Below, piece by piece: positions 1 to 59,625 of a stretch of 59,625 nucleotides of DNA. Both the position numbers and the translations under genes were made by a program. The stretch covers positions 1 through 59,625 of the forward strand of contig CANQBE010000004.1 of the NCBI GenBank assembly GCA_947589515.1, given 5' to 3'. The notes under the pieces were generated by a model. That model saw nothing but the letters and a program-made list of their open reading frames with translations, did no database searches and was not told the origin of the DNA. Source of the stretch: an uncultured Bacilli bacterium. Its GTDB lineage: Bacteria > Bacillota_I > Bacilli_A > RF39 > UBA660. The stretch's first letter is position 1. The number at the start of each line of letters is the position of its first letter.

Positions 1-78
1 ATCCGTTAATGTTAAGGTTGCTACTTTGCCATTAACACTTACTGTTACTGTTGGATTGGTGGTATCTAAGTTAATTAC
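1..78 (-). other. Start-less coding fragment (VINLDTTNPTVTVSVNGKVATLTLTD) resembling an Ig-like surface-protein repeat; runs off the window edge
   Basis: Manual translation; LDTTNPTVT resembles the LDKTAPTVT junction of the 36908-40726 protein; preceded by an in-frame TAA at 79-81 with no ATG. Confidence 0.55.
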
Positions 79-237
79 TTAAGGACCTTTTTTTAAATGA
101 CCGAAAATCGATTTTAACTATATAAAATAAGGATAATATTTAAAAAAATTATTTCAACCGAAATTCAAAAAATGAAAAAATGCTTAATTTTTACCCTCAT
201 TTTTTTGACAAAAAAATCATAAATTTTTATAAAAAAC

Positions 238-291
238 TTTACATTTTTTTTCCGATAGAGTATCATGAATATATGAACAATTATTCATATA
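238..291 (+). promoter_or_regulatory. SigA-type promoter with overlapping SmtB/ArsR operator
   Basis: TTTACA(238-243)-17bp-TATCAT(261-266); inverted repeat tATATGAAcaattaTTCATATa at 270-291, typical of SmtB/CzrA boxes, directly upstream of the ArsR gene. Confidence 0.8.
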
Positions 292-316
292 ATAATTAGA
301 AAGGAATATCATAAAA

Positions 317-619
317 ATGGAAAGTAAACAACTATTAACAGAGTTAGGTGACTTTTTTAAAATTTTTGCTGATCCTACTCGAATTCGTATCTTAGAATTA
401 TTAACCGATCAGGAAAAATGTGTAAGTGAAATTTCGGAACTACTAGAGGTTAGCCAATCTGCTGTTTCACATCAATTAAAACTTCTAAGACTTGCTAATG
501 TCGTTAGCACAGAGAAAATTGGTCAAACTGTAACATATCGCTTAGCAGATGATCATATTCGAATTATCATAAAATACGGATTAGAACATATTAAGGAGGC
601 AAAAGGTGAAAAAAATTAA
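317..619 (+). CDS. ArsR/SmtB-family metal-sensing repressor
   Basis: FKIFADPTRIRIL, CVSEIS..SQSAVSHQLKLLR HTH, alpha5 site DDHI..LEH. Confidence 0.93.
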   Translation: MESKQLLTELGDFFKIFADPTRIRILELLTDQEKCVSEISELLEVSQSAVSHQLKLLRLANVVSTEKIGQTVTYRLADDHIRIIIKYGLEHIKEAKGEKN

Positions 620-2432
620 TAGTGATTTTTTAAAAATTGTATCAAGTCTTTTATTATTTGTCTTATCTTTTTTCTTTCAAAAATCTCCTGTACTTTATTT
701 TTTAACATTATTATTCAGTTACCTCATTGTATCTTTTGAAATTTATCTTCATGCTATTCATAATCTAAAAGAAAAAGAATTTTTTGATGAAAATATTCTC
801 ATGATACTTGCAACAATTGGTGCTTTCTGTATTGGTGAATATAAAGAAGCAGTAGTAGTAATGCTATTATTTCAAATTGGCGAGTATCTATCAGATATGG
901 CAGTTCATCATACAAAAGATAGTATTACAGAGTTAATGGATTTAAGAAGCGATACCATTCATTTACTAACAAAAGATACTCTAGAAACAGTACCTACCAA
1001 AAAAGCTAAAATAGGGGACTTGTTTGAAGTAAGACCTGGGGAAATCATTCCACTAGATGGAATCGTCATAAAAGGGGAAAGTACTTTAGATACTTCTAGT
1101 TTGACTGGGGAATCTATTCCACGCAATATCCATACAAAAGAAATGGTATTCAGTGGAATGGTAAATTTAACTAGTGTTTTAACCATTCAAGCAACTTCTA
1201 CTTATGAAACTAGTACTGCTAGTAAAATTATCGATTTAATGGAACATTCTAATGATAAAAAAACCAATACTGAAAAATTTATTACTAAATTTTCTAAAGT
1301 ATATACACCAGTAATCGTCATTTTAGCTGTTTTAATTACTGTGATTCCTACTTTATTTGGTTCTTCTTTTTCTCATCATTTTTATCATGCTTTAGTATTT
1401 TTAGTGATGAGTTGCCCCTGCGCTTTAGTAATTTCTGTGCCACTTGGCTTCTTTCAAGGGATTGGCAGATGTAGTAGGGAAGGTATCTTAGTTAAAGGAT
1501 CCAATGAATTAGATCATTTATCTACTATCGATAGTATTGTGTTTGATAAAACAGGAACAATTACGGAAGGAAATTTTCAGGTAACAGAGGTAAACTCTTT
1601 TCATCCAAAAAATAATTTATTAAAAATTGCAGCTTATTGCGAATCTTTTAGTAATCATCCTATTGCGAAATCCATTGTGGATTTCTATGGTAAAAAAATA
1701 GAAAAGAAAGAAGTTACTGTTCTTCAAGAAGAAAGTGGTAAAGGGATTAAGGCCAAGTATCAGAATCAAATCTATTATTTAGGAAATGAAAGATTTTTAA
1801 CAGAAAATAAAATTGTGATTCATCCTGTTAATAAGATAGGAACGATTATTTATATTGCAACTAAGAAAGAATATTTAGGTTATCTTGTGATTAGTGATCA
1901 AATCAAAGAAAATGCTAAATCGGCAATTACTCAGTTAAAAAGAATAGGAATTTCTAATTTAATGATATTATCAGGTGATCATGAAGAAATTGTTCAAGAT
2001 ATTTCTAAAAAAGTAGGTATTGATCATTACTTTGCATCTTTATTGCCACAAGATAAAGTCAATAAAGTAAAAGAATTGACCAAAAATCATCAAGTTCTTT
2101 TTGTTGGAGATGGTATGAATGATGCTCCGACTATGAAAGTTGCTACTTTAGGGGTTGCCATGGGTGGTATTGGTAGTGATGTTACGATAGAAGCTAGTGA
2201 TATTGTACTGATGAAAGATGATTTATCTATGATTCCCAAAGCAATTCAAATTTCTAGATTTACGAGAATGATTGTAACATATAATATTGGATTTGCTTTA
2301 GTGACTAAAGGAATTGTTTTGTTATTAGCACTGTTAGGTTATTCTTCTATTTGGATGGCTATTTTAGCAGATGTAGGTGTTACTTTATTATCTATCGTTC
2401 ATACCTTTATGATTCGCATCAAAAATTTGTAA
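606..2432 (+). CDS. cadA: Heavy-metal (Zn/Cd) P1B-type ATPase
   Basis: TGES, SCPC, DKTGT, HP and GDGMNDAP motifs; no N-terminal HMA domain. Confidence 0.93.
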   Translation: MKKINSDFLKIVSSLLLFVLSFFFQKSPVLYFLTLLFSYLIVSFEIYLHAIHNLKEKEFFDENILMILATIGAFCIGEYKEAVVVMLLFQIGEYLSDMAVHHTKDSITELMDLRSDTIHLLTKDTLETVPTKKAKIGDLFEVRPGEIIPLDGIVIKGESTLDTSSLTGESIPRNIHTKEMVFSGMVNLTSVLTIQATSTYETSTASKIIDLMEHSNDKKTNTEKFITKFSKVYTPVIVILAVLITVIPTLFGSSFSHHFYHALVFLVMSCPCALVISVPLGFFQGIGRCSREGILVKGSNELDHLSTIDSIVFDKTGTITEGNFQVTEVNSFHPKNNLLKIAAYCESFSNHPIAKSIVDFYGKKIEKKEVTVLQEESGKGIKAKYQNQIYYLGNERFLTENKIVIHPVNKIGTIIYIATKKEYLGYLVISDQIKENAKSAITQLKRIGISNLMILSGDHEEIVQDISKKVGIDHYFASLLPQDKVNKVKELTKNHQVLFVGDGMNDAPTMKVATLGVAMGGIGSDVTIEASDIVLMKDDLSMIPKAIQISRFTRMIVTYNIGFALVTKGIVLLLALLGYSSIWMAILADVGVTLLSIVHTFMIRIKNL

Positions 2433-2466
2433 AAGATTTCAATAGCTAGTTTGAAATCTTTTTTTT
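2432..2466 (+). terminator. Intrinsic terminator after cadA
   Basis: aagatttca...tgaaatctt followed by a T-run. Confidence 0.8.
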
Positions 2467-2485
2467 ATAAAAATTAAAAAAAGTG

Positions 2486-2566
2486 TTGACAAGCAATTAT
2501 GTTATTAATATAATGTTAATAACAGATGAGAAAAGTCTGTTAAAAAAATAACTAATGTTTTTAACA
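2486..2566 (+). promoter_or_regulatory. Consensus SigA promoter of the NAD cluster with candidate operators
   Basis: TTGACA(2486-2491)-17bp-TATAAT(2509-2514); TGTTwwTAAyA quasi-palindromes at 2500, 2514 and 2556. Confidence 0.8.
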
Positions 2567-2592
2567 AAATGTTAAAAAGAAAGAAGGATAAT

Positions 2593-3012
2593 ATGAAAAT
2601 AAATTTTACGGAAGAACAAATGAAAAAAATTTTAACACTCTATTTCAAAGAATGTCTGGGTATGGAAGGTAAAGTAATCACTACTATTAAAATCATTGAA
2701 ACAGGATATAACATGAATCCTTATAAGGAAGTTGTTGTTAAAAATGTATTCCAACATACGCGTGAAATTTTAGGAGAAAAAATAAGTTCCGAAATTATGA
2801 TAACGGAACCAATGGTTAAAGAAGCATTTACATATGTATTAAATCAAGAAAACTTAACGGTAGAAGAGATGGCATATCGTACGGAAATAAAATCTCATTT
2901 GACTGGCTATGGAATGGCTGAACACTTGAACGAAGAAGCAAAATTTGATGGTGTAAGCGTAATGGTTCAATTAAAAAATAAAGAAAAAAGAAAAGGAGTA
3001 ATGGAATCATGA
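2593..3012 (+). CDS. Hypothetical protein, first gene of the NAD cluster
   Basis: RBS AAGAAGGA before ATG 2593; ATGA overlap with pncA; two TGYxM motifs. Confidence 0.8.
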   Translation: MKINFTEEQMKKILTLYFKECLGMEGKVITTIKIIETGYNMNPYKEVVVKNVFQHTREILGEKISSEIMITEPMVKEAFTYVLNQENLTVEEMAYRTEIKSHLTGYGMAEHLNEEAKFDGVSVMVQLKNKEKRKGVMES

Positions 3013-3614
3013 AAAATTTAAAAGTTTATAAAAAGTGCTTAATTATAGTAGATATGGTAAATGGTTTTGTACGAGAAGGAGGCTTAGCAGATTCCTATAT
3101 TGAACATACCATTAAAAGACAGTTAGAATTAATTCATGAATATCAAAAGGAAGAAGAGTTGATTGTCTTTATTAAAGATTGTCATGAATTAGATTCGGTA
3201 GAACATCAACGTTTTGGTGATATTAGGCATTGCTTAAAAGGTACCAAAGAAGCTGAATTAATTGATGAATTTAAAGATTTTGAACACCAGGAAAATACGT
3301 TATCATTTGAGAAAAACTGTACTAGTTTTCGTGAAGCTCCTGGTTTTATTGAAACTATGGAACAAGCAAAAAACATTTCTGAATTTGATATTGTTGGATG
3401 TTGTAGCGATATTTGTATCGTAAATGGAGTCATTTCTATGATGAACTATTTTGATCAAGTAAATCGAAAAGTAGAAGTTAGAGTTCATGAAGATGCCATT
3501 GAAACTTATGAAATTCCTGGTATTCATAATCGTAAACAATATACGGATGCTGCTTATTTACTATTAGAACAGCAAGGTGCCAAAAAAGTAAAAAAGTTAA
3601 AAGGAGAAAATTAA
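3009..3614 (+). CDS. pncA: Nicotinamidase (isochorismatase family)
   Basis: IIVDMVNGF, DCH, HC, EKN and GCCSDIC catalytic motifs; adjacent to pncB. Confidence 0.88.
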   Translation: MKNLKVYKKCLIIVDMVNGFVREGGLADSYIEHTIKRQLELIHEYQKEEELIVFIKDCHELDSVEHQRFGDIRHCLKGTKEAELIDEFKDFEHQENTLSFEKNCTSFREAPGFIETMEQAKNISEFDIVGCCSDICIVNGVISMMNYFDQVNRKVEVRVHEDAIETYEIPGIHNRKQYTDAAYLLLEQQGAKKVKKLKGEN

Positions 3615-3615
3615 T

Positions 3616-5385
3616 ATGATGGAGATTCAAAAAATAAAAAAAGTAGAAGAAATTTTAAATCAATATGAGGAAAGAAACCATTTTCATTTCTGTTATCAAA
3701 AAGAAGAAATTGATTATGGAATTGGTGAAATCATCATTCAAGTTTTAGATAATCATTATTGTGTGTATATTCTTGATCGTGGACATCAATCTAACATGTG
3801 CCACTTTGAAGAGGAAGATATGGTGATTTACTATATTGCCAATTATTGTCGCGATAACTTAGAATTGTATCATCGTATTTTAGATATCGTAAATCCTAAA
3901 GAAAATAAAACCTTAATGACAGATTTGTATGAGCTTACGATGAGTGATGTTTATTATCAAGAAGGAAGAAAAGAAGAAATTGCCTATTTTGATGTCTTTT
4001 ATCGCTCTAATGTTGTAGGTAGTGGGTATCAAATTGCTTGTGGATTAAAAGAAGCTATCGATTATGTTCAAAATTTCCATTTTGAAGAATCTGATATTAG
4101 TTATTTAAGATCTACTAACAAATTATCTGAAGAATTTTTAAATTACTTACAAGATTTGAAATTTACAGGAGATATTTGGGCAGTACCTGATGGAACAGTC
4201 GTTTTTCCTAACGAACCAGTTATGACTGTGAAAGCTCCTATTATTGAAGCTCAAATTTTGGAAACAGCTTTACTAACTTGTTTTAATACCGGTAGCTTAA
4301 CAGCAACAGCAGCTAAGCAAATTACCAAAGCAGCAAACAATAGACCGGTAGCCGAATTTGGTGCGAGACGTGTACGTGGAGGAATTGATGCTACTCTTTT
4401 AGAAAGTAAAGCTGCTTATCTTGGAGGATGTAGTGCTACTAGTAATACATTAGCTGGCAAGAAATATAATATTCCCATTACAGGAACCATTGCTCATGCT
4501 TTGGTACAATCTCATCCAGAAAGTGAATACAATGCCTTTTTGTCTTATGCCAAAGCTGCTCCTAATAAAAATGAATTAGTATTATTAGTCGATACTTATG
4601 ATGTAGAATGTGGAATCATGAATGCGATTCGTCTTCAAAAGGAATATTTAGATCCACTTGGTTATCATTTAAAAGGAATTCGTATTGATAGTGGAGATTT
4701 AACTTATCTTACTAAAATGGCTCGTAAAATGTTTCAGGAAGTAGGAATGGATGATGTTCAAATTTGTGTATCTAATGGATTAGATGCTAAACAAGTAGAT
4801 ACCCTATTAAAAAATGGTAGTGAAATTGATACGTTTGGGATAGGAGATAATATTGTTGCTAATAAAGATAGGGCAAATTATGTCTATAAATTAGTAGCAG
4901 TAGAAAAAGATAATCAACCAGTACCATGTATTAAAGTAAGTGCTGATAGTATTAAGACTTTAAATCCAGGGTATAAAAAGATTTATCGCTTCTATAGTCA
5001 AGATACGAATCAAGTATTAGGAGATGTGATTACCGTATATGATGAAGAAATCAATTCTAAACATTATACTTTAGTCGATGATAAAAATCCTTGGAAGAAA
5101 ACAGAAATTTCTAATTATCGTGTAAGAGAATTACAAGTTCCTATTTTTGAACAAGGAAAATTAATTTATGAAGTACCAAGTTTAAAATTAAGTAGAGAAT
5201 ATTGTGAACAGGAATATCAAACGTTAACGGATCGTATTACTGATATTTATAATCCACATACTTATTATGTTGATTTGAGTGAAAAGCTAAGAATTCAAAA
5301 AGAAAAGATGCTACATGACGAATTAGAAAAAGTAGAAAGTAGAAAAAAAGAATATCAAAAGAAACTAGGAAAATATCATGCGTAA
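3616..5385 (+). CDS. pncB: Nicotinate phosphoribosyltransferase with ~95-aa N-terminal extra domain
   Basis: LMTDLYELTM, EFGARR, GTIAHA, LVDTYD, GIRIDSGDL and VYKLV motifs; the canonical start motif begins only at about residue 99. Confidence 0.93.
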   Translation: MMEIQKIKKVEEILNQYEERNHFHFCYQKEEIDYGIGEIIIQVLDNHYCVYILDRGHQSNMCHFEEEDMVIYYIANYCRDNLELYHRILDIVNPKENKTLMTDLYELTMSDVYYQEGRKEEIAYFDVFYRSNVVGSGYQIACGLKEAIDYVQNFHFEESDISYLRSTNKLSEEFLNYLQDLKFTGDIWAVPDGTVVFPNEPVMTVKAPIIEAQILETALLTCFNTGSLTATAAKQITKAANNRPVAEFGARRVRGGIDATLLESKAAYLGGCSATSNTLAGKKYNIPITGTIAHALVQSHPESEYNAFLSYAKAAPNKNELVLLVDTYDVECGIMNAIRLQKEYLDPLGYHLKGIRIDSGDLTYLTKMARKMFQEVGMDDVQICVSNGLDAKQVDTLLKNGSEIDTFGIGDNIVANKDRANYVYKLVAVEKDNQPVPCIKVSADSIKTLNPGYKKIYRFYSQDTNQVLGDVITVYDEEINSKHYTLVDDKNPWKKTEISNYRVRELQVPIFEQGKLIYEVPSLKLSREYCEQEYQTLTDRITDIYNPHTYYVDLSEKLRIQKEKMLHDELEKVESRKKEYQKKLGKYHA

Positions 5386-5968
5386 AGATAAGAAGATAGA
5401 ATTAGAAGAATCTATCAAAAAATTTAAAACAAGACGAGTCATGGAAAAAGAAAATGTATCTAGTCACTTTTTAACAGTGGAAGTCAAAGATTATGAACTC
5501 AATAATGGTAAAGTAATTACTAGAGAAAAGATTTTAAAAAATAAAAAAGATGGAAATGCAGTGATTATTATTCCCATTACGAAAGATCAAGAATGGATTA
5601 TGGTGATAGAACCTAGAGTTCATACAAAAGAACAAGTTGGGATTGGGTTTCCCGCTGGCTATATTGAAAAAGAAGAGTCCCCAATCCTAGCAGCCAAAAG
5701 GGAACTACAAGAAGAAACCGGTTATCAAGCAGAAACTTTAGAAGTAATCGATGGTTTTTATCAAGATGAAGGATGTTCTAGTAGTTATAACACCATCGTG
5801 TTAGCAACTGGTTGTGTAAAGATTAGTAAGCAAATGCTAGATGAAGGAGAGTTTATTCATTACTTTTTATGTAGTCAAAAAGAAGCTTATGAATTACTAA
5901 ATGAAGGATGGATTCAAGGGGTAAATTCAAAATATGCATTATTAAAGATGCAAAATATTTGGAAATAG
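5378..5968 (+). CDS. nudF: ADP-ribose pyrophosphatase-like Nudix hydrolase
   Basis: Nudix box PAGYIEKEESPILAAKRELQEETG; LDEGEFI motif. Confidence 0.8.
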   Translation: MRKDKKIELEESIKKFKTRRVMEKENVSSHFLTVEVKDYELNNGKVITREKILKNKKDGNAVIIIPITKDQEWIMVIEPRVHTKEQVGIGFPAGYIEKEESPILAAKRELQEETGYQAETLEVIDGFYQDEGCSSSYNTIVLATGCVKISKQMLDEGEFIHYFLCSQKEAYELLNEGWIQGVNSKYALLKMQNIWK

Positions 5969-6014
5969 AGTAAGATAAAGATATGAGGGGTAAACTAACA
6001 GTAGGAGGTATTGT

Positions 6015-7928
6015 ATGAAAGAATATGGTTATGTTAAGGTAGGAGCTTGTGTTCCTAAATTAAAAGTAGCGGATGTATCTTATAATGTAGAAGAAATCAT
6101 TTCTCTTATGAAAAAAGCAGAGATAGAAGAAGTAGCGATTTTGGTTTTTCCTGAATTATGTATAACCGGTTATACTTGTGGTGATTTATTTTTTCAGGAA
6201 CAACTTTTAAAAAGTAGTAAAGAAGGAATTCAAAAAATTTTACAGGAAACCAAAGAGTTAGAATTAATTTCTATCATTGGTGCTCCCATTGGCATTCATA
6301 ATCAATTGTTTAATTGTAGTGTTGTTGTACAAAAAGGAAAAATTTTAGGAATTGTCCCTAAAACTTATATTCCTAATTATAATGAGTTTTATGAAAAACG
6401 TTGGTTTGCAACTAGTCTCGATTTATTAAAAACAGAAATTACTTATTGTGATCAAGTAGTACCTATTGGAACGGATTTACTTTTTAAGGATATCCAAGAA
6501 GAAAATATGAATTTTGGTATTGAGATTTGTGAAGATTTATGGAGCATTGTACCACCAAGTAATTCATTAGCATTAAATGGTGCTAACTTAATATTTAATC
6601 TTTCTAGTAGTAATGAATTGATTGGCAAGTATGAATATCGAAAGAATTTAGTAAAGAGTCAATCTAGTAAATTGATTTGTGGTTATATCTATACATCTAG
6701 TGGAGTATTAGAATCTACTTGTGATGTTGTCTTTTCTGGTCATGCTATGATAGCTGAGAATGGTGCCATTTTAGAGGAAAGTAAACGTTTTCAGTTTGAT
6801 AGTGAACTAATTATTCAAGATATTGATGTTCAAAAACTAAATAATTTAAGAATGAAAGATATTAGTTATATGGGAATAAGACCAACAACACCGGTAAGAG
6901 AAGTTCCTGTTAGCATAAGAGATAGTAAATCACTTCATAGAACGTATGAGAAAAATCCTTTTGTACCAAATGATACTACCCAAAGGGAAAAAAGATGTCA
7001 GGAAATTTTGGAAATACAAGCATGTGGTCTTGCCAAACGATTACAGCATATTGGAACAGATAAAACGGTGATTGGAATTAGTGGTGGACTCGATTCTACT
7101 TTATCTTTTTTAGTCATTGTCGAAGCTTACCAAAAGTTAGGATTCGATACTAAAAATATCACAGCAATTACGATGCCTGGTTTTGGAACGACTTCTAGAA
7201 CACTAGAAAATGCCAAAAAATTAATGCAAGCTTATCAGGTAGAATTAAAGGAAATTCCTATTGTAGAAGCAAGTCTATTACATATGAAGGATATTGGTCA
7301 TGATCCTAGCATTCACGATGTTACCTATGAGAATGTGCAAGCAAGAGAGAGAACTCAAATTTTAATGGATGTTGCGAATAAAATTGGTGGAATTGTCGTA
7401 GGAACTGGTGATTTATCAGAACTTGCTTTAGGTTGGTGTACTTATAATGGAGATCATATGAGTATGTATAGTGTCAATACTTCCATTCCTAAAACTTTAG
7501 TCAAATATTTGGTTCGCTATGTTGCCGATACTAATGTAAAAGTAAAATCCATTTTATATGATATTCTAGATACTCCAATTTCCCCTGAATTATTACCTCC
7601 TTCTAAAGATGGTAAAATCAAACAGAAAACAGAAGAAAAAATAGGACCTTATGAATTACATGACTTCTTCTTATATCACTTCTTTCGCTATGGAGCAAAT
7701 CCGGATAAATTATTATTATTAGCAAAACATACTTTTGCAGGAATCTATACAGAAAAAGAAATTTTAAAATGGTTGGAAGTTTTCTTAAAAAGATTTTTCA
7801 CTCAACAATTTAAGAGAAATGCTCTACCAGATGGTCCTAAAGTAGGAACAGTTAGTTTATCTCCTAGAGGAGATTTAAGAATGCCAAGTGATGCAAGTTA
7901 CCAAGAATGGGTAAAGAAGTTATCATGA
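6015..7928 (+). CDS. nadE: Glutamine-dependent NAD+ synthetase
   Basis: Nitrilase domain (FPEL, PKTY, EICEDLW) plus GISGGLDST, ENVQARER and GTGDLSE. Confidence 0.97.
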   Translation: MKEYGYVKVGACVPKLKVADVSYNVEEIISLMKKAEIEEVAILVFPELCITGYTCGDLFFQEQLLKSSKEGIQKILQETKELELISIIGAPIGIHNQLFNCSVVVQKGKILGIVPKTYIPNYNEFYEKRWFATSLDLLKTEITYCDQVVPIGTDLLFKDIQEENMNFGIEICEDLWSIVPPSNSLALNGANLIFNLSSSNELIGKYEYRKNLVKSQSSKLICGYIYTSSGVLESTCDVVFSGHAMIAENGAILEESKRFQFDSELIIQDIDVQKLNNLRMKDISYMGIRPTTPVREVPVSIRDSKSLHRTYEKNPFVPNDTTQREKRCQEILEIQACGLAKRLQHIGTDKTVIGISGGLDSTLSFLVIVEAYQKLGFDTKNITAITMPGFGTTSRTLENAKKLMQAYQVELKEIPIVEASLLHMKDIGHDPSIHDVTYENVQARERTQILMDVANKIGGIVVGTGDLSELALGWCTYNGDHMSMYSVNTSIPKTLVKYLVRYVADTNVKVKSILYDILDTPISPELLPPSKDGKIKQKTEEKIGPYELHDFFLYHFFRYGANPDKLLLLAKHTFAGIYTEKEILKWLEVFLKRFFTQQFKRNALPDGPKVGTVSLSPRGDLRMPSDASYQEWVKKLS

Positions 7929-8506
7929 AAATAGGAATTTATGGAGGAAGTTTTAATCCTCCTCATAAGATGCATGAAAGTATTGGTAAACAGTTACTTG
8001 AAAAACAGTTATTAGATTTTATTATTTTTGTTCCTACTAGTAATGATTATCCGAAAGCAGGACTCATTCATGATTATGAAAGATATGAAATGTTAAATTT
8101 AATAGTAGAAGAGGAAGAACACTTTTCAGTATCTAACTATGAATTTGGAAGAAGAACTTATACATATGAAACTTTAGAGTATTTTCAGAAACAGTATCCT
8201 AGGGATGATATTTATTTTATTTGTGGTAGCGATAATCTAGCACAATTTGATACTTGGAAATGCTATCAAGAAATTTTAAAAAATTATAGAGTAATTGTGA
8301 TTCCAAGAGAAGAAAATATCAGAAAGTTATTAGTTAAGTATCAAAAGTATCGAAGTCATATTCAGATAGTACCTTTAGAAAATAATTTTTTATCTTCTAC
8401 TCTAGTTAGAGAATATTTAAGAAATCAAGACTATGAAAAGGTAGAAGAATTTATTCATCCAAAAGTATTAGCGTATATTCAAGATAAAAATTTATATAGG
8501 GAATAG
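7925..8506 (+). CDS. nadD: Nicotinate-nucleotide adenylyltransferase
   Basis: GGSFNPPHKMH, FICGSDNL and SSTLVR motifs; ATG at 7925 overlaps the nadE stop. Confidence 0.93.
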   Translation: MKIGIYGGSFNPPHKMHESIGKQLLEKQLLDFIIFVPTSNDYPKAGLIHDYERYEMLNLIVEEEEHFSVSNYEFGRRTYTYETLEYFQKQYPRDDIYFICGSDNLAQFDTWKCYQEILKNYRVIVIPREENIRKLLVKYQKYRSHIQIVPLENNFLSSTLVREYLRNQDYEKVEEFIHPKVLAYIQDKNLYRE

Positions 8507-8630
8507 AAAAATATAGAAAAATCAATAGATTTTTATTAGAATGATGATAGAAAGCCTAGTTGGCAAATGAAAGAATTATTAGGAAAGAATCATCGAATGA
8601 TAAATCAAGTGAATGAAAGAGGTGAAAGTA

Positions 8631-9479
8631 ATGTTAGGTGCAATCATAGGGGATATTATCAATTCCTATCGTGAAGTTTTAGAAATAGAGTATTTTAAAA
8701 AATATCATCAACCTACCCCTTATCAAGAAAGAATAAAAGTAATGGATGCTAATTCAAGTTTATTAACAGAAAACCTATCTTGTACGGATGACTCCATTTT
8801 AACTTGTGCAATAGCGGATGCTTTTTTACATCATCTAGATTATGAAAAATATCTAAGAGAGTATGGATTAAAGGAAGTGAATGCCGGATTAGATATTTAT
8901 GGTAGAAGTAGATTTGGTCGTGGTTTTGTGAAATGGTTAGAGGGTACTTATCAAGGGAATAGTTATGGAAATGGTGGCGCTATGCGTGTTTCTCCAATTG
9001 GTTATTTTGATACTTTAGAAGAAGTAAAGAAAAATGCTTATCTAGCTACCATTCCTTCCCATAATCATCCAGAAGCACTGATTGGAGCAGAAGCAGTTGC
9101 CGTTAGTATTTTCTTATTAAGAAATGGGCATACTAAGGAAGCACTGAAAAAGTATTTGCAGGAAAATTATTATTCATTAGACTATCATTTAGAAGACTTG
9201 AGAAAAAATTATGTGTTTTCTAGTAAGACATGTGAATCTGTTCCTCAAGCATTATTTTGTTTCCTAGAATCTAGTAGTTTTGAAAATGCTTTAAGAATTG
9301 CTGCATCAATTGGTGGTGATGCGGATACCATTGGTGCTATTGTAGGTTCTCTTAGTGAAGCTTACTATGGATTAGATTTCAATCTATTAGACCAAGTAAA
9401 ACCATATATCAAAGATTATATGTGGCCTATAATTAATAAATTTTATGAAAGGGAAAAAGTAAAATGTCAGAAAAAATAG
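8631..9479 (+). CDS. ADP-ribosylglycohydrolase (ARH/DraG family)
   Basis: MLGAIIGD, TDDS, SYGNGGAMRVSP, SHNHPE and GGDADTIGAI motifs. Confidence 0.93.
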   Translation: MLGAIIGDIINSYREVLEIEYFKKYHQPTPYQERIKVMDANSSLLTENLSCTDDSILTCAIADAFLHHLDYEKYLREYGLKEVNAGLDIYGRSRFGRGFVKWLEGTYQGNSYGNGGAMRVSPIGYFDTLEEVKKNAYLATIPSHNHPEALIGAEAVAVSIFLLRNGHTKEALKKYLQENYYSLDYHLEDLRKNYVFSSKTCESVPQALFCFLESSSFENALRIAASIGGDADTIGAIVGSLSEAYYGLDFNLLDQVKPYIKDYMWPIINKFYEREKVKCQKK

Positions 9480-9943
9480 AAAAATTAGTAAGATTATTAG
9501 AGGAAAAGAAGAAAACGATTTCGACAATGGAATCTTGCACTGGTGGAGGAGTAGCTAATGCCATTACCAATATTGAAGGAGCCAGTGATATCCTTCATTA
9601 TGCAGCTGTTACTTATTCGAATGAATTTAAAATTAAGATGGGTGTATCTAAAAAAGTGATTGATACTTATACAGTATATAGTATGGAAACAGCTAAAGAA
9701 ATGAGTAAAAACATTGCACTTTTTGCTAATAGTAGTTATGGCGTTGGGATTACAGGTATGTTAAATGCTATCGATTCTGTGAACCCTTCTAAGAATCCTA
9801 ATTTGGTTTATATCAGTATTTATGATAGAATAGCAGATACTTTTTTTGATGATCAAATTGAGGTATTTCATCAAGATCGAATGAAAAATAAAGAAGAGGT
9901 AATTTCTAAGGTAATTGATATGCTGTTATTGTTACAAGAATAA
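9464..9943 (+). CDS. pncC: CinA C-terminal domain / NMN deamidase
   Basis: MESCTGG, VTYSNEFK and GITG motifs. Confidence 0.88.
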   Translation: MSEKIEKLVRLLEEKKKTISTMESCTGGGVANAITNIEGASDILHYAAVTYSNEFKIKMGVSKKVIDTYTVYSMETAKEMSKNIALFANSSYGVGITGMLNAIDSVNPSKNPNLVYISIYDRIADTFFDDQIEVFHQDRMKNKEEVISKVIDMLLLLQE

Positions 9944-10005
9944 TAGGTAGAAATGAACAGTTGTGTTATAATAAAAGTATGATTTGATTTAAAAGAGGTG
10001 TCAAT

Positions 10006-10836
10006 ATGAGTGAAAAAGTATACCAATCGGAAGAAGAATTTTTAAAGGATTATGACTCTAGTCGATTTGAAAAATTATCACTGACAGCAGATACTTTAGT
10101 TTTTAGTGTTGCTAGTGAAGAAACGGGAAATTATCGTAAACTTCCAGAAAAAAAATTTAGTATTCTATTAGTAAAAAGAGATAATTATCCATTTAAGGAT
10201 CAATGGTGTTTACCTGGAGGATTTATTAAAATGGATGAGACGATTGATGATGCTGCAAAACGTATTTTAAAAACAGAAACCAATTTACAAGATATTTATA
10301 TGGAACAGTTATATACTTTTGGCGACGTTCATCGGGATCCTAGAATGAGGATTGTTTCTGTATCTTATATTGCATTAGTAGATAAAAATCGCTTAAAGGA
10401 TCATTTAAATAGTAATGCTAGTTGGTTTCAAATGAGTGTTTTAGAAGATGAAAAAGAAATTCAGGTTACTTTTGATAATCATCAAGAAAATTTTTCTATT
10501 GTGATTGCGAAAAAACTAAAGAGTCCTACTAGTGATCGTTATGAATATATCGTTAAAAAGAATACTCATTTAGCCTTTGATCATGCTAAGGTTATTGTTT
10601 GCGGAATTGCTAGATTAAAAAATAAAATTGAATATACGGATATTGTTTTTAATATGATGCCTAAATATTTTACACTTGGAGAATTGCAGCAAGTATACGA
10701 AGTAATTCTTGGAAAAAAATTGTTAGATCCTGCTTTTCGTAGAATCATTCAAAATAAAGTAGAAAAAACAGATAAAGTACAGACAGGTGGGGGACATCGA
10801 CCATCAGTATTATTTCAGTATCAACCGAAAAAATAA
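10006..10836 (+). CDS. nrtR: NrtR-type Nudix-wHTH regulator
   Basis: Degenerate Nudix box (WCLPGGF..AAKRILKTET), EQLYTFG..RDPR, LAFDH, FTLGELQQVYE and GGGHRPS; own TGnTATAAT near 9964-9972. Confidence 0.88.
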   Translation: MSEKVYQSEEEFLKDYDSSRFEKLSLTADTLVFSVASEETGNYRKLPEKKFSILLVKRDNYPFKDQWCLPGGFIKMDETIDDAAKRILKTETNLQDIYMEQLYTFGDVHRDPRMRIVSVSYIALVDKNRLKDHLNSNASWFQMSVLEDEKEIQVTFDNHQENFSIVIAKKLKSPTSDRYEYIVKKNTHLAFDHAKVIVCGIARLKNKIEYTDIVFNMMPKYFTLGELQQVYEVILGKKLLDPAFRRIIQNKVEKTDKVQTGGGHRPSVLFQYQPKK

Positions 10837-10945
10837 AGTTTAGTCTTTATTTTTTTCTTTCTTTTTTGGTAAAAAACTGTATATCTTTTTTTTATTTTGA
10901 TATAATGAAATAGAAAGAAAAAATCAAAATATAGAGGAGACTAAT

Positions 10946-11104
10946 ATGGCCAGAAAAGATATTATTAAAAGAAGAAAAGGAGAAGTTATTCAAGAAGCAA
11001 AAATAGAAGGAGAAAGTAATTTTCCAACGCAGGGAAATAGGATTTTATTTTTAGTTAGTTTACTTTTTCTTTTCTTTCTATTACTAATTTTATTGTTTCG
11101 TTAA
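10946..11104 (+). CDS. Unannotated 52-aa tail-anchored membrane protein (MARKDIIKRRKG...ILFLVSLLFLFFLLLILLFR)
   Basis: RBS AGAGGAG, upstream TGATATAAT, C-terminal hydrophobic helix. Confidence 0.7.
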   Translation: MARKDIIKRRKGEVIQEAKIEGESNFPTQGNRILFLVSLLFLFFLLLILLFR

Positions 11105-11154
11105 ATCGTTGTAGTCTTTTCCTTTTTAGTGTATAATGATGTTTGGTGATGATT

Positions 11155-11727
11155 ATGTACAATCAAATTTATCAAGAAAAAGAATTTTATGCTATTGCAG
11201 AACCTATTTTAAGAAATAGTGAATTTCAGCGTCGTAGAACTTTTTTACATCATAATGACTCTGTATATGATCATTCTATCAGGGTAGCTTGGTGTAGTTA
11301 TCAAATCGCAAAGTTGATTCAAAAATATAAAAACATCAATATTCAAAATGTAGTAGTTGGTGCTTTATTACATGATTTTTATATGATTCCGTGGAGAGAA
11401 TATAAAAATCCTATTCCTTGGAAAAAACATGGATTTATTCATGGGAAAATTGCTTCTATGAATTCTTACCAATTTTTTCCTAGTTTAATGAATGAACGAA
11501 TCGAAAATGCTATTAGGAGACATATGTTTCCTTTAACTCTGTTACCACCTAGATATATAGAAGGTTGGATTATTAGTATGGCTGATAAATATGTATCTTT
11601 AGAGATATTTAGAAAACCCAAAAATTTACCTCGATATATTGGAATAGAATTTTCTAAAGAAAGTTTGGTACAATCATTTAGAAATTTCTATCAAAAAACA
11701 GAACATTTTGTTTCCCATATGTATTAA
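11155..11727 (+). CDS. HD-domain phosphohydrolase
   Basis: HH..SVYDHS, ALLHDF, HGFIHG, HMFPL and ADK motifs. Confidence 0.88.
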   Translation: MYNQIYQEKEFYAIAEPILRNSEFQRRRTFLHHNDSVYDHSIRVAWCSYQIAKLIQKYKNINIQNVVVGALLHDFYMIPWREYKNPIPWKKHGFIHGKIASMNSYQFFPSLMNERIENAIRRHMFPLTLLPPRYIEGWIISMADKYVSLEIFRKPKNLPRYIGIEFSKESLVQSFRNFYQKTEHFVSHMY

Positions 11728-11746
11728 TCTGAAAATGGAGTAATTT

Positions 11747-13093
11747 ATGATCAAAAGTGATAAGTTTTTTAGTGCTACGAATTCTTTAGTAATTGGAATT
11801 GGTTTAGTGTTCATCGGCATTCTCATGGTAGTTGGTAGGGATTATTTATATATTAACTTCGTAAATGTATTTTTAATTGCGATTTTATTTTTGTCTATTA
11901 AACAGTTTGTGAATTATTTTATTGGCAAACGAAAAGATAAAAATATGAGTTTTACTAAAAGTTTTCTTTATTTGGTATTTTGTTTGATTTTATCATTATT
12001 TCGAGATATTCCTTTATCTATTTTACCAATTATCTTTGGATTTTATTTATTGATTAATGCTATCATTAAATTTATTAATTATTATATTTTATATCGAAAC
12101 AAAGCAAATGGGAGATTAACAGAACTGATATTAGGTATTTTCTATTTTGTGATTGCGATTCCTATTATTATTTTTCCTCTTAAAAATTTAAATATTGTTT
12201 TAGTTATTATAGGAATTTATCTTATTTTATTAGGAATTAATTATATTTTTGATTTTATTTCTTTTTTAATTCCTAAGCGCATCAAAAATAAAATTAGAAG
12301 AAATATTAGGATTACTTTACCTGTTTTTATTGAAGCATTAATTCCTTATACCGTTTTAAATGAAATTAATTATCTATTAGATAAAGAAAATTATGATAAA
12401 CCATTTTTATTTGAAGAAAAAAAGGAAGATATAGTTCCTGATTTGGAAATCTTTGTACATACTTCCAGTTTAGGATTTAATCGTATCGGTCATGTTGACT
12501 TATGTTATCATGGACAAGTTATTTCTTATGGTAATTATGATGGACAATCTATTCGCTTTTTTACGATGATTGGTGATGGGGTTTTATTTACAACGGATAG
12601 AGAAAAATATATTCCTTTTTGTATTGAACATAGTAAAAAAACTTTATTTGTGTTTGGCTTAAAGTTAACAGAGAATCAAAAAAAGAATCTTGATAAAATT
12701 ATTCAAAAAACATTTGATAATTTATATGAATGGAAACCTCCTTATTTAGTGGCTTTATCTCAAAAAAAGAAAATTAGCAAAAGTAAATATAAAGATTATG
12801 CCAGTTGTTTATATCAAATGACGAACGCTAAATTTTATAAATTTAAAGAGGGACGATTTAAAAAGTATTTTGTATTAGGTACGAATTGCTGTAAATTAGC
12901 TAATAATATTATTGGAAAAAGTGGAATTGATTTATTAAAGATGAATGGTATTATTACGCCAGGTACGTATTATGAATATTTAAATCGAGAATTTCAAAAG
13001 AAAAATAGTATGGTAGTTAGTCGAAAAATTTATAATCAAAGAAATGTAGATAAAAAGACCATTCAAGAAATTTTTAAGGGATTTTCTAGATGA
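11747..13093 (+). CDS. DUF308/HdeD-like multi-TM domain fused to a permuted papain-like (His before Cys) domain
   Basis: About 6 N-terminal TM helices; GHVDLCY..ISYGNY ... YFVLGTNCC. Confidence 0.6.
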   Translation: MIKSDKFFSATNSLVIGIGLVFIGILMVVGRDYLYINFVNVFLIAILFLSIKQFVNYFIGKRKDKNMSFTKSFLYLVFCLILSLFRDIPLSILPIIFGFYLLINAIIKFINYYILYRNKANGRLTELILGIFYFVIAIPIIIFPLKNLNIVLVIIGIYLILLGINYIFDFISFLIPKRIKNKIRRNIRITLPVFIEALIPYTVLNEINYLLDKENYDKPFLFEEKKEDIVPDLEIFVHTSSLGFNRIGHVDLCYHGQVISYGNYDGQSIRFFTMIGDGVLFTTDREKYIPFCIEHSKKTLFVFGLKLTENQKKNLDKIIQKTFDNLYEWKPPYLVALSQKKKISKSKYKDYASCLYQMTNAKFYKFKEGRFKKYFVLGTNCCKLANNIIGKSGIDLLKMNGIITPGTYYEYLNREFQKKNSMVVSRKIYNQRNVDKKTIQEIFKGFSR

Positions 13094-13160
13094 AAAACTA
13101 AAAATTTGTTTAGTCCATTTTTAAAGTATGTTAAAATAGTATTGTAGTGGAGGTTTTGGT

Positions 13161-13826
13161 ATGAAAAATATAATGTCGAATACGAATGATTGTAGAGAAC
13201 TTAAGAAATTCTTGGCTGCAAAAATGAATCAAGGTCTTAAATGGAATAAAATTGATTTTGACAGCTGTTATTCTAGTATTATTGCGGGAAGGTATTATTC
13301 TTTTTCTTATGATTATTATGATGATCATAGTCTAGAAAGAGATTGTGATTGTATTACTTTTGGTATTAAATACTGTCAAAATGAATGTTTAAGATTGTCT
13401 ATACAAGAAGAGGTTTATCCGCAAACAATGGGACATAAATTGGCAGTATTAAGTGATTTTTATGAAGTATTCAAGGAAGAGTTTGGTGAACCAACTTTAT
13501 TTTATACATTAAAAAATGATGATGAAAAACAGTTATGTCTTCAGTGGTCTTTTGTAAATAGGGAAGAGGACATTTTAAACTTTCGACAAGATACTGCTTT
13601 TGAAGATGCTAATATTGATGAATTGATTATTTTTGGTGAACAAGACACTACTAGAGGAAATGTAGTAAGAAAAATAGGACTTCCTTTTGAATTGATTCCT
13701 GTCGTAGAGGAGCATATCGAAGAATTTATGAAGTATAAATATGGGAAAGAAATCAGTTATCCTGCAGATTATCAACAAGACACATTAGAGAACAAAGAAA
13801 AACAAATGAAGAAGATGTATCAATAA
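13161..13826 (+). CDS. Hypothetical protein
   Basis: RBS GGAGG, 221-aa ORF, long hairpin overlapping the stop. Confidence 0.75.
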   Translation: MKNIMSNTNDCRELKKFLAAKMNQGLKWNKIDFDSCYSSIIAGRYYSFSYDYYDDHSLERDCDCITFGIKYCQNECLRLSIQEEVYPQTMGHKLAVLSDFYEVFKEEFGEPTLFYTLKNDDEKQLCLQWSFVNREEDILNFRQDTAFEDANIDELIIFGEQDTTRGNVVRKIGLPFELIPVVEEHIEEFMKYKYGKEISYPADYQQDTLENKEKQMKKMYQ

Positions 13827-13849
13827 CTCATCTTCTTCATTTGTTTTCT
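13797..13849. terminator. Long hairpin between convergent genes
   Basis: aaacaaatgaagaagatg...catcttcttcatttgttt. Confidence 0.7.
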
Positions 13850-13879
13850 ATAGATAGGAAAGTGTCCAACAACTGTTCC

Positions 13880-14740
13880 TTATTCATATAAATGATTTTT
13901 CAGTACTAAAGAATAACTCTTTTCAAAAGAAACATTGTCTACATTTTTTAGTAATCCATAATTTTCTAACATTTGTTTTGTTGTGATTTCTTGTTTTAAT
14001 ACACTTTGTAACGTTAATCGTACACTTTTTTCATCTTGACAATATAGATCATAAAGTAAAATTGTATAGTAGAATGCAATAAAATATTGCTTTTCTGGCA
14101 TTTGATAATATAGTAAAGCTTTTTGATCATTTTGTAATACTTTTATGATATCTTCTCTAAAAATATTATTGTACATTTCTAATAATTTCGATAATCTCCA
14201 TTTTAAAACCTTTTGTTTGGTCATTTTATTTTCATCACTAACTTGTATTAATTCATATAACATAGGAATAACCTCTGAATATAAGAAAAGCCACTTCCAT
14301 TCTTTACAACTTTCATTATCTAAAAAAACATGCATCACTTCATGACCAATATGAATATGAGATAATTCATCAAGTTGATAGGGAATGTTGATACTACATG
14401 GGATGTGAGGACCATAAAAAGTTGAATAGTATACCTGAGGAGGTGTACATTGCTTCACTAGATATTGTGTTACAATTAAATCTTGATATTTTTCTTCAAT
14501 TTCTTTTGATTGTAAATATTTTTGTAAGTTTAATGTAACTTTCTCCATTTCTACATCGTATGTAGATTTCTTTAAATGTGGAATTTTATAATCTTTATTT
14601 TTCGTGATTTGAGATATTACTAATTCTGATATTGCTTCTTCTTTTTCACCAGGAATTATTAAATTATCACGATTGATTAAAACATTAGTAAGTGTTATTT
14701 TTTTTTGGATTGATTCATAATTGTTATCATAGATATTCAT
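13880..14740 (-). CDS. HExxH zincin-like protein (M3-like motif spacing)
   Basis: HIGHEVMH ... YSEVIPMLYE; RBS GGGGA before ATG 14740. Confidence 0.6.
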   Translation of the reverse strand: MNIYDNNYESIQKKITLTNVLINRDNLIIPGEKEEAISELVISQITKNKDYKIPHLKKSTYDVEMEKVTLNLQKYLQSKEIEEKYQDLIVTQYLVKQCTPPQVYYSTFYGPHIPCSINIPYQLDELSHIHIGHEVMHVFLDNESCKEWKWLFLYSEVIPMLYELIQVSDENKMTKQKVLKWRLSKLLEMYNNIFREDIIKVLQNDQKALLYYQMPEKQYFIAFYYTILLYDLYCQDEKSVRLTLQSVLKQEITTKQMLENYGLLKNVDNVSFEKSYSLVLKNHLYE

Positions 14741-14792
14741 ATTAGTTTTCCCCCATCTAATATTTCTTATTAACATGATTTTCATCATATTA

Positions 14793-14921
14793 ATAAAAAT
14801 AGTACCAACTGTATAGGTTGGTACTAATCTAAAGATTTTGGAATAGTACCTAACTCATTAAATTAGGTATTCCTGTTTAAATTTATGCGATTATTATAAC
14901 ATAAAAACGAGCTTGTAGCAA
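14793..14921 (-). ncRNA. Candidate ~95-nt small RNA with its own promoter and terminator
   Basis: TTGCTA(14921-14916)-17bp-TATAAT(14898-14893); hairpin tacctaatt..gagttaggta; terminator agtaccaac..gttggtact followed by T-run. Confidence 0.6.
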
Positions 14922-14998
14922 GTACGTTTTCTATTTTTTGCTCGAGTTTTCCGAGTAACTATCTATCTGGTATCCTAAGGGAAGAAGTTCAACAACTT
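14919..14998 (-). repeat. Cassette junction repeat R1 (tRNA 3'-end mimic GGATACCA)
   Basis: Matches 15737-15815 with 3 substitutions and 1 indel. Confidence 0.95.
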
Positions 14999-15117
14999 TT
15001 TAATAAAATATTACTCGAACACTTGTTTTTATATATAATAAATAGTATACTTTTTATAGGGAATATCAGTTGTTGGGTGTCTACCTCCAATCTTTAGAGA
15101 AAGGGGGTTTGATAAAA

Positions 15118-15210
15118 ATGAAAACTAAGACTTTTATTTTAAAAGTTCTCAAGCTCATTACTATCATTTTATTTCTCCTTATCATTATGATAGTAGTTAT
15201 AAAAAAATGA
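15118..15210 (+). CDS. Type I toxin-like peptide A, 30 aa (MKTKTFILKVLKLITIILFLLIIMIVVIKK)
   Basis: Promoter TTGTTT(15023)-17-TATACT(15046), RBS AAGGGGG, single TM helix with basic ends, convergent antisense promoter. Confidence 0.78.
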   Translation: MKTKTFILKVLKLITIILFLLIIMIVVIKK

Positions 15211-15347
15211 CACTCATTCGCTAGAATAAGTGTCTAACACAATATAGTGGGTAGACATTCAATTCGGAAAAACTGAATGTTCCCTTTTTTATTTTATGCA
15301 AGTTTCCTTGACAAATACATATTATCACAATATGGATTTTTTTGCAA
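15200..15347 (-). ncRNA. Antisense RNA A (span includes its promoter)
   Basis: TTGCAA(15347-15342)-17-TAATAT(15324-15319); conserved 5' hairpin CAAG-GAAA-CUUG; terminator gacacttattc..gaatgagtgtc plus T-run. Confidence 0.7.
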
Positions 15348-15500
15348 GTTTCATTCATTTTATGACAAAAAGAGAATTGCACTTTGACAAATTTAGTATC
15401 AAATTGTATTGTGTTAAAAATAAATGTTTGTTATGATTTGTATAGGAATATTTAACAGTTGAGTGCTTGCCAAACTTCATAAAGAAGAGAGGCTGATAGT

Positions 15501-15584
15501 ATGTCTAAGAAAGATTTTTTAATCTTATCACTTATTCTTATTATTCTTTTACTAATAGCCTTACTTTTTACTTTTGTAATATAG
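15501..15584 (+). CDS. Type I toxin-like peptide B, 27 aa (MSKKDFLILSLILIILLLIALLFTFVI)
   Basis: Promoter TTGTGT(15409)-17-TATGAT(15432), RBS AGAGG; paralog at 50645. Confidence 0.82.
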   Translation: MSKKDFLILSLILIILLLIALLFTFVI

Positions 15585-15594
15585 TATTCTATGT

Positions 15595-15739
15595 AAAAGA
15601 AAAGCACTCAATCTAACAAGATTAAGTGCTAACCAATATATTGGCGAGTACTCAACATTGCGTTGTTAAGTATTTCCTTTTTATTTTATGCAAGTTTCCT
15701 TGACAAATACATAATAACACAAAAACGCACTTTTATCAA
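15595..15739 (-). ncRNA. Antisense RNA B (span includes its promoter)
   Basis: TTGATA(15739-15734)-17-TATTAT(15716-15711); same 5' hairpin; terminator agcacttaatc..gattgagtgct plus T-run. Confidence 0.72.
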
Positions 15740-15815
15740 GTACGTTTTCTATTTTTGCTCGAGTTTTCCGAGTAACTATCTATCTGGTGCCCTAAGGGAA
15801 GAAGTACAACAACTT
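15737..15815 (-). repeat. Cassette junction repeat R2 (tRNA 3'-end mimic AGGGCACCA)
   Basis: Near-identical to 14919-14998; AGGGCACCAGATAG equals the tRNA-Arg 3' end plus flank at 51206-51193. Confidence 0.95.
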
Positions 15816-15817
15816 AT

Positions 15818-16390
15818 CTATCCATTTTGATTTTTACTATAACACTCTTTTTTATAATATAATGTTTTTAATTTATCTAGTCCCAATGTATTATAATTAA
15901 TTTCATCAAATCCATAAGAAATTAATTCATCGATTAATTTTTTTCTTTGTTCTTCTAGTGGCAATTCATAATAAATTGAATTATCATAATAAACTAATAA
16001 TCCGATATCCTTAATTTCTTGCAATTGAATTTTACTATTCATACCTTTCTTATAATAATGATGGTCATATTTAAGAGTATCAAATATTTTTTTATAATCA
16101 CATTCTGATAATCTTTTTTCTAATGCAATTAACTCGTTAAAAGAAACTTCATTTATATCTAATTCTTTTAGTAAATTATTTTGAACTTTAAATGAACTGC
16201 CATTACAACTTCTCAATCTAATACAAGAATTTTTCATTTCATTTTCACTTAGATTATCTAAATTTTTATTAGTATAGTAGATATCATGTGTTTTAACATT
16301 AAAATCATTATAAAACCCATTATTTTTTAAAAAAGTATCATAATAATTAAAATTATTTTTTAATTTTATACCAACTTCAACTATTTGCAT
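15818..16390 (-). CDS. CYTH-like (triphosphate tunnel) protein, cassette cargo
   Basis: N-terminal EVGIK (degenerate ExExK), DIYY, IRLR and IKDIGLL pattern; RBS GGAGG. Confidence 0.6.
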   Translation of the reverse strand: MQIVEVGIKLKNNFNYYDTFLKNNGFYNDFNVKTHDIYYTNKNLDNLSENEMKNSCIRLRSCNGSSFKVQNNLLKELDINEVSFNELIALEKRLSECDYKKIFDTLKYDHHYYKKGMNSKIQLQEIKDIGLLVYYDNSIYYELPLEEQRKKLIDELISYGFDEINYNTLGLDKLKTLYYKKECYSKNQNG

Positions 16391-16437
16391 AACTGTTTTG
16401 CCTCCATAAATATTTTGTTAATTGAGTTTGTCAATTA

Positions 16438-16546
16438 GCAAGTATGTTTTCTAAATTGAAAATTTAACAATTAAATCTATAAAAATTATATCATGAATTC
16501 GACCATTTTAAAACTCGAACCATAAAAGTCCGAGTAACTATCAATC
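16438..16546 (-). repeat. tRNA-proximal conserved arm R3 (hairpin, extended -10 promoter, leader motif)
   Basis: 16477-16535 matches 51127-51185 at 58/59 positions; minus-strand TGATATAAT at 16493-16485. Confidence 0.95.
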
Positions 16547-16620
16547 TGGTGCCGAATGACATAGTCGAAATGTCCTCTGACCCTTACCAAGGGCCTGTTT
16601 TACCGCTAAACTAAATCGGC
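16547..16620 (-). tRNA. tRNA-Thr(GGT), CCA encoded, non-canonical T-arm
   Basis: Cloverleaf GCCGATT/ATTCGGC, anticodon arm GGCCC-TTGGTAA-GGGTC, T-arm GACAT-TTCGACT-ATGTC; promoter TTGCAT(16661)-17-TAAACT. Confidence 0.88.
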
Positions 16621-16743
16621 AATTACTCTTATAGTTTAATATAAATTAGTATGAGATGCAAGTCCTTTTTTTCTTTTTCCTGTGTCAATCTAACAGACAT
16701 CCTCTTTTTTCCTTCATATAATATGGTGAAGGGAAGGGATAAT

Positions 16744-17112
16744 ATGTTAAATTGGAGCTTACTTCAAAATTTATTAGTAATCGCTATTGCTTGTAGTAGT
16801 ATTACGGTAATTTTTATTCAGAAGACAAAGAAATTTTGTCGAAATAGTAAATGTATTATTATACAAGGCTTTCTTACCAATATGATATTAGGCTTCTTCT
16901 TTTGTCAAACTTTCACAAATGCCAATGTGATTCATAGTTTGTGGGTTGGCCTATTTAGTTTTTTAGGTGCTGATACTATCTATAAAAGTTTGGAAGGTAA
17001 ACTTTCTAGTTATAAAGATTTAATAGGAAAAGAAGAGAATACAACTTCACCATCAGAAATGAATCCTGATATTCAAGATACCGATATTATAGGAGAGATT
17101 GATTATGACTAA
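16744..17112 (+). CDS. Holin-like small membrane protein (about 3 TM)
   Basis: Three hydrophobic segments, acidic tail, overlaps a cell-wall hydrolase gene. Confidence 0.55.
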   Translation: MLNWSLLQNLLVIAIACSSITVIFIQKTKKFCRNSKCIIIQGFLTNMILGFFFCQTFTNANVIHSLWVGLFSFLGADTIYKSLEGKLSSYKDLIGKEENTTSPSEMNPDIQDTDIIGEIDYD

Positions 17113-18043
17113 AAATTATATGACATATCCTTTAAAAAATATGCGCATTACTTGTCGATATGATGAAGGAAGCCATCGCAATCACTGTATCAATGTAGCA
17201 GATGGCTTAGTTGATTATCCAATTGATGATGCTGGAATCGATACAGGAAGAGATCCTATTTACTGTTGCTGTGATGAAATGAAAGTTACCAATGTTCAAG
17301 GAGTAGGAAATGGTTATACCAATACGATTTGGTTAGTCTCTACTTCTCCAGTTGTTACCCCAACATTTACCGATATTGCTTATATTGCTCTTACGCATTC
17401 TAATGATTCCGACTTAAAAAATATCAAAGTAGGGGATACTTTTAAGCGAGGCGAAATTATTTGCTATGAAGGAGTAGATGGGGCTACTGCTAATCATATT
17501 CATATGTCTTGCGGACGAGGATACTGCGATAATTGGAAACAAAATTCAAATGGTGCTTGGATTATGACACCAGGAACATCCGTAAAACCCGAAGATGTAT
17601 TTTATCTTGATCGTAGTTTTACTAATGAAATTTGGGGTGGATCATTAAATTGGAAGGAGTTACCAACAGAAGAAAAAAAAATCGTAGGAACTCCTGTTAG
17701 TCGAAATCCATCTGTGAATCAAGTGGAAGTATTAGTAGATAATTTGAATGCTAGAAGTGATCCTAGTACTACTTCTTCTAGTAATGGTTATATTCGAAAA
17801 GGAATTTATCAAGTTTTAGAAGAAAAGAAACAAGTCGATTACGTTTGGGTCAAAGTAGAATCTTATTGGATTGCTATGAATGAAAATTGGACGAAATATT
17901 ATCCAAAAGAAGAATCTACTTCTACTTGTCAAGAAGAATTAGAACAACTAAAGGAAACGTATCCAAGATTAATCTTTCGCTGTAATAAAACCGGAAAGTA
18001 TATTATATATTTAGAAGCCGGAAAAAGTCTTTATTTAAATTAA
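17105..18043 (+). CDS. Endolysin-like M23-type peptidase with SH3b-like cell-wall-binding domain
   Basis: SH..YPID, ANHIHM (HxH), LNARSDPST; no signal peptide. Confidence 0.7.
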   Translation: MTKNYMTYPLKNMRITCRYDEGSHRNHCINVADGLVDYPIDDAGIDTGRDPIYCCCDEMKVTNVQGVGNGYTNTIWLVSTSPVVTPTFTDIAYIALTHSNDSDLKNIKVGDTFKRGEIICYEGVDGATANHIHMSCGRGYCDNWKQNSNGAWIMTPGTSVKPEDVFYLDRSFTNEIWGGSLNWKELPTEEKKIVGTPVSRNPSVNQVEVLVDNLNARSDPSTTSSSNGYIRKGIYQVLEEKKQVDYVWVKVESYWIAMNENWTKYYPKEESTSTCQEELEQLKETYPRLIFRCNKTGKYIIYLEAGKSLYLN

Positions 18044-18077
18044 AAGTATAATTTTCTTTTTTTGATTCATCTTATAA

Positions 18078-18530
18078 ATGGAGGATATTATGGAAAAAGA
18101 GAATGAAAATGAAGTAAATGTATTAGATGAATTAAATAAAGGTGCTTGTATGGGAATGGATGCTATTCATTTTATCTTAGATAAAGTAAAAGATGAGAAT
18201 CTTCGTCAGGAATTAAATCGTCAATATGAACATTATCATGCGATTTCTAATCAGATTTGCGAGTTATACCCAGAGTATAGTGAAAAACATCCTCATGAAA
18301 CAAATTCTATGAATAAGGCTATGACATGGTATGGGATTGAAATGAAGACCATGATGGATAAGAGTACTTCCAAAATAGCAGAAATCTTATTGCAAGGAAC
18401 GAATATGGGGATTATTGAGGGCAGAAAGTTATTAAATCATAAAGGTACAGAAGAACAAGTACACAAGTTACTTCAAGAATATGTTACGATGCAAGAAGAA
18501 GCTGTAGAAAAATTAAAACATTTTTTATAA
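18078..18530 (+). CDS. Ferritin-like four-helix protein (spore-associated type)
   Basis: KGACMGMDAI, SKIAEILLQGTNMG and LKHFL pattern. Confidence 0.55.
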   Translation: MEDIMEKENENEVNVLDELNKGACMGMDAIHFILDKVKDENLRQELNRQYEHYHAISNQICELYPEYSEKHPHETNSMNKAMTWYGIEMKTMMDKSTSKIAEILLQGTNMGIIEGRKLLNHKGTEEQVHKLLQEYVTMQEEAVEKLKHFL

Positions 18531-18556
18531 AAGTTCACAAGAGTGAACTTTTTTTT
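18529..18556 (+). terminator. Intrinsic terminator
   Basis: aaaagttcac-aaga-gtgaactttt plus T-run. Confidence 0.85.
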
Positions 18557-18635
18557 ACGAAAAAGTATCATTTTTTCTTAAAATCTAGACAGATTATTAT
18601 ATTTTGATATAATAAATTTAAGAGGAGGGTTTTTC

Positions 18636-19631
18636 ATGGTTATCAGTGAAGTACCAGAGGGACAGTCTGTCCTTTTTGATCAAACTATCAAATATGATGA
18701 TGCTACTTTACAAATAAAATTTGTAGGGATTTGTCCTAATGAAAAGAGGGATTCTTTTCAAGAAGAATATTTAATTCAAAATATATTTGCTAATCAACCA
18801 AATTACTTTATTAGTAATGTTGCTCAAGGAATACGCGATATTCGAACTATCTTTCGGAATTTTAATGAAACATCATTTTATATTCAGTATTGTACCAATA
18901 AAAAAAATAATAGTATTACTTTATTATTTGATCACACAGAATTAGTTTATTATGAGAAAAATACTAGTATTACTAGCCAATTTCATTTTACTTTTTCTAG
19001 AGATTATGGATATCAAATTTCTTTTCCCAAAAAGACTGATATCATTTCCGAATGGATAGAAAAGGAAATGGCAAATGTCAATCGTTTTCAATTTGTTTAT
19101 CCCAAGACAGAATTAGATAGAAATCAACAAGCCTTATGTGAAATTTACCAATTATTTTATCAAGAAATTCCTGATTTTAGTCTTCCTCATATTGAAGATA
19201 AAGTACAATCTATGATGTATTTATTATGTGAATATAACATATGGTTAGATACAGATGGCTATTCTTTTTCTTTATCTAGTTTTCGTGATTATGTTGATAA
19301 CCCTTATTATACGTATGTTATTAGTAATTTAGCTCCTTTAGGAAAAATCACAAAATCTTTCGACGTGATTGATTCTGCTACGAAACGAAAAATAAAAGTA
19401 CTGGGTGATGAAATTCGAAATGCTTTTCAACAGGAACCTGATTTTACGGATGCTTTTAGAAATTTCTGTACTATCGATTATGTTAAAAAGTATTGTGTTC
19501 GTAATTCTGAAAATTTTGATCAAATCGCTAAATATAGACCGGTTCATAGTACTACAGAAAAAGTAAAAGAAAAAATAAAACTAATGGATAAAATCGAAGA
19601 AACGATTCAAAAGATGGATAAGATTCAATAA
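18636..19631 (+). CDS. Hypothetical protein
   Basis: RBS GAGGAGG, TGATATAAT upstream, 331-aa ORF. Confidence 0.75.
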   Translation: MVISEVPEGQSVLFDQTIKYDDATLQIKFVGICPNEKRDSFQEEYLIQNIFANQPNYFISNVAQGIRDIRTIFRNFNETSFYIQYCTNKKNNSITLLFDHTELVYYEKNTSITSQFHFTFSRDYGYQISFPKKTDIISEWIEKEMANVNRFQFVYPKTELDRNQQALCEIYQLFYQEIPDFSLPHIEDKVQSMMYLLCEYNIWLDTDGYSFSLSSFRDYVDNPYYTYVISNLAPLGKITKSFDVIDSATKRKIKVLGDEIRNAFQQEPDFTDAFRNFCTIDYVKKYCVRNSENFDQIAKYRPVHSTTEKVKEKIKLMDKIEETIQKMDKIQ

Positions 19632-19770
19632 AGAAACGATATTGTGTTACTACCTATAAAGGATGTATCATTTTATCGTTTCTTTTTTTAAATTAGTATG
19701 TATAATTTCATATTTTTGTTTTCATTTTTTCTAAAACATGATAAACTAGTAATAGAATAGAGGGGATATT

Positions 19771-20343
19771 ATGAAAGAACAAAAAGTAGGTCTTACTGCA
19801 ACGAATTGGATTTTATCTATATTAGGTATTTTGATATTAAGTTTACTGATTATTTTACCACCAGTATTTCGTGTGGTGTTTAAAGAAGAAGAGGTGATTC
19901 TACCACAACCAGAGCCTGTTCTTCCTGTTACGACTACTACTTGCACGATTGAAAATAGAATAGGAGAAAATTATACAGAGCGGGAAACAATTTCTTTAGA
20001 ACATCGTGGTACAGAACTTGAAAATTATACCAAAGATATTCAGAGAACTTATACAGATCCTAGTGTTTATGAAACCGATAAACAAAATCATGGTAGATTA
20101 GTAACTGCTTATAGTATTTTATCTGGATTTACTTATTCTATTACACCGAATGATGAAACATTTGTATTAAGTATTCATGAAAATTATGATTTAAATACTT
20201 TTCAAGAAAGTACTTTAGTGATTCCAGGAGATACCGAACCAACTACCGTAAATTCAGAGTACCAGTTGAAAGATTCTGTTACCATCATTACTCAAGATTT
20301 AACTACGAATGGTTATCTTTGTACTTCAGACAGCACAGAATAA
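19771..20343 (+). CDS. Membrane-anchored hypothetical protein
   Basis: N-terminal TM helix and Pro-rich linker; 3' end overlaps the gerAB-like gene by 41 bp. Confidence 0.75.
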   Translation: MKEQKVGLTATNWILSILGILILSLLIILPPVFRVVFKEEEVILPQPEPVLPVTTTTCTIENRIGENYTERETISLEHRGTELENYTKDIQRTYTDPSVYETDKQNHGRLVTAYSILSGFTYSITPNDETFVLSIHENYDLNTFQESTLVIPGDTEPTTVNSEYQLKDSVTIITQDLTTNGYLCTSDSTE

Positions 20344-21412
20344 AAATTCCAAATAGAAGAAAAAGAGCGATGCTAGTCATTAAATATAAATCTAGTGGAA
20401 AAGTAAATAAAGTTGTCACAATGATAAAAATAAGACCAATGAGAGCTAAAGAAATATGCTCTTTTTTCTTTTTTAAGAAACTATTGATCATTTGATTTAA
20501 TAAATAGATGCCTAAAATAATCACAAATAAACTATTTAGTATATTATTAAAGGCTAAAAACACTTCTACGCGTTCTAAGATATTTAAAAACGATATTTTT
20601 TTGTAGATAATCATATCAGGATGTTGGTAAATATTAGTTAAATGGATTCCTAATACGGAAATAATAATCATTAGTTGTATAAAAGTAAATAGAATTGATA
20701 AAAGGGTCAAAAGATAGGGCAACTTTTTAAAATGTTTCGTATTTTCCATCTCTTTTTTGGGAATCGAAAATAGTAAAAAGAAAGGAATCATGGATGATAA
20801 AAAATATATAAGAGAACTCGATAAACTTTTTCGAACCGTTGTAGTAAGCAATGGTTTTAAATTTGATAAATTCATATATTTCATGAGACCAATACTCCCA
20901 AATAGAAAGATAAAAATAGAAAAATAGAAAAAGATTTCACTAATTTTACTAATTGTTTTGATTCCTTTTGTCACAATATATAGAATCGTAATCATGAGAC
21001 TAACAGAAATGACTAGTAGTCCTACTTCTTTTAATACATAGTAATGCAGAAAAGAAATGAGAATCGAAAAAGAATAAATACTACTAATGCCAATTAATAG
21101 AAAAAAGAAAAAAGAAAAGACAACTTTTGGAAATATTGGAAATTTTTTTTGCATCATTTGTACAATTCCTTCCGGATATTTGTGATGAAGGTAAAAAATA
21201 AAACTGGCTAGTATTAAGATGAAAATACCCCCTAATAAAATCGAAAAAATACTATCATTTCCGCATTGATTGGTTAATGTATAATATCCTACATTCATAC
21301 TAAAAGAATTTAATAGAAAAAAAGTAAGGGTTGCATATTGATAAGAAGTAATTTTATCTAGTTTCATGGAATAATTCTCCTTGTAAATAGTTTTCTTTTT
21401 CTTTGGTTTCAA
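20303..21412 (-). CDS. gerAB: Spore germination receptor B subunit (GerAB/APC family); start uncertain
   Basis: About 10 TM helices, ILERVE motif, third gene of a gerA-type operon. Confidence 0.8.
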   Translation of the reverse strand: MKPKKKKTIYKENYSMKLDKITSYQYATLTFFLLNSFSMNVGYYTLTNQCGNDSIFSILLGGIFILILASFIFYLHHKYPEGIVQMMQKKFPIFPKVVFSFFFFLLIGISSIYSFSILISFLHYYVLKEVGLLVISVSLMITILYIVTKGIKTISKISEIFFYFSIFIFLFGSIGLMKYMNLSNLKPLLTTTVRKSLSSSLIYFLSSMIPFFLLFSIPKKEMENTKHFKKLPYLLTLLSILFTFIQLMIIISVLGIHLTNIYQHPDMIIYKKISFLNILERVEVFLAFNNILNSLFVIILGIYLLNQMINSFLKKKKEHISLALIGLIFIIVTTLFTFPLDLYLMTSIALFLLFGIFILCCLKYKDNHS

Positions 21413-22343
21413 ACGAAAAGTGAAAGTTTAATTTTGATAATAAATTGGGTGTTTTTTGATAATAACGATAATCATTTTGATAGATTTTTTGAGTTAATTT
21501 TAAAATATCATAGTCTTTCGTTTGAAATTTAGTTAGAAAAGATAATAATTTTGGTTTTATGCTTTGTTCAAAATTCTCTTTTTGATTTACTGTAGTCAGA
21601 AAGTGAAAATAGATCTCGTTTTTTTTCGTTGTTAGTAATGTTTGATTTTCGAAAATTGTATAAGGGGATATGGTAGTTTTCTGAAGGGTATTTTTTAATA
21701 AATTCCAAAGAATCGTATCTTCCGTCGATAATTCTTCTAATACTTGATAATTTTTAATTAAAGTGATTCCTCGTAGCAAGATTTCTTGGTTTTCGTAAGT
21801 GATAGTTGGCAAAAAGGTGTTTTGATCTATGAATAATTCTTGCATCATCGTTTCTAAATCTTGTGGTTTACTCATCGCTGTTTCTTTATAATTCGTGTTT
21901 AATAGATGATTGATTTGTTCAGCTTCTATTTGTTCTTTCATAAATGTTTCTAAAGGAATCTCTTTTAATAAAATCACATTAAAATTATTTCGATATTCAT
22001 TATTCTGTAGAAAGTTATTGATAATATTAGATAGATGATGATTAATTGCTTCTTCTGTTAAAATGAGTAAATCAATATGCGATAAATAAATTCTTTTATT
22101 GCTTTTTAAATAAATCATTTGAAAAGCCTCTTCTAAAGTTGATGCTTGACTAGTATAAGTAGTAAAATTTTCTTCAATTTTTCCATCATCTAAACTTCCA
22201 TCCATTACATTGATTACTAACTGATATTGATTTTCTTGGTAATCAATGCCTAATGTATTGACGATACTTAATTCATTTAGTTCTGTATAAGAAGTACATC
22301 CTGTTGAAAGAAGAATGCCTAATATGAATATCCATTTTTTCAT
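21354..22343 (-). CDS. gerAC: Spore germination receptor C subunit lipoprotein
   Basis: Lipobox STGC, YTELNELSIVNTLGID, IYLSH. Confidence 0.88.
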   Translation of the reverse strand: MKKWIFILGILLSTGCTSYTELNELSIVNTLGIDYQENQYQLVINVMDGSLDDGKIEENFTTYTSQASTLEEAFQMIYLKSNKRIYLSHIDLLILTEEAINHHLSNIINNFLQNNEYRNNFNVILLKEIPLETFMKEQIEAEQINHLLNTNYKETAMSKPQDLETMMQELFIDQNTFLPTITYENQEILLRGITLIKNYQVLEELSTEDTILWNLLKNTLQKTTISPYTIFENQTLLTTKKNEIYFHFLTTVNQKENFEQSIKPKLLSFLTKFQTKDYDILKLTQKIYQNDYRYYQKTPNLLSKLNFHFSFETKEKENYLQGELFHETR

Positions 22344-22344
22344 T

Positions 22345-23778
22345 TTATCGACCTCGTATTCTGTTTTTAGTGGTTAGTAAAGGATTTCGTTTTTTAATTT
22401 GATTACCACTATTGATTTTTAAGATAGCATCTTTCTGTTCTACTTTAATAAATGGTGAAAAAGGGGCTAAGTATGGTTTTTGGAAGGAGGTAATACTAGC
22501 AAGTTTCGTAACTAATAAAATCAGTCCCAAAAAGATTCCATAGATTCCTAACATGGCGGCTAAAATCATAAGTAAGATTCGCCAAAAGCGAATGGCTGAA
22601 GTTAATTCAATGGAAGTAAAGGCAAGACCAGAAATGGCACTAATAGCAACTACGATAATCATAATGGGAGAAATAATTCCTGCTTGCACAGCTGCATCTC
22701 CTAACACAAGACCACCTAAAATCGAGACGGCTGTTCCCATAGTAGATGCCATTCGCATATCACTTTCTCTTAGAATTTCAAAAGAAATCGTCATAATGAG
22801 TCCTTCGACTAAGGCCGGGAAGGGGACAGATCTTCTTTGCGATAAAAAGTTAATTAATAAATCTGTGGTTACCGAATCATGGTTATGGGTTGTAATCGCA
22901 ATATAGTATGCTGGAATAAAAATTGCGATGAAAAAAGCAAGGACACGAATAAAACGGATAAAAGTAATACTGAATGCTTTTTGATAATAGTCATCAGGAT
23001 TATGAAAAAAGTCGATAAAAAAGCAGGGCATAATTAATGCATAGGGACTATTATCGACTAGAATACAACATTTTCCCTCTAATAAGGCCATACTCACTAA
23101 ATCCGGTCTTTCGGTTGTAATAATAGTAGGAAATACGCTATTTTTTTTGACTAAGTATTTTTTTAAATAACCACTATCAATAATCCCATCAATATCAATC
23201 TTTTTGAGATTGTGAATTACTTCTTTTACAAGTGTATCTTCCACAATGTTTTGCATATAGAAAACACCAACCTTGGTTTTGGTTTCTTTACCAATTTCTA
23301 AATCCGCAATCCATAAGTGTTCACTTTTTATTCTTCTACGAATGAGTCCAAAATTTTTATTAAAATTTTCAGTAAAACTGTCTTTCGGTCCACGAATCGA
23401 TAATTCACTATCTACGGTATTAATTCCACGATCTAATTGTGCCTTTGTTTCAAAAGCAAATATTTCTTGATCACTAATATAAATAATGGTGTACCCATTC
23501 CAGATTTTCTTTAAAAAGTCGGCATAATCTTTCACAATGACACGATTATGTCCTGGAATATTATTATATAAATAAGTAAATAAATCCTCATTTTTTAATA
23601 GGTCTTCTTCTACGATATAACTGATATTTCGTAAAATAGTACCTGTAATATCCTCACTACTTGCTAGTACTTCCGAATATACAATATGAATCGTTTGATT
23701 GTTGATTTCTATTTTTTTATCGATAATATCGCTTGCTTGGTTCGTATCTCTTTTTAGTTGTTCAATCATGAAATCCAC
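22345..23778 (-). CDS. gerAA: Spore germination receptor A subunit
   Basis: RGPKDSFTE, TERPD, EILRES, ILGGLVLGDAAVQAG, PYLAPFSP; SigG/F-like CATACTA upstream. Confidence 0.93.
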   Translation of the reverse strand: MDFMIEQLKRDTNQASDIIDKKIEINNQTIHIVYSEVLASSEDITGTILRNISYIVEEDLLKNEDLFTYLYNNIPGHNRVIVKDYADFLKKIWNGYTIIYISDQEIFAFETKAQLDRGINTVDSELSIRGPKDSFTENFNKNFGLIRRRIKSEHLWIADLEIGKETKTKVGVFYMQNIVEDTLVKEVIHNLKKIDIDGIIDSGYLKKYLVKKNSVFPTIITTERPDLVSMALLEGKCCILVDNSPYALIMPCFFIDFFHNPDDYYQKAFSITFIRFIRVLAFFIAIFIPAYYIAITTHNHDSVTTDLLINFLSQRRSVPFPALVEGLIMTISFEILRESDMRMASTMGTAVSILGGLVLGDAAVQAGIISPIMIIVVAISAISGLAFTSIELTSAIRFWRILLMILAAMLGIYGIFLGLILLVTKLASITSFQKPYLAPFSPFIKVEQKDAILKINSGNQIKKRNPLLTTKNRIRGR

Positions 23779-23891
23779 CTCATTTGTAGTATGGAAAAAT
23801 TTTAGGAAAAGATACAGAATAACTTTGACTATCCTAAAATAAGTAGTGTATAATGATACTAGAATGAAAATAATAATAAGTAGGTGTTGGT

Positions 23892-24320
23892 ATGAAACAG
23901 AAAAATGGTTTTACTTTAATTGAAATGTTAGGAGTTATTATTCTATTAGGAATATTAGTATCTGTCGCTATTGGATCTTATTCTAGATATTTAGTACAGT
24001 CACAAGCAAAAGCTTTTAAAATAGAAGAAGATAGTATGAAAACGGCGACGGAATCTGCTTATGTTGATTGCATTAGTAATCATCCCAATAATGCTTTTTG
24101 CAGAAGTCATTCTATGGTAGATACGGTGGGCGAAACAGATACGGTATATTTAAAAGAATTGATTGAAGATCAGTATTTGGATATTATTAAAAATCCTTAT
24201 CATACAGAAGAAGAGTGTGATGCTGAAAAATCATATGTATATGTCACCAAAGATAATCAAAAAACTACTTATCAAGTTTGTCTAATTTGTGGAACTAATA
24301 AAAGTAAAAGTTGTAAATAG
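23892..24320 (+). CDS. Prepilin-type (type IV pilin/ComG-like) protein
   Basis: KNGFTLIEML class III signal, C-terminal Cys pairs. Confidence 0.88.
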   Translation: MKQKNGFTLIEMLGVIILLGILVSVAIGSYSRYLVQSQAKAFKIEEDSMKTATESAYVDCISNHPNNAFCRSHSMVDTVGETDTVYLKELIEDQYLDIIKNPYHTEEECDAEKSYVYVTKDNQKTTYQVCLICGTNKSKSCK

Positions 24321-24383
24321 GAAAAGAGAATATTCTTTTCTTTTTTTCTCACTATCCGTTATAATAAGATTGGGTGTATTAAA

Positions 24384-25628
24384 ATGTCAGTAGAAACAAA
24401 GGAAAATCAGGAATTGATCGTTACTATTTTCAAACAGGACCACTTTGGCCAAGGAATTGCCAAAATAGGAGATATGTTTGTTTTTGTAGAAAGAGGATTA
24501 CCTGATGAAACTTGTAAAATTCAAATTGTCAAAAAGAAAAAAAAGTATGCAAATGCTAAAATAGTCGACATTCTAACATTTTCTCCATATCGAGTAGAAG
24601 CTAAGTGTCCTTATTATGATCGTTGTGGTGGATGTCAGATTATGCATGAAGCGTATTTTCAACAATTGCGTTTTAAGGAACAAAAAGTGCAAGAATTATT
24701 AGAAAAATTTACCAAATTAGAGGATGTTTCTTTCTTTCCAATTCTTGCTCAAGAACCATTTTCTTATCGCAATAAAGTAACTTTTCATGGCGATCATGGA
24801 AAATTAGGTATTTATCAAGAAAAAACAAATCAAGTTATCGAAGTAGATGCTTGTGCAATTGCTGATTTTAAAATCAATCAAATTTATCAAAAAGTTCGCT
24901 TCTTTTTACAAACACATCCGAAAACTACTATTCATAACTTAATGATTCGAACTACTTCTTTAGGAGAATCGATGATTGCTTTAGAAGGAACCATTCCTGG
25001 GAAAGATCTTCTTTCTGATTTAGGAGAAGTTACGACGGTTTATATGAATCAACAGTTAGTTAAGGGAAAGAAAAGTATTACCGAGGTTATTTTTGGTATG
25101 AAATTTGAAATTTATCCTACATCTTTTTTTCAAGTGAATTATTCTATGATGTTGGAATTATATCAATTAGTTATTGATTTTCATAAAGATAAAGATATTC
25201 AAACCGTACTGGATTTATATTGTGGTACTGGTACGATTGGAATGTTAGTATCTTCTTATGTTGAAAAGGTTATTGGTGTTGAGTATGAAAAAGCATCGAT
25301 TGTTTCTGCTAATCAGTGTAAACAAAGAAATCAAGTCGATAATATCGAATTTATTCAAGGTAAGGTAGAAACAGTCATTGATCAGTTTTCTAATGTAGAT
25401 GCCATTATTGTTGATCCACCTAGAAGTGGACTTGATTCTTATACAATCAATCATATTTTAATGTTAGCACCTCGGATGATTACTTATATTTCTTGTGATC
25501 CGGTTACTTTAGCAAGAGATTTAAACTTCTTAAAAGAAACATATCATATTGTAGAAGTTCATCCTATTGATATGTTTCCTAATACTTATCATGTGGAATG
25601 CGTATGCCTATTAATAAAAAAAGATTAG
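24384..25628 (+). CDS. rlmD: 23S rRNA m5U methyltransferase (TRAM + Fe-S)
   Basis: CPYYDRCGGC, SFFQVN, DLYCGTGT, DPPRSG, YISCDP and DMFPNTYHVE motifs. Confidence 0.93.
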   Translation: MSVETKENQELIVTIFKQDHFGQGIAKIGDMFVFVERGLPDETCKIQIVKKKKKYANAKIVDILTFSPYRVEAKCPYYDRCGGCQIMHEAYFQQLRFKEQKVQELLEKFTKLEDVSFFPILAQEPFSYRNKVTFHGDHGKLGIYQEKTNQVIEVDACAIADFKINQIYQKVRFFLQTHPKTTIHNLMIRTTSLGESMIALEGTIPGKDLLSDLGEVTTVYMNQQLVKGKKSITEVIFGMKFEIYPTSFFQVNYSMMLELYQLVIDFHKDKDIQTVLDLYCGTGTIGMLVSSYVEKVIGVEYEKASIVSANQCKQRNQVDNIEFIQGKVETVIDQFSNVDAIIVDPPRSGLDSYTINHILMLAPRMITYISCDPVTLARDLNFLKETYHIVEVHPIDMFPNTYHVECVCLLIKKD

Positions 25629-25645
25629 TTTTGTAAGAATGTTTT

Positions 25646-25672
25646 AACAGTATTTCGATACTGTTTTTTTCT
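25646..25672 (+). terminator. Intrinsic terminator after rlmD
   Basis: aacagtat-ttcg-atactgtt plus T-run. Confidence 0.8.
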
Positions 25673-25754
25673 TGACATTAATTTACATTGCTAATTTTTT
25701 TCTTTTCTTTTTTATGAAAAAAAATTGCTTTTTCAAGAAAGTTCATGTATGATT

Positions 25755-25790
25755 ATGGTAGACAGTGGTAGATAGTGGTGAAAAGTGGGG
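25755..25790 (+). promoter_or_regulatory. MraZ-binding direct repeats
   Basis: ATGGTA/GTGGTA/GTGGTG/GTGGGG at 10-bp spacing immediately before mraZ. Confidence 0.85.
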
Positions 25791-25797
25791 GATTCAT

Positions 25798-26238
25798 ATG
25801 TTCATGGGAGAATATCACCATTCTATCGATGAGAAAGGACGAATTATTATTCCTTCTAAATTTCGTAATGAATTAGGTGAACATTTTATTGTTACTAGAG
25901 GATTGGAAAATTGTTTGTTCGTTTATTCTTGCGTAGAATGGGAAAAAATTGTTTCAAAATTAAAACAACTTCCTTTTACAAAAAAAGATGCCCGTAACTT
26001 CACTCGCTTTTTCCTATCTGGTGCTACTGTAGCAGAATTTGATAAACAAGGTCGTATTAATCTTAGTTCTCCATTAATTGACTATGCTTCTTTAGAAAAA
26101 GAATGCGTAATAGTTGGAGTGAATGATCGTCTTGAAATTTGGTCAAAAGATGCTTGGGAAAAATTCTTTGATGAAAATAGTGATAACTTATCCGATATTG
26201 CGGAAAATTTATTTACTTCTATGGACATTGACTTATAG
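25798..26238 (+). CDS. mraZ: Division/cell-wall cluster regulator MraZ
   Basis: [19 protein letters not shown] and DKQGRI motifs. Confidence 0.97.
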
Positions 26239-26246
26239 GTGATGAT

Positions 26247-27170
26247 ATGCATATTAGTGTTTTATTAAAAGAATCAATTGATAGTTTGCAAATCAAAGAA
26301 GATGGAATTTATGTTGACTGTACATTAGGATATGGTGGACATTCCAGTGAAATTTTAAAAAGAATAAAAAGGGGTTACTTATTCGCCTTTGATCAAGATC
26401 AAGAAGCTATTACTTTTTCCCAAGAAAAATTATCTCAAATTGGGACTAATTTTACGATTATCAAAAGTAACTTTGTGAATCTAAAAGAAAAATTAGCAGA
26501 ATTAGGTGTCACGGAAGTAGATGGAATTTTATTTGATTTAGGAGTATCAAGTCCTCAACTTGATGAAAAAGAACGTGGATTTAGTTATCATTATGATGCT
26601 AAATTAGATATGCGAATGGATCAAGAAAGCAATTTTTCTGCTTATGATGTTGTCAATTCTTATAGCGAAAAAGAACTTGCTCGCATTATCTATCAATATG
26701 GAGAAGAAAAGTATGCAAGTAGTATTGCTCGCAATATTGTAGCCTCTCGTAGTGTTAGGCCTATTGAAACAACGTTAGAGTTAGTCGAAATTATTAAAAA
26801 ATCGATGCCAGAAAAAGCCAAACGTGATAAACATCCAGCTCGCAAGACTTTTCAGGCTATTCGTATCGAAGTAAATCATGAATTAGATATTTTAGAAAGC
26901 AGCATCAAAGATGCAGCTAGTTACCTAAAAGTGGGGGGCATCCTCTCCGTTATTACCTTCCACTCTTTAGAAGATAGAATTGTGAAAAACGTATTTAAAG
27001 GGTTAACAGAAGTTGATGCTTTGGTAAAAGGATTACCAAATATTCCAAGTAATTATTTACCAAATTATGAATTAGTTTTTTCCAAGGCAATTACGCCTAG
27101 TAGTGAAGAATTAGAAAAAAATAATCGTAGTCGTTCTTCTAAATTAAGAAGTTTGAAACGTATCCGATAA
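26247..27170 (+). CDS. rsmH: 16S rRNA m4C1402 methyltransferase
   Basis: HISVLL, DCTLGYGGHS, DLGVSSPQLD and FHSLEDR motifs. Confidence 0.97.
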   Translation: MHISVLLKESIDSLQIKEDGIYVDCTLGYGGHSSEILKRIKRGYLFAFDQDQEAITFSQEKLSQIGTNFTIIKSNFVNLKEKLAELGVTEVDGILFDLGVSSPQLDEKERGFSYHYDAKLDMRMDQESNFSAYDVVNSYSEKELARIIYQYGEEKYASSIARNIVASRSVRPIETTLELVEIIKKSMPEKAKRDKHPARKTFQAIRIEVNHELDILESSIKDAASYLKVGGILSVITFHSLEDRIVKNVFKGLTEVDALVKGLPNIPSNYLPNYELVFSKAITPSSEELEKNNRSRSSKLRSLKRIR

Positions 27171-27193
27171 AAAGAATAAAAAGGAGATATTTT

Positions 27194-27490
27194 ATGAAAA
27201 GGGTTAAAAAAAGATTGAAAATGTCTAAATTTGAAAGATTATTATATATCTTTACTTTGGTAATGGTATTAGCTACTCCTTTTGCACTTGTTTTTTCCCA
27301 AGCTACTTTATCAGAAGTAAATTTTGAAGTAGAAAAAACTAAGAAACAACTTTCTACGCAAGAAAAAAAGAATGAAAGTTTGACGATGAAAATCAATGAA
27401 CTTGCATCACTAGAAAAAATTCAAGAAGTTGCGAAGGAACAAGGATTGAGTTATAATAATCATAATATTAAAACAATTATGGGACAATAG
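27194..27490 (+). CDS. ftsL: Cell division protein FtsL
   Basis: Basic N-terminus, TM helix, coiled coil; located between rsmH and pbp. Confidence 0.88.
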   Translation: MKRVKKRLKMSKFERLLYIFTLVMVLATPFALVFSQATLSEVNFEVEKTKKQLSTQEKKNESLTMKINELASLEKIQEVAKEQGLSYNNHNIKTIMGQ

Positions 27491-27521
27491 AGAAAATCCA
27501 TAAAAAGAAGGGAACGTAATT

Positions 27522-29639
27522 ATGCGAAAAAAAAGAGTGGCAAATCATAATGCAAGAATTTCAAACATTGTGTTACTATTCACTCTTTTTTTGTTTGCTG
27601 CTTTATTGTATCGTGGTGGTGTTTTGTCTTTATCGAAAGAAGTAGATGGTATTAATTTATCCATTTTTGCGAGTAATCGAACGACTAGAACTGATGTCAT
27701 TCTAGCTAAACGTGGTACCATTTATGATGTCAATGGAGAAGCCTTAGCGCAGAATGTGTATTCCTATACTTTAATTGCTTATTTGGAACCATCCCGTGGC
27801 GAAGGAAATTATGTCAAAGAGAAAGAACAAACTGCAAAGGCTTTAGCAACCGTTATTTCTATGGACGAAAGTAGAATTCTAGAACTTTTAAACAAAAATG
27901 TTTATCAAACGGAATTTGGAACGAGTGGTAGGGGTTTAACCGAACTTACGAAAGATAAAATTTTAGCTTTAAATCTAGATGGAATTGATTTTACAGAAAC
28001 TCAAAAACGTTATTATCCGAAGGGAAAGTTTTTATCATATACTTTAGGATATGCTAAGGCAAATGCTGATGGTAAAATTATTGGTGAAATGGGAATTGAA
28101 TCTTTATTTAATGAATCTTTAACGGGTACGGATGGTTTTCGTGCTTATCAGAAGGATTTAAGAGGTTATCAAATTGCCAATACCAAAGAACGCATTCAAC
28201 AAGCAAAAGATGGAAATGATATTTATTTAACGATTGATTCTAATGTTCAGTTTTTTGTGGAACAAGCCTTAGAAGAAGCAAATAATAAATATAATTTTGA
28301 TGAACTTAATATTGTGGTTGCACAAGCAAAGACAGGAAAAATTTTAGGAATTGGTTCTACTACTTCCTTTGATCCTAACATTAAGAATATTAGTAGTTAT
28401 CTAGATCCTAATATTTCGGTTGCTTTTGAACCTGGTTCTACGATGAAAATATATACTTATATGGCAGCTTTAGAAACGGGAAAGTATAATGGCGAAGAAA
28501 CTTTTCAATCCGGTGTTTATACAACGAGTGATGGTACCAGAATTGGTGACTCTAATCGTGCAGGTTGGGGTACTATTAGTTTTGATCGAGGTTTTGCTTT
28601 ATCCAGCAATGTTGGAGTTATTAACATTATTAATCGTTATTTGGACCGCAATACTCTTTTAGATTATTTTAAAAAATTAGGTTTTGGTTCTAAAACAGGA
28701 ATTGAACTTAGTAAAGAAACGGCAGGAAAAGTAAATTTTAAATATGAAACTGAAGTCTATAATGCTGGATTTGGTCAAGGTATTTTGGTAACTGCTATGC
28801 AAAATGTGAAGGCATTAACTTCTGTTGCGAACGATGGTATCTTATTGGAACCTTATATTGTAGAAAAGATAGTTGATAGTGATGGAAATATTGTTTTGGA
28901 AAATTCTAAAAAGGAACTTGGTAGAGTTGCTAGTAAAGATACTACAGATAAGATTAAAGATTTGATGCAAACAGTTGTTACGGAAGGAACTGGATCCAAT
29001 TATAATATGCCAGAATATGGATTGATTGCGAAAACAGGTACTGCTCAAATTTCTAGTGAAAATGGAACGGGTTATTTAAATGGACCATATGATGTTATTC
29101 GTGGTTTTGCAGGAATGTTTCCTAAGGATGATCCGGAAATTATCATTTATGCTAATTTAAAAAGACCTAAACCTAACACTGCTAATGCTCTTACTTATGT
29201 TATCAAAAACGTCGTAGAAAATATTAGTAAGTATTATAATATTTATGATGGTCAAGAACCTGATTCTGAAACGGTTAGTTATACTTTAGATTCTTATTTT
29301 AATCAACCGGTTTCCGTTATCAAAGAACGGTTAGAAAAAGAAGGAATCCAAGTACAAGTGATTGGTAATGGTAATACGATTATTAATCAATATCCAGCTT
29401 CAGATACTGTTATTACGAAAGGTACTAAAGTTTTCTTTCTTACTAATGGTAGTGAAATGCTGATTCCTAATTTTAAAGGTTGGAGTAAAAAAGATGTCAT
29501 TACTTATTTAAAATATGCCAATATTCCTTATACAGTAGAAGGAATGGGCTATTCAACCAGTCAAAGTATTTCTCCGAATACGGTTTATCATGAAGATATG
29601 AATCTGACGGTCGTATTTGAAGAAAAATATCCAGAATAA
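27522..29639 (+). CDS. pbpB: Class B PBP with PASTA domains (division)
   Basis: KRGTIYD, EPGSTMK, SSN and KTGTAQ motifs; C-terminal PASTA. Confidence 0.88.
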   Translation: MRKKRVANHNARISNIVLLFTLFLFAALLYRGGVLSLSKEVDGINLSIFASNRTTRTDVILAKRGTIYDVNGEALAQNVYSYTLIAYLEPSRGEGNYVKEKEQTAKALATVISMDESRILELLNKNVYQTEFGTSGRGLTELTKDKILALNLDGIDFTETQKRYYPKGKFLSYTLGYAKANADGKIIGEMGIESLFNESLTGTDGFRAYQKDLRGYQIANTKERIQQAKDGNDIYLTIDSNVQFFVEQALEEANNKYNFDELNIVVAQAKTGKILGIGSTTSFDPNIKNISSYLDPNISVAFEPGSTMKIYTYMAALETGKYNGEETFQSGVYTTSDGTRIGDSNRAGWGTISFDRGFALSSNVGVINIINRYLDRNTLLDYFKKLGFGSKTGIELSKETAGKVNFKYETEVYNAGFGQGILVTAMQNVKALTSVANDGILLEPYIVEKIVDSDGNIVLENSKKELGRVASKDTTDKIKDLMQTVVTEGTGSNYNMPEYGLIAKTGTAQISSENGTGYLNGPYDVIRGFAGMFPKDDPEIIIYANLKRPKPNTANALTYVIKNVVENISKYYNIYDGQEPDSETVSYTLDSYFNQPVSVIKERLEKEGIQVQVIGNGNTIINQYPASDTVITKGTKVFFLTNGSEMLIPNFKGWSKKDVITYLKYANIPYTVEGMGYSTSQSISPNTVYHEDMNLTVVFEEKYPE

Positions 29640-29694
29640 AAACAGATATTTGCATATTTTCAAATTTATGTTAATATTTTATTAAGGTGAGAGT

Positions 29695-30468
29695 ATGTAT
29701 CATATTTGTTTTTATTTTTTTATGTTTTACTGCTATTCTATTATGGGATGGCTTGTTGAATGTCTTAGCTGTTCTCTCTATAATCATAAATTCGTGCATG
29801 ATCGTGGCTTTTTAATTGGACCATATTGTCCTATTTATGGTTGTGGTGCTATGTATATGTATTTTTTTCTCAATCGCTATTATCATGATCCCATTGTTTT
29901 ATTTATTATGGCTTTTGTAGGTACTTCTTTGATTGAATATGTAACTAGTTACATAATGGAAAAATTATTTAAAGCAAGATGGTGGGATTATTCCGAGCGA
30001 AGATTTAATGTGGAAGGAAGAATCTGCCTGTTAAATTCTTTTTCTTTTGGCGTATTAGGAATGCTCTTTATTTATGTACTAAATCCTGGTTTTACTTTTC
30101 TGGTTAGTAAAATTCCCCATATCGTGTTAATGATTATTAGTCTGATTTTATTTATTAGTTTTCTAGCAGATATCATTTTATCTTTTTCCATTATGACAAA
30201 ATTAAAAATTAATTTATCCAATATTCGAAAAGATTCTACTTCCGATATTGATAAAGAAGTTAAAAATATATTATCAAAACATACCTTTTATCTACATAAA
30301 TTATTCAATTCTTTCCCAAAGGTAAAATTTTCATTTCCTCGTGGAGAGCAAATATTAGTCTCTGCTAAGAAGAATTTTAATAATTTTGATCATCTTAGAA
30401 AAGAACGAAAACAACATGTTAAAAAACTCAAACAAGAAATTCATCCTATTTCTAAAAAATCTGAATAA
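29695..30468 (+). CDS. Putative ABC-transporter type IV permease-like membrane protein
   Basis: GWLVE, RGFLIGPYCPIYG and RWWDYS..N.EGRICL motifs. Confidence 0.8.
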   Translation: MYHICFYFFMFYCYSIMGWLVECLSCSLYNHKFVHDRGFLIGPYCPIYGCGAMYMYFFLNRYYHDPIVLFIMAFVGTSLIEYVTSYIMEKLFKARWWDYSERRFNVEGRICLLNSFSFGVLGMLFIYVLNPGFTFLVSKIPHIVLMIISLILFISFLADIILSFSIMTKLKINLSNIRKDSTSDIDKEVKNILSKHTFYLHKLFNSFPKVKFSFPRGEQILVSAKKNFNNFDHLRKERKQHVKKLKQEIHPISKKSE

Positions 30469-30534
30469 TTATTTAGATTTTTTTTGTATAGAAAAAAGAA
30501 ATGATGCTCATGATAAAAGTGAGGAGATGAAAAA

Positions 30535-30831
30535 ATGGAAACGATACCACAAATGATATCAACTAAAGATTTAGCTTATTTATCAGATATGTTTGAATGG
30601 AATTATAATGCCTTTAAACAAATTAATCATTTTATTCAGGAAGTAAAAGATGGAGAAGTAAAAGAACTTTTAGAAAGATTCCGTAACATGCACGAAGATC
30701 ATTTACATTTTATTATTTCAGCGTTAAAAAAGGAAGAATTTGAAGAATGTGAATGTGATGACTGCGAATGCGATGATTGTGAATGTGATGACTGCGATGA
30801 TATCGATGAGGAGGAAGATGATGAAGAATAA
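30535..30831 (+). CDS. Spore-coat-like small protein with (CECDD)n acidic tail
   Basis: ISTKDLAYLSDMFEWN; 15-bp tandem repeat near 30748-30799. Confidence 0.65.
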   Translation: METIPQMISTKDLAYLSDMFEWNYNAFKQINHFIQEVKDGEVKELLERFRNMHEDHLHFIISALKKEEFEECECDDCECDDCECDDCDDIDEEEDDEE

Positions 30832-31147
30832 AGAAATCAAAAATCCTAAAATGGAAGTTCCAAATGGAATGGAGATGAACGATCGCGATTATTTAAATTC
30901 TATTTTAGAATTAGAAAAAAATATGTCAAATAATTATTCGATTGCTTTAAACGAAGCTAGTAATGATTATTTATATGAAGATTATTTTACTTTGTTAGAA
31001 GATACTAAAGATGCTGCCAGGGAAGCCTATAATTTGATGTTTCAATTTGGATGGTATACTTTAGAAGAGGCAGAAGAAACCAAAGTAGAAGAAAAAATAA
31101 CCTGTTTAGAACAAAAATTAAATGATTTAGGAATCGGAGCTGAATAA
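30821..31147 (+). CDS. Coat F-domain spore coat protein
   Basis: MNDRDYLNSILELEK, ALNEASN and MFQFGWY motifs; RBS GAGGAGG before 30821. Confidence 0.82.
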   Translation: MKNKEIKNPKMEVPNGMEMNDRDYLNSILELEKNMSNNYSIALNEASNDYLYEDYFTLLEDTKDAAREAYNLMFQFGWYTLEEAEETKVEEKITCLEQKLNDLGIGAE

Positions 31148-31260
31148 GCTTCTTTTTTTTACTATTCTTCTTTTTTTTATGTTATAATCAAAAATAAGTG
31201 GAATGCACAAAGTTGATGCAAGGTATCAATCGTGCTAATCACTATGTGTTAGGAGGACTT

Positions 31261-32157
31261 ATGTTAAAAGTAGAAAATGTTACGAAATATTACGGGAAAA
31301 ACTGTGCCGTTGATCATCTATCTTTTACTGTCAAAAATGGAGAAATTTTTGGCTTACTTGGTAGTAATGGAGCAGGAAAGACGACCACTTTTCGTATGAT
31401 TATGGGACTTTTGGATAGTAATAGTGGTCAAATTACTTTAGATGGTAAGAAAATTGATTATAGTTTAACGGATCAGATTGGTTTTGTAACAGAAGAGAGA
31501 AGTTTATTAACAAAAATGACTGTACAGGAACAAATTATTTATTATGGCAGATTAAAAAATATGAAAGAACAAGATATTTTGGACAAATTAGATTTTTGGT
31601 TAGATAAATTTGATATTCGAGATTATAAAAATCGTAAAATTAAAGAGTTATCAAAAGGTAATCAACAAAAAATTCAGTTTATTGCTGCTATTATTAATGA
31701 TCCGAAACTATTAATTTTAGATGAACCATTTACCGGATTAGATCCAATTAATGTCAATCAATTAAAAGAAGCAATTTATGCTCTACAGAAAAAGGGATGT
31801 TCCATTATTTTTTCTTCTCATCAAATGGAACATATTGAACATTTTTGTGAGAAGTTAGTGATTTTAGTAAAAGGAAAAACAGTGTTATCCGGAAATTTAA
31901 AGGATATCAAAGAAAATTATCAAAAGAAAAATATTTTTATTCGAGGTAACATTGTTCCTAAAGACTTAGAAAAAATAGATGGTGTCTTAGAAGTAAAGGA
32001 AAATACAGGAGAATATGAAGTCAAAATTAAAGATAGTAGTATTGTAAATCAAGTTTTTCAAAAAATATCTAGTTGTGCTATTACGAAATTTGTAGTAGAA
32101 GAACCTAGTTTAAATGAAATCTTTATTGCTAAAGTAGGTGAGTCATATGATGAATAA
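31261..32157 (+). CDS. ABC transporter ATP-binding protein (NatA/YhaQ-like)
   Basis: GSNGAGKTT, LSKGNQQK, LDEPF and EPSLNEIF motifs. Confidence 0.92.
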   Translation: MLKVENVTKYYGKNCAVDHLSFTVKNGEIFGLLGSNGAGKTTTFRMIMGLLDSNSGQITLDGKKIDYSLTDQIGFVTEERSLLTKMTVQEQIIYYGRLKNMKEQDILDKLDFWLDKFDIRDYKNRKIKELSKGNQQKIQFIAAIINDPKLLILDEPFTGLDPINVNQLKEAIYALQKKGCSIIFSSHQMEHIEHFCEKLVILVKGKTVLSGNLKDIKENYQKKNIFIRGNIVPKDLEKIDGVLEVKENTGEYEVKIKDSSIVNQVFQKISSCAITKFVVEEPSLNEIFIAKVGESYDE

Positions 32158-33463
32158 ATTTTGGTTTTTGACAGGAAGTAGTTTAAAGAAAAAATTAAAA
32201 AGTAAATGGTTTCTAGTTGTCAATATTTTATTGTGTATCGTTATCATGGGTGTTATGAATATTGATAGTATTATTAAGGCTTTTGGTGGGGATTTTAATC
32301 AGACCAATGAAATTTTGGTGTTAGATCAAACTGATTATGCTGATCCTATTTTTGAAAAAAATCTAGATGCTTATAATACTACTTTAGATATGCAATATGA
32401 CTTAAAAGTAGAAAAAACGGATTTATCTTTAGAAGCAGCTAAAGAACAAATCAAAGATACTGATAAAGTTCTTGTGGTATTAGATTCTACTGAGGATGAA
32501 TATTTAAAGGCTAGCATTATTAGTGATTCTTATATCGACACGATGTATTATCAACTATTATATCAAGCACTCTCTAGTACGAAAGCTGAAATCGCTTTTT
32601 CTTTAACAAATATTGATCCAACGGAACTACAAAAAGTAACTTCTGTTGTTAGTGTGGATAGGGTCTTTTTAAATGAAGACCAAACTTCGGAAGAAGAAAA
32701 TATGGGAATGATTATGGGTACTGTTTTTCCAACCGTGATTCTACCATTTTTTATCTTAGTTGTTTTCTTAATTCAAATGATTGGTGCAGAAATTAATGAA
32801 GAAAAACAAACTCGTAGTATGGAAGTTATTATTTCTAATGTTAGTCCGAAAACTCATTTCTTTTCTAAGATTGTTGCTAGTAATGCTTTTGTATTATTTC
32901 AAGGATTTTTACTTCTTCTTTATGCTTCGATTGCTCTTTTCCTTCGCAATCAGTTAGCAGTAGGAACAACTTCTAGTATTACATCTGAGATTGGCAATAT
33001 CTGGAATAGTTTAGTAACTAGTGGTTTTGCTAGTAAACTTTATTATATTATTCCTCTTACTCTTGTGTTAATGATTTTATCTTTCCTAACTTATTCTTTA
33101 GTCGCTGGAATTTTAGCTTCTATGACTGTTAGTATGGAAGATTATCAACAAATTCAAACACCAATTATGATGATTTGTTTATTGGGATATTATTTATCGA
33201 TTATGGCAGGAATGTTTGAAGGTAGTACTTTGATTCGTATTCTATCCTATGTACCTTTCTTATCTTGCTTACTTTCTCCAGCGTTATTAGTGATTGGCCA
33301 AATTGGTATTTTGGATGTTATTGTTTCTATTATTATTTTGTGCATCTTTAATTTTGTTCTTATCCGCTATGGTTTAAAGATTTATAAGATTGGAATTTTA
33401 AATTATTCTACTGATAAAATGTGGAGAAAAATTATTAAGGCTGCTAAATCTAAAGAAGTTTAA
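32147..33463 (+). CDS. ABC-2 permease (NatB/YhaP-like)
   Basis: EEKQTRSMEVI motif, multiple TM helices. Confidence 0.88.
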   Translation: MMNKFWFLTGSSLKKKLKSKWFLVVNILLCIVIMGVMNIDSIIKAFGGDFNQTNEILVLDQTDYADPIFEKNLDAYNTTLDMQYDLKVEKTDLSLEAAKEQIKDTDKVLVVLDSTEDEYLKASIISDSYIDTMYYQLLYQALSSTKAEIAFSLTNIDPTELQKVTSVVSVDRVFLNEDQTSEEENMGMIMGTVFPTVILPFFILVVFLIQMIGAEINEEKQTRSMEVIISNVSPKTHFFSKIVASNAFVLFQGFLLLLYASIALFLRNQLAVGTTSSITSEIGNIWNSLVTSGFASKLYYIIPLTLVLMILSFLTYSLVAGILASMTVSMEDYQQIQTPIMMICLLGYYLSIMAGMFEGSTLIRILSYVPFLSCLLSPALLVIGQIGILDVIVSIIILCIFNFVLIRYGLKIYKIGILNYSTDKMWRKIIKAAKSKEV

Positions 33464-33524
33464 AAAAATAGACTTCTTTTTTTTCTGAAATGTGGTATAA
33501 TAGTAAACATTCTTAGGTGGTTTT

Positions 33525-34439
33525 ATGGATAAAAAAGAAATTTTTACTTATTTTAAAAATAATAGTTCTTATTTTAAGGAGATATCGCAAGAAGACATTT
33601 CGGTATTAGAAAATTTAGAAGCAGATGAATTAGGAGTCATGAATCCTGTTATTTTTCAAATTACACCATTACTGCAACAAATCTGTCGTTTTGCACTGAT
33701 ACCTAATGCTTTATATTCTACAGAAGTCGAAGAAATGATGGATGTTGTTTCTAGTCCTTCCTTTGAAAATACGATAGAAGACATTTTAGAATTTACCGAT
33801 TACTGTTCTTGTTATGTAGATTTCTTATCTTCTTTAGATTGTCATCATCCTTGTGTCATGAATGCAGTCAATTCTTTAGCGCATATGTATTATTATAATC
33901 AAGTGCAAGATACTGTTTGTGACTTGATTAGTTGCACAGAAGATGTCTTTCAAAATGATTTAATCAATTGTGTTCATGATACTGATGAAAAATTATTAAA
34001 TATTGTGGATTTTCTTTTTAATCGTTTGAAAAAACAAATCAAACAAAATTTGAATTCTAAAGAAACTATTTTAAAATTATTGGTAGATTATGTTCAAAAC
34101 AAACTATTACTTTGTGGTATGTTTGGAGTTTCTGATCCACATTTACAGAAAGAAAACGCCATTTATTATATCGATAATCATTATATTTATTTTGCGAATC
34201 AAAATTCGATATATCCAGGATATCAAGAATCGACTTTTCAATTTTTAAATTGTTTTTCTCAATTGATGCAAAAAGTAGAAAAGTATCAAGATTACTATTA
34301 TGGTGGTAGTGATGATGAGACTTCTGATTTAATTATTCAATTACAGAACTCATATTCTTTATATGAATCTTATCGTTATAAATATTTAAAAGATTCTTAT
34401 CGAGAACAACGATTATTAGAAAAATGTAAGAAAATGTAA
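33525..34439 (+). CDS. Hypothetical helical protein
   Basis: TGGTATAAT promoter, AGGTGG RBS, 304-aa ORF. Confidence 0.75.
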   Translation: MDKKEIFTYFKNNSSYFKEISQEDISVLENLEADELGVMNPVIFQITPLLQQICRFALIPNALYSTEVEEMMDVVSSPSFENTIEDILEFTDYCSCYVDFLSSLDCHHPCVMNAVNSLAHMYYYNQVQDTVCDLISCTEDVFQNDLINCVHDTDEKLLNIVDFLFNRLKKQIKQNLNSKETILKLLVDYVQNKLLLCGMFGVSDPHLQKENAIYYIDNHYIYFANQNSIYPGYQESTFQFLNCFSQLMQKVEKYQDYYYGGSDDETSDLIIQLQNSYSLYESYRYKYLKDSYREQRLLEKCKKM

Positions 34440-34512
34440 ATAAAAAGAAAGAAATTTAGTTATTCTTTCTTTTTTTCAGTATAATATTAATAGACCGATG
34501 GAGGAGGTTATC

Positions 34513-36807
34513 ATGTTAGAATTAAAAAAGATTAGTAAAAGCTATCAAACAGGTAGTTTTGTACAGCAGGCATTAAAAGATGTTTCGATTGAATTTAGAA
34601 ATAATGAATTCGTAGCTATTTTAGGTGCCAGTGGTAGTGGAAAGACAACATTATTAAATATTATTGGTGGATTAGATCGATATGATAGTGGAGATTTGAT
34701 TATCAATAATAAATCGACTAAAAAATTTAAAAGTATCGATTGGGATCGTTATCGTAATAATTGTGTTGGTTTTATTTTTCAAAACTATAACTTAATTCCT
34801 CATATTAGCATTTTAGATAATGTAGAAATGGGAATGACCTTAAGTGGAGTTAGTAGCAAAGAAAGAAGTAAAAGAGCAAAAGAAGCTTTAAAAAAAGTAG
34901 GATTATTAGAACATGCTCATAAAAAACCAAATCAATTATCTGGTGGGCAAATGCAAAGAGTAGCTATTGCTCGTGCTTTAGTGAATAATCCTGATATTAT
35001 TTTAGCAGATGAACCAACAGGTGCCTTAGATACCAAAACTAGTATTCAAATTATGGATTTAATTCAAGAGATTGCCAAAGATAAATTAGTCATTATGGTT
35101 ACGCATAATCCTGAGTTAGCACATGAATATGCAACGAGAATTATTGAGTTTCAAGATGGAAAAAAATTAAGTGATTCTAATCCTATCAAAAAAGAAGAAC
35201 AAGATACTTCTACTTTGAAAATTCGAAAGACCGCTATGAGTTTTGCGACTGCCCTAAAATTATCTTTTAATAATATTAAGACTAAGAAAGGTAGAACGTT
35301 ATTAACTGCTTTTGCATCTAGTATTGGTATTATTGGAATTGGATTAATTCTATCTTTATCAAATGGTTTTAAAATTGAAGTAGATCGCTTTGAAAGAGAT
35401 TCTTTATCACAAGCTCCTATTATTATTAGTACACAGGCTATGAATATGGATGAAGAAACGATGGAAAAAATATCTACTAATAATCATTTAGAAAAATATC
35501 CAACAGAAGAAAAAGTATTTGTACAAGATGATGTTGTCCAAACGATGTTACATACTAATATTCTTTCTGATGAATATTTAAATTACATCAAGAAGATGGA
35601 TTCCAAAAATTTAGCAGGAATTTCTTATCAGACAACTACTGGATTTACGATTATCAACCACAGTAGTGATGGTTATCAATTAGTAGCAGGTAGTAGTTAT
35701 TGGACTATTCTACCAACCAATCCTAATCAAAATGAAAATGGTATTGTGGAAGATAATTATGATATTTTGGCAGGATCAATCGATGAGTCCGTTCCTGGTT
35801 TGATTTTACAAGTAGATAATAAAAATCAAATTTATGAGTCTACCTTAAAAGCATTGGGGTTATCAGGAAAAGAGGTAACTTTCCATGATATTTTAAATCA
35901 GGAATTAAAAGTAGTTTTTAATGATGATTACTATATTCAATATGGAGAAGCTTTTGTACCGAGTCAAGATTTAGAAAAATTATATCATAGTGACCATAGT
36001 GTTACTTTAAAAGTGCAAGCTATTATTCGTGGAAAAGAAGATAAAGAAATGCTAACTAGTGGTAGTGGTATTGCCTATACAAATTCATTAACGGAGTTAG
36101 TAATTTCTAAAAATAAAGATTCTAAAATTGTTCGTATGCAACAAGAAAAAGATTATAATGTTTTAACCAATCAACCATTTGATAATAGTAGTATGAGCAC
36201 TAATACGAAAGATACCATATTAGGATATTTAGGAGCTGAAGTAGCACCTAGTATTATTTATCTATATCCAAAAGATTTTGATTCTAAGGAAGAGATTACT
36301 TCTTATTTAGATCAATATAATCAAGGTAAAGAGGAAAAAGATACCGTTCAATATACTGATATGGCTGCTATGATATCTAGTTTATCTGGTAATATTATGG
36401 ATGCTATTACTGTAGTACTAGTTGCCTTTTCTTCTATTTCACTGATTGTATCTAGTATTATGATAGCCATTATTACTTATATTTCTGTTCTTGAAAGAAT
36501 TAAAGAAATTGGTATATTAAGAGCACTTGGTGCTAGAAAGAAAGATATTAAACGAGTATTTAATGCTGAAACTTTTATTATTGGATTATGTAGTGGTTTA
36601 CTTGGTATTTTAATTGCCTATTTATTAACGATTCCGGTTAATCAAATTATCGAGAATTTATCAGGTCTTCCTAATGTTGCGAAATTAAATATCATCCATG
36701 CTATCATTCTAATTATTATTAATGTGATTCTAACTATGATAGGAGGAGCTATTCCTGCTAAAATGGCAAGTAAAAAAGATCCAGTGGAAGCTTTAAGAAC
36801 AGAGTAA
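34513..36807 (+). CDS. Fused ABC ATPase/FtsX-type permease (MacB-like)
   Basis: [36 protein letters not shown] and DPVEALR motifs. Confidence 0.93.
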
Positions 36808-36907
36808 CATTCAATATAAATTTAAAAATCCATTTTTCAATAGTGGATTTTTTTTGTTTCCATTGACAAATTTTATGAGAAAAGATAAAATGAAATTATA
36901 AAATAGG

Positions 36908-39900
36908 GTGAAGAGTATGGAAAGTAAAAAAGTAAAAAGTAAAAAAGGATTTACATTAATAGAATTATTGGCAGTCATTATTATTATAGGAATTTTATTA
37001 GCAATTGCGGTTCCTGGTATCTCTAGATATTTAAGAAAAGGAACTACAGAATATTATCATCAATTGGAGGATAGTCTTTTGTTAGCAGGAAGAGATTATC
37101 TAGATGATTATCGTACTTTATATCCAACGGAAATTGGAAATGTAACGGTAGTAGATTTAGACGAATTAGTAACAAATCAAAAAGTAGATGAAGTAGTAGA
37201 TAGCAATGGAAATACTTGTAGTGGAAAAATTATTGCCAGAAAAGTTAAGCAAGATCAGTATGAGTATTATAGTTGCTTAATATGTGATGGTTATCAAACA
37301 GTCAGTGAAAACTGTAATTATACAGAAGATGATAATATTACACCAGAGACTAAAAATTATAAAATTGTGGTAGACCAAGAGCAATATACAGTAGAGCAAG
37401 GACAAGAGTTTGAAGTACCAAAGGCAAAAGTATATTATTTTGATGAATTAGAAACAGATAGTTTAACTGGTAATCCTAGAATCATTGATACGAATACATT
37501 GGGAACTACTACTGTAACATACTCTTATAAAGGACAGAAGAAAAGTATTACTGTAACTGTAGTAGATAAAGTAAAACCAAGTATTCCACAAGTAGTATTA
37601 AGATATGATAATAGCAAAGGAAGAAGCTATAAAGGAGAATGGTATCGAAGTAATATTTATGTAGAATATAGCTCAACGGATTATACGAAAAAGAATCTAG
37701 AAGGAAGCGGAGTTGCTTATTATGAAGTTAGTAGTGATAATAAGAGTTGGAAGAAGCTAACTGCAAATTATCAAATTCATAGTGATAATGGTAACTTTAC
37801 GTATTATGTAAGAAGTGTAGATCAAGCAGGAAATACTAGTGACAGTAATAGTTATAATGTGAAGATTGATAAAGCAAAACCAAGTTGTGAGATTGTAGTA
37901 ACAGGAACGAAAACAACTCCACAAAATGAATGGTATGTCGGAAATGTCACACTGAAATTAAGTGTAACACCAACTGCCAGTGGAGTATTAAAATCGACTT
38001 TAAGTAAAGAAAGTATTACTGAAAATACAGAAGGAACACAAGTAACAGGAAGTGTAACAAGTGTAGCAGGAATCGTAGGAACTTGTGATGTAACGATTAA
38101 ACTAGATAAAAATACACCAAGTGCACCAGTGTTTGCAGCAAATGATACCATTGGAAGTGGAAGTTGGCATAAGGCAGATACTACATTATCATTAAGTGGA
38201 AGTAGTTCTATTAGTAAAATTACTTACTATCTTGATACGAATAGTAATCCAACAACTGCCAGAAATAGTTTAAAAATTACAAATAATACTGCTACAACTA
38301 AATATTATGCGAAAGCATGTAATGGAGCAGGAACTTGTAGTAGTGTTACAAGTTATGAATTAAAATTAGATAAATCAACGCCAGCAACACCAGTTTTAAC
38401 AGCAGCAGATGGAAAGGCAAGTGGAAGTTGGCATACTGCAAATACGACATTAAATGCGGGTGGAAGTACTGCAATTAGTGGAATTACCTACTATATAGAT
38501 GCAAGTAGCAATCCAACAATCAAACGAGATAGTATTACGATTACAGAAAATACAGCTTCAACTAAATACTATGTAAAAGCATGTAGTGGATCTGGAATTT
38601 GTAGTAGTGTTGGAAGTTACGACTTAAAATTAGATAAATCAACACCAGCCAAACCTTCTTTAGCAGCTGCTGATGGAATTGGAAGTGGAAGTTGGCATAA
38701 AGCAGATACAACGTTAACAGCAAGTGGAAGTAGTTCAACAAGTGGAATTACTTACTACTTAGATACCAATAGTAATCCAACAACCGCAACAAGTAGTGTA
38801 AAAATTACGAATAATACAGGCTCAACTACTTATTATGCAAAAGCATGTAATGGAGCAGGAACTTGTAGTAGTGTTGCAAGTTATGAATTAAAATTAGATA
38901 AATCAACACCTCAGTGTAGTGTTGTAGTAGCAACAGGAACAGCAGGAAGTGGTGGATGGTATAAGAGTGATATTACTTTAAAACTACAAATTACCGAAAC
39001 GACTAGTGGAGTATTAAAATCAACTTTAAGTAAAAATAGTATTACTGAAAATACGAAAGAACAGGTAGTAACGGGAAGTGTAACAAGTAATGCAGGAATC
39101 GTAGGAACCTGTAGTGCTACCTTTAAAGTAGATAAGCAAACACCAGCAACCCCAGTTTTAACAGCAACCGATGGAAAGACAAGTGGAAGTTGGCATACAG
39201 CAAATACGACTTTAAATGCAAGTGGAAGTAGTGCCATTAGTAATGTTACTTATTATATAGATGCAAGTAGCAATCCAACAACTGCAAGAAATAGTATTAC
39301 GATTACAGAAAATACAGCTTCAACTACATACTATGTAAAAGCATGTAGTGGATCAGGAATTTGTAGTAATGTTGGAAGTTATGAATTAAAATTAGATAAA
39401 TCAACACCAGCAAAACCATCTTTAGCAGCAAATGATAGCATAGGAAGTGGAAGTTGGCATAAAGCAGATACAACGTTAACAGCAAGTGGAAGTAGTTCAA
39501 CAAGTGGAATTACTTACTACTTAGATACCAATAGTAATCCAACAACCGCAACAAGTAGTGTAAAAATTACTGCAAATACAGGTTCAACTACTTATTATGC
39601 CAAAGCATGTAATGGAGTAGGAACTTGTAGTCAAATCGTCAGCTATGAGTTAAAATTAGATAAATCAACACCAGCAACACCAGTTTTAACAGCATCAGAT
39701 GGAAAGGCAAGTGGAAGTTGGCATACTGCAAATACGACATTAAATGCAAGTGGAAGTAGTGCCATTAGTAATGTTACATATTATATAGATGCAAGTAGCA
39801 ATCCAACAACCTCAAGAAGTAGTATACAAATTACTGCAAATACAGCTTCAACTACTTATTATGCAAAAGCATGTAGTGGATCAGGAATTTGTAGTAGTGT

Positions 39901-40726
39901 TGCAAGTTATAATTTGAAGTTAGATAAGACAGCACCAACTGTAACTGCCAAAGCTGCAAATAATAATATCACGACAGCAACTAATGCTAGTATTCAAAGT
40001 TACTTTACCATTACTACCAGTGGTCCTAGTGGTGGAAGTACTGTATGTAAAGTAGGAACAAAAACTGTTTCTAATACGAATAATTTATCTCAAGGTTTAA
40101 ATACTGTTGTTTGTACAACAACCAGTGGAAGTGGATTAACAGCAAGTGCATCGACTATATTCCATCACAAATATACAGCTACAGGTAGTTGTACGAATGG
40201 TGGACAACTTCAAAATAATAATGCTTGTTATTATGCCAATAATGGTGGCATTTGTGGTACTACTTGTCATTATGGATGTGATACGGTATGGAATCCTTGT
40301 CATTCAGGAAGCCCTAATGAATGTCAGGGTGGTTATACCAGTACTTGTTATAATACTTGTAGTGGATCGTTTAATACTCCTAATTATCCTTCCTCTGTTT
40401 CTTCTGCTTGTGGTCTATCTTGTTCAGGAAAAAGCAATTGTTCTTGTAGTTGTCCATCTGGTCCCAATGGTGCTGCTTTAAACTGTACATATACTTATTC
40501 ATGTAATCCTTATTCATGTGGTTGGAATAGTTGTGCTACCACTAAAAATACATGTGTGGGTGCCAATGAACAGCAAAATTGTGATAACTGTAAAACTAGA
40601 TCTGACAATTCATGTACCAAAACAGATTCTACTTATTTAAAATATTCTTGCCCAACGGCAGGTGTAAATGGTAATACTGGAGCTAGTATTAATGCCACTG
40701 TTAGTGGATCCGAGTGTATTTTTTAA
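36908..40726 (+). CDS. Giant prepilin-type protein with tandem Ig-like repeats and a Cys-rich C-terminus
   Basis: KKGFTLIELL signal; repeats delimited by LDK(S/T)TP; about 180-aa Cys-rich tip. Confidence 0.88.
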   Translation: MKSMESKKVKSKKGFTLIELLAVIIIIGILLAIAVPGISRYLRKGTTEYYHQLEDSLLLAGRDYLDDYRTLYPTEIGNVTVVDLDELVTNQKVDEVVDSNGNTCSGKIIARKVKQDQYEYYSCLICDGYQTVSENCNYTEDDNITPETKNYKIVVDQEQYTVEQGQEFEVPKAKVYYFDELETDSLTGNPRIIDTNTLGTTTVTYSYKGQKKSITVTVVDKVKPSIPQVVLRYDNSKGRSYKGEWYRSNIYVEYSSTDYTKKNLEGSGVAYYEVSSDNKSWKKLTANYQIHSDNGNFTYYVRSVDQAGNTSDSNSYNVKIDKAKPSCEIVVTGTKTTPQNEWYVGNVTLKLSVTPTASGVLKSTLSKESITENTEGTQVTGSVTSVAGIVGTCDVTIKLDKNTPSAPVFAANDTIGSGSWHKADTTLSLSGSSSISKITYYLDTNSNPTTARNSLKITNNTATTKYYAKACNGAGTCSSVTSYELKLDKSTPATPVLTAADGKASGSWHTANTTLNAGGSTAISGITYYIDASSNPTIKRDSITITENTASTKYYVKACSGSGICSSVGSYDLKLDKSTPAKPSLAAADGIGSGSWHKADTTLTASGSSSTSGITYYLDTNSNPTTATSSVKITNNTGSTTYYAKACNGAGTCSSVASYELKLDKSTPQCSVVVATGTAGSGGWYKSDITLKLQITETTSGVLKSTLSKNSITENTKEQVVTGSVTSNAGIVGTCSATFKVDKQTPATPVLTATDGKTSGSWHTANTTLNASGSSAISNVTYYIDASSNPTTARNSITITENTASTTYYVKACSGSGICSNVGSYELKLDKSTPAKPSLAANDSIGSGSWHKADTTLTASGSSSTSGITYYLDTNSNPTTATSSVKITANTGSTTYYAKACNGVGTCSQIVSYELKLDKSTPATPVLTASDGKASGSWHTANTTLNASGSSAISNVTYYIDASSNPTTSRSSIQITANTASTTYYAKACSGSGICSSVASYNLKLDKTAPTVTAKAANNNITTATNASIQSYFTITTSGPSGGSTVCKVGTKTVSNTNNLSQGLNTVVCTTTSGSGLTASASTIFHHKYTATGSCTNGGQLQNNNACYYANNGGICGTTCHYGCDTVWNPCHSGSPNECQGGYTSTCYNTCSGSFNTPNYPSSVSSACGLSCSGKSNCSCSCPSGPNGAALNCTYTYSCNPYSCGWNSCATTKNTCVGANEQQNCDNCKTRSDNSCTKTDSTYLKYSCPTAGVNGNTGASINATVSGSECIF
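37865..39930 (+). repeat. Intragenic tandem repeats: six 264-bp units and two 234/237-bp units
   Basis: Unit starts at 37865, 38102, 38366, 38630, 38894, 39128, 39392 and 39656; last boundary 39920. Confidence 0.92.
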
Positions 40727-40741
40727 TCCTGATTTTATATT

Positions 40742-40776
40742 AAAACCTTAATTCAAATACGAATTAAGGTTTTTTC
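40742..40776. terminator. Bidirectional terminator
   Basis: aaaaccttaattc..gaattaaggtttt. Confidence 0.85.
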
Positions 40777-40780
40777 TTTT

Positions 40781-41029
40781 TTAAATATATTTTTGATATT
40801 TTTGATATAATTTTATAATTTCTAAATAAGTATTTTCACTGACATCTTTTTTTAATTTTTCCCAGGTTTCTTGTTTATTATCAAAAAAATCTTCCCAGTA
40901 ATTTTTAATATAAAAATAAATTGTGTCTATTTCTTTATCACTCACTTGATAGTTATTATTTTCTATATATTTAATGATGTCTTCCTTTTTTAATTTTTCA
41001 ATATATCCTTTTAATAATTGTTTATACAT
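40781..41029 (-). CDS. Small helical protein (DUF2624/YqfT-like)
   Basis: Strong RBS AGGAGG; family resemblance judged by eye only. Confidence 0.5.
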   Translation of the reverse strand: MYKQLLKGYIEKLKKEDIIKYIENNNYQVSDKEIDTIYFYIKNYWEDFFDNKQETWEKLKKDVSENTYLEIIKLYQKYQKYI

Positions 41030-41098
41030 AAAAACCTCCTATTTAAAATATATGTAAGTTTTCTAAAAAATAATACAAACTAATATTAGGTGATTATT

Positions 41099-43123
41099 AT
41101 GAAAAATAAACCATTTCAAAGAAATCAAAGAATCTCTTTCTTTGAAATTATTTTATTTTTTTCCTTTCTTCTTTTATGTTTTTCTTTAACTCATATCATC
41201 TATTTTAGAAGTAGTTTTTATCAACAAAAATTAGCACAACTTACGGATGTCATTGTCTATGGTGAAAGTGCTCCACGAGGTAGAATCTATGACCGTAATT
41301 ATAATTTATTAGTAGATAATATTGCAGTACCAGTTATTTATTATCAAAAAGAAGATCATGTCACCGTGCAAGAAGAAATTGATCTTGCTTATTTTGTTAG
41401 TAATTTTTTGGAACTGGATTATCAAAAAATCTATGATCGAAATTTAAAAGAATTTTATTTGGTTTTACATTCTGAAGAATGCAATCAGAAAATAACGAAA
41501 GAAGAATGGAAAAAATTAGAAAAAAGAGAGCTCACTAATACGGACATTGAAAATTTGAAAATTGCGAGAATTACGGAAGAAGATTTAAGTAATTTTCAAG
41601 AACAGGATAGGAAAGCTGCTTACATTTATTATTTAATGAATCAAGGGTATTCTTACGCCGATAAAGTGATTAAAAGTAGTGGTGTAACCGATCAAGAATA
41701 TGCTTATTTTTCAGAAAATAATGATAAATTGCATGGCTTTGATACTAAGGTTACTTGGGAAAGAACATATCTATATGGGGATACTTTTAAAAATTTGTTA
41801 GGAAAAGTAGGTAGTATTCCTAAAGAAGAAAAAGATTCTTATGTAAAAAATGGTTATGCTTTAACTGATATTGTGGGTTTAAGTAATATTGAAAAGCAGT
41901 ATGAAGAGTTATTAAAAGGTGAAAAAGCAAAATATCGGAAAGTAAGTAATGATCAATTAGTACTAGTAGAGGATGCCAAAAGAGGACAGGATATTGTATT
42001 AAGCATTGATATTCATTTACAGCAAGAAGTAGATCAGATTATCGATGAATATTTATTGAAAGCAAAATCAGAGGCTAATACTAGATTTTTAAGTAAAACC
42101 TATGCTGTTATAGAACAGCCAAATACGGGAGAAGTATTGGCATTATCGGGTAGACAAATCTTAAAAAATAATGGGGTTTATGCTACTTATGATATTTCTT
42201 CCTATGCTTTAACAGATCCCATGACACCTGGTTCTGTCATTAAAGGAGCATCGATGTTAGTAGGATATAATACGGGTGCTGTTCAGATAGGAGAAACTAT
42301 GACTGATGAATGTGTGAAACTAGCCAATCTTCCTCAAAAGTGTTCTTCTCATCAAATTGGAAGATTAAATGATATTATAGCTTTAGCCGAATCAAGTAAT
42401 GTTTATCAATTTAAAATTGCTTTGAGGGTTGCAGGAGTCAATTATTCTTATAATCAACCTGTTACTATTAATGAAGAAGCTTTTGATATTTATAGAAATA
42501 CTTTTTATGAATTTGGATTAGGGGTCAAAACGGAAATTGATTTACCAGTTGAAAGTTTAGGATATAGTGGCAAAAGTCGTGCTGCTGATTTACTACTAAA
42601 TTTTGCCATTGGCCAATATGATAGTTATACTCCTATTCAACTTTCTCAATATATTACGACGATTGCTTCTGATGGAAAAAGATTACAACCTAGATTATTA
42701 AAAGAAATTCATGATAGTAGTGCTAATGACGAAATTGGCAAATTATTAGAAATCAAAGATGTTCATGTTTTAAATACCGTTACTACTAAGGATGAATATT
42801 TAAAGCGTGTTCAAGAGGGTTTTGTTGCTGTTATGGAAATTGGACTTGGTAAAAAAGTAATGGGTGATAGTCCACATCCTGCTGGAAAAACAGGTACGAG
42901 TGAAAGTTTTATTGATGCAGATGGCGATGGTAAAATTGATACAGCTACTACCAGTAATGCTTTTGTTGGTTATGCTCCTGCAGATCATCCAGTGATGACA
43001 ATTACGGTTACTTCCCCTGATGTAGAAGATCCTAATACCGGAATTAGTTATCGTACTTATATGAACCGGTTAATTGCTAGAAAAATATCCAATAAGTATT
43101 TTGAAATGTATCCTAATTTCTAA
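41099..43123 (+). CDS. pbpA: Class B PBP (PBP2A-like, elongation)
   Basis: PRGRIYDRN, PGSVIK, SSNVY and GKTGTSE motifs. Confidence 0.85.
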   Translation: MKNKPFQRNQRISFFEIILFFSFLLLCFSLTHIIYFRSSFYQQKLAQLTDVIVYGESAPRGRIYDRNYNLLVDNIAVPVIYYQKEDHVTVQEEIDLAYFVSNFLELDYQKIYDRNLKEFYLVLHSEECNQKITKEEWKKLEKRELTNTDIENLKIARITEEDLSNFQEQDRKAAYIYYLMNQGYSYADKVIKSSGVTDQEYAYFSENNDKLHGFDTKVTWERTYLYGDTFKNLLGKVGSIPKEEKDSYVKNGYALTDIVGLSNIEKQYEELLKGEKAKYRKVSNDQLVLVEDAKRGQDIVLSIDIHLQQEVDQIIDEYLLKAKSEANTRFLSKTYAVIEQPNTGEVLALSGRQILKNNGVYATYDISSYALTDPMTPGSVIKGASMLVGYNTGAVQIGETMTDECVKLANLPQKCSSHQIGRLNDIIALAESSNVYQFKIALRVAGVNYSYNQPVTINEEAFDIYRNTFYEFGLGVKTEIDLPVESLGYSGKSRAADLLLNFAIGQYDSYTPIQLSQYITTIASDGKRLQPRLLKEIHDSSANDEIGKLLEIKDVHVLNTVTTKDEYLKRVQEGFVAVMEIGLGKKVMGDSPHPAGKTGTSESFIDADGDGKIDTATTSNAFVGYAPADHPVMTITVTSPDVEDPNTGISYRTYMNRLIARKISNKYFEMYPNF

Positions 43124-43205
43124 AATTTTACAGAAAATAAAAAAAGTTTTTGCTTTTTTATCAATACTACGATATAATACCTATAGGAAACAAGGAGGGA
43201 TTATT

Positions 43206-43370
43206 GTGGCAAAGGTAGGAAATAGACAAAATAAAACTTTAGTTTGTACTGTTTGTGGTAAAGAAGGATATAGAAAAAGTAAAAATATAAAAAACACAAC
43301 AGACCGTTTAGAACTTAATAAATATTGTTCTAACTGTAGAAAACATACAACACATAAAGAAAAGAAATAA
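43206..43370 (+). CDS. rpmG: 50S ribosomal protein L33 (Zn-ribbon type)
   Basis: GTG start after GGAGG; CTVC...RLELNKYCSNCRKHTTHKE. Confidence 0.95.
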   Translation: MAKVGNRQNKTLVCTVCGKEGYRKSKNIKNTTDRLELNKYCSNCRKHTTHKEKK

Positions 43371-43384
43371 GATAGGAGATTAGC

Positions 43385-43546
43385 ATGTTAGAACAATTTC
43401 AACCCTTTATTGATTACAAGAAATTAATTGAAATGCAAGCGAAAGGGTGTAGTTATCGCCTTTCAAAAGATGAGAAAGTAATGAAAACTAATACTTCTAT
43501 GAATTCAACAACCAAGTCTAAAGTAAGAAAAATAGGAAAGAAATAG
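43385..43546 (+). CDS. Unannotated 53-aa basic protein between rpmG and efp
   Basis: RBS AGGAG; MLEQFQPFIDYKKLIEMQAKG...KSKVRKIGKK. Confidence 0.65.
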   Translation: MLEQFQPFIDYKKLIEMQAKGCSYRLSKDEKVMKTNTSMNSTTKSKVRKIGKK

Positions 43547-43589
43547 GGGAATGGTATTCTCCTTTATTTCTACATAAGGAGGTTTTATA

Positions 43590-44147
43590 ATGATTAATAC
43601 AAATGATTTAAAAGTAGGTATGACTATCCAAATTGATGGTAATATTTTTACAGTATTAGAAACTGGACATGTAAAACCAGGTAAAGGTGCTGCTTTCGTT
43701 ACTGCTAAATTAAAAAATTTAAGAACTGGTTCTATTATTGAAGAAAGATTTAATGCTGGTACTAAAGTGGAAGCAGCTAGAATTGAAAAGAAAGATATGC
43801 AATATTTATATGAAATGAGTGGTACTTACTATTTCATGAATATGGAAACTTATGATCAAATTGAATTAAGTAAGGATACTTTAGGAGATGATGCTAAGTT
43901 TTTAAAAGAAAACTTAATGGTAAATATTACATTCTATGAAGGAGAAATTTTAGGTCTTGCTTTACCTGATAAGATTGAATATGTCATTACTCATTCTGAA
44001 CCAGCTGTAAAAGGAAATACTTCTACTGGTGCTATGAAAGATGCTACTTTGGAAAATGGAATGACTATTAAAGTACCATTATTTATCGAAGAAGGAGAAA
44101 CGGTTTTAGTTACTACAAAAGATGGTAAATATGCATCTCGTGCTTAA
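43590..44147 (+). CDS. efp: Elongation factor P
   Basis: HVKPGKGAAFV, KGNT and VPLFI motifs. Confidence 0.97.
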   Translation: MINTNDLKVGMTIQIDGNIFTVLETGHVKPGKGAAFVTAKLKNLRTGSIIEERFNAGTKVEAARIEKKDMQYLYEMSGTYYFMNMETYDQIELSKDTLGDDAKFLKENLMVNITFYEGEILGLALPDKIEYVITHSEPAVKGNTSTGAMKDATLENGMTIKVPLFIEEGETVLVTTKDGKYASRA

Positions 44148-44229
44148 GAGATGCTTTTTTTTGTGGGTAAATCTTTATCATGCATATTTCTTTTTTTTTA
44201 TCATAATCTTTACTGAAGGAGAAATGATT

Positions 44230-44745
44230 ATGATTAATAAACAGAGTTTGTGGTTTTTAACATTATTCAGTTTAATACTTGTACTTAGTGTGTATTATAT
44301 TACGATGCCTAATGAACTTTTACTTACCAATAACAGTAATCAACTTGCTGCGAAACCTACTAGTGGAGAAGTAGATGATACCGAAGTAACAATTGAAGAA
44401 AGTGAATTATTAGTTACAATGCGCGTTAATTTAGAAGAAGAAAGAAGTCAAAAATTAGAAAGTTTACGAAGTACATTAACGAGTGAAGATGCAACTAGTG
44501 AAGAAAAAAATAATGCTTATGAGCAAATTAAATATATTACAGATTTAAAAGGACAGGAAGAAGTATTAGAACAGAAATTAAAGAAAGAGTTTGGTTTGGA
44601 TAGTTTTATTAAAATTGATAATAAAGAGATTAAAGTAGTTGCTATTAAAGAAAAGCATGATACTGCTTTAGCTAATAATATTATGAAAACGATTCAAAAT
44701 GAATTTAAAGATAAAGTATATATAACGGTTAAATTTGAAAAATAG
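44230..44745 (+). CDS. spoIIIAH: SpoIIIAH-like protein
   Basis: MINKQSLWFLTLFSLILVLSVYYI matches the SpoIIIAH N-terminus. Confidence 0.88.
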   Translation: MINKQSLWFLTLFSLILVLSVYYITMPNELLLTNNSNQLAAKPTSGEVDDTEVTIEESELLVTMRVNLEEERSQKLESLRSTLTSEDATSEEKNNAYEQIKYITDLKGQEEVLEQKLKKEFGLDSFIKIDNKEIKVVAIKEKHDTALANNIMKTIQNEFKDKVYITVKFEK

Positions 44746-44833
44746 TTGGTGGGCACTTTTACTAACTCATTGTTTTCTTTTTACATACAATACTATGAGT
44801 AATGATGTGATAAAAAACAAGAGGAGTGAAAAT

Positions 44834-45040
44834 GTGAATACCAAAATTTTAACCAAAAGAGAACATGAAGTTTTCTCTTTACTGATTATGAATAAAACTA
44901 CGAAAGATATTGCGAAAAAATTAGGAATTAGTGAAAAAACAGTTAGAAATCATATTTCTAATGTCATTCAAAAATTAGGAGTCAATGGAAGAGCAGTCGC
45001 TGTAGTTGAGTTATTAAAATTAAAAGAAATAGAATTATAA
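44834..45040 (+). CDS. gerE: Late sporulation regulator GerE (LuxR HTH)
   Basis: LTKREHEVF..KTTKDIA..ISEKTVRNHISN..QKLGV..AVVELL; GTG after GAGGAG. Confidence 0.92.
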   Translation: MNTKILTKREHEVFSLLIMNKTTKDIAKKLGISEKTVRNHISNVIQKLGVNGRAVAVVELLKLKEIEL

Positions 45041-45117
45041 GAGTAAACGAAAGTTTATTCTTTTTCTAATTCTAAATTTTAAAATCATTCATATGTTTAA
45101 TTAGATAGGGTGATTAC

Positions 45118-46059
45118 ATGTTAAAGCGAAAAGCACTTAGAAAAATTATGATTACGACATTTTCTTTCTTGATTGTTTTTGTGATTTGTATTATTCCTGA
45201 AAAAATAAATAGTCATGATAATTATTTAAATGCGGGAATGGATATTGAATATGTGTCCAATTTAGGTACTAATGAAATTTATTTATTAGGACCGAACCAT
45301 TATTTAGTCAAAACGAATGTATTATTAGAAGAAAGTACTTTAGATGCTAAAATTAGGGGTATTATTGATTATTTAACGATTCAAAAAAGTACTAAAATTC
45401 CAAATGGATTATCGGGTATTATTCCTACTAACACGAAATTAAATACGGTTGAAATTAAAGATAAGGTGGCAGTACTTGATTTTTCAAAAGAATTACTAGA
45501 CATATCTATTGATTTGGAAGAAAGACTAATAGAGGCTATTACTTATAGTATTATCAATCTAGATGATATTGCTGGAATTACGATTCAAGTAGAAGGAAAT
45601 CGTTTAGAAGAACTTCCTAAAACTAAGAAAAAATTACCAGAAATACTAGATAGAAACTTTGGTATTAATAAAGTATTTGATATTGATCATTTAGATGGTA
45701 TTCAAAAAGTGACTTTGTATTATATTGATGAAATTAATAATCATCGCTATTATGTTCCGGTTACTAAATATTTAAATGATGATAGAGAAAAAATTAATAT
45801 TATCATTGATCATTTGTCTAGTAATTATATTTATGAATCTAATTTAGTATCTCTATTAAATCAAAATACAGAATTAATTAACTATGAAATAGAAGATGAG
45901 ATTATGACTTTAAATTTTAATCATAGTATTTTTACCAATGATAAATTATTAGAAGAAGTTACTTATACGATTGCAGAATCTGTTTTTGATACTTATGATA
46001 TTAAAAGTGTCATCTTTCAAGTAGAAGGAGAAAATATTGTAACGACCAATAAATCATAA
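45118..46059 (+). CDS. gerM: GerM-like protein with two GerMN domains
   Basis: IP.NTKL..DFSKE, YYVPVT and V.FQVEG repeats. Confidence 0.82.
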   Translation: MLKRKALRKIMITTFSFLIVFVICIIPEKINSHDNYLNAGMDIEYVSNLGTNEIYLLGPNHYLVKTNVLLEESTLDAKIRGIIDYLTIQKSTKIPNGLSGIIPTNTKLNTVEIKDKVAVLDFSKELLDISIDLEERLIEAITYSIINLDDIAGITIQVEGNRLEELPKTKKKLPEILDRNFGINKVFDIDHLDGIQKVTLYYIDEINNHRYYVPVTKYLNDDREKINIIIDHLSSNYIYESNLVSLLNQNTELINYEIEDEIMTLNFNHSIFTNDKLLEEVTYTIAESVFDTYDIKSVIFQVEGENIVTTNKS

Positions 46060-46086
46060 AAAAAGAAAATTTATACTTTTCTTTTT

Positions 46087-48198
46087 TTATTTTGATTTTA
46101 TTTTTTGCGTATTTTTCTTTAAATATGATTGGTTTAAATCAAAATTATGACACGATTTTAAGATGATATCTAAAAAATCCTTTTTATCTTCTAAATGATA
46201 GTTGCTAAGCCAGTATTCTAATAGGAGTTGCTGTGTGTATGAATCTGAGGAAATATTAAAAATGGGAATCCATAGATCATATAAATTTTTATATAAAAAG
46301 TCTTTTTTTGCTTTTGCTATTACATTTTCTATTACGCCACTATTTTTTAAAAAGGCCAATGGTATTATATTATTATTAGAATCATTCATTCCGCAAAGCA
46401 TATTAGAAAAAAGTAATTCATCAAAGTTAGTAGATAAATTATATAATGAAGAATATAAGGCTTCTTGGAGTGGAGTTCTTTTATTGTTTGTTAACTTTGT
46501 TTCTTGAAATAAACCAAGAAATCTGTTATCGATAGATTTTTTTAAAAACTCAACATTTTGATGATTTGGATTGGTATAAAAACAATCGTAATTTGCCGTG
46601 TTTGGATTTCTATAATCAATGCATATTACTGAATCTAATAATAGTTTATTTTCTAATTGAAATTCTTGAAAGTATGCATCATCAGATATTAAATTTCTAT
46701 AAAATTCTGATAAGGAAAATAGAAATTGCTGATTTTTTTCTTGGTGATTTTTCTGTTTTGTATTGATAATAGTTTCTATCATATGATTAGAATATTTTCT
46801 TACTAAGAAGTCATTGTGTAGCAAGTTGTATAATGTTATATTTGATTCAGAAGAGGATGGATGATAGAAAAAATGTACCGGTTTCTTGTTTTCTAAGAAA
46901 CTAATTATTTCTTGTTTGAATTGTATATAATAATTACATTCATAAAAAGCAGGAATCTTTTTATATTGAGTCATATTAAAATTTTCCCAAACTTTCTTTA
47001 AACTTTCTGTATATTCTCTAAAAACATAATCTTGCATATTATCATTTTGTTCTTTTATTAGATATTGGTAACAATTATTATCTTCAAAAATATAGCAGGT
47101 ATCACTTTCTAATAAAATTTGATTCAAATAATTTTTGTTGAAAAGTGTTACTGTATGATATGAATGAATTTGACAAGTAATCGACATATTATTTTCTTGG
47201 CATTTTTGATTTAATTTTTCTGTTAATTCCTGCATATTAATATTTTCCAATTCTCCTATTATAGAAATAGAATATACAGTTATTTTTTGATTCTGGTAAT
47301 CTTCTTTTAATTGTTTCCAAATAGAATCATATATCATAGAAAATGAAATCAAAGCATTATTATTTTTTAAGTTAGTAGTTGTTACGTAATCTCCATTTTG
47401 TAATGATGCACTTTTTAATTCATTTTGAAATATTACATTCCATGAGAAATTTTTCTTTAATTTTTTGATTAAGATATCTTTATAGATAATATGAATTGAT
47501 TTTTCAATGGCTGTTGTTTGGATTTCTTTTTGATATTTACCAATTTCTAAATAGAAGTCTTGAATATTTTTAAGACATATTGGATGAGAAAAAGTAAAAT
47601 ATAATATATTATTTTTGATGATGGTATCTTGATACAATAGACTATCTATAAATTGATTGTAGATATCATGAGAAATTTCAAAATAGTAATCTTTACTACA
47701 AACAAAATTGGTTAATAAATCATAATAAGACTTTAAATAATTGGTTAATGTTTCATTTGGTATTTGAAAAACATGGTTATATTCTATTATTTCTTTATAC
47801 GATTTTAAAAAATTTTTTGCTTTTTCTTGAAAATGAATGCATTGTTTTTCAGATAAAAAGGAATTTTGATATTGAATCATAATTTCAGATAGCAAATCTA
47901 TTAGGTTATTATTGGGTGTAATTTTACTTTCAAAAGAAATTGGAGTAAAGGTGAAATCATAATTTTGGTGTTCGGAAGCAAGTATAATCTTTCCTTTATG
48001 TAAATGTTCATATACAATTTCTGATATTTTTCTTCCAAATTCATATGGATTTTCACTTTGTATAGTAAATGGCATTTCCTTTTTAGTTTTCCCGTTAATT
48101 AGTGATAGATTATTTTTATTGGGAAGTAAAGTAAGAAAATAGGTAAAATCTAATACGATATTACAGAATGATAAAAAATTGCTATCCTTATAATTCAT
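46087..48198 (-). CDS. Large hypothetical protein, very AT-rich
   Basis: 703-aa ORF, RBS AGAGG; no motif recognised. Confidence 0.7.
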   Translation of the reverse strand: MNYKDSNFLSFCNIVLDFTYFLTLLPNKNNLSLINGKTKKEMPFTIQSENPYEFGRKISEIVYEHLHKGKIILASEHQNYDFTFTPISFESKITPNNNLIDLLSEIMIQYQNSFLSEKQCIHFQEKAKNFLKSYKEIIEYNHVFQIPNETLTNYLKSYYDLLTNFVCSKDYYFEISHDIYNQFIDSLLYQDTIIKNNILYFTFSHPICLKNIQDFYLEIGKYQKEIQTTAIEKSIHIIYKDILIKKLKKNFSWNVIFQNELKSASLQNGDYVTTTNLKNNNALISFSMIYDSIWKQLKEDYQNQKITVYSISIIGELENINMQELTEKLNQKCQENNMSITCQIHSYHTVTLFNKNYLNQILLESDTCYIFEDNNCYQYLIKEQNDNMQDYVFREYTESLKKVWENFNMTQYKKIPAFYECNYYIQFKQEIISFLENKKPVHFFYHPSSSESNITLYNLLHNDFLVRKYSNHMIETIINTKQKNHQEKNQQFLFSLSEFYRNLISDDAYFQEFQLENKLLLDSVICIDYRNPNTANYDCFYTNPNHQNVEFLKKSIDNRFLGLFQETKLTNNKRTPLQEALYSSLYNLSTNFDELLFSNMLCGMNDSNNNIIPLAFLKNSGVIENVIAKAKKDFLYKNLYDLWIPIFNISSDSYTQQLLLEYWLSNYHLEDKKDFLDIILKSCHNFDLNQSYLKKNTQKIKSK

Positions 48199-48366
48199 AA
48201 TGAACCTCTCGTTATTTCCAAAATGGAATCATCATTTTTTATATCTTATTACTATAGCATTGAATTTTCATTTTATCAATTATAAAAGTATTAAAATTGC
48301 TGCTATCCTTGTCAATTCATTCTATTTGTGATATAATATGGGCATTCTTTTAAGAGGTGATTTCAT

Positions 48367-49431
48367 ATGAAAACAGGATGGGATTATGAATATTTTGCAT
48401 TTAAAAAAAGAAATCTACAAGAACAATTAGAAAAAACCGAAAATATCAAGCAACGAAAAAAAATAGAAGAAGATATCGATCTATGTGATTATCTTACTAC
48501 TATTCTTTTGTTTTCAACAGGCGAAACGATAGATTCTGATATTACGATGAAACAGTTTGTAGAAGAAATCTATCAACAAGATTTTTCTTATCCAATACCA
48601 GTAGTAGAACAAGAAAAAATAGATGAAATCACGTTATCTTTTTTAAAACTACCTAAATTAAAAATAGAACGGGCTATCACATCTATTTCTGCAACTGATT
48701 CTATTCAAATTGTTGGCGATTTTATAAAAGACCAATTTCATGAAAAACATTATCAATTATATAAAGATATCTTTATGGATCATAGTCATTATGTGCTTTT
48801 TGATCCAAATACTGATTTATCTAATGTTGTTTCTTTAGATGGAGAAATGCTTGTACGCATTAAGAAAAGTAATGATATGGAAATGTTATCATCTATTGCT
48901 CACGAAATGGGACATCTATATAGAATGTCAAATAATTCTCAAATGATTTTCACTAATTTTTATCGTGAATATGAATCTTTTTTCTATGAATTTCATTTAT
49001 TATTATGGTTAATTCAAAATCATATTTATAGAAAAGAAGCTACCAATCGTTTTTTACAGTTATTTGATATTGTAGAAAAGGTATCCTATATGAGATATTG
49101 TATTCAAAACTATCAGTTAAATCAAATAGCTTCTTCGAAACAATTTACAGAAAAAATCAATCAATTTCATTTAAGAAGAGATTTGCATTTTAGAAAAAAT
49201 CAAGATTTATTCGATTTATATATTACAGCACTTGGTATGGATTTCCAAACATATTTTCATTCCTTTATGGCAGTATTGAATCATATGGATGATTTTGATC
49301 GATATGAACAGGTGATAAAAGGAATCAAGAATCGAAATGAAAGTACTATTCAAGCAAAAATATTAACTAAAAATAAAAATTCATATCAATCTTATGTAGA
49401 ATATAGAAGTATGCTTCAAAATCTTTCTTAA
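48367..49431 (+). CDS. HExxH zincin-like protein (M3-like motif spacing)
   Basis: IAHEMGH ... REYESFFYE; promoter TGATATAAT, RBS GAGGTG. Confidence 0.65.
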   Translation: MKTGWDYEYFAFKKRNLQEQLEKTENIKQRKKIEEDIDLCDYLTTILLFSTGETIDSDITMKQFVEEIYQQDFSYPIPVVEQEKIDEITLSFLKLPKLKIERAITSISATDSIQIVGDFIKDQFHEKHYQLYKDIFMDHSHYVLFDPNTDLSNVVSLDGEMLVRIKKSNDMEMLSSIAHEMGHLYRMSNNSQMIFTNFYREYESFFYEFHLLLWLIQNHIYRKEATNRFLQLFDIVEKVSYMRYCIQNYQLNQIASSKQFTEKINQFHLRRDLHFRKNQDLFDLYITALGMDFQTYFHSFMAVLNHMDDFDRYEQVIKGIKNRNESTIQAKILTKNKNSYQSYVEYRSMLQNLS

Positions 49432-49542
49432 GATTGATCAGAATTTTGAATGATAGAGAATTCGAAATTTGAAATATGACATATCATTCTATATCATATA
49501 TAGGACAAAATCATATAGTGATGAAAATCAGAGAAAATAGGA

Positions 49543-50064
49543 GTGATTACAGCAGATATTAATCAATTGAAACTTAGACAGGAAATTGAAAACTTAGCTC
49601 GTTTACAATACCATAAACTTTATGAATACAATATGCATGGTCCAGATACTTTTGACTGTGCCGGTTTTGTATGGTTTGTATACCATGAAATTTTAAATAT
49701 TAATTTATATGAAAAGGGAATAGGGTTGTCTACTACAACTAAAATGATGACAAGTATGTATGGAAATCTCCAATTATTTTCAGAAAATGATATGGACAAA
49801 GATTTAAAGAAACTCAAAAAAGGAGATATTGTTTTTTTGCATAGACAATCGTTAGAAGATACAATTCCCAAAAAAGATAATAAATATCCTGGACATTGTG
49901 GAATTTATTTAAATGATAATTATTTTATTCATTGTTCGAGACCAAAGGGTAGAGTCATTATTAGTAATTTTTTACAAAATAGATATTGGCAAAATGTCTT
50001 AGTTGCTAGTAAAGATATTATTGGAGATTCCAAAGTATTGAAAATTACGAAAAGATATTATTAA
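49543..50064 (+). CDS. NlpC/P60 cysteine peptidase, no signal peptide
   Basis: GPDTFDCAGF, GDIVF, GHCGIY and FIHC motifs. Confidence 0.9.
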   Translation: MITADINQLKLRQEIENLARLQYHKLYEYNMHGPDTFDCAGFVWFVYHEILNINLYEKGIGLSTTTKMMTSMYGNLQLFSENDMDKDLKKLKKGDIVFLHRQSLEDTIPKKDNKYPGHCGIYLNDNYFIHCSRPKGRVIISNFLQNRYWQNVLVASKDIIGDSKVLKITKRYY

Positions 50065-50095
50065 ATAGAAAATATAGTGTTCTACAAATGCACAA

Positions 50096-50476
50096 TTATT
50101 GATACTTTTTAGATAAAGAATAGATTCTTTTTAAAACTGTTTCATTATCATAGTTATCATATTTTGGTGCTCTTTCAATTTCGGGAATTTGAAATAAATC
50201 CCAAAATTCTAATTTAATGTGATATGTTGCAATTCCTTCTGGTGTATTAATTCCAGCAATAAAATCGCCTTGAAACATTGGATCTGTTTCTTCATTAAAA
50301 TGTTTTTTGGATTTCCAAGATATATCGGGATTGCAATTACATAAAGTACAAAATAAAATCAACCTATTTTTATATAATTCTCCAAAGGTATGATGCCCAT
50401 CACTTATATCTTTAACGTTTATACTATGATTATTTTTTTCTTGTTGAATGAAATTATTTATTTCTTGAATATTCAT
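50096..50476 (-). CDS. Phage-type WDGH-like domain protein, cassette cargo
   Basis: SDGHHTFGELY, WKSKKH, FIAGINTPEG.ATYH, WDLF and PKYDNY motifs; RBS AGGAGG. Confidence 0.65.
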   Translation of the reverse strand: MNIQEINNFIQQEKNNHSINVKDISDGHHTFGELYKNRLILFCTLCNCNPDISWKSKKHFNEETDPMFQGDFIAGINTPEGIATYHIKLEFWDLFQIPEIERAPKYDNYDNETVLKRIYSLSKKYQ

Positions 50477-50644
50477 GTGGCCTCCTAACGCGCATATTTA
50501 ACTTTCTATATGCAAGCGTATTTTCTAAATTATCATAAATTTAGTGCAAAAGTGTTAAATGAAGAACGCTTGTTTGATATATTTTATTAGGAACATTTAA
50601 TAGTTGGGTGCTGCCTCTATCTTTATAGATTGAAGGTGATGCTG

Positions 50645-50728
50645 ATGAATAAGAAAGATTTTTTAATCTTTGCTTTAATCGTTGTCATCCTTTTACTTAT
50701 AGCATTACTTTTCGTAATTCTAAATTAA
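50645..50728 (+). CDS. Type I toxin-like peptide C, 27 aa (MNKKDFLIFALIVVILLLIALLFVILN)
   Basis: RBS AAGGTGA; paralog of 15501-15584. Confidence 0.82.
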   Translation: MNKKDFLIFALIVVILLLIALLFVILN

Positions 50729-50872
50729 AAGTGCACCTAACTCAAACAGTTTGAATTAGGTGCTACACAAATTATTGGGTAACACTCAACACTGCAATAT
50801 TGAATGTTCCTTTTTATTTTATGCAAGTTTCCTTGACAAATACATAATAACATATAAAAGAACTTTTGGCAA
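50725..50872 (-). ncRNA. Antisense RNA C (span includes its promoter)
   Basis: TTGCCA(50872-50867)-17-TATTAT(50849-50844); same conserved 5' block; terminator gcacctaattc..gagttaggtgc plus T-run. Confidence 0.72.
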
Positions 50873-50886
50873 GTTCTCTATATCAA

Positions 50887-50946
50887 GTTCGAAAAAGTTC
50901 GAACAGAAATGCCAATGGTGCGAATAATGTAGTAATTTACAACTTT
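50887..50946 (-). repeat. Divergent cassette junction R5 (CGCACCA core)
   Basis: Minus strand aaagttgt-aaattactacattatt-CGCACCA-ttggcatttct-GTTCGAActttTTCGAAC; same layout as R1/R2. Confidence 0.7.
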
Positions 50947-50950
50947 CTGT

Positions 50951-51043
50951 CTAATTAATCTCTATAATTATTGGTCTATGATCAGACCTTTCCTTCATCA
51001 TATCCTTTTGTTTTATAATTTTATATTCAAAATAATTTTTCAT
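50951..51043 (-). pseudogene. 30-aa remnant of an EEP (exo/endonuclease/phosphatase) gene
   Basis: MKNYFEYKIIKQKDMMKERSDHRPIIIEIN; SDHxP terminal motif; RBS GGGAG. Confidence 0.6.
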
Positions 51044-51089
51044 TTTCTATCTCCCATCTGATTTAAATTTGCATATTGGTTATCAATAT

Positions 51090-51197
51090 GCAAGTGTGTT
51101 TTCTAAATTGACAATATCAATTCAACCTATAAAAATTATATCATGAATTCGACCATTTTAAAACTCGAACTATAAAAGTCCGAGTTTGGTAACTATC
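51090..51197 (-). repeat. tRNA-proximal conserved arm R4
   Basis: Homologous to 16438-16546. Confidence 0.95.
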
Positions 51198-51274
<77 letters not shown>

Positions 51275-51348
51275 AGTTGCTCAAATGAACAATTAGATTA
51301 TATAATAAATATTCTTAGATTGTCAATACAAAAAAAAGAAAAAGGTGA

Positions 51349-51564
51349 TTATTCAGCACCCTTTACACAACTTTCTAAAATACTAAGAATTTTATTTTTC
51401 ATATCCTCATCTGCTTTTTGCCAAACTAATTCAAAAAAGACACCCATACCTGGTAGAGTAATTTCATCATTATTTTTAATACTTTCTTCAATGGCATCTC
51501 TTAAAACATTGATGTCATCTCCTTTAAAATTATTAATAATATGACTTCTAATGTCGATATTCAT
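51349..51564 (-). CDS. sspI: Small acid-soluble spore protein SspI
   Basis: DIRSHII..E.TLPGMGVFFE motif; divergent from the trmH-family gene region. Confidence 0.88.
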   Translation of the reverse strand: MNIDIRSHIINNFKGDDINVLRDAIEESIKNNDEITLPGMGVFFELVWQKADEDMKNKILSILESCVKGAE

Positions 51565-51674
51565 ATAATTCTCCTTTCAATTATATTGTGGTAGATATCG
51601 ATAACTTTTATACAAAATATAGTAATTTTTACTTGGTTATGATAAAATACTTAATAATTAAAGTGGTGATATAG

Positions 51675-52313
51675 ATGTTTATTGATATCGATGGTAAACA
51701 AGTAGAAGTGATTATTGTAAAGAAAAAAGGAAATAAAAATACTTATTTACGAGTAAAAGAAGATTTAAAACTTTATGTTACTACTTCTTCTTTGGTAAGT
51801 GATCGTAAAATTAAAAGTATAATTGATGAAAATATGTCATCAATTATTAAAATGTATCAAAAACAGAATTATAAACAAGAATTAAAAAAGGATTTTTATT
51901 ATTTAGGAAAAAAATATGATTGCGTAAAAATGAATAGTAAGGATGTTGTCTTAGGAGAAAATAAAATCTTTGTACCAAGTAATTTTGAAGAAGATAAATG
52001 GTTAAAAAAACAGGCTCTTTCTATTTTTCAAGAAAGATTAGATTATTGGTATTCTTGTTTTAATCGTAAAATACCTTATCCATCCCTTACGATTCGGAAA
52101 ATGACTTCGCGTTGGGGAGTATGCAATTCTAAATTAAAACGTGTTACTTTAAATTTAGAACTTATTAAAAAAGATATTTCTTGTTTAGATTATGTGATTG
52201 TTCATGAACTTTCTCATTTTGTGGAAATGAATCATTCTGATCGTTTTTGGAAAGTAGTAGGAGAAAATTATCCAAATTATAGAGAAATTCGCAAAATCAT
52301 GAAAAATTATTAG
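51675..52313 (+). CDS. DUF45/YgjP-like metal-dependent hydrolase
   Basis: MTSRWGVC and DYVIVHELSH..NHS..FW motifs. Confidence 0.9.
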   Translation: MFIDIDGKQVEVIIVKKKGNKNTYLRVKEDLKLYVTTSSLVSDRKIKSIIDENMSSIIKMYQKQNYKQELKKDFYYLGKKYDCVKMNSKDVVLGENKIFVPSNFEEDKWLKKQALSIFQERLDYWYSCFNRKIPYPSLTIRKMTSRWGVCNSKLKRVTLNLELIKKDISCLDYVIVHELSHFVEMNHSDRFWKVVGENYPNYREIRKIMKNY

Positions 52314-52321
52314 GAGGATGT

Positions 52322-53062
52322 ATGTTAATTACGAGTTTAGAAAATGAAAAAATAAAAAAATGTATGAAATTAAAAGAAAAAAAATATCGTGATTTGTATC
52401 AAGAGTTTCTAGTAGAAGGAGAACATTTAGTGATAGAAGCTTATCGTAGTGGTCTATTAGAAGAAATTTTATTAGAAGAAGATTCTGTTACGGTCTTAGA
52501 TGTTCCTATTACTTCAGTAACCAAAGAAATTTTAGCTAAAATCTCTACTTTGGATACTCCTAGTTATATCGTAGGAATCTGTAAAAAGAAAGAAGAAAAA
52601 CAAGAACTAGGAAATAAATTATTACTCCTTGATCGTATTCAAGATCCTGGAAATTTAGGAACAATTATTCGTAGTAGTAAAGCATTTGGTGTCGATACCA
52701 TTATTTTAGGCGATGAAACGGTTGATTTTTATAATCCCAAAGTAATTCGTGCTACTCAAGGAATGGCTTTTCATATTCAAATTATTTCTCGTAATTTAAA
52801 AGAAGTCATTTTAGAACTAAAACAAAAAGATATTCCTATTTATGGTACAAGGGTAGAATATGGGGAAGATATTCGTACTTTAACCAATCGTGATAAAGAA
52901 AAATATGCTTTAATTATGGGAAATGAAGGTAGAGGAGTTAGCGAAGACATTTTAGACTTATGTGATAAATTTATTTATATAGAATTAGATAAAGACGTCG
53001 AAAGTTTAAATGTAAGTATTGCTACTAGTATTTTATTATATGAATTAAATAGGAGGGACTAA
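52322..53062 (+). CDS. TrmH/SpoU-family RNA methyltransferase
   Basis: IQDPGNLGTIIR, GNEGRG and ESLNVS motifs. Confidence 0.93.
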   Translation: MLITSLENEKIKKCMKLKEKKYRDLYQEFLVEGEHLVIEAYRSGLLEEILLEEDSVTVLDVPITSVTKEILAKISTLDTPSYIVGICKKKEEKQELGNKLLLLDRIQDPGNLGTIIRSSKAFGVDTIILGDETVDFYNPKVIRATQGMAFHIQIISRNLKEVILELKQKDIPIYGTRVEYGEDIRTLTNRDKEKYALIMGNEGRGVSEDILDLCDKFIYIELDKDVESLNVSIATSILLYELNRRD

Positions 53063-53559
53063 TGGAAGAATTTATTTATGTTGGAAAAATTGTGAATACA
53101 CATGGACTGAAAGGAGAAATTCGAATTCTTTCTGATTTTGAAAAAAAGGATAAAGTCTTTATAGCAGGTATGCCTATTTATATTGGTAGAAAAAAAGAAA
53201 AAGAAGTGATTCGTACTTATCGTCATCATAAAAATTTTGAAATGATTACGATGGAAGGTTATACAGATATTAATGAAGTTTTACGATATAAAGGTCTATA
53301 TGTTTACGTGAAAAAGGATGATTTAAAGTTAGAAGCAGGAGAATTCTTAGAAAGTGATTTGTTAGGATTAACAGTATTAGTTGATGGAAAAGAAAAGGGA
53401 ATCGTTACGGATATTCGTGATTCTGGTCATAATAAATTTTTGGTTATTACTTATTTAGAAAAAGAAATTTTTATTCCTTATCAAAAAGAATTTATTACTA
53501 ATGTTGATTTAGAAAAAAAAGCACTTACCATTACACCAATTAAGGGGATGTTTGAATGA
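53062..53559 (+). CDS. rimM: Ribosome maturation factor RimM
   Basis: VGKIVNTHGLKGE; upstream of trmD. Confidence 0.95.
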   Translation: MEEFIYVGKIVNTHGLKGEIRILSDFEKKDKVFIAGMPIYIGRKKEKEVIRTYRHHKNFEMITMEGYTDINEVLRYKGLYVYVKKDDLKLEAGEFLESDLLGLTVLVDGKEKGIVTDIRDSGHNKFLVITYLEKEIFIPYQKEFITNVDLEKKALTITPIKGMFE

Positions 53560-54221
53560 AAATTGATATTTTAACTTTATTTCCAGAAATGTTTACTTCT
53601 GTTTTTCAAGAATCCATTATGAAAAGAGCACTCGATCGAAAATTAGTAGAAATTAATATTATTAACTTCCGTGATTTTTCTCAGGATATTCATCATAAAG
53701 TAGATGATACACCTTATGGTGGTGGAAATGGCATGGTACTGATGTGTCAACCTATTTACGATTGTATTGAATCCATTAAAACAGAAAATAGCACAGTCAT
53801 TATGCTTACACCAGATGGAAAAAAGTATGAACAAAAGATGGCTTATGATTTATCAAAAGAAAAACATTTAATTTTTCTATGTGGTCATTATGAAGGTTTT
53901 GATGAAAGAATTCGCAAAATTGTCGATTTGGAAATTTCCATTGGCGATTATGTTTTAACTGGAGGAGAAATTCCAGCTATGGTGTTAGCAGATTCTATCA
54001 TTCGCTTAATTCCTGGAGTTATTGAAGAAGAAAGTCATTTAGTAGATAGTTTTAATGATCAATTATTAGATTATGAAACGTATACCAAACCAGAAGATTT
54101 TAGAGGAATGAAAGTGCCAGAAGTACTTTTATCTGGAAATCATCAAAAAATAGATGAATTTCGAAAAAATTCGCGTTATAATAGAACTAAAGAAAGAAGA
54201 CCTGATTTATTAGAAAAGTAG
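53556..54221 (+). CDS. trmD: tRNA m1G37 methyltransferase
   Basis: VDDTPYGGG, CGHYEGFDER and SIGDYVLTGGE motifs. Confidence 0.97.
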   Translation: MKIDILTLFPEMFTSVFQESIMKRALDRKLVEINIINFRDFSQDIHHKVDDTPYGGGNGMVLMCQPIYDCIESIKTENSTVIMLTPDGKKYEQKMAYDLSKEKHLIFLCGHYEGFDERIRKIVDLEISIGDYVLTGGEIPAMVLADSIIRLIPGVIEEESHLVDSFNDQLLDYETYTKPEDFRGMKVPEVLLSGNHQKIDEFRKNSRYNRTKERRPDLLEK

Positions 54222-54231
54222 GTGGTAGTTT

Positions 54232-54693
54232 ATGGCTGATAAAAAATATTTTGTGGTAAAAGAAAAAAATAATAAGACCATTACTTATTTTGAATATGAT
54301 AAAATGGAAGGCTATGATTTATCACCTAAAAAGGGTATGAAGATTGAAGATGCTATTAATGTTAACAAAGTAGTAATTATTAATCCTTCTTTAGCAGAAA
54401 AGGTAGCCAAAAAGAAATTGGATTTAAAGTTTCGTAAACTATTACAGTTATTAAATATTATTTTTGAAACTGATGATGATACTGGTACTGCTTATCGTCA
54501 AGGCTTAGATGAAGTTAATAAATTAAGAACAGAATTATTCAATAAATATCGTAAACATTTAAATGAAGAAGAAGCAGATTTAATGGATAAAAAATTAGAT
54601 ATTTTAGAGCAAGAATTAAAGGTAAGATTATATTATTTAGAGCAAAATTATCAGAATATGTATTCTAATGGTATAGAAGGTAAATCTAGATAG
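54232..54693 (+). CDS. Hypothetical protein co-transcribed with trmD
   Basis: RBS AGGTGG, coiled-coil C-half, ends GKSR. Confidence 0.8.
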   Translation: MADKKYFVVKEKNNKTITYFEYDKMEGYDLSPKKGMKIEDAINVNKVVIINPSLAEKVAKKKLDLKFRKLLQLLNIIFETDDDTGTAYRQGLDEVNKLRTELFNKYRKHLNEEEADLMDKKLDILEQELKVRLYYLEQNYQNMYSNGIEGKSR

Positions 54694-54971
54694 TAGAAGA
54701 AAAAAAGGAATCAAGATGAGAGACAATTAAAAAAGTCAATAAGATGATAGAAGAAATTCATAATACTTAAGATTATTTTAATAAAATACTAAACGTTACG
54801 ATTAACAATTAGATAAAATAACAAAACAAGAGATAGAAAGAAATAGAAGAGATATGGATATTAATCCTTTTGGATAAAATAAGATAGTCTTTGGACTATT
54901 TTTTTAAAAGTTATTTACAATACTAGTAATTTTTGATATAGTAAATATGATTTTTGATAGGGGGATTTTCG

Positions 54972-55697
54972 ATGAAAAAGAAAGATATTAGTTACTTAAA
55001 TGAAGAACAAAGACAAGAACTAGAAAAACTAGAAAAATTAAATAAGAAATATGGCATTAAAAAATTATGTTTTTATTCATTTCCTGCAATATTATTCACT
55101 ATTGGTTTTAGTTACTTAGCTAAGCAAACTGATTCTTGCTATATGCCATTTGTAAATGAAAAAGTAACATACTGTAGTAATGATGAGCTTACTTATTCTA
55201 GTTTAAATCATGAAATTACTAGATTAGAAAAAGAAGACTCATATTTAAAAACTCTAACAAAGCTTGAATCAGATGAAAGATTAGTTTTATATTCAGCTTG
55301 GGAAAAAGTAGGAGATATTTGGTGTAGAGCTAGGAAAAATATTAATCTTACAGAAGATCAAATTATGGATTTAGAAAATCTTATGAATGAGAATGTAAGC
55401 TTAGAAGAATGGCAAAAAGCAATTGATTTATTATCTTCTTCAGGCGAATATATAATAGAATCACAAGAAACAGAACCACTTGAAAAGCAAGGATATTTTG
55501 AGTTCAAAATGATTGATGATACTTCTTATGAAGTAGAGCCTTCTTTCTCAAAAAAAGCAAATGATATATTGAAATGGCTTGTTAGTTCATTATTTGCTAG
55601 TGGTGCTTTGGGTACCATAATTAATATAGAAAATTCTGAAAATATTAGAAAAACGAAAAAGAAAATTAAAGAGTTAACTCATTCAAATAAAAAATAA
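54972..55697 (+). CDS. Hypothetical two-TM membrane protein
   Basis: Own promoter (TTTACA..TATAGT), RBS AGGGGG, two hydrophobic segments. Confidence 0.7.
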   Translation: MKKKDISYLNEEQRQELEKLEKLNKKYGIKKLCFYSFPAILFTIGFSYLAKQTDSCYMPFVNEKVTYCSNDELTYSSLNHEITRLEKEDSYLKTLTKLESDERLVLYSAWEKVGDIWCRARKNINLTEDQIMDLENLMNENVSLEEWQKAIDLLSSSGEYIIESQETEPLEKQGYFEFKMIDDTSYEVEPSFSKKANDILKWLVSSLFASGALGTIINIENSENIRKTKKKIKELTHSNKK

Positions 55698-55804
55698 AAA
55701 ATATTTGCATCATTGAATATTTTATGTTATAATTTATCTCGTTAGTAATCCGATGTTACTTGTTTGATATGATTACTGTAAAAACAAGAAAGGAGAGATA
55801 TCGT

Positions 55805-56152
55805 ATGGCAAATGTAATTGATAAAATTACAGCAAAACAGTTAAATCCTAATATTCCAGAATTTCGTGTAGGGGATACCGTAAGAGTAGATGTAAAAATC
55901 ATCGAAGGAAACAAAGAAAGAATTCAAGCTTTTGAAGGAATCGTTATTTCTCGTAAAAGTGGAGGAGTTAGTGAAACTTTTACCGTTAGAAAGATGTCTT
56001 CAGGTATTGGTGTAGAAAGAATTTTTCCAATTCATTCACCAAAAATTGCTGGTATTACAGTTGTTAAGAAAGGTAAAGTTAGACGTGCTAAATTAACATT
56101 CTTAAGAGATTTAACTGGCGGATACAGAATTAAAGAAAGAAGAAATAAATAA
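55805..56152 (+). CDS. rplS: 50S ribosomal protein L19
   Basis: [17 protein letters not shown] and GKVRRAKL motifs. Confidence 0.97.
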
Positions 56153-56183
56153 GGCTCCGCCTTATTTTTTCATTTGAGGAATT

Positions 56184-56684
56184 ATGATGGAAAAGAATAA
56201 AAAAATGGTCAAAGAAGTATTACCTTATGTTGTGATTATTCTAGTAGTTGTTCTTATTAAAATATTTGTTTTTACTCCTGTTATTGTGAATGGAGACAGT
56301 ATGTTAGATACTCTTCATGATCATGATATTATGATTTTAGATAAACTAAGTATGAGAACAAAAGGAATTCAGAGATTTGATATTGTAGTGGTGCAAGTGG
56401 GTGATACAAAAATTATTAAAAGGGTAATTGGACTTCCAGGTGAAACTATTCAATATCAAAATAATAAACTTTATATTAATGGTAAATTTATGGAAGATTC
56501 TCATGGTAGTGATGTTACTTATGATTTTGATTTGGTTACTATTCCGGATGATATGTATTATGTATTAGGAGATAATAGAACAGATTCAGTAGATAGCAGA
56601 ATACTTGGTGTCATACCTAAAAAAGATATTTTAGGGAAAGCTACTTTTATCATTTATCCATTTCAGCATTTTGGAAGTAAATAA
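56184..56684 (+). CDS. lepB: Signal peptidase I
   Basis: GDSM, IKRVIGLPGE and GDNR..S.DSR motifs. Confidence 0.95.
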   Translation: MMEKNKKMVKEVLPYVVIILVVVLIKIFVFTPVIVNGDSMLDTLHDHDIMILDKLSMRTKGIQRFDIVVVQVGDTKIIKRVIGLPGETIQYQNNKLYINGKFMEDSHGSDVTYDFDLVTIPDDMYYVLGDNRTDSVDSRILGVIPKKDILGKATFIIYPFQHFGSK

Positions 56685-56952
56685 CATTTGATGATCAAGA
56701 AGGTTATCAATTAGATTTGTCTATTAGTAATATCAATTCTACTATTGTAATACGACCAAGCAATATTTAATAAGATTTCATTTTTAAACTACCATTCACT
56801 AGTATTGGTAGTTTTTTATATATTAAAATTATTAACAGTAATGTTTATTATATTTTAGCAAATAGTAATTTCTATTTTTCTATATACATGATGCGTTGTA
56901 TAATATCATTATCAATATACTTATGATACTTTTCATGGAAACGGAGAAAACT

Positions 56953-57546
56953 ATGAAGAAATATTTAACATTGATTTTATCTATCCTCATTATGTGCTTA
57001 ACTTTTCTTAATTATTGGTTTAGTGCTGAATTAATTGATTCATTCTTTCTATTATCTTTAGTGCCCATCTTGTTATTATTTGTTGGTTGGATTATTTGTT
57101 TCTTTGTATCTGTCAAAAACATCATTTCTAAGAATTATTTAGATATAATTTCAATCATCATATTATTTATAACGATTTTGTTAGTGATATTCTTTCCTTT
57201 TTTTAAGATGAAAGTTAAATTTGAATTGGAACTATATAAAAATGAACGATTACAAGTGATTGACATGGTAAAAGATGGTCAGTTCAAACCTGATGATTCT
57301 GGTAATGTGGTATTACCAAATCAATATAAAAAGATTTCCGTTAGTGGAGAAATCCATGTATATCAAAATGATACTAATCATCAAATGATTGGCTTTTGGG
57401 TATTTAGAGGAATGTTATCTGGATCTGAAGAACTAATTTATTCAACTGGAAATGAAGAATTTATTCAACAACATGAAACTGGTCATCCTATTATCAGTAT
57501 TGAAAAATTACAAGATAATTGGTATTATGTTATAACTGATTATTAG
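56953..57546 (+). CDS. Hypothetical membrane protein (3 TM plus soluble domain)
   Basis: RBS GGAG; ends KLQDNWYYV. Confidence 0.75.
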   Translation: MKKYLTLILSILIMCLTFLNYWFSAELIDSFFLLSLVPILLLFVGWIICFFVSVKNIISKNYLDIISIIILFITILLVIFFPFFKMKVKFELELYKNERLQVIDMVKDGQFKPDDSGNVVLPNQYKKISVSGEIHVYQNDTNHQMIGFWVFRGMLSGSEELIYSTGNEEFIQQHETGHPIISIEKLQDNWYYVITDY

Positions 57547-57667
57547 TTGTTACTAAAATAATCAACTTAAAAAATTAGCAAAATAAATAGAAAAGAAAAA
57601 ATAGAATAGTTCATGTAGAAAATATTATTGACTTCCTACAAAAACTATGATGTTAAGGAGTAAAAAA

Positions 57668-58102
57668 ATGCAAAAAATAATTTCCAACCATGATGAAAAT
57701 TACTATACATATCTATATCAATTAATTTATTCCATTGCTCATATTAATCATCATTATCAATGGCTAATTACTGATTTCGAAGCATATCCTCAAATGAAAA
57801 TTTATCAAAATTTACTGATGCAGAATGAATATTTAATACTTAGTACAGAACAATTTTTAGAAATGCTAAAAAGGGATAACTTTCAATGGATTTGGGGTAT
57901 TTTTTCGGCCATTCCTAGTCAATATAGTGAGGAAGAAATATTAAATTATCCTTTACCTAATATCAAAGAAAACAAGAAAACTACCATTCAACATCCTTTA
58001 GCAGAAATAGAAATTGGTGCAATCGATTCTTCTAGTTTATACATCATTTCGGATGATACTTATATTGAGATATTTAAAAAATTATATCCATGTGCTCAAT
58101 GA
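57668..58102 (+). CDS. Hypothetical protein (DUF2691-like)
   Basis: WLITDFE, QWIWGIFSA and EIEIGAIDSS pattern; RBS AAGGAG. Confidence 0.55.
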   Translation: MQKIISNHDENYYTYLYQLIYSIAHINHHYQWLITDFEAYPQMKIYQNLLMQNEYLILSTEQFLEMLKRDNFQWIWGIFSAIPSQYSEEEILNYPLPNIKENKKTTIQHPLAEIEIGAIDSSSLYIISDDTYIEIFKKLYPCAQ

Positions 58103-58228
58103 ATAAATAACAAAGTAACGGTGAGTGAAGGTAATGGATTAAAATACTATTAGAATATCTTATTGATAAAGAAATTTGATAAAAAAAATTTAATACTATT
58201 TAATTATTAGTTAGTTGTAGGTGAGTTT

Positions 58229-58642
58229 ATGAAAATAAATATTAAGGAAAACAATAAAAATGTTTCAGAATTTAATTTACTTTATGATTTAGTTGGTTGG
58301 AAAGCATATGATGAAAGAATTTCTAAAATAGCTTTGGATCATACATTTTATTCAGTGAGTGTTTATGACGAGGATAAAATAATTGGTTATGGAAGATTAA
58401 TTGGTGATACTATCTGTTTTATTTATATACAGGATGTAATGGTTAGACCAGAATATCAATCACAGAAAATTGGTACTTTAATCATGAATACATTGTTAGC
58501 AAAAATAAAAGTATTAAAAAAAGATAATCCAAGTTTAAGAGTATATTTAGGTGCTTCTAAAGGAAAAGAAAAATTTTATGAAAAATTTGGATTTATTAGA
58601 AGAATAGATGCAAATTTAGGATATGGAATGATATTATATTAA
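58229..58642 (+). CDS. GNAT acetyltransferase
   Basis: IIGYGRLIGD, VMVRPEYQSQKIG and FYEKFGF motifs. Confidence 0.92.
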   Translation: MKINIKENNKNVSEFNLLYDLVGWKAYDERISKIALDHTFYSVSVYDEDKIIGYGRLIGDTICFIYIQDVMVRPEYQSQKIGTLIMNTLLAKIKVLKKDNPSLRVYLGASKGKEKFYEKFGFIRRIDANLGYGMILY

Positions 58643-58906
58643 TATCTGTTTTGTTAAGAAAATAGAAAGTAATAAAAATGAATGAAAATAAAACAAATAT
58701 TAACTGATTGATTACGATTTATTTAACCCCATAGTGAGACCCTTATAACGAAAGGACTTTCATGAAAAAACAAAATTACACATTTTTATTAACAAAAGGC
58801 TAAAATTGCTAAAAATTGATAAAAATACTTTAAATTTCGTTAAATTTATGTGATGAAATGAAAAGGTGATTACGACATTTAACCCTTAATAAAAACAAGA
58901 AAGTAG

Positions 58907-59625
58907 GTGTTAATTTTGAATAATAAATTAGAAACAATTTCAAATCTTTTTGATGGTAAAGAAATAAGAAGTATTTGGGATGATGAAAAAGAAGAATATT
59001 ACTTTAGTGTTGTTGATGTTATAAATGCATTAACTGATAGTAGTGATGCTAGAAAATATTGGTCTGTATTAAAGTTAAGATTGAAAAAAGAAGGATCTGA
59101 GTTGACTACAAAATGTAGTCAACTGAAATTAAAAGCAAAAGATGGAAAATTTTATAACACTGATGTATTAGATACTAAGGGAATTTTAAGATTAATTGAA
59201 TCCGTCCCATCAAATAAAGCAGAACCATTTAAACTGTGGCTTGCAAATTTAGGAAGTGAAAGAATTGATGAAGTATTTGATCCTGAAATTGCAGTTAATA
59301 GAGCGGTAGAATATTATCGTAAAAAAGGATATAATGATGAATGGATAAAGTCAAGGTTAAATGGTATTGTAGATTGATTTAAGCTTACCGATATATGGAA
59401 AGAAGGAGGACTTACTAAACCATTAGAATACGCTCTTTTAACTAACGAAATATATAAAGGTTTGTCTAATATGACTGCTTCTGAATATAAAAAAATAAAA
59501 GGCCTTAGAAAAGAATCGTTAAGAGATAATATGACTGATATTGAAATAGCTCTAACAAATATTGGTGAAATAGCAACAAGGGATATTGCAAGAGAAGAAC
59601 ATCCAAAAGGATTAAAAGAAAATTT
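58907..59625 (+). pseudogene. BRO-N (antirepressor-like) gene interrupted by an in-frame TGA at 59375-59377
   Basis: IRSIWD..YFSVVDVI, KAEPFKLWLA; the same frame continues FKLTDIWKE..ESLRDNMTD to the window end. Confidence 0.85.

Follow-up and report, generated by a model that had tools for sequence, protein, structure and literature searches.

Organization and cargo of the tRNA-Thr(GGT) array

The window, that is, the whole stretch of 59,625 nucleotides analysed here, contained the gene of tRNA-Thr(GGT) at 16547–16620 on the minus strand (ARAGORN; Rfam tRNA, 53.7 bits), and in the Rfam search of the window two tRNAs were the only matches. Read in the orientation of this tRNA, a CCA followed by GAT(A/T)GATAGTTACTCGG was present in three copies, spaced by 762 and 817 bp; on the forward strand the motif was found as TCCGAGTAACTATC(T/A)ATCTGGT(G/A)(C/T)C at 14950, 15767, and 16529. 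The copies were preceded once by tRNA-Thr(GGT) and twice by pseudo-tRNA ends of the form AAGTTGT-N21-CACCA. Hereafter, P denotes the pseudo-tRNA 3' half, R the right half-site, and ^ the join of a left and a right half. Directly behind the tRNA, R and a "type A arm" were present at 16391–16546 (minus strand), where R consisted of GATTGATAGTTACTCGG, the hairpin ACTCGGAC..GTTCGAGT, and then TTTTAAAA. The type A arm contained a TG-extended promoter (TTTAAA-16-TATAAT, 16512–16485) and inverted repeats, and about 100–130 nt of this region were kept behind other junctions of the same genome, at tRNA-Arg, at tRNA-Met, and on contigs C22, C29, and C33. The junction R2 (15758–15815, minus strand) contained the P half AAGTTGTTGTACTTCTTCCCTTAGGGCA at 15788–15815, CCA at 15785–15787, and the right half GATAGATAGTTACTCGGAAAACTCGAG, and the junction R1 (14941–14998, minus strand) contained the P half AAGTTGTTGAACTTCTTCCCTTAGGATA at 14971–14998 and CCA at 14968–14970, followed by R. 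Junctions R1 and R2 had about 106 bp in common (14893–14998 and 15711–15815; families D1 and D2) at 87–95% identity. A junction 20-mer, searched with up to two mismatches, was found at four places in the own genome and in 9 of 151 genomes of the family, and never in the reversed control, so that the motif is far beyond chance.

The order from the tRNA was tRNA^R, a unit with a CYTH-like gene, P^R (R2), a unit with two toxin-antitoxin-like modules, P^R (R1), and then an sRNA and a HExxH gene. Bounded in this order by tRNA^R, P^R, and P^R, the two units spanned 16546–15785 and 15784–14968. The original prediction had placed three junctions about 760 and 817 bp apart, each with a CCA and GAT(A/T)GATAGTTACTCGG, around units devoid of a recombinase. 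The junctions proved to be real module boundaries with this sequence at all three, and profile searches of the contig of the window gave no match to Phage_integrase (PF00589), Resolvase, Y1_Tnp, or RVT_1. Elsewhere in the genome PF00589 matched twice (on C2 and C6), neither match being seen beside an array, and one Y1 transposase was found on C39.

The cargo of the first unit was a 190-aa protein (15818–16390, minus strand), whose stop codon (15818–15820) was found 2 nt from the AAGTTGT of R2, in line with the earlier claim that the cargo stop abuts the junction. The CYTH-like identity claimed for this gene was backed by its fold. The AlphaFold model (pLDDT 91.8) was matched by Foldseek to triphosphate tunnel metalloenzymes and class IV adenylyl cyclases among the top matches (E 2e-7 to 1e-5, TM 0.43–0.58; strongest matches at E 2e-7 with TM 0.5–0.58; best match 7ns8, E 2e-7), and the modelled structure has the eight-stranded tunnel fold. 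Searches of Pfam, including CYTH, and of NCBIfam gave no match. CYTH and triphosphate tunnel metalloenzyme proteins carry an N-terminal ExExK motif. In the family of the present protein, E5 and G7 were invariant and K9 was near-invariant (VEVGIK), which places a glycine at the position expected for the second glutamate. The gene was absent from the 28 other genomes of the genus, and 514 homologues were found in a large protein collection. Thirteen metagenome loci with homologues of 38–70% identity contained no tRNA in the fetched flanks and no junction nearby, so the CYTH-like unit was not seen moving as a unit; a relaxed junction pattern gave some matches at these loci, which were judged to be chance in AT-rich DNA. 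Closer homologues (79–88%) were present on short metagenome contigs.

The second unit contained two modules. In the first, a hydrophobic toxin-like peptide of 30 aa (MKTKTFILKVLKLITIILFLLIIMIVVIKK, 15118–15210, plus strand) faced antisense RNA 1, which lay with a second copy of the promoter block (family D3) at 15205–15349 on the minus strand (terminator 15234–15209; fold z -5.3). In the second, a hydrophobic toxin-like peptide of 27 aa (MSKKDFLILSLILIILLLIALLFTFVI, 15501–15584, plus strand; promoter-like TTGACA-17-TATTGT at 15384–15412) faced a "type B arm" with antisense RNA 2, a putative antitoxin, at 15595–15739 on the minus strand. A hairpin and a promoter (TTGATA-17-TATTAT, 15739–15711) of this arm drive antisense RNA 2, which contained a terminator (15630–15603) and had a fold of -35.7 kcal/mol (z -5.0). 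The convergent minus-strand RNAs overlapped the 3' ends of the toxin transcripts, with promoter-like and terminator-like sites on each, and five terminator-like sites were found where 0.3 were expected. In anatomy the modules correspond to type I toxin-antitoxin systems, which consist of a small hydrophobic ORF and an overlapping antisense RNA with a convergent promoter; this correspondence is one of anatomy only. The toxin-like peptides had no match in Pfam even at E values up to 10; as this holds for peptide 1, its role as a type I toxin is one that we infer. Two paralogues of peptide 2 were present in the genome, both beside junctions (window 50645–50728 and C5:3876), and toxin-antitoxin-like modules were recurrent cargo beside junctions.

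Behind R1, an sRNA-like unit of about 95 nt with the promoter TTGCTA-17-TATAAT (14921–14893) was found at 14795–14921 on the minus strand (terminator 14826–14800; fold z -5.4). In relatives, related sequences occurred in multiple copies; one genome had three in tandem. The distal cargo was a 302-aa ORF with an HEVMH motif (13880–14788, minus strand), with no P end after it. This ORF had no match in Pfam or NCBIfam, was absent from the 28 other genomes of the genus, and was missing at the locus of the closest relative. On the other side of the tRNA, the ORFs at 16651–18043 were first taken as a holin and an endolysin of a prophage; this candidate was rejected, as they had no match in Pfam or NCBIfam and the flanks contained chromosomal genes of NAD metabolism and spore germination.

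A second array of the window was present at 50887–51274 on the minus strand. It contained tRNA-Arg(TCT) at 51198–51274, followed by R and its type A arm, by a mini unit whose ORF encodes 30 aa (51043–50951), and by an attP-like composite site P^P' (50947–50887), in which the P half and CCA were at 50947–50916 and the P'-type half at 50915–50887. Behind this array were a third toxin-like peptide (50645–50728, plus strand) and a gene encoding a WDGH domain (50096–50476, minus strand; Pfam PF25311, E 9e-35). In four of the five relatives examined, the conserved match at tRNA-Arg(TCT) ended beside the tRNA, next to a contig end.

Spread of the junctions and variability of the locus

The own genome and its relatives were searched for the junction, as the original prediction had advised. 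The genome contained 11 junctions, six of them directly after tRNAs and five after P halves. The pattern GATA-N(2-6)-ACTCGRA-N(2-12)-TCGAG, which is too strict to detect variants like the G161 junction, was found in 21 of the 29 genomes of the genus, with one match in total in the control. Junctions of the genus were present after at least 13 tRNA species and tmRNA; 58 sites were read, 33 after tRNAs or tmRNA and 25 not. The P halves shared AAAAGTTGT, which was absent from the tRNAs, and the P motif GTT..A..AT was 4 nt farther from the CCA than the T-arm motif of the tRNA.

Twenty-six distinct junction-to-junction units were found. Of these, 25 contained no large serine recombinase (LSR) and ranged from 639 to 3084 bp (median 1006), mostly with a single ORF in the orientation of the tRNA, though some had two or three genes or genes pointing the other way. 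No recombinase match was obtained with the 20 largest cargo proteins. The domains identified included Fic, NUDIX, Ham1-UDG, HD, CYTH-like, HAD, ADP-ribosylglycohydrolase, KilA-N, and AAA ATPase, along with the type I toxin-antitoxin-like modules. Units of about 1 kb with mostly one gene and its own promoter, and the use of many different tRNAs as targets, are what is unusual here.

The site behind tRNA-Thr(GGT) differed in all nine species examined: two were empty, four had different small cargo, and three had LSR elements or their left ends. A 207-aa cargo gene with a junction and a toxin-antitoxin arm was found in G155, a 212-aa gene in G167, and a 315-aa kinase-like gene in G161. The site of G157 was empty with GATTGATAATACTTGA retained, and that of G163 was empty and had no R. 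In G168 a partner ORF and an LSR gene were found directly after tRNA-Thr(GGT), and G160 and G151 had the same left-end type, with a decayed partner ORF in G160. The content between the junctions thus differs between congeneric species; invariance, which the original prediction had named as one refutation, was not found.

It might be argued that R is simply the native 3' trailer and terminator of the tRNA genes, that P^R sites are decayed tRNA copies, and that nothing between them is mobile. R does contain a hairpin, often with a T-run, directly after CCA, and several other tRNA trailers of the own genome were loosely similar to it (ATTGA..TTAC and a hairpin), so R may be partly a native trailer and terminator. 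As a full account this is very improbable, because each species differed in content although the rest of the locus was syntenic, one empty site was without R, the LSR elements were bounded by the same junctions, and the P halves shared a sequence that tRNAs do not have. A role of R in RNA processing would not by itself exclude that the tRNA end is an attachment site of LSR elements.

LSR elements and the origin of the units

The junctions were physically linked to LSR genes. In L046 the order was tRNA-Thr(CGT), a 91-aa ORF, an LSR gene, a Mob_Pre relaxase gene, cargo, and P^R (LSR: Pfam Resolvase 5e-34 and Recombinase 4e-18; relaxase: Mob_Pre 3e-15), and L043 and L045 had the same layout at tmRNA. 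Against the CcrB model of NCBIfam, the L046 LSR gave 2e-35 and 122 bits, far under the cut-off of 900; it is not a Ccr equivalog. In L104, within an array, an LSR unit was bounded on both sides by P^R; its LSR was 56% identical to that of L046, and the P half at its right end belonged to the sequence family of R1 and R2. The left ends of the LSR elements (P') contained AACTTTT, whose inverse, AAAAGTT, is found in P, and R aligned in register with P'. A 5-bp attP/attB offset of the right half-sites, assumed from inspection by eye, was discarded since this alignment puts R and P' in register. That a recombinase is present elsewhere in the genome, another expectation of the original prediction, was borne out on contig C56, where tRNA-His was directly followed by a partner ORF and by a fragment of an LSR (54% identity over 178 aa), the LSR gene being cut by the contig end. 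Among the 29 genomes of the genus, the partner ORF and the junction pattern showed no association (both in 16, junction only in 5, ORF only in 6, neither in 2).

We consider it likely that integrative mobilizable elements using an LSR have an attachment-site hotspot at the 3' end of tRNA-Thr(GGT), and that recombinase-less modules were accreted there. The elements of the lineage comprise an LSR, a conserved partner ORF of 89–100 aa, and often a MobV-type relaxase. The T-arm, the acceptor strand, and CCA of the tRNA would form the left half of an attB-like site, and R (GATWGATAG..ACTCGR and a small hairpin) its right half. The right end of each element carries P, that is, AAAAGTTGT, about 21 nt, and CACCA; the boundary behind an element then reads P-CCA-R and the tRNA side tRNA-CCA-R. 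Units devoid of a recombinase were probably added here by site-specific accretion, together with an LSR element in cis or through the action of its LSR in trans. If the tRNA-proximal junction remained usable, the newer units would be those closer to the tRNA. A probable role of the toxin-antitoxin modules is to keep the array stable. In recombination by canonical LSRs, attP is joined with attB, and neither site survives integration. By this rule, the presence of P^R inside the array along with tRNA^R at the tRNA would require that sites be chosen less strictly or that accretion and excision took place repeatedly.

The uniformity of the units allows a second, more tentative reading, in which the array is a platform for gene capture in the manner of an integron but driven by a serine recombinase. 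A unit of about 1 kb would be a single cassette with an R arm carrying the promoter, one ORF, and a P end, which the LSR inserts and excises in trans as a circle with a single P^R; tRNA^R would correspond to attI and P^R to attC. The small size and the single tRNA-oriented ORF of most units agree with this, as do the CYTH-like stop codon within 2 nt of the P end and the promoter-bearing conserved arm behind many junctions. All of tRNA^R, P^R, and P^P' (window 50947–50887) occur, the last being the expected product when a P^R circle is inserted in a reaction of the attL x attR type, and since R and P' are in register, integration products may stay usable as substrates. We regard it as possible but doubtful: no circles were found and no cassette was seen at two sites except for the multi-copy toxin-antitoxin arms, some units had two or three genes or genes in the opposite orientation, and distal units had no P end. 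Such site promiscuity is also not the rule for LSRs.

Contigs assembled from public runs contained no circular junction; at most 0.43 of the sampled words were present in these runs, and their short contigs have a depth of 3–5 on unique parts. A back-joint from 16535 to 14961/14985 was found in them with the letters of a different R variant, which points to another locus and not to a circle, and the joints were marked by short sides or additional letters. The toxin-antitoxin and arm segments reached summed depths in the hundreds owing to many related copies. These joints and depths weigh neither for nor against excision.

A third reading, close to the other refutation named in the original prediction, takes the small units as deletion relics of larger islands, with LSRs or tyrosine integrases, that were shuffled only by homologous recombination between arms of 60–190 bp. 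In its favour, decayed partner ORFs with stop codons were present beside junctions (for example, the fragment after the L059 junction), a tyrosine-integrase element occupied such a site in L044, and the junction arms are long and similar enough for RecA. Contigs also broke at the arms, the end of C17 being identical to the arm on C22. We judge this reading to be unlikely, as random deletion would not leave R at the start and a 31-nt P half at the end of all 25 units, and as the P motif was kept across genera (in L015, a member of a different genus, it is almost that of R2).

Further mechanisms were discarded. An apparent likeness of R to the streptococcal dif site had suggested a dif/Xer, IMEX, or pdif site, but the junction lacks a palindrome and goes with tRNA ends and LSR elements. 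Insertion of the IS200/IS605 type 3' of a short target was rejected because paired hairpins were missing at the ends and the junctions are better accounted for by LSR elements. Priming of a reverse transcriptase on CCA ends was dismissed, as RVT_1 had no match in the genome (87% complete).

Relation to known systems and significance

Integrons and CALINs are arrays of small, mostly single-gene units whose recombinase is sometimes encoded elsewhere, and in superintegrons toxin-antitoxin cassettes stabilise large arrays. Unlike these, the present array had no IntI by the PF00589 search of its contig and no attC hairpin sites, each unit had its own promoter, and a tRNA anchor stood in place of attI and Pc. 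Folded as DNA, the two strands of the 71-nt R1 and R2 junctions gave only -3.6 to -6.1 kcal/mol (z +0.47 to -0.99 against shuffles). Without IntI and an attC-like fold, the array is not an integron, and the original label "integron-like" does not hold as membership. Since the units of the window contained neither an LSR nor a relaxase, they are not integrative mobilizable elements themselves.

A review of streptococcal elements describes CIMEs and tandem accretion of ICEs and IMEs, in which units without integration genes keep their att sites and are stacked with integrase-bearing elements, and for which accretion and cis-mobilization were proposed (PMC5704250). As in the present array, such units are bounded by att sites and lie in tandem at the 3' end of a tRNA or another gene; in that review, however, the integrases are mostly tyrosine integrases and the elements are several kb long, whereas here an LSR, mostly single-gene promoter-arm units of about 1 kb, and many tRNAs and tmRNA are involved. 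Judged from their sequence, the units of the window would be classed as CIMEs or accreted remnants, having no integration or transfer genes and being flanked by att sites of the resident LSR family.

In the ssrA islands of Dehalococcoides, a CcrB-like serine recombinase (DsiB) is encoded, and islands without the integration module were read as cis-mobilizable (PMC3146451). The serine-recombinase module by attL and the tandem islands past the tmRNA end, bounded by repeats of this end, resemble the present case; unlike it, that system has one target (ssrA), an exact direct repeat of 20 bp, much larger islands, and six-gene integration modules (PMC3146451). Here, a degenerate pseudo-tRNA half is combined with a conserved right half-site at at least 13 tRNA species.

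SCC/SCCmec elements at rlmH are likewise LSR-mobilised stacked cassettes with internal att bounds, of which the outermost is taken to be the oldest and some have no ccr, but their target is a protein gene without tRNA mimicry and their size is 1–200 kb by the filter of that tool, typically tens of kb (PMC13739063). Tycheposons of Prochlorococcus are tRNA-anchored islands in which repeated integration pushes older elements outward, with scattered partial tRNAs, degenerate remnants, and LSRs in a minority of the elements; they differ in having tyrosine recombinases in 910 of 937 and in carrying replication genes, and the accessible text of the preprint describes no regular array of promoter units of about 1 kb (bioRxiv 10.1101/2020.12.28.424599).

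In the literature searched, we found no paper on these elements in the lineage, nor on LSR-based arrays of units of about 1 kb at tRNAs. The array looks like a miniature form of tandem accretion, a known mode of island building. To call it an undescribed system, as was done at first, is therefore too strong, since att-bounded tandem accretion without an integrase is known for CIMEs, SCC, the ssrA islands, and tycheposons. The independent mobility in trans proposed with it gained no support, with no circle in the low-depth public contigs and 13 loci of CYTH-like homologues in other contexts. Of the original prediction, the module boundaries, the variable content, and the recombinase elsewhere in the genome stood, and the integron membership and the undescribed status did not.

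The array would serve as a test case of how small tandemly accreted units can become, in the direction of integron-like single-gene cassettes. If the less probable capture platform were true, any tRNA or tmRNA 3' end that bears R would be a reusable insertion point with cassettes moved singly by the LSRs of resident elements, and reduced genomes would gain a distributed, tRNA-anchored store of accessory genes. If the preferred reading, an LSR attachment-site hotspot with accreted modules, is true, the LSR family would have as its natural target a near-universal T-arm and CCA end of tRNA with a short conserved trailer. This would bear on the site choice and direction control of serine integrases and would be a source of new integrase/att pairs. 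Much of the accessory content of uncultured gut Bacilli, with genomes of about 1 Mb, would then consist of att-bounded micro-islands behind tRNA genes.

Organization of the array behind tRNA-Thr(GGT)

The gene encoding tRNA-Thr(GGT) was located on the minus strand at 16547-16620 and, read in tRNA orientation, its CCA was directly followed by GATTGATAGTTACTCGG. Further copies of this 20-mer were present at 15768-15787 (junction R2) and 14951-14970 (junction R1), each with an A replacing T at one position, and the three copies were spaced 762 and 817 bp apart. No tRNA was found ahead of the CCA at R1 and R2; instead, these junctions contained a pseudo-tRNA 3' half (P), AAGTTGTTG(T/A)ACTTCTTCCCTTAGG(GC/AT)A, joined to the right half-site (R) after the CCA. 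About 106 bp were common to the two P^R junctions.

Unit 1 extended from 16546 to 15785 and contained a hairpin followed by TTTTAAAA, a TG-extended promoter (TTTAAA-16-TATAAT), inverted repeats and a 190-aa ORF, the stop codon of which was 2 nt from the P half. Pfam and NCBIfam scans of the 190-aa protein gave no match. Its predicted model was confident (pLDDT 91.8), and the nearest folds were those of triphosphate tunnel metalloenzymes and of class IV adenylyl cyclases (E 2e-7, TM 0.5-0.58); the label CYTH-like, given in the original prediction, is therefore valid at the fold level. Unit 2 extended from 15784 to 14968 and contained two modules, each pairing a small hydrophobic peptide encoded on the plus strand (27 and 30 aa) with a convergent RNA from the minus strand that possesses its own promoter-like site and terminator. 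Both RNAs folded far better than shuffled sequence (z -5.0 and -5.3), and the modules have, as predicted, the anatomy of type I toxin-antitoxin pairs, with the peptides as putative toxins. The family of the second toxin-like peptide had exactly three perfect-pattern copies in the genome, all of which adjoined junctions.

On the 3' side of R1, an sRNA-like unit (fold z -5.4 against shuffled sequence) was followed by a 302-aa ORF with an HEVMH motif, behind which the P half was absent. A search of the other 28 genomes in the genus recovered neither the CYTH-like nor the HExxH gene. Sequence related to the sRNA region (14759-14879) was present three times in tandem, about 325 bp apart, in one relative (L037), which suggests that this sRNA family occurs also outside the array. 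The 5' side of tRNA-Thr contained ORFs of 153 aa (membrane-like) and 314 aa (Cys/His-rich) at 16651-18043, which were kept in relatives and gave no match in Pfam or NCBIfam. Spore germination genes (Spore_permease, GerAC N- and C-terminal domains) were present at 20303-23778 in this genome of about 1.1 Mb.

Distribution of the junction and content of orthologous sites

The genome (1.1 Mb, 57 contigs, 87% complete) was found to contain 11 copies of CCA-GATWGATA..ACTCGR. Six were directly after tRNAs (Thr-GGT, Arg-TCT, Leu-CAA, Met, Leu-TAG and Thr-CGT) and five after P halves (R1, R2 and one each on contigs C22, C33 and C45). A looser junction pattern was present in 21 of the 29 genomes of the genus, with a single match in total for the control. 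When up to 2 mismatches were allowed, the 20-mer was recovered from 8 of the other 150 genera in the family (reversed control, 0), again behind the CCA of various tRNAs or behind P halves, and one P-half junction from another genus was almost identical to R2. Among the 58 junction sites read, 33 were behind tRNAs (at least 13 species) or tmRNA and 25 were not. An exact-pattern scan of 185,579 species, with one genome each, returned 32 stretches, nearly all in records titled uncultured Bacilli, Tenericutes or Mycoplasmatota.

Several types of arm were found downstream of the conserved 30-40 nt of R. The type A arm contained a terminator hairpin and a promoter, the type B arm led to toxin-antitoxin modules, and the remaining arms carried other terminators. 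Some tRNA trailers of the same genome were loosely R-like, with (G/T)AT.GA.A.TTAC and, immediately behind it, a hairpin whose stem differed, as in tRNA-Gly(GCC) and tRNA-Glu on contig C18, tRNA-His on C56 and tRNA-Ala on C29. R may descend from, mimic or partly be a native tRNA trailer or terminator of the lineage; alternatively, these trailers may be old diverged junctions. Contig ends fell within the conserved arms: the end of C17 (1-52) was identical to the arm of C22 (1088-1160), and C29 (1-212) ran on into C33 (9693-10191) with the same ORF start. Assembly is thus interrupted by the arrays, and these breaks may also reflect strain heterogeneity in the sample.

Orthologous tRNA-Thr(GGT) loci were found by using the conserved flanks as anchors, and the content of the site was different in every species examined. 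In the closest relative (G155, flanks 82-90% identical) the site contained a P^R junction, a type B arm and a different cargo of 207 aa, and lacked the HExxH gene. The site was empty in G157, where GATTGATAATACTTGA was retained behind the CCA, and in G163, which was without R. G167 contained a 212-aa gene, and G161 a type A arm with a 315-aa kinase-like gene. In G168, an ORF of 91 aa and a large serine recombinase (LSR) of 637 aa were directly 3' of the tRNA; G160 and G151 contained a left end of the same kind, with the small ORF decayed in G160. Invariant content between strains had been named as grounds for rejecting the original prediction; compared between species, the content of the orthologous site varied, so invariance does not hold at this level.

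Serine recombinase elements and a proposed route of accretion

In the relative L046, tRNA-Thr(CGT) was followed by a 91-aa ORF, an LSR with Resolvase (5e-34) and Recombinase (4e-18) matches, a relaxase matching Mob_Pre (3e-15), four genes of cargo and finally P^R; the same type of layout was present behind tmRNA in L043 and L045. An LSR unit within an array, with P^R junctions on both sides, was found in L104. It contained an 89-aa ORF, a 629-aa LSR 56% identical to that of L046, and a 414-aa ORF that is a candidate relaxase by position, and the P half at its right end aligned with R1 and R2. A recombinase bounded by the same junctions was found in relatives. The small partner ORF was present in 22 of the 29 genomes of the genus, often in multiple copies, and by our coordinate comparison mostly adjoined an LSR gene. 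A 100-aa ORF and an LSR fragment were also directly 3' of tRNA-His on contig C56 of the same genome as the window; the fragment was 54% identical over all its 178 residues and was cut off by the contig end. The window itself therefore contains no recombinase, but the genome encodes one. A second, complete LSR (567-582 aa) was encoded on contig C7 (28594-30297), with no tRNA or junction in the 12 kb examined around it. In one relative, such a site was occupied by a tyrosine-integrase element, behind which an array of five or more units was present (L044, L035).

The attachment sites of large serine recombinases have outer motifs in inverted orientation that flank a short crossover. The right end of the L046 element was AAAAGTTGTAGATAAC..CGCACCA followed by GATTGATAGGAAACTCGAAC, with the break between the A and GATTGATAGGAAACTCGAAC. 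Since the left ends of the elements (P') were TTGAGCAATCTATTCTAACTTTTG or similar, the reconstructed element site is, on sequence comparison, an imperfect inverted repeat, AAAAGTT ... CCA ... AACTTTT. In L046, attL and attR have only CACCA in common, which places the crossover within or immediately before it. The left half of the target would be the T-arm, acceptor strand and CCA of the tRNA. The P half contained a GTT..A..AT motif like that of the T-arm, 4 nt further out, and ended in an acceptor-like heptamer and ACCA. This ending sometimes resembled the tRNA concerned; by eye, R1 and R2 were like tRNA-Arg(TCT), and L044 and L046 like tRNA-Thr(CGT).

We propose that tRNA ends are where LSR elements integrate, and that the units devoid of a recombinase would arise in one of two ways. 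In accretion and cis-mobilization, an element would excise with a neighboring segment through a distal P^R, integrate elsewhere and later leave alone. In the other, the LSR would act directly on P^R circles. Several observations stand against this proposal: no excision product was seen in the contigs of public runs, which were short and of low depth; across the genus, presence of the partner ORF was not associated with that of the junction pattern; elsewhere, genes homologous to the CYTH-like one were in ordinary genomic contexts; and classical LSR directionality alone gives no arrays of this form. A partly native origin of R as trailer or terminator would also weigh against it.

A second array, behind tRNA-Arg(TCT) at 50887-51274, contained R with a type A arm, a 30-aa ORF and an attP-like composite site, P^P', at 50947-50887 behind a 270-bp mini unit. 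Recombination between the left junction of an element and P^R would leave exactly such a site, and from this fit we infer that site-specific exchange among these junction types occurs. A third toxin-like peptide (MNKKDFLIFALIVVILLLIALLFVILN) and a WDGH-domain gene followed at 50096-50728. The region 47500-51200 had no syntenic match in five relatives, one of which was 95% identical on the other side of the tRNA; in four of the five, the conserved match stopped at this array, next to a contig end.

Unit cargo and relation to known systems

With duplicates counted once, 26 distinct units were found between successive junctions on the same strand. One was the LSR element of L104, and the other 25 spanned 639-3084 bp (median 1006). 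Twenty units contained ORFs in tRNA orientation. Scanning of the 20 largest cargo proteins gave no match to a recombinase family; 11 had matches and nine had none. The matches were Fic, HAD, ADP-ribosylglycohydrolase, DUF488, a Ham1-UDG fusion, KilA-N, a metallo-beta-lactamase fold, GATase/C26, an AAA_14 ATPase, a C39-like peptidase and a weak NTPase match. Many of the cargo proteins in relatives and on contigs C22 and C45 have nucleotides, or groups derived from them, as substrates (NUDIX, Ham1-UDG fusion, NTPase_I-T, HD, CYTH-like, histidine phosphatase, ADP-ribosylglycohydrolase and Fic), and a link to phage defence or counter-defence is possible.

The array had been described as integron-like. 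It is not an integron, because its junctions lack attC-like folding and no tyrosine recombinase (PF00589) of the kind to which IntI belongs was found on the contig of the window, and we consider it unlikely that it is a working serine-recombinase analogue of one. Its architecture matches the tandem accretion of integrative elements with cis-mobilizable remnants (PMC5704250), the ssrA islands of Dehalococcoides, which use a serine recombinase (PMC3146451), the SCC composite islands, including att-bounded elements without ccr (PMC13739063), and the tycheposon islands (bioRxiv 10.1101/2020.12.28.424599). A literature search found no description of such arrays. Its unusual features are the reduction to units of about 1 kb with a single gene and a promoter of their own, the use of tmRNA and many different tRNAs by way of a half-site that moves with these units, and the lineage of the host.
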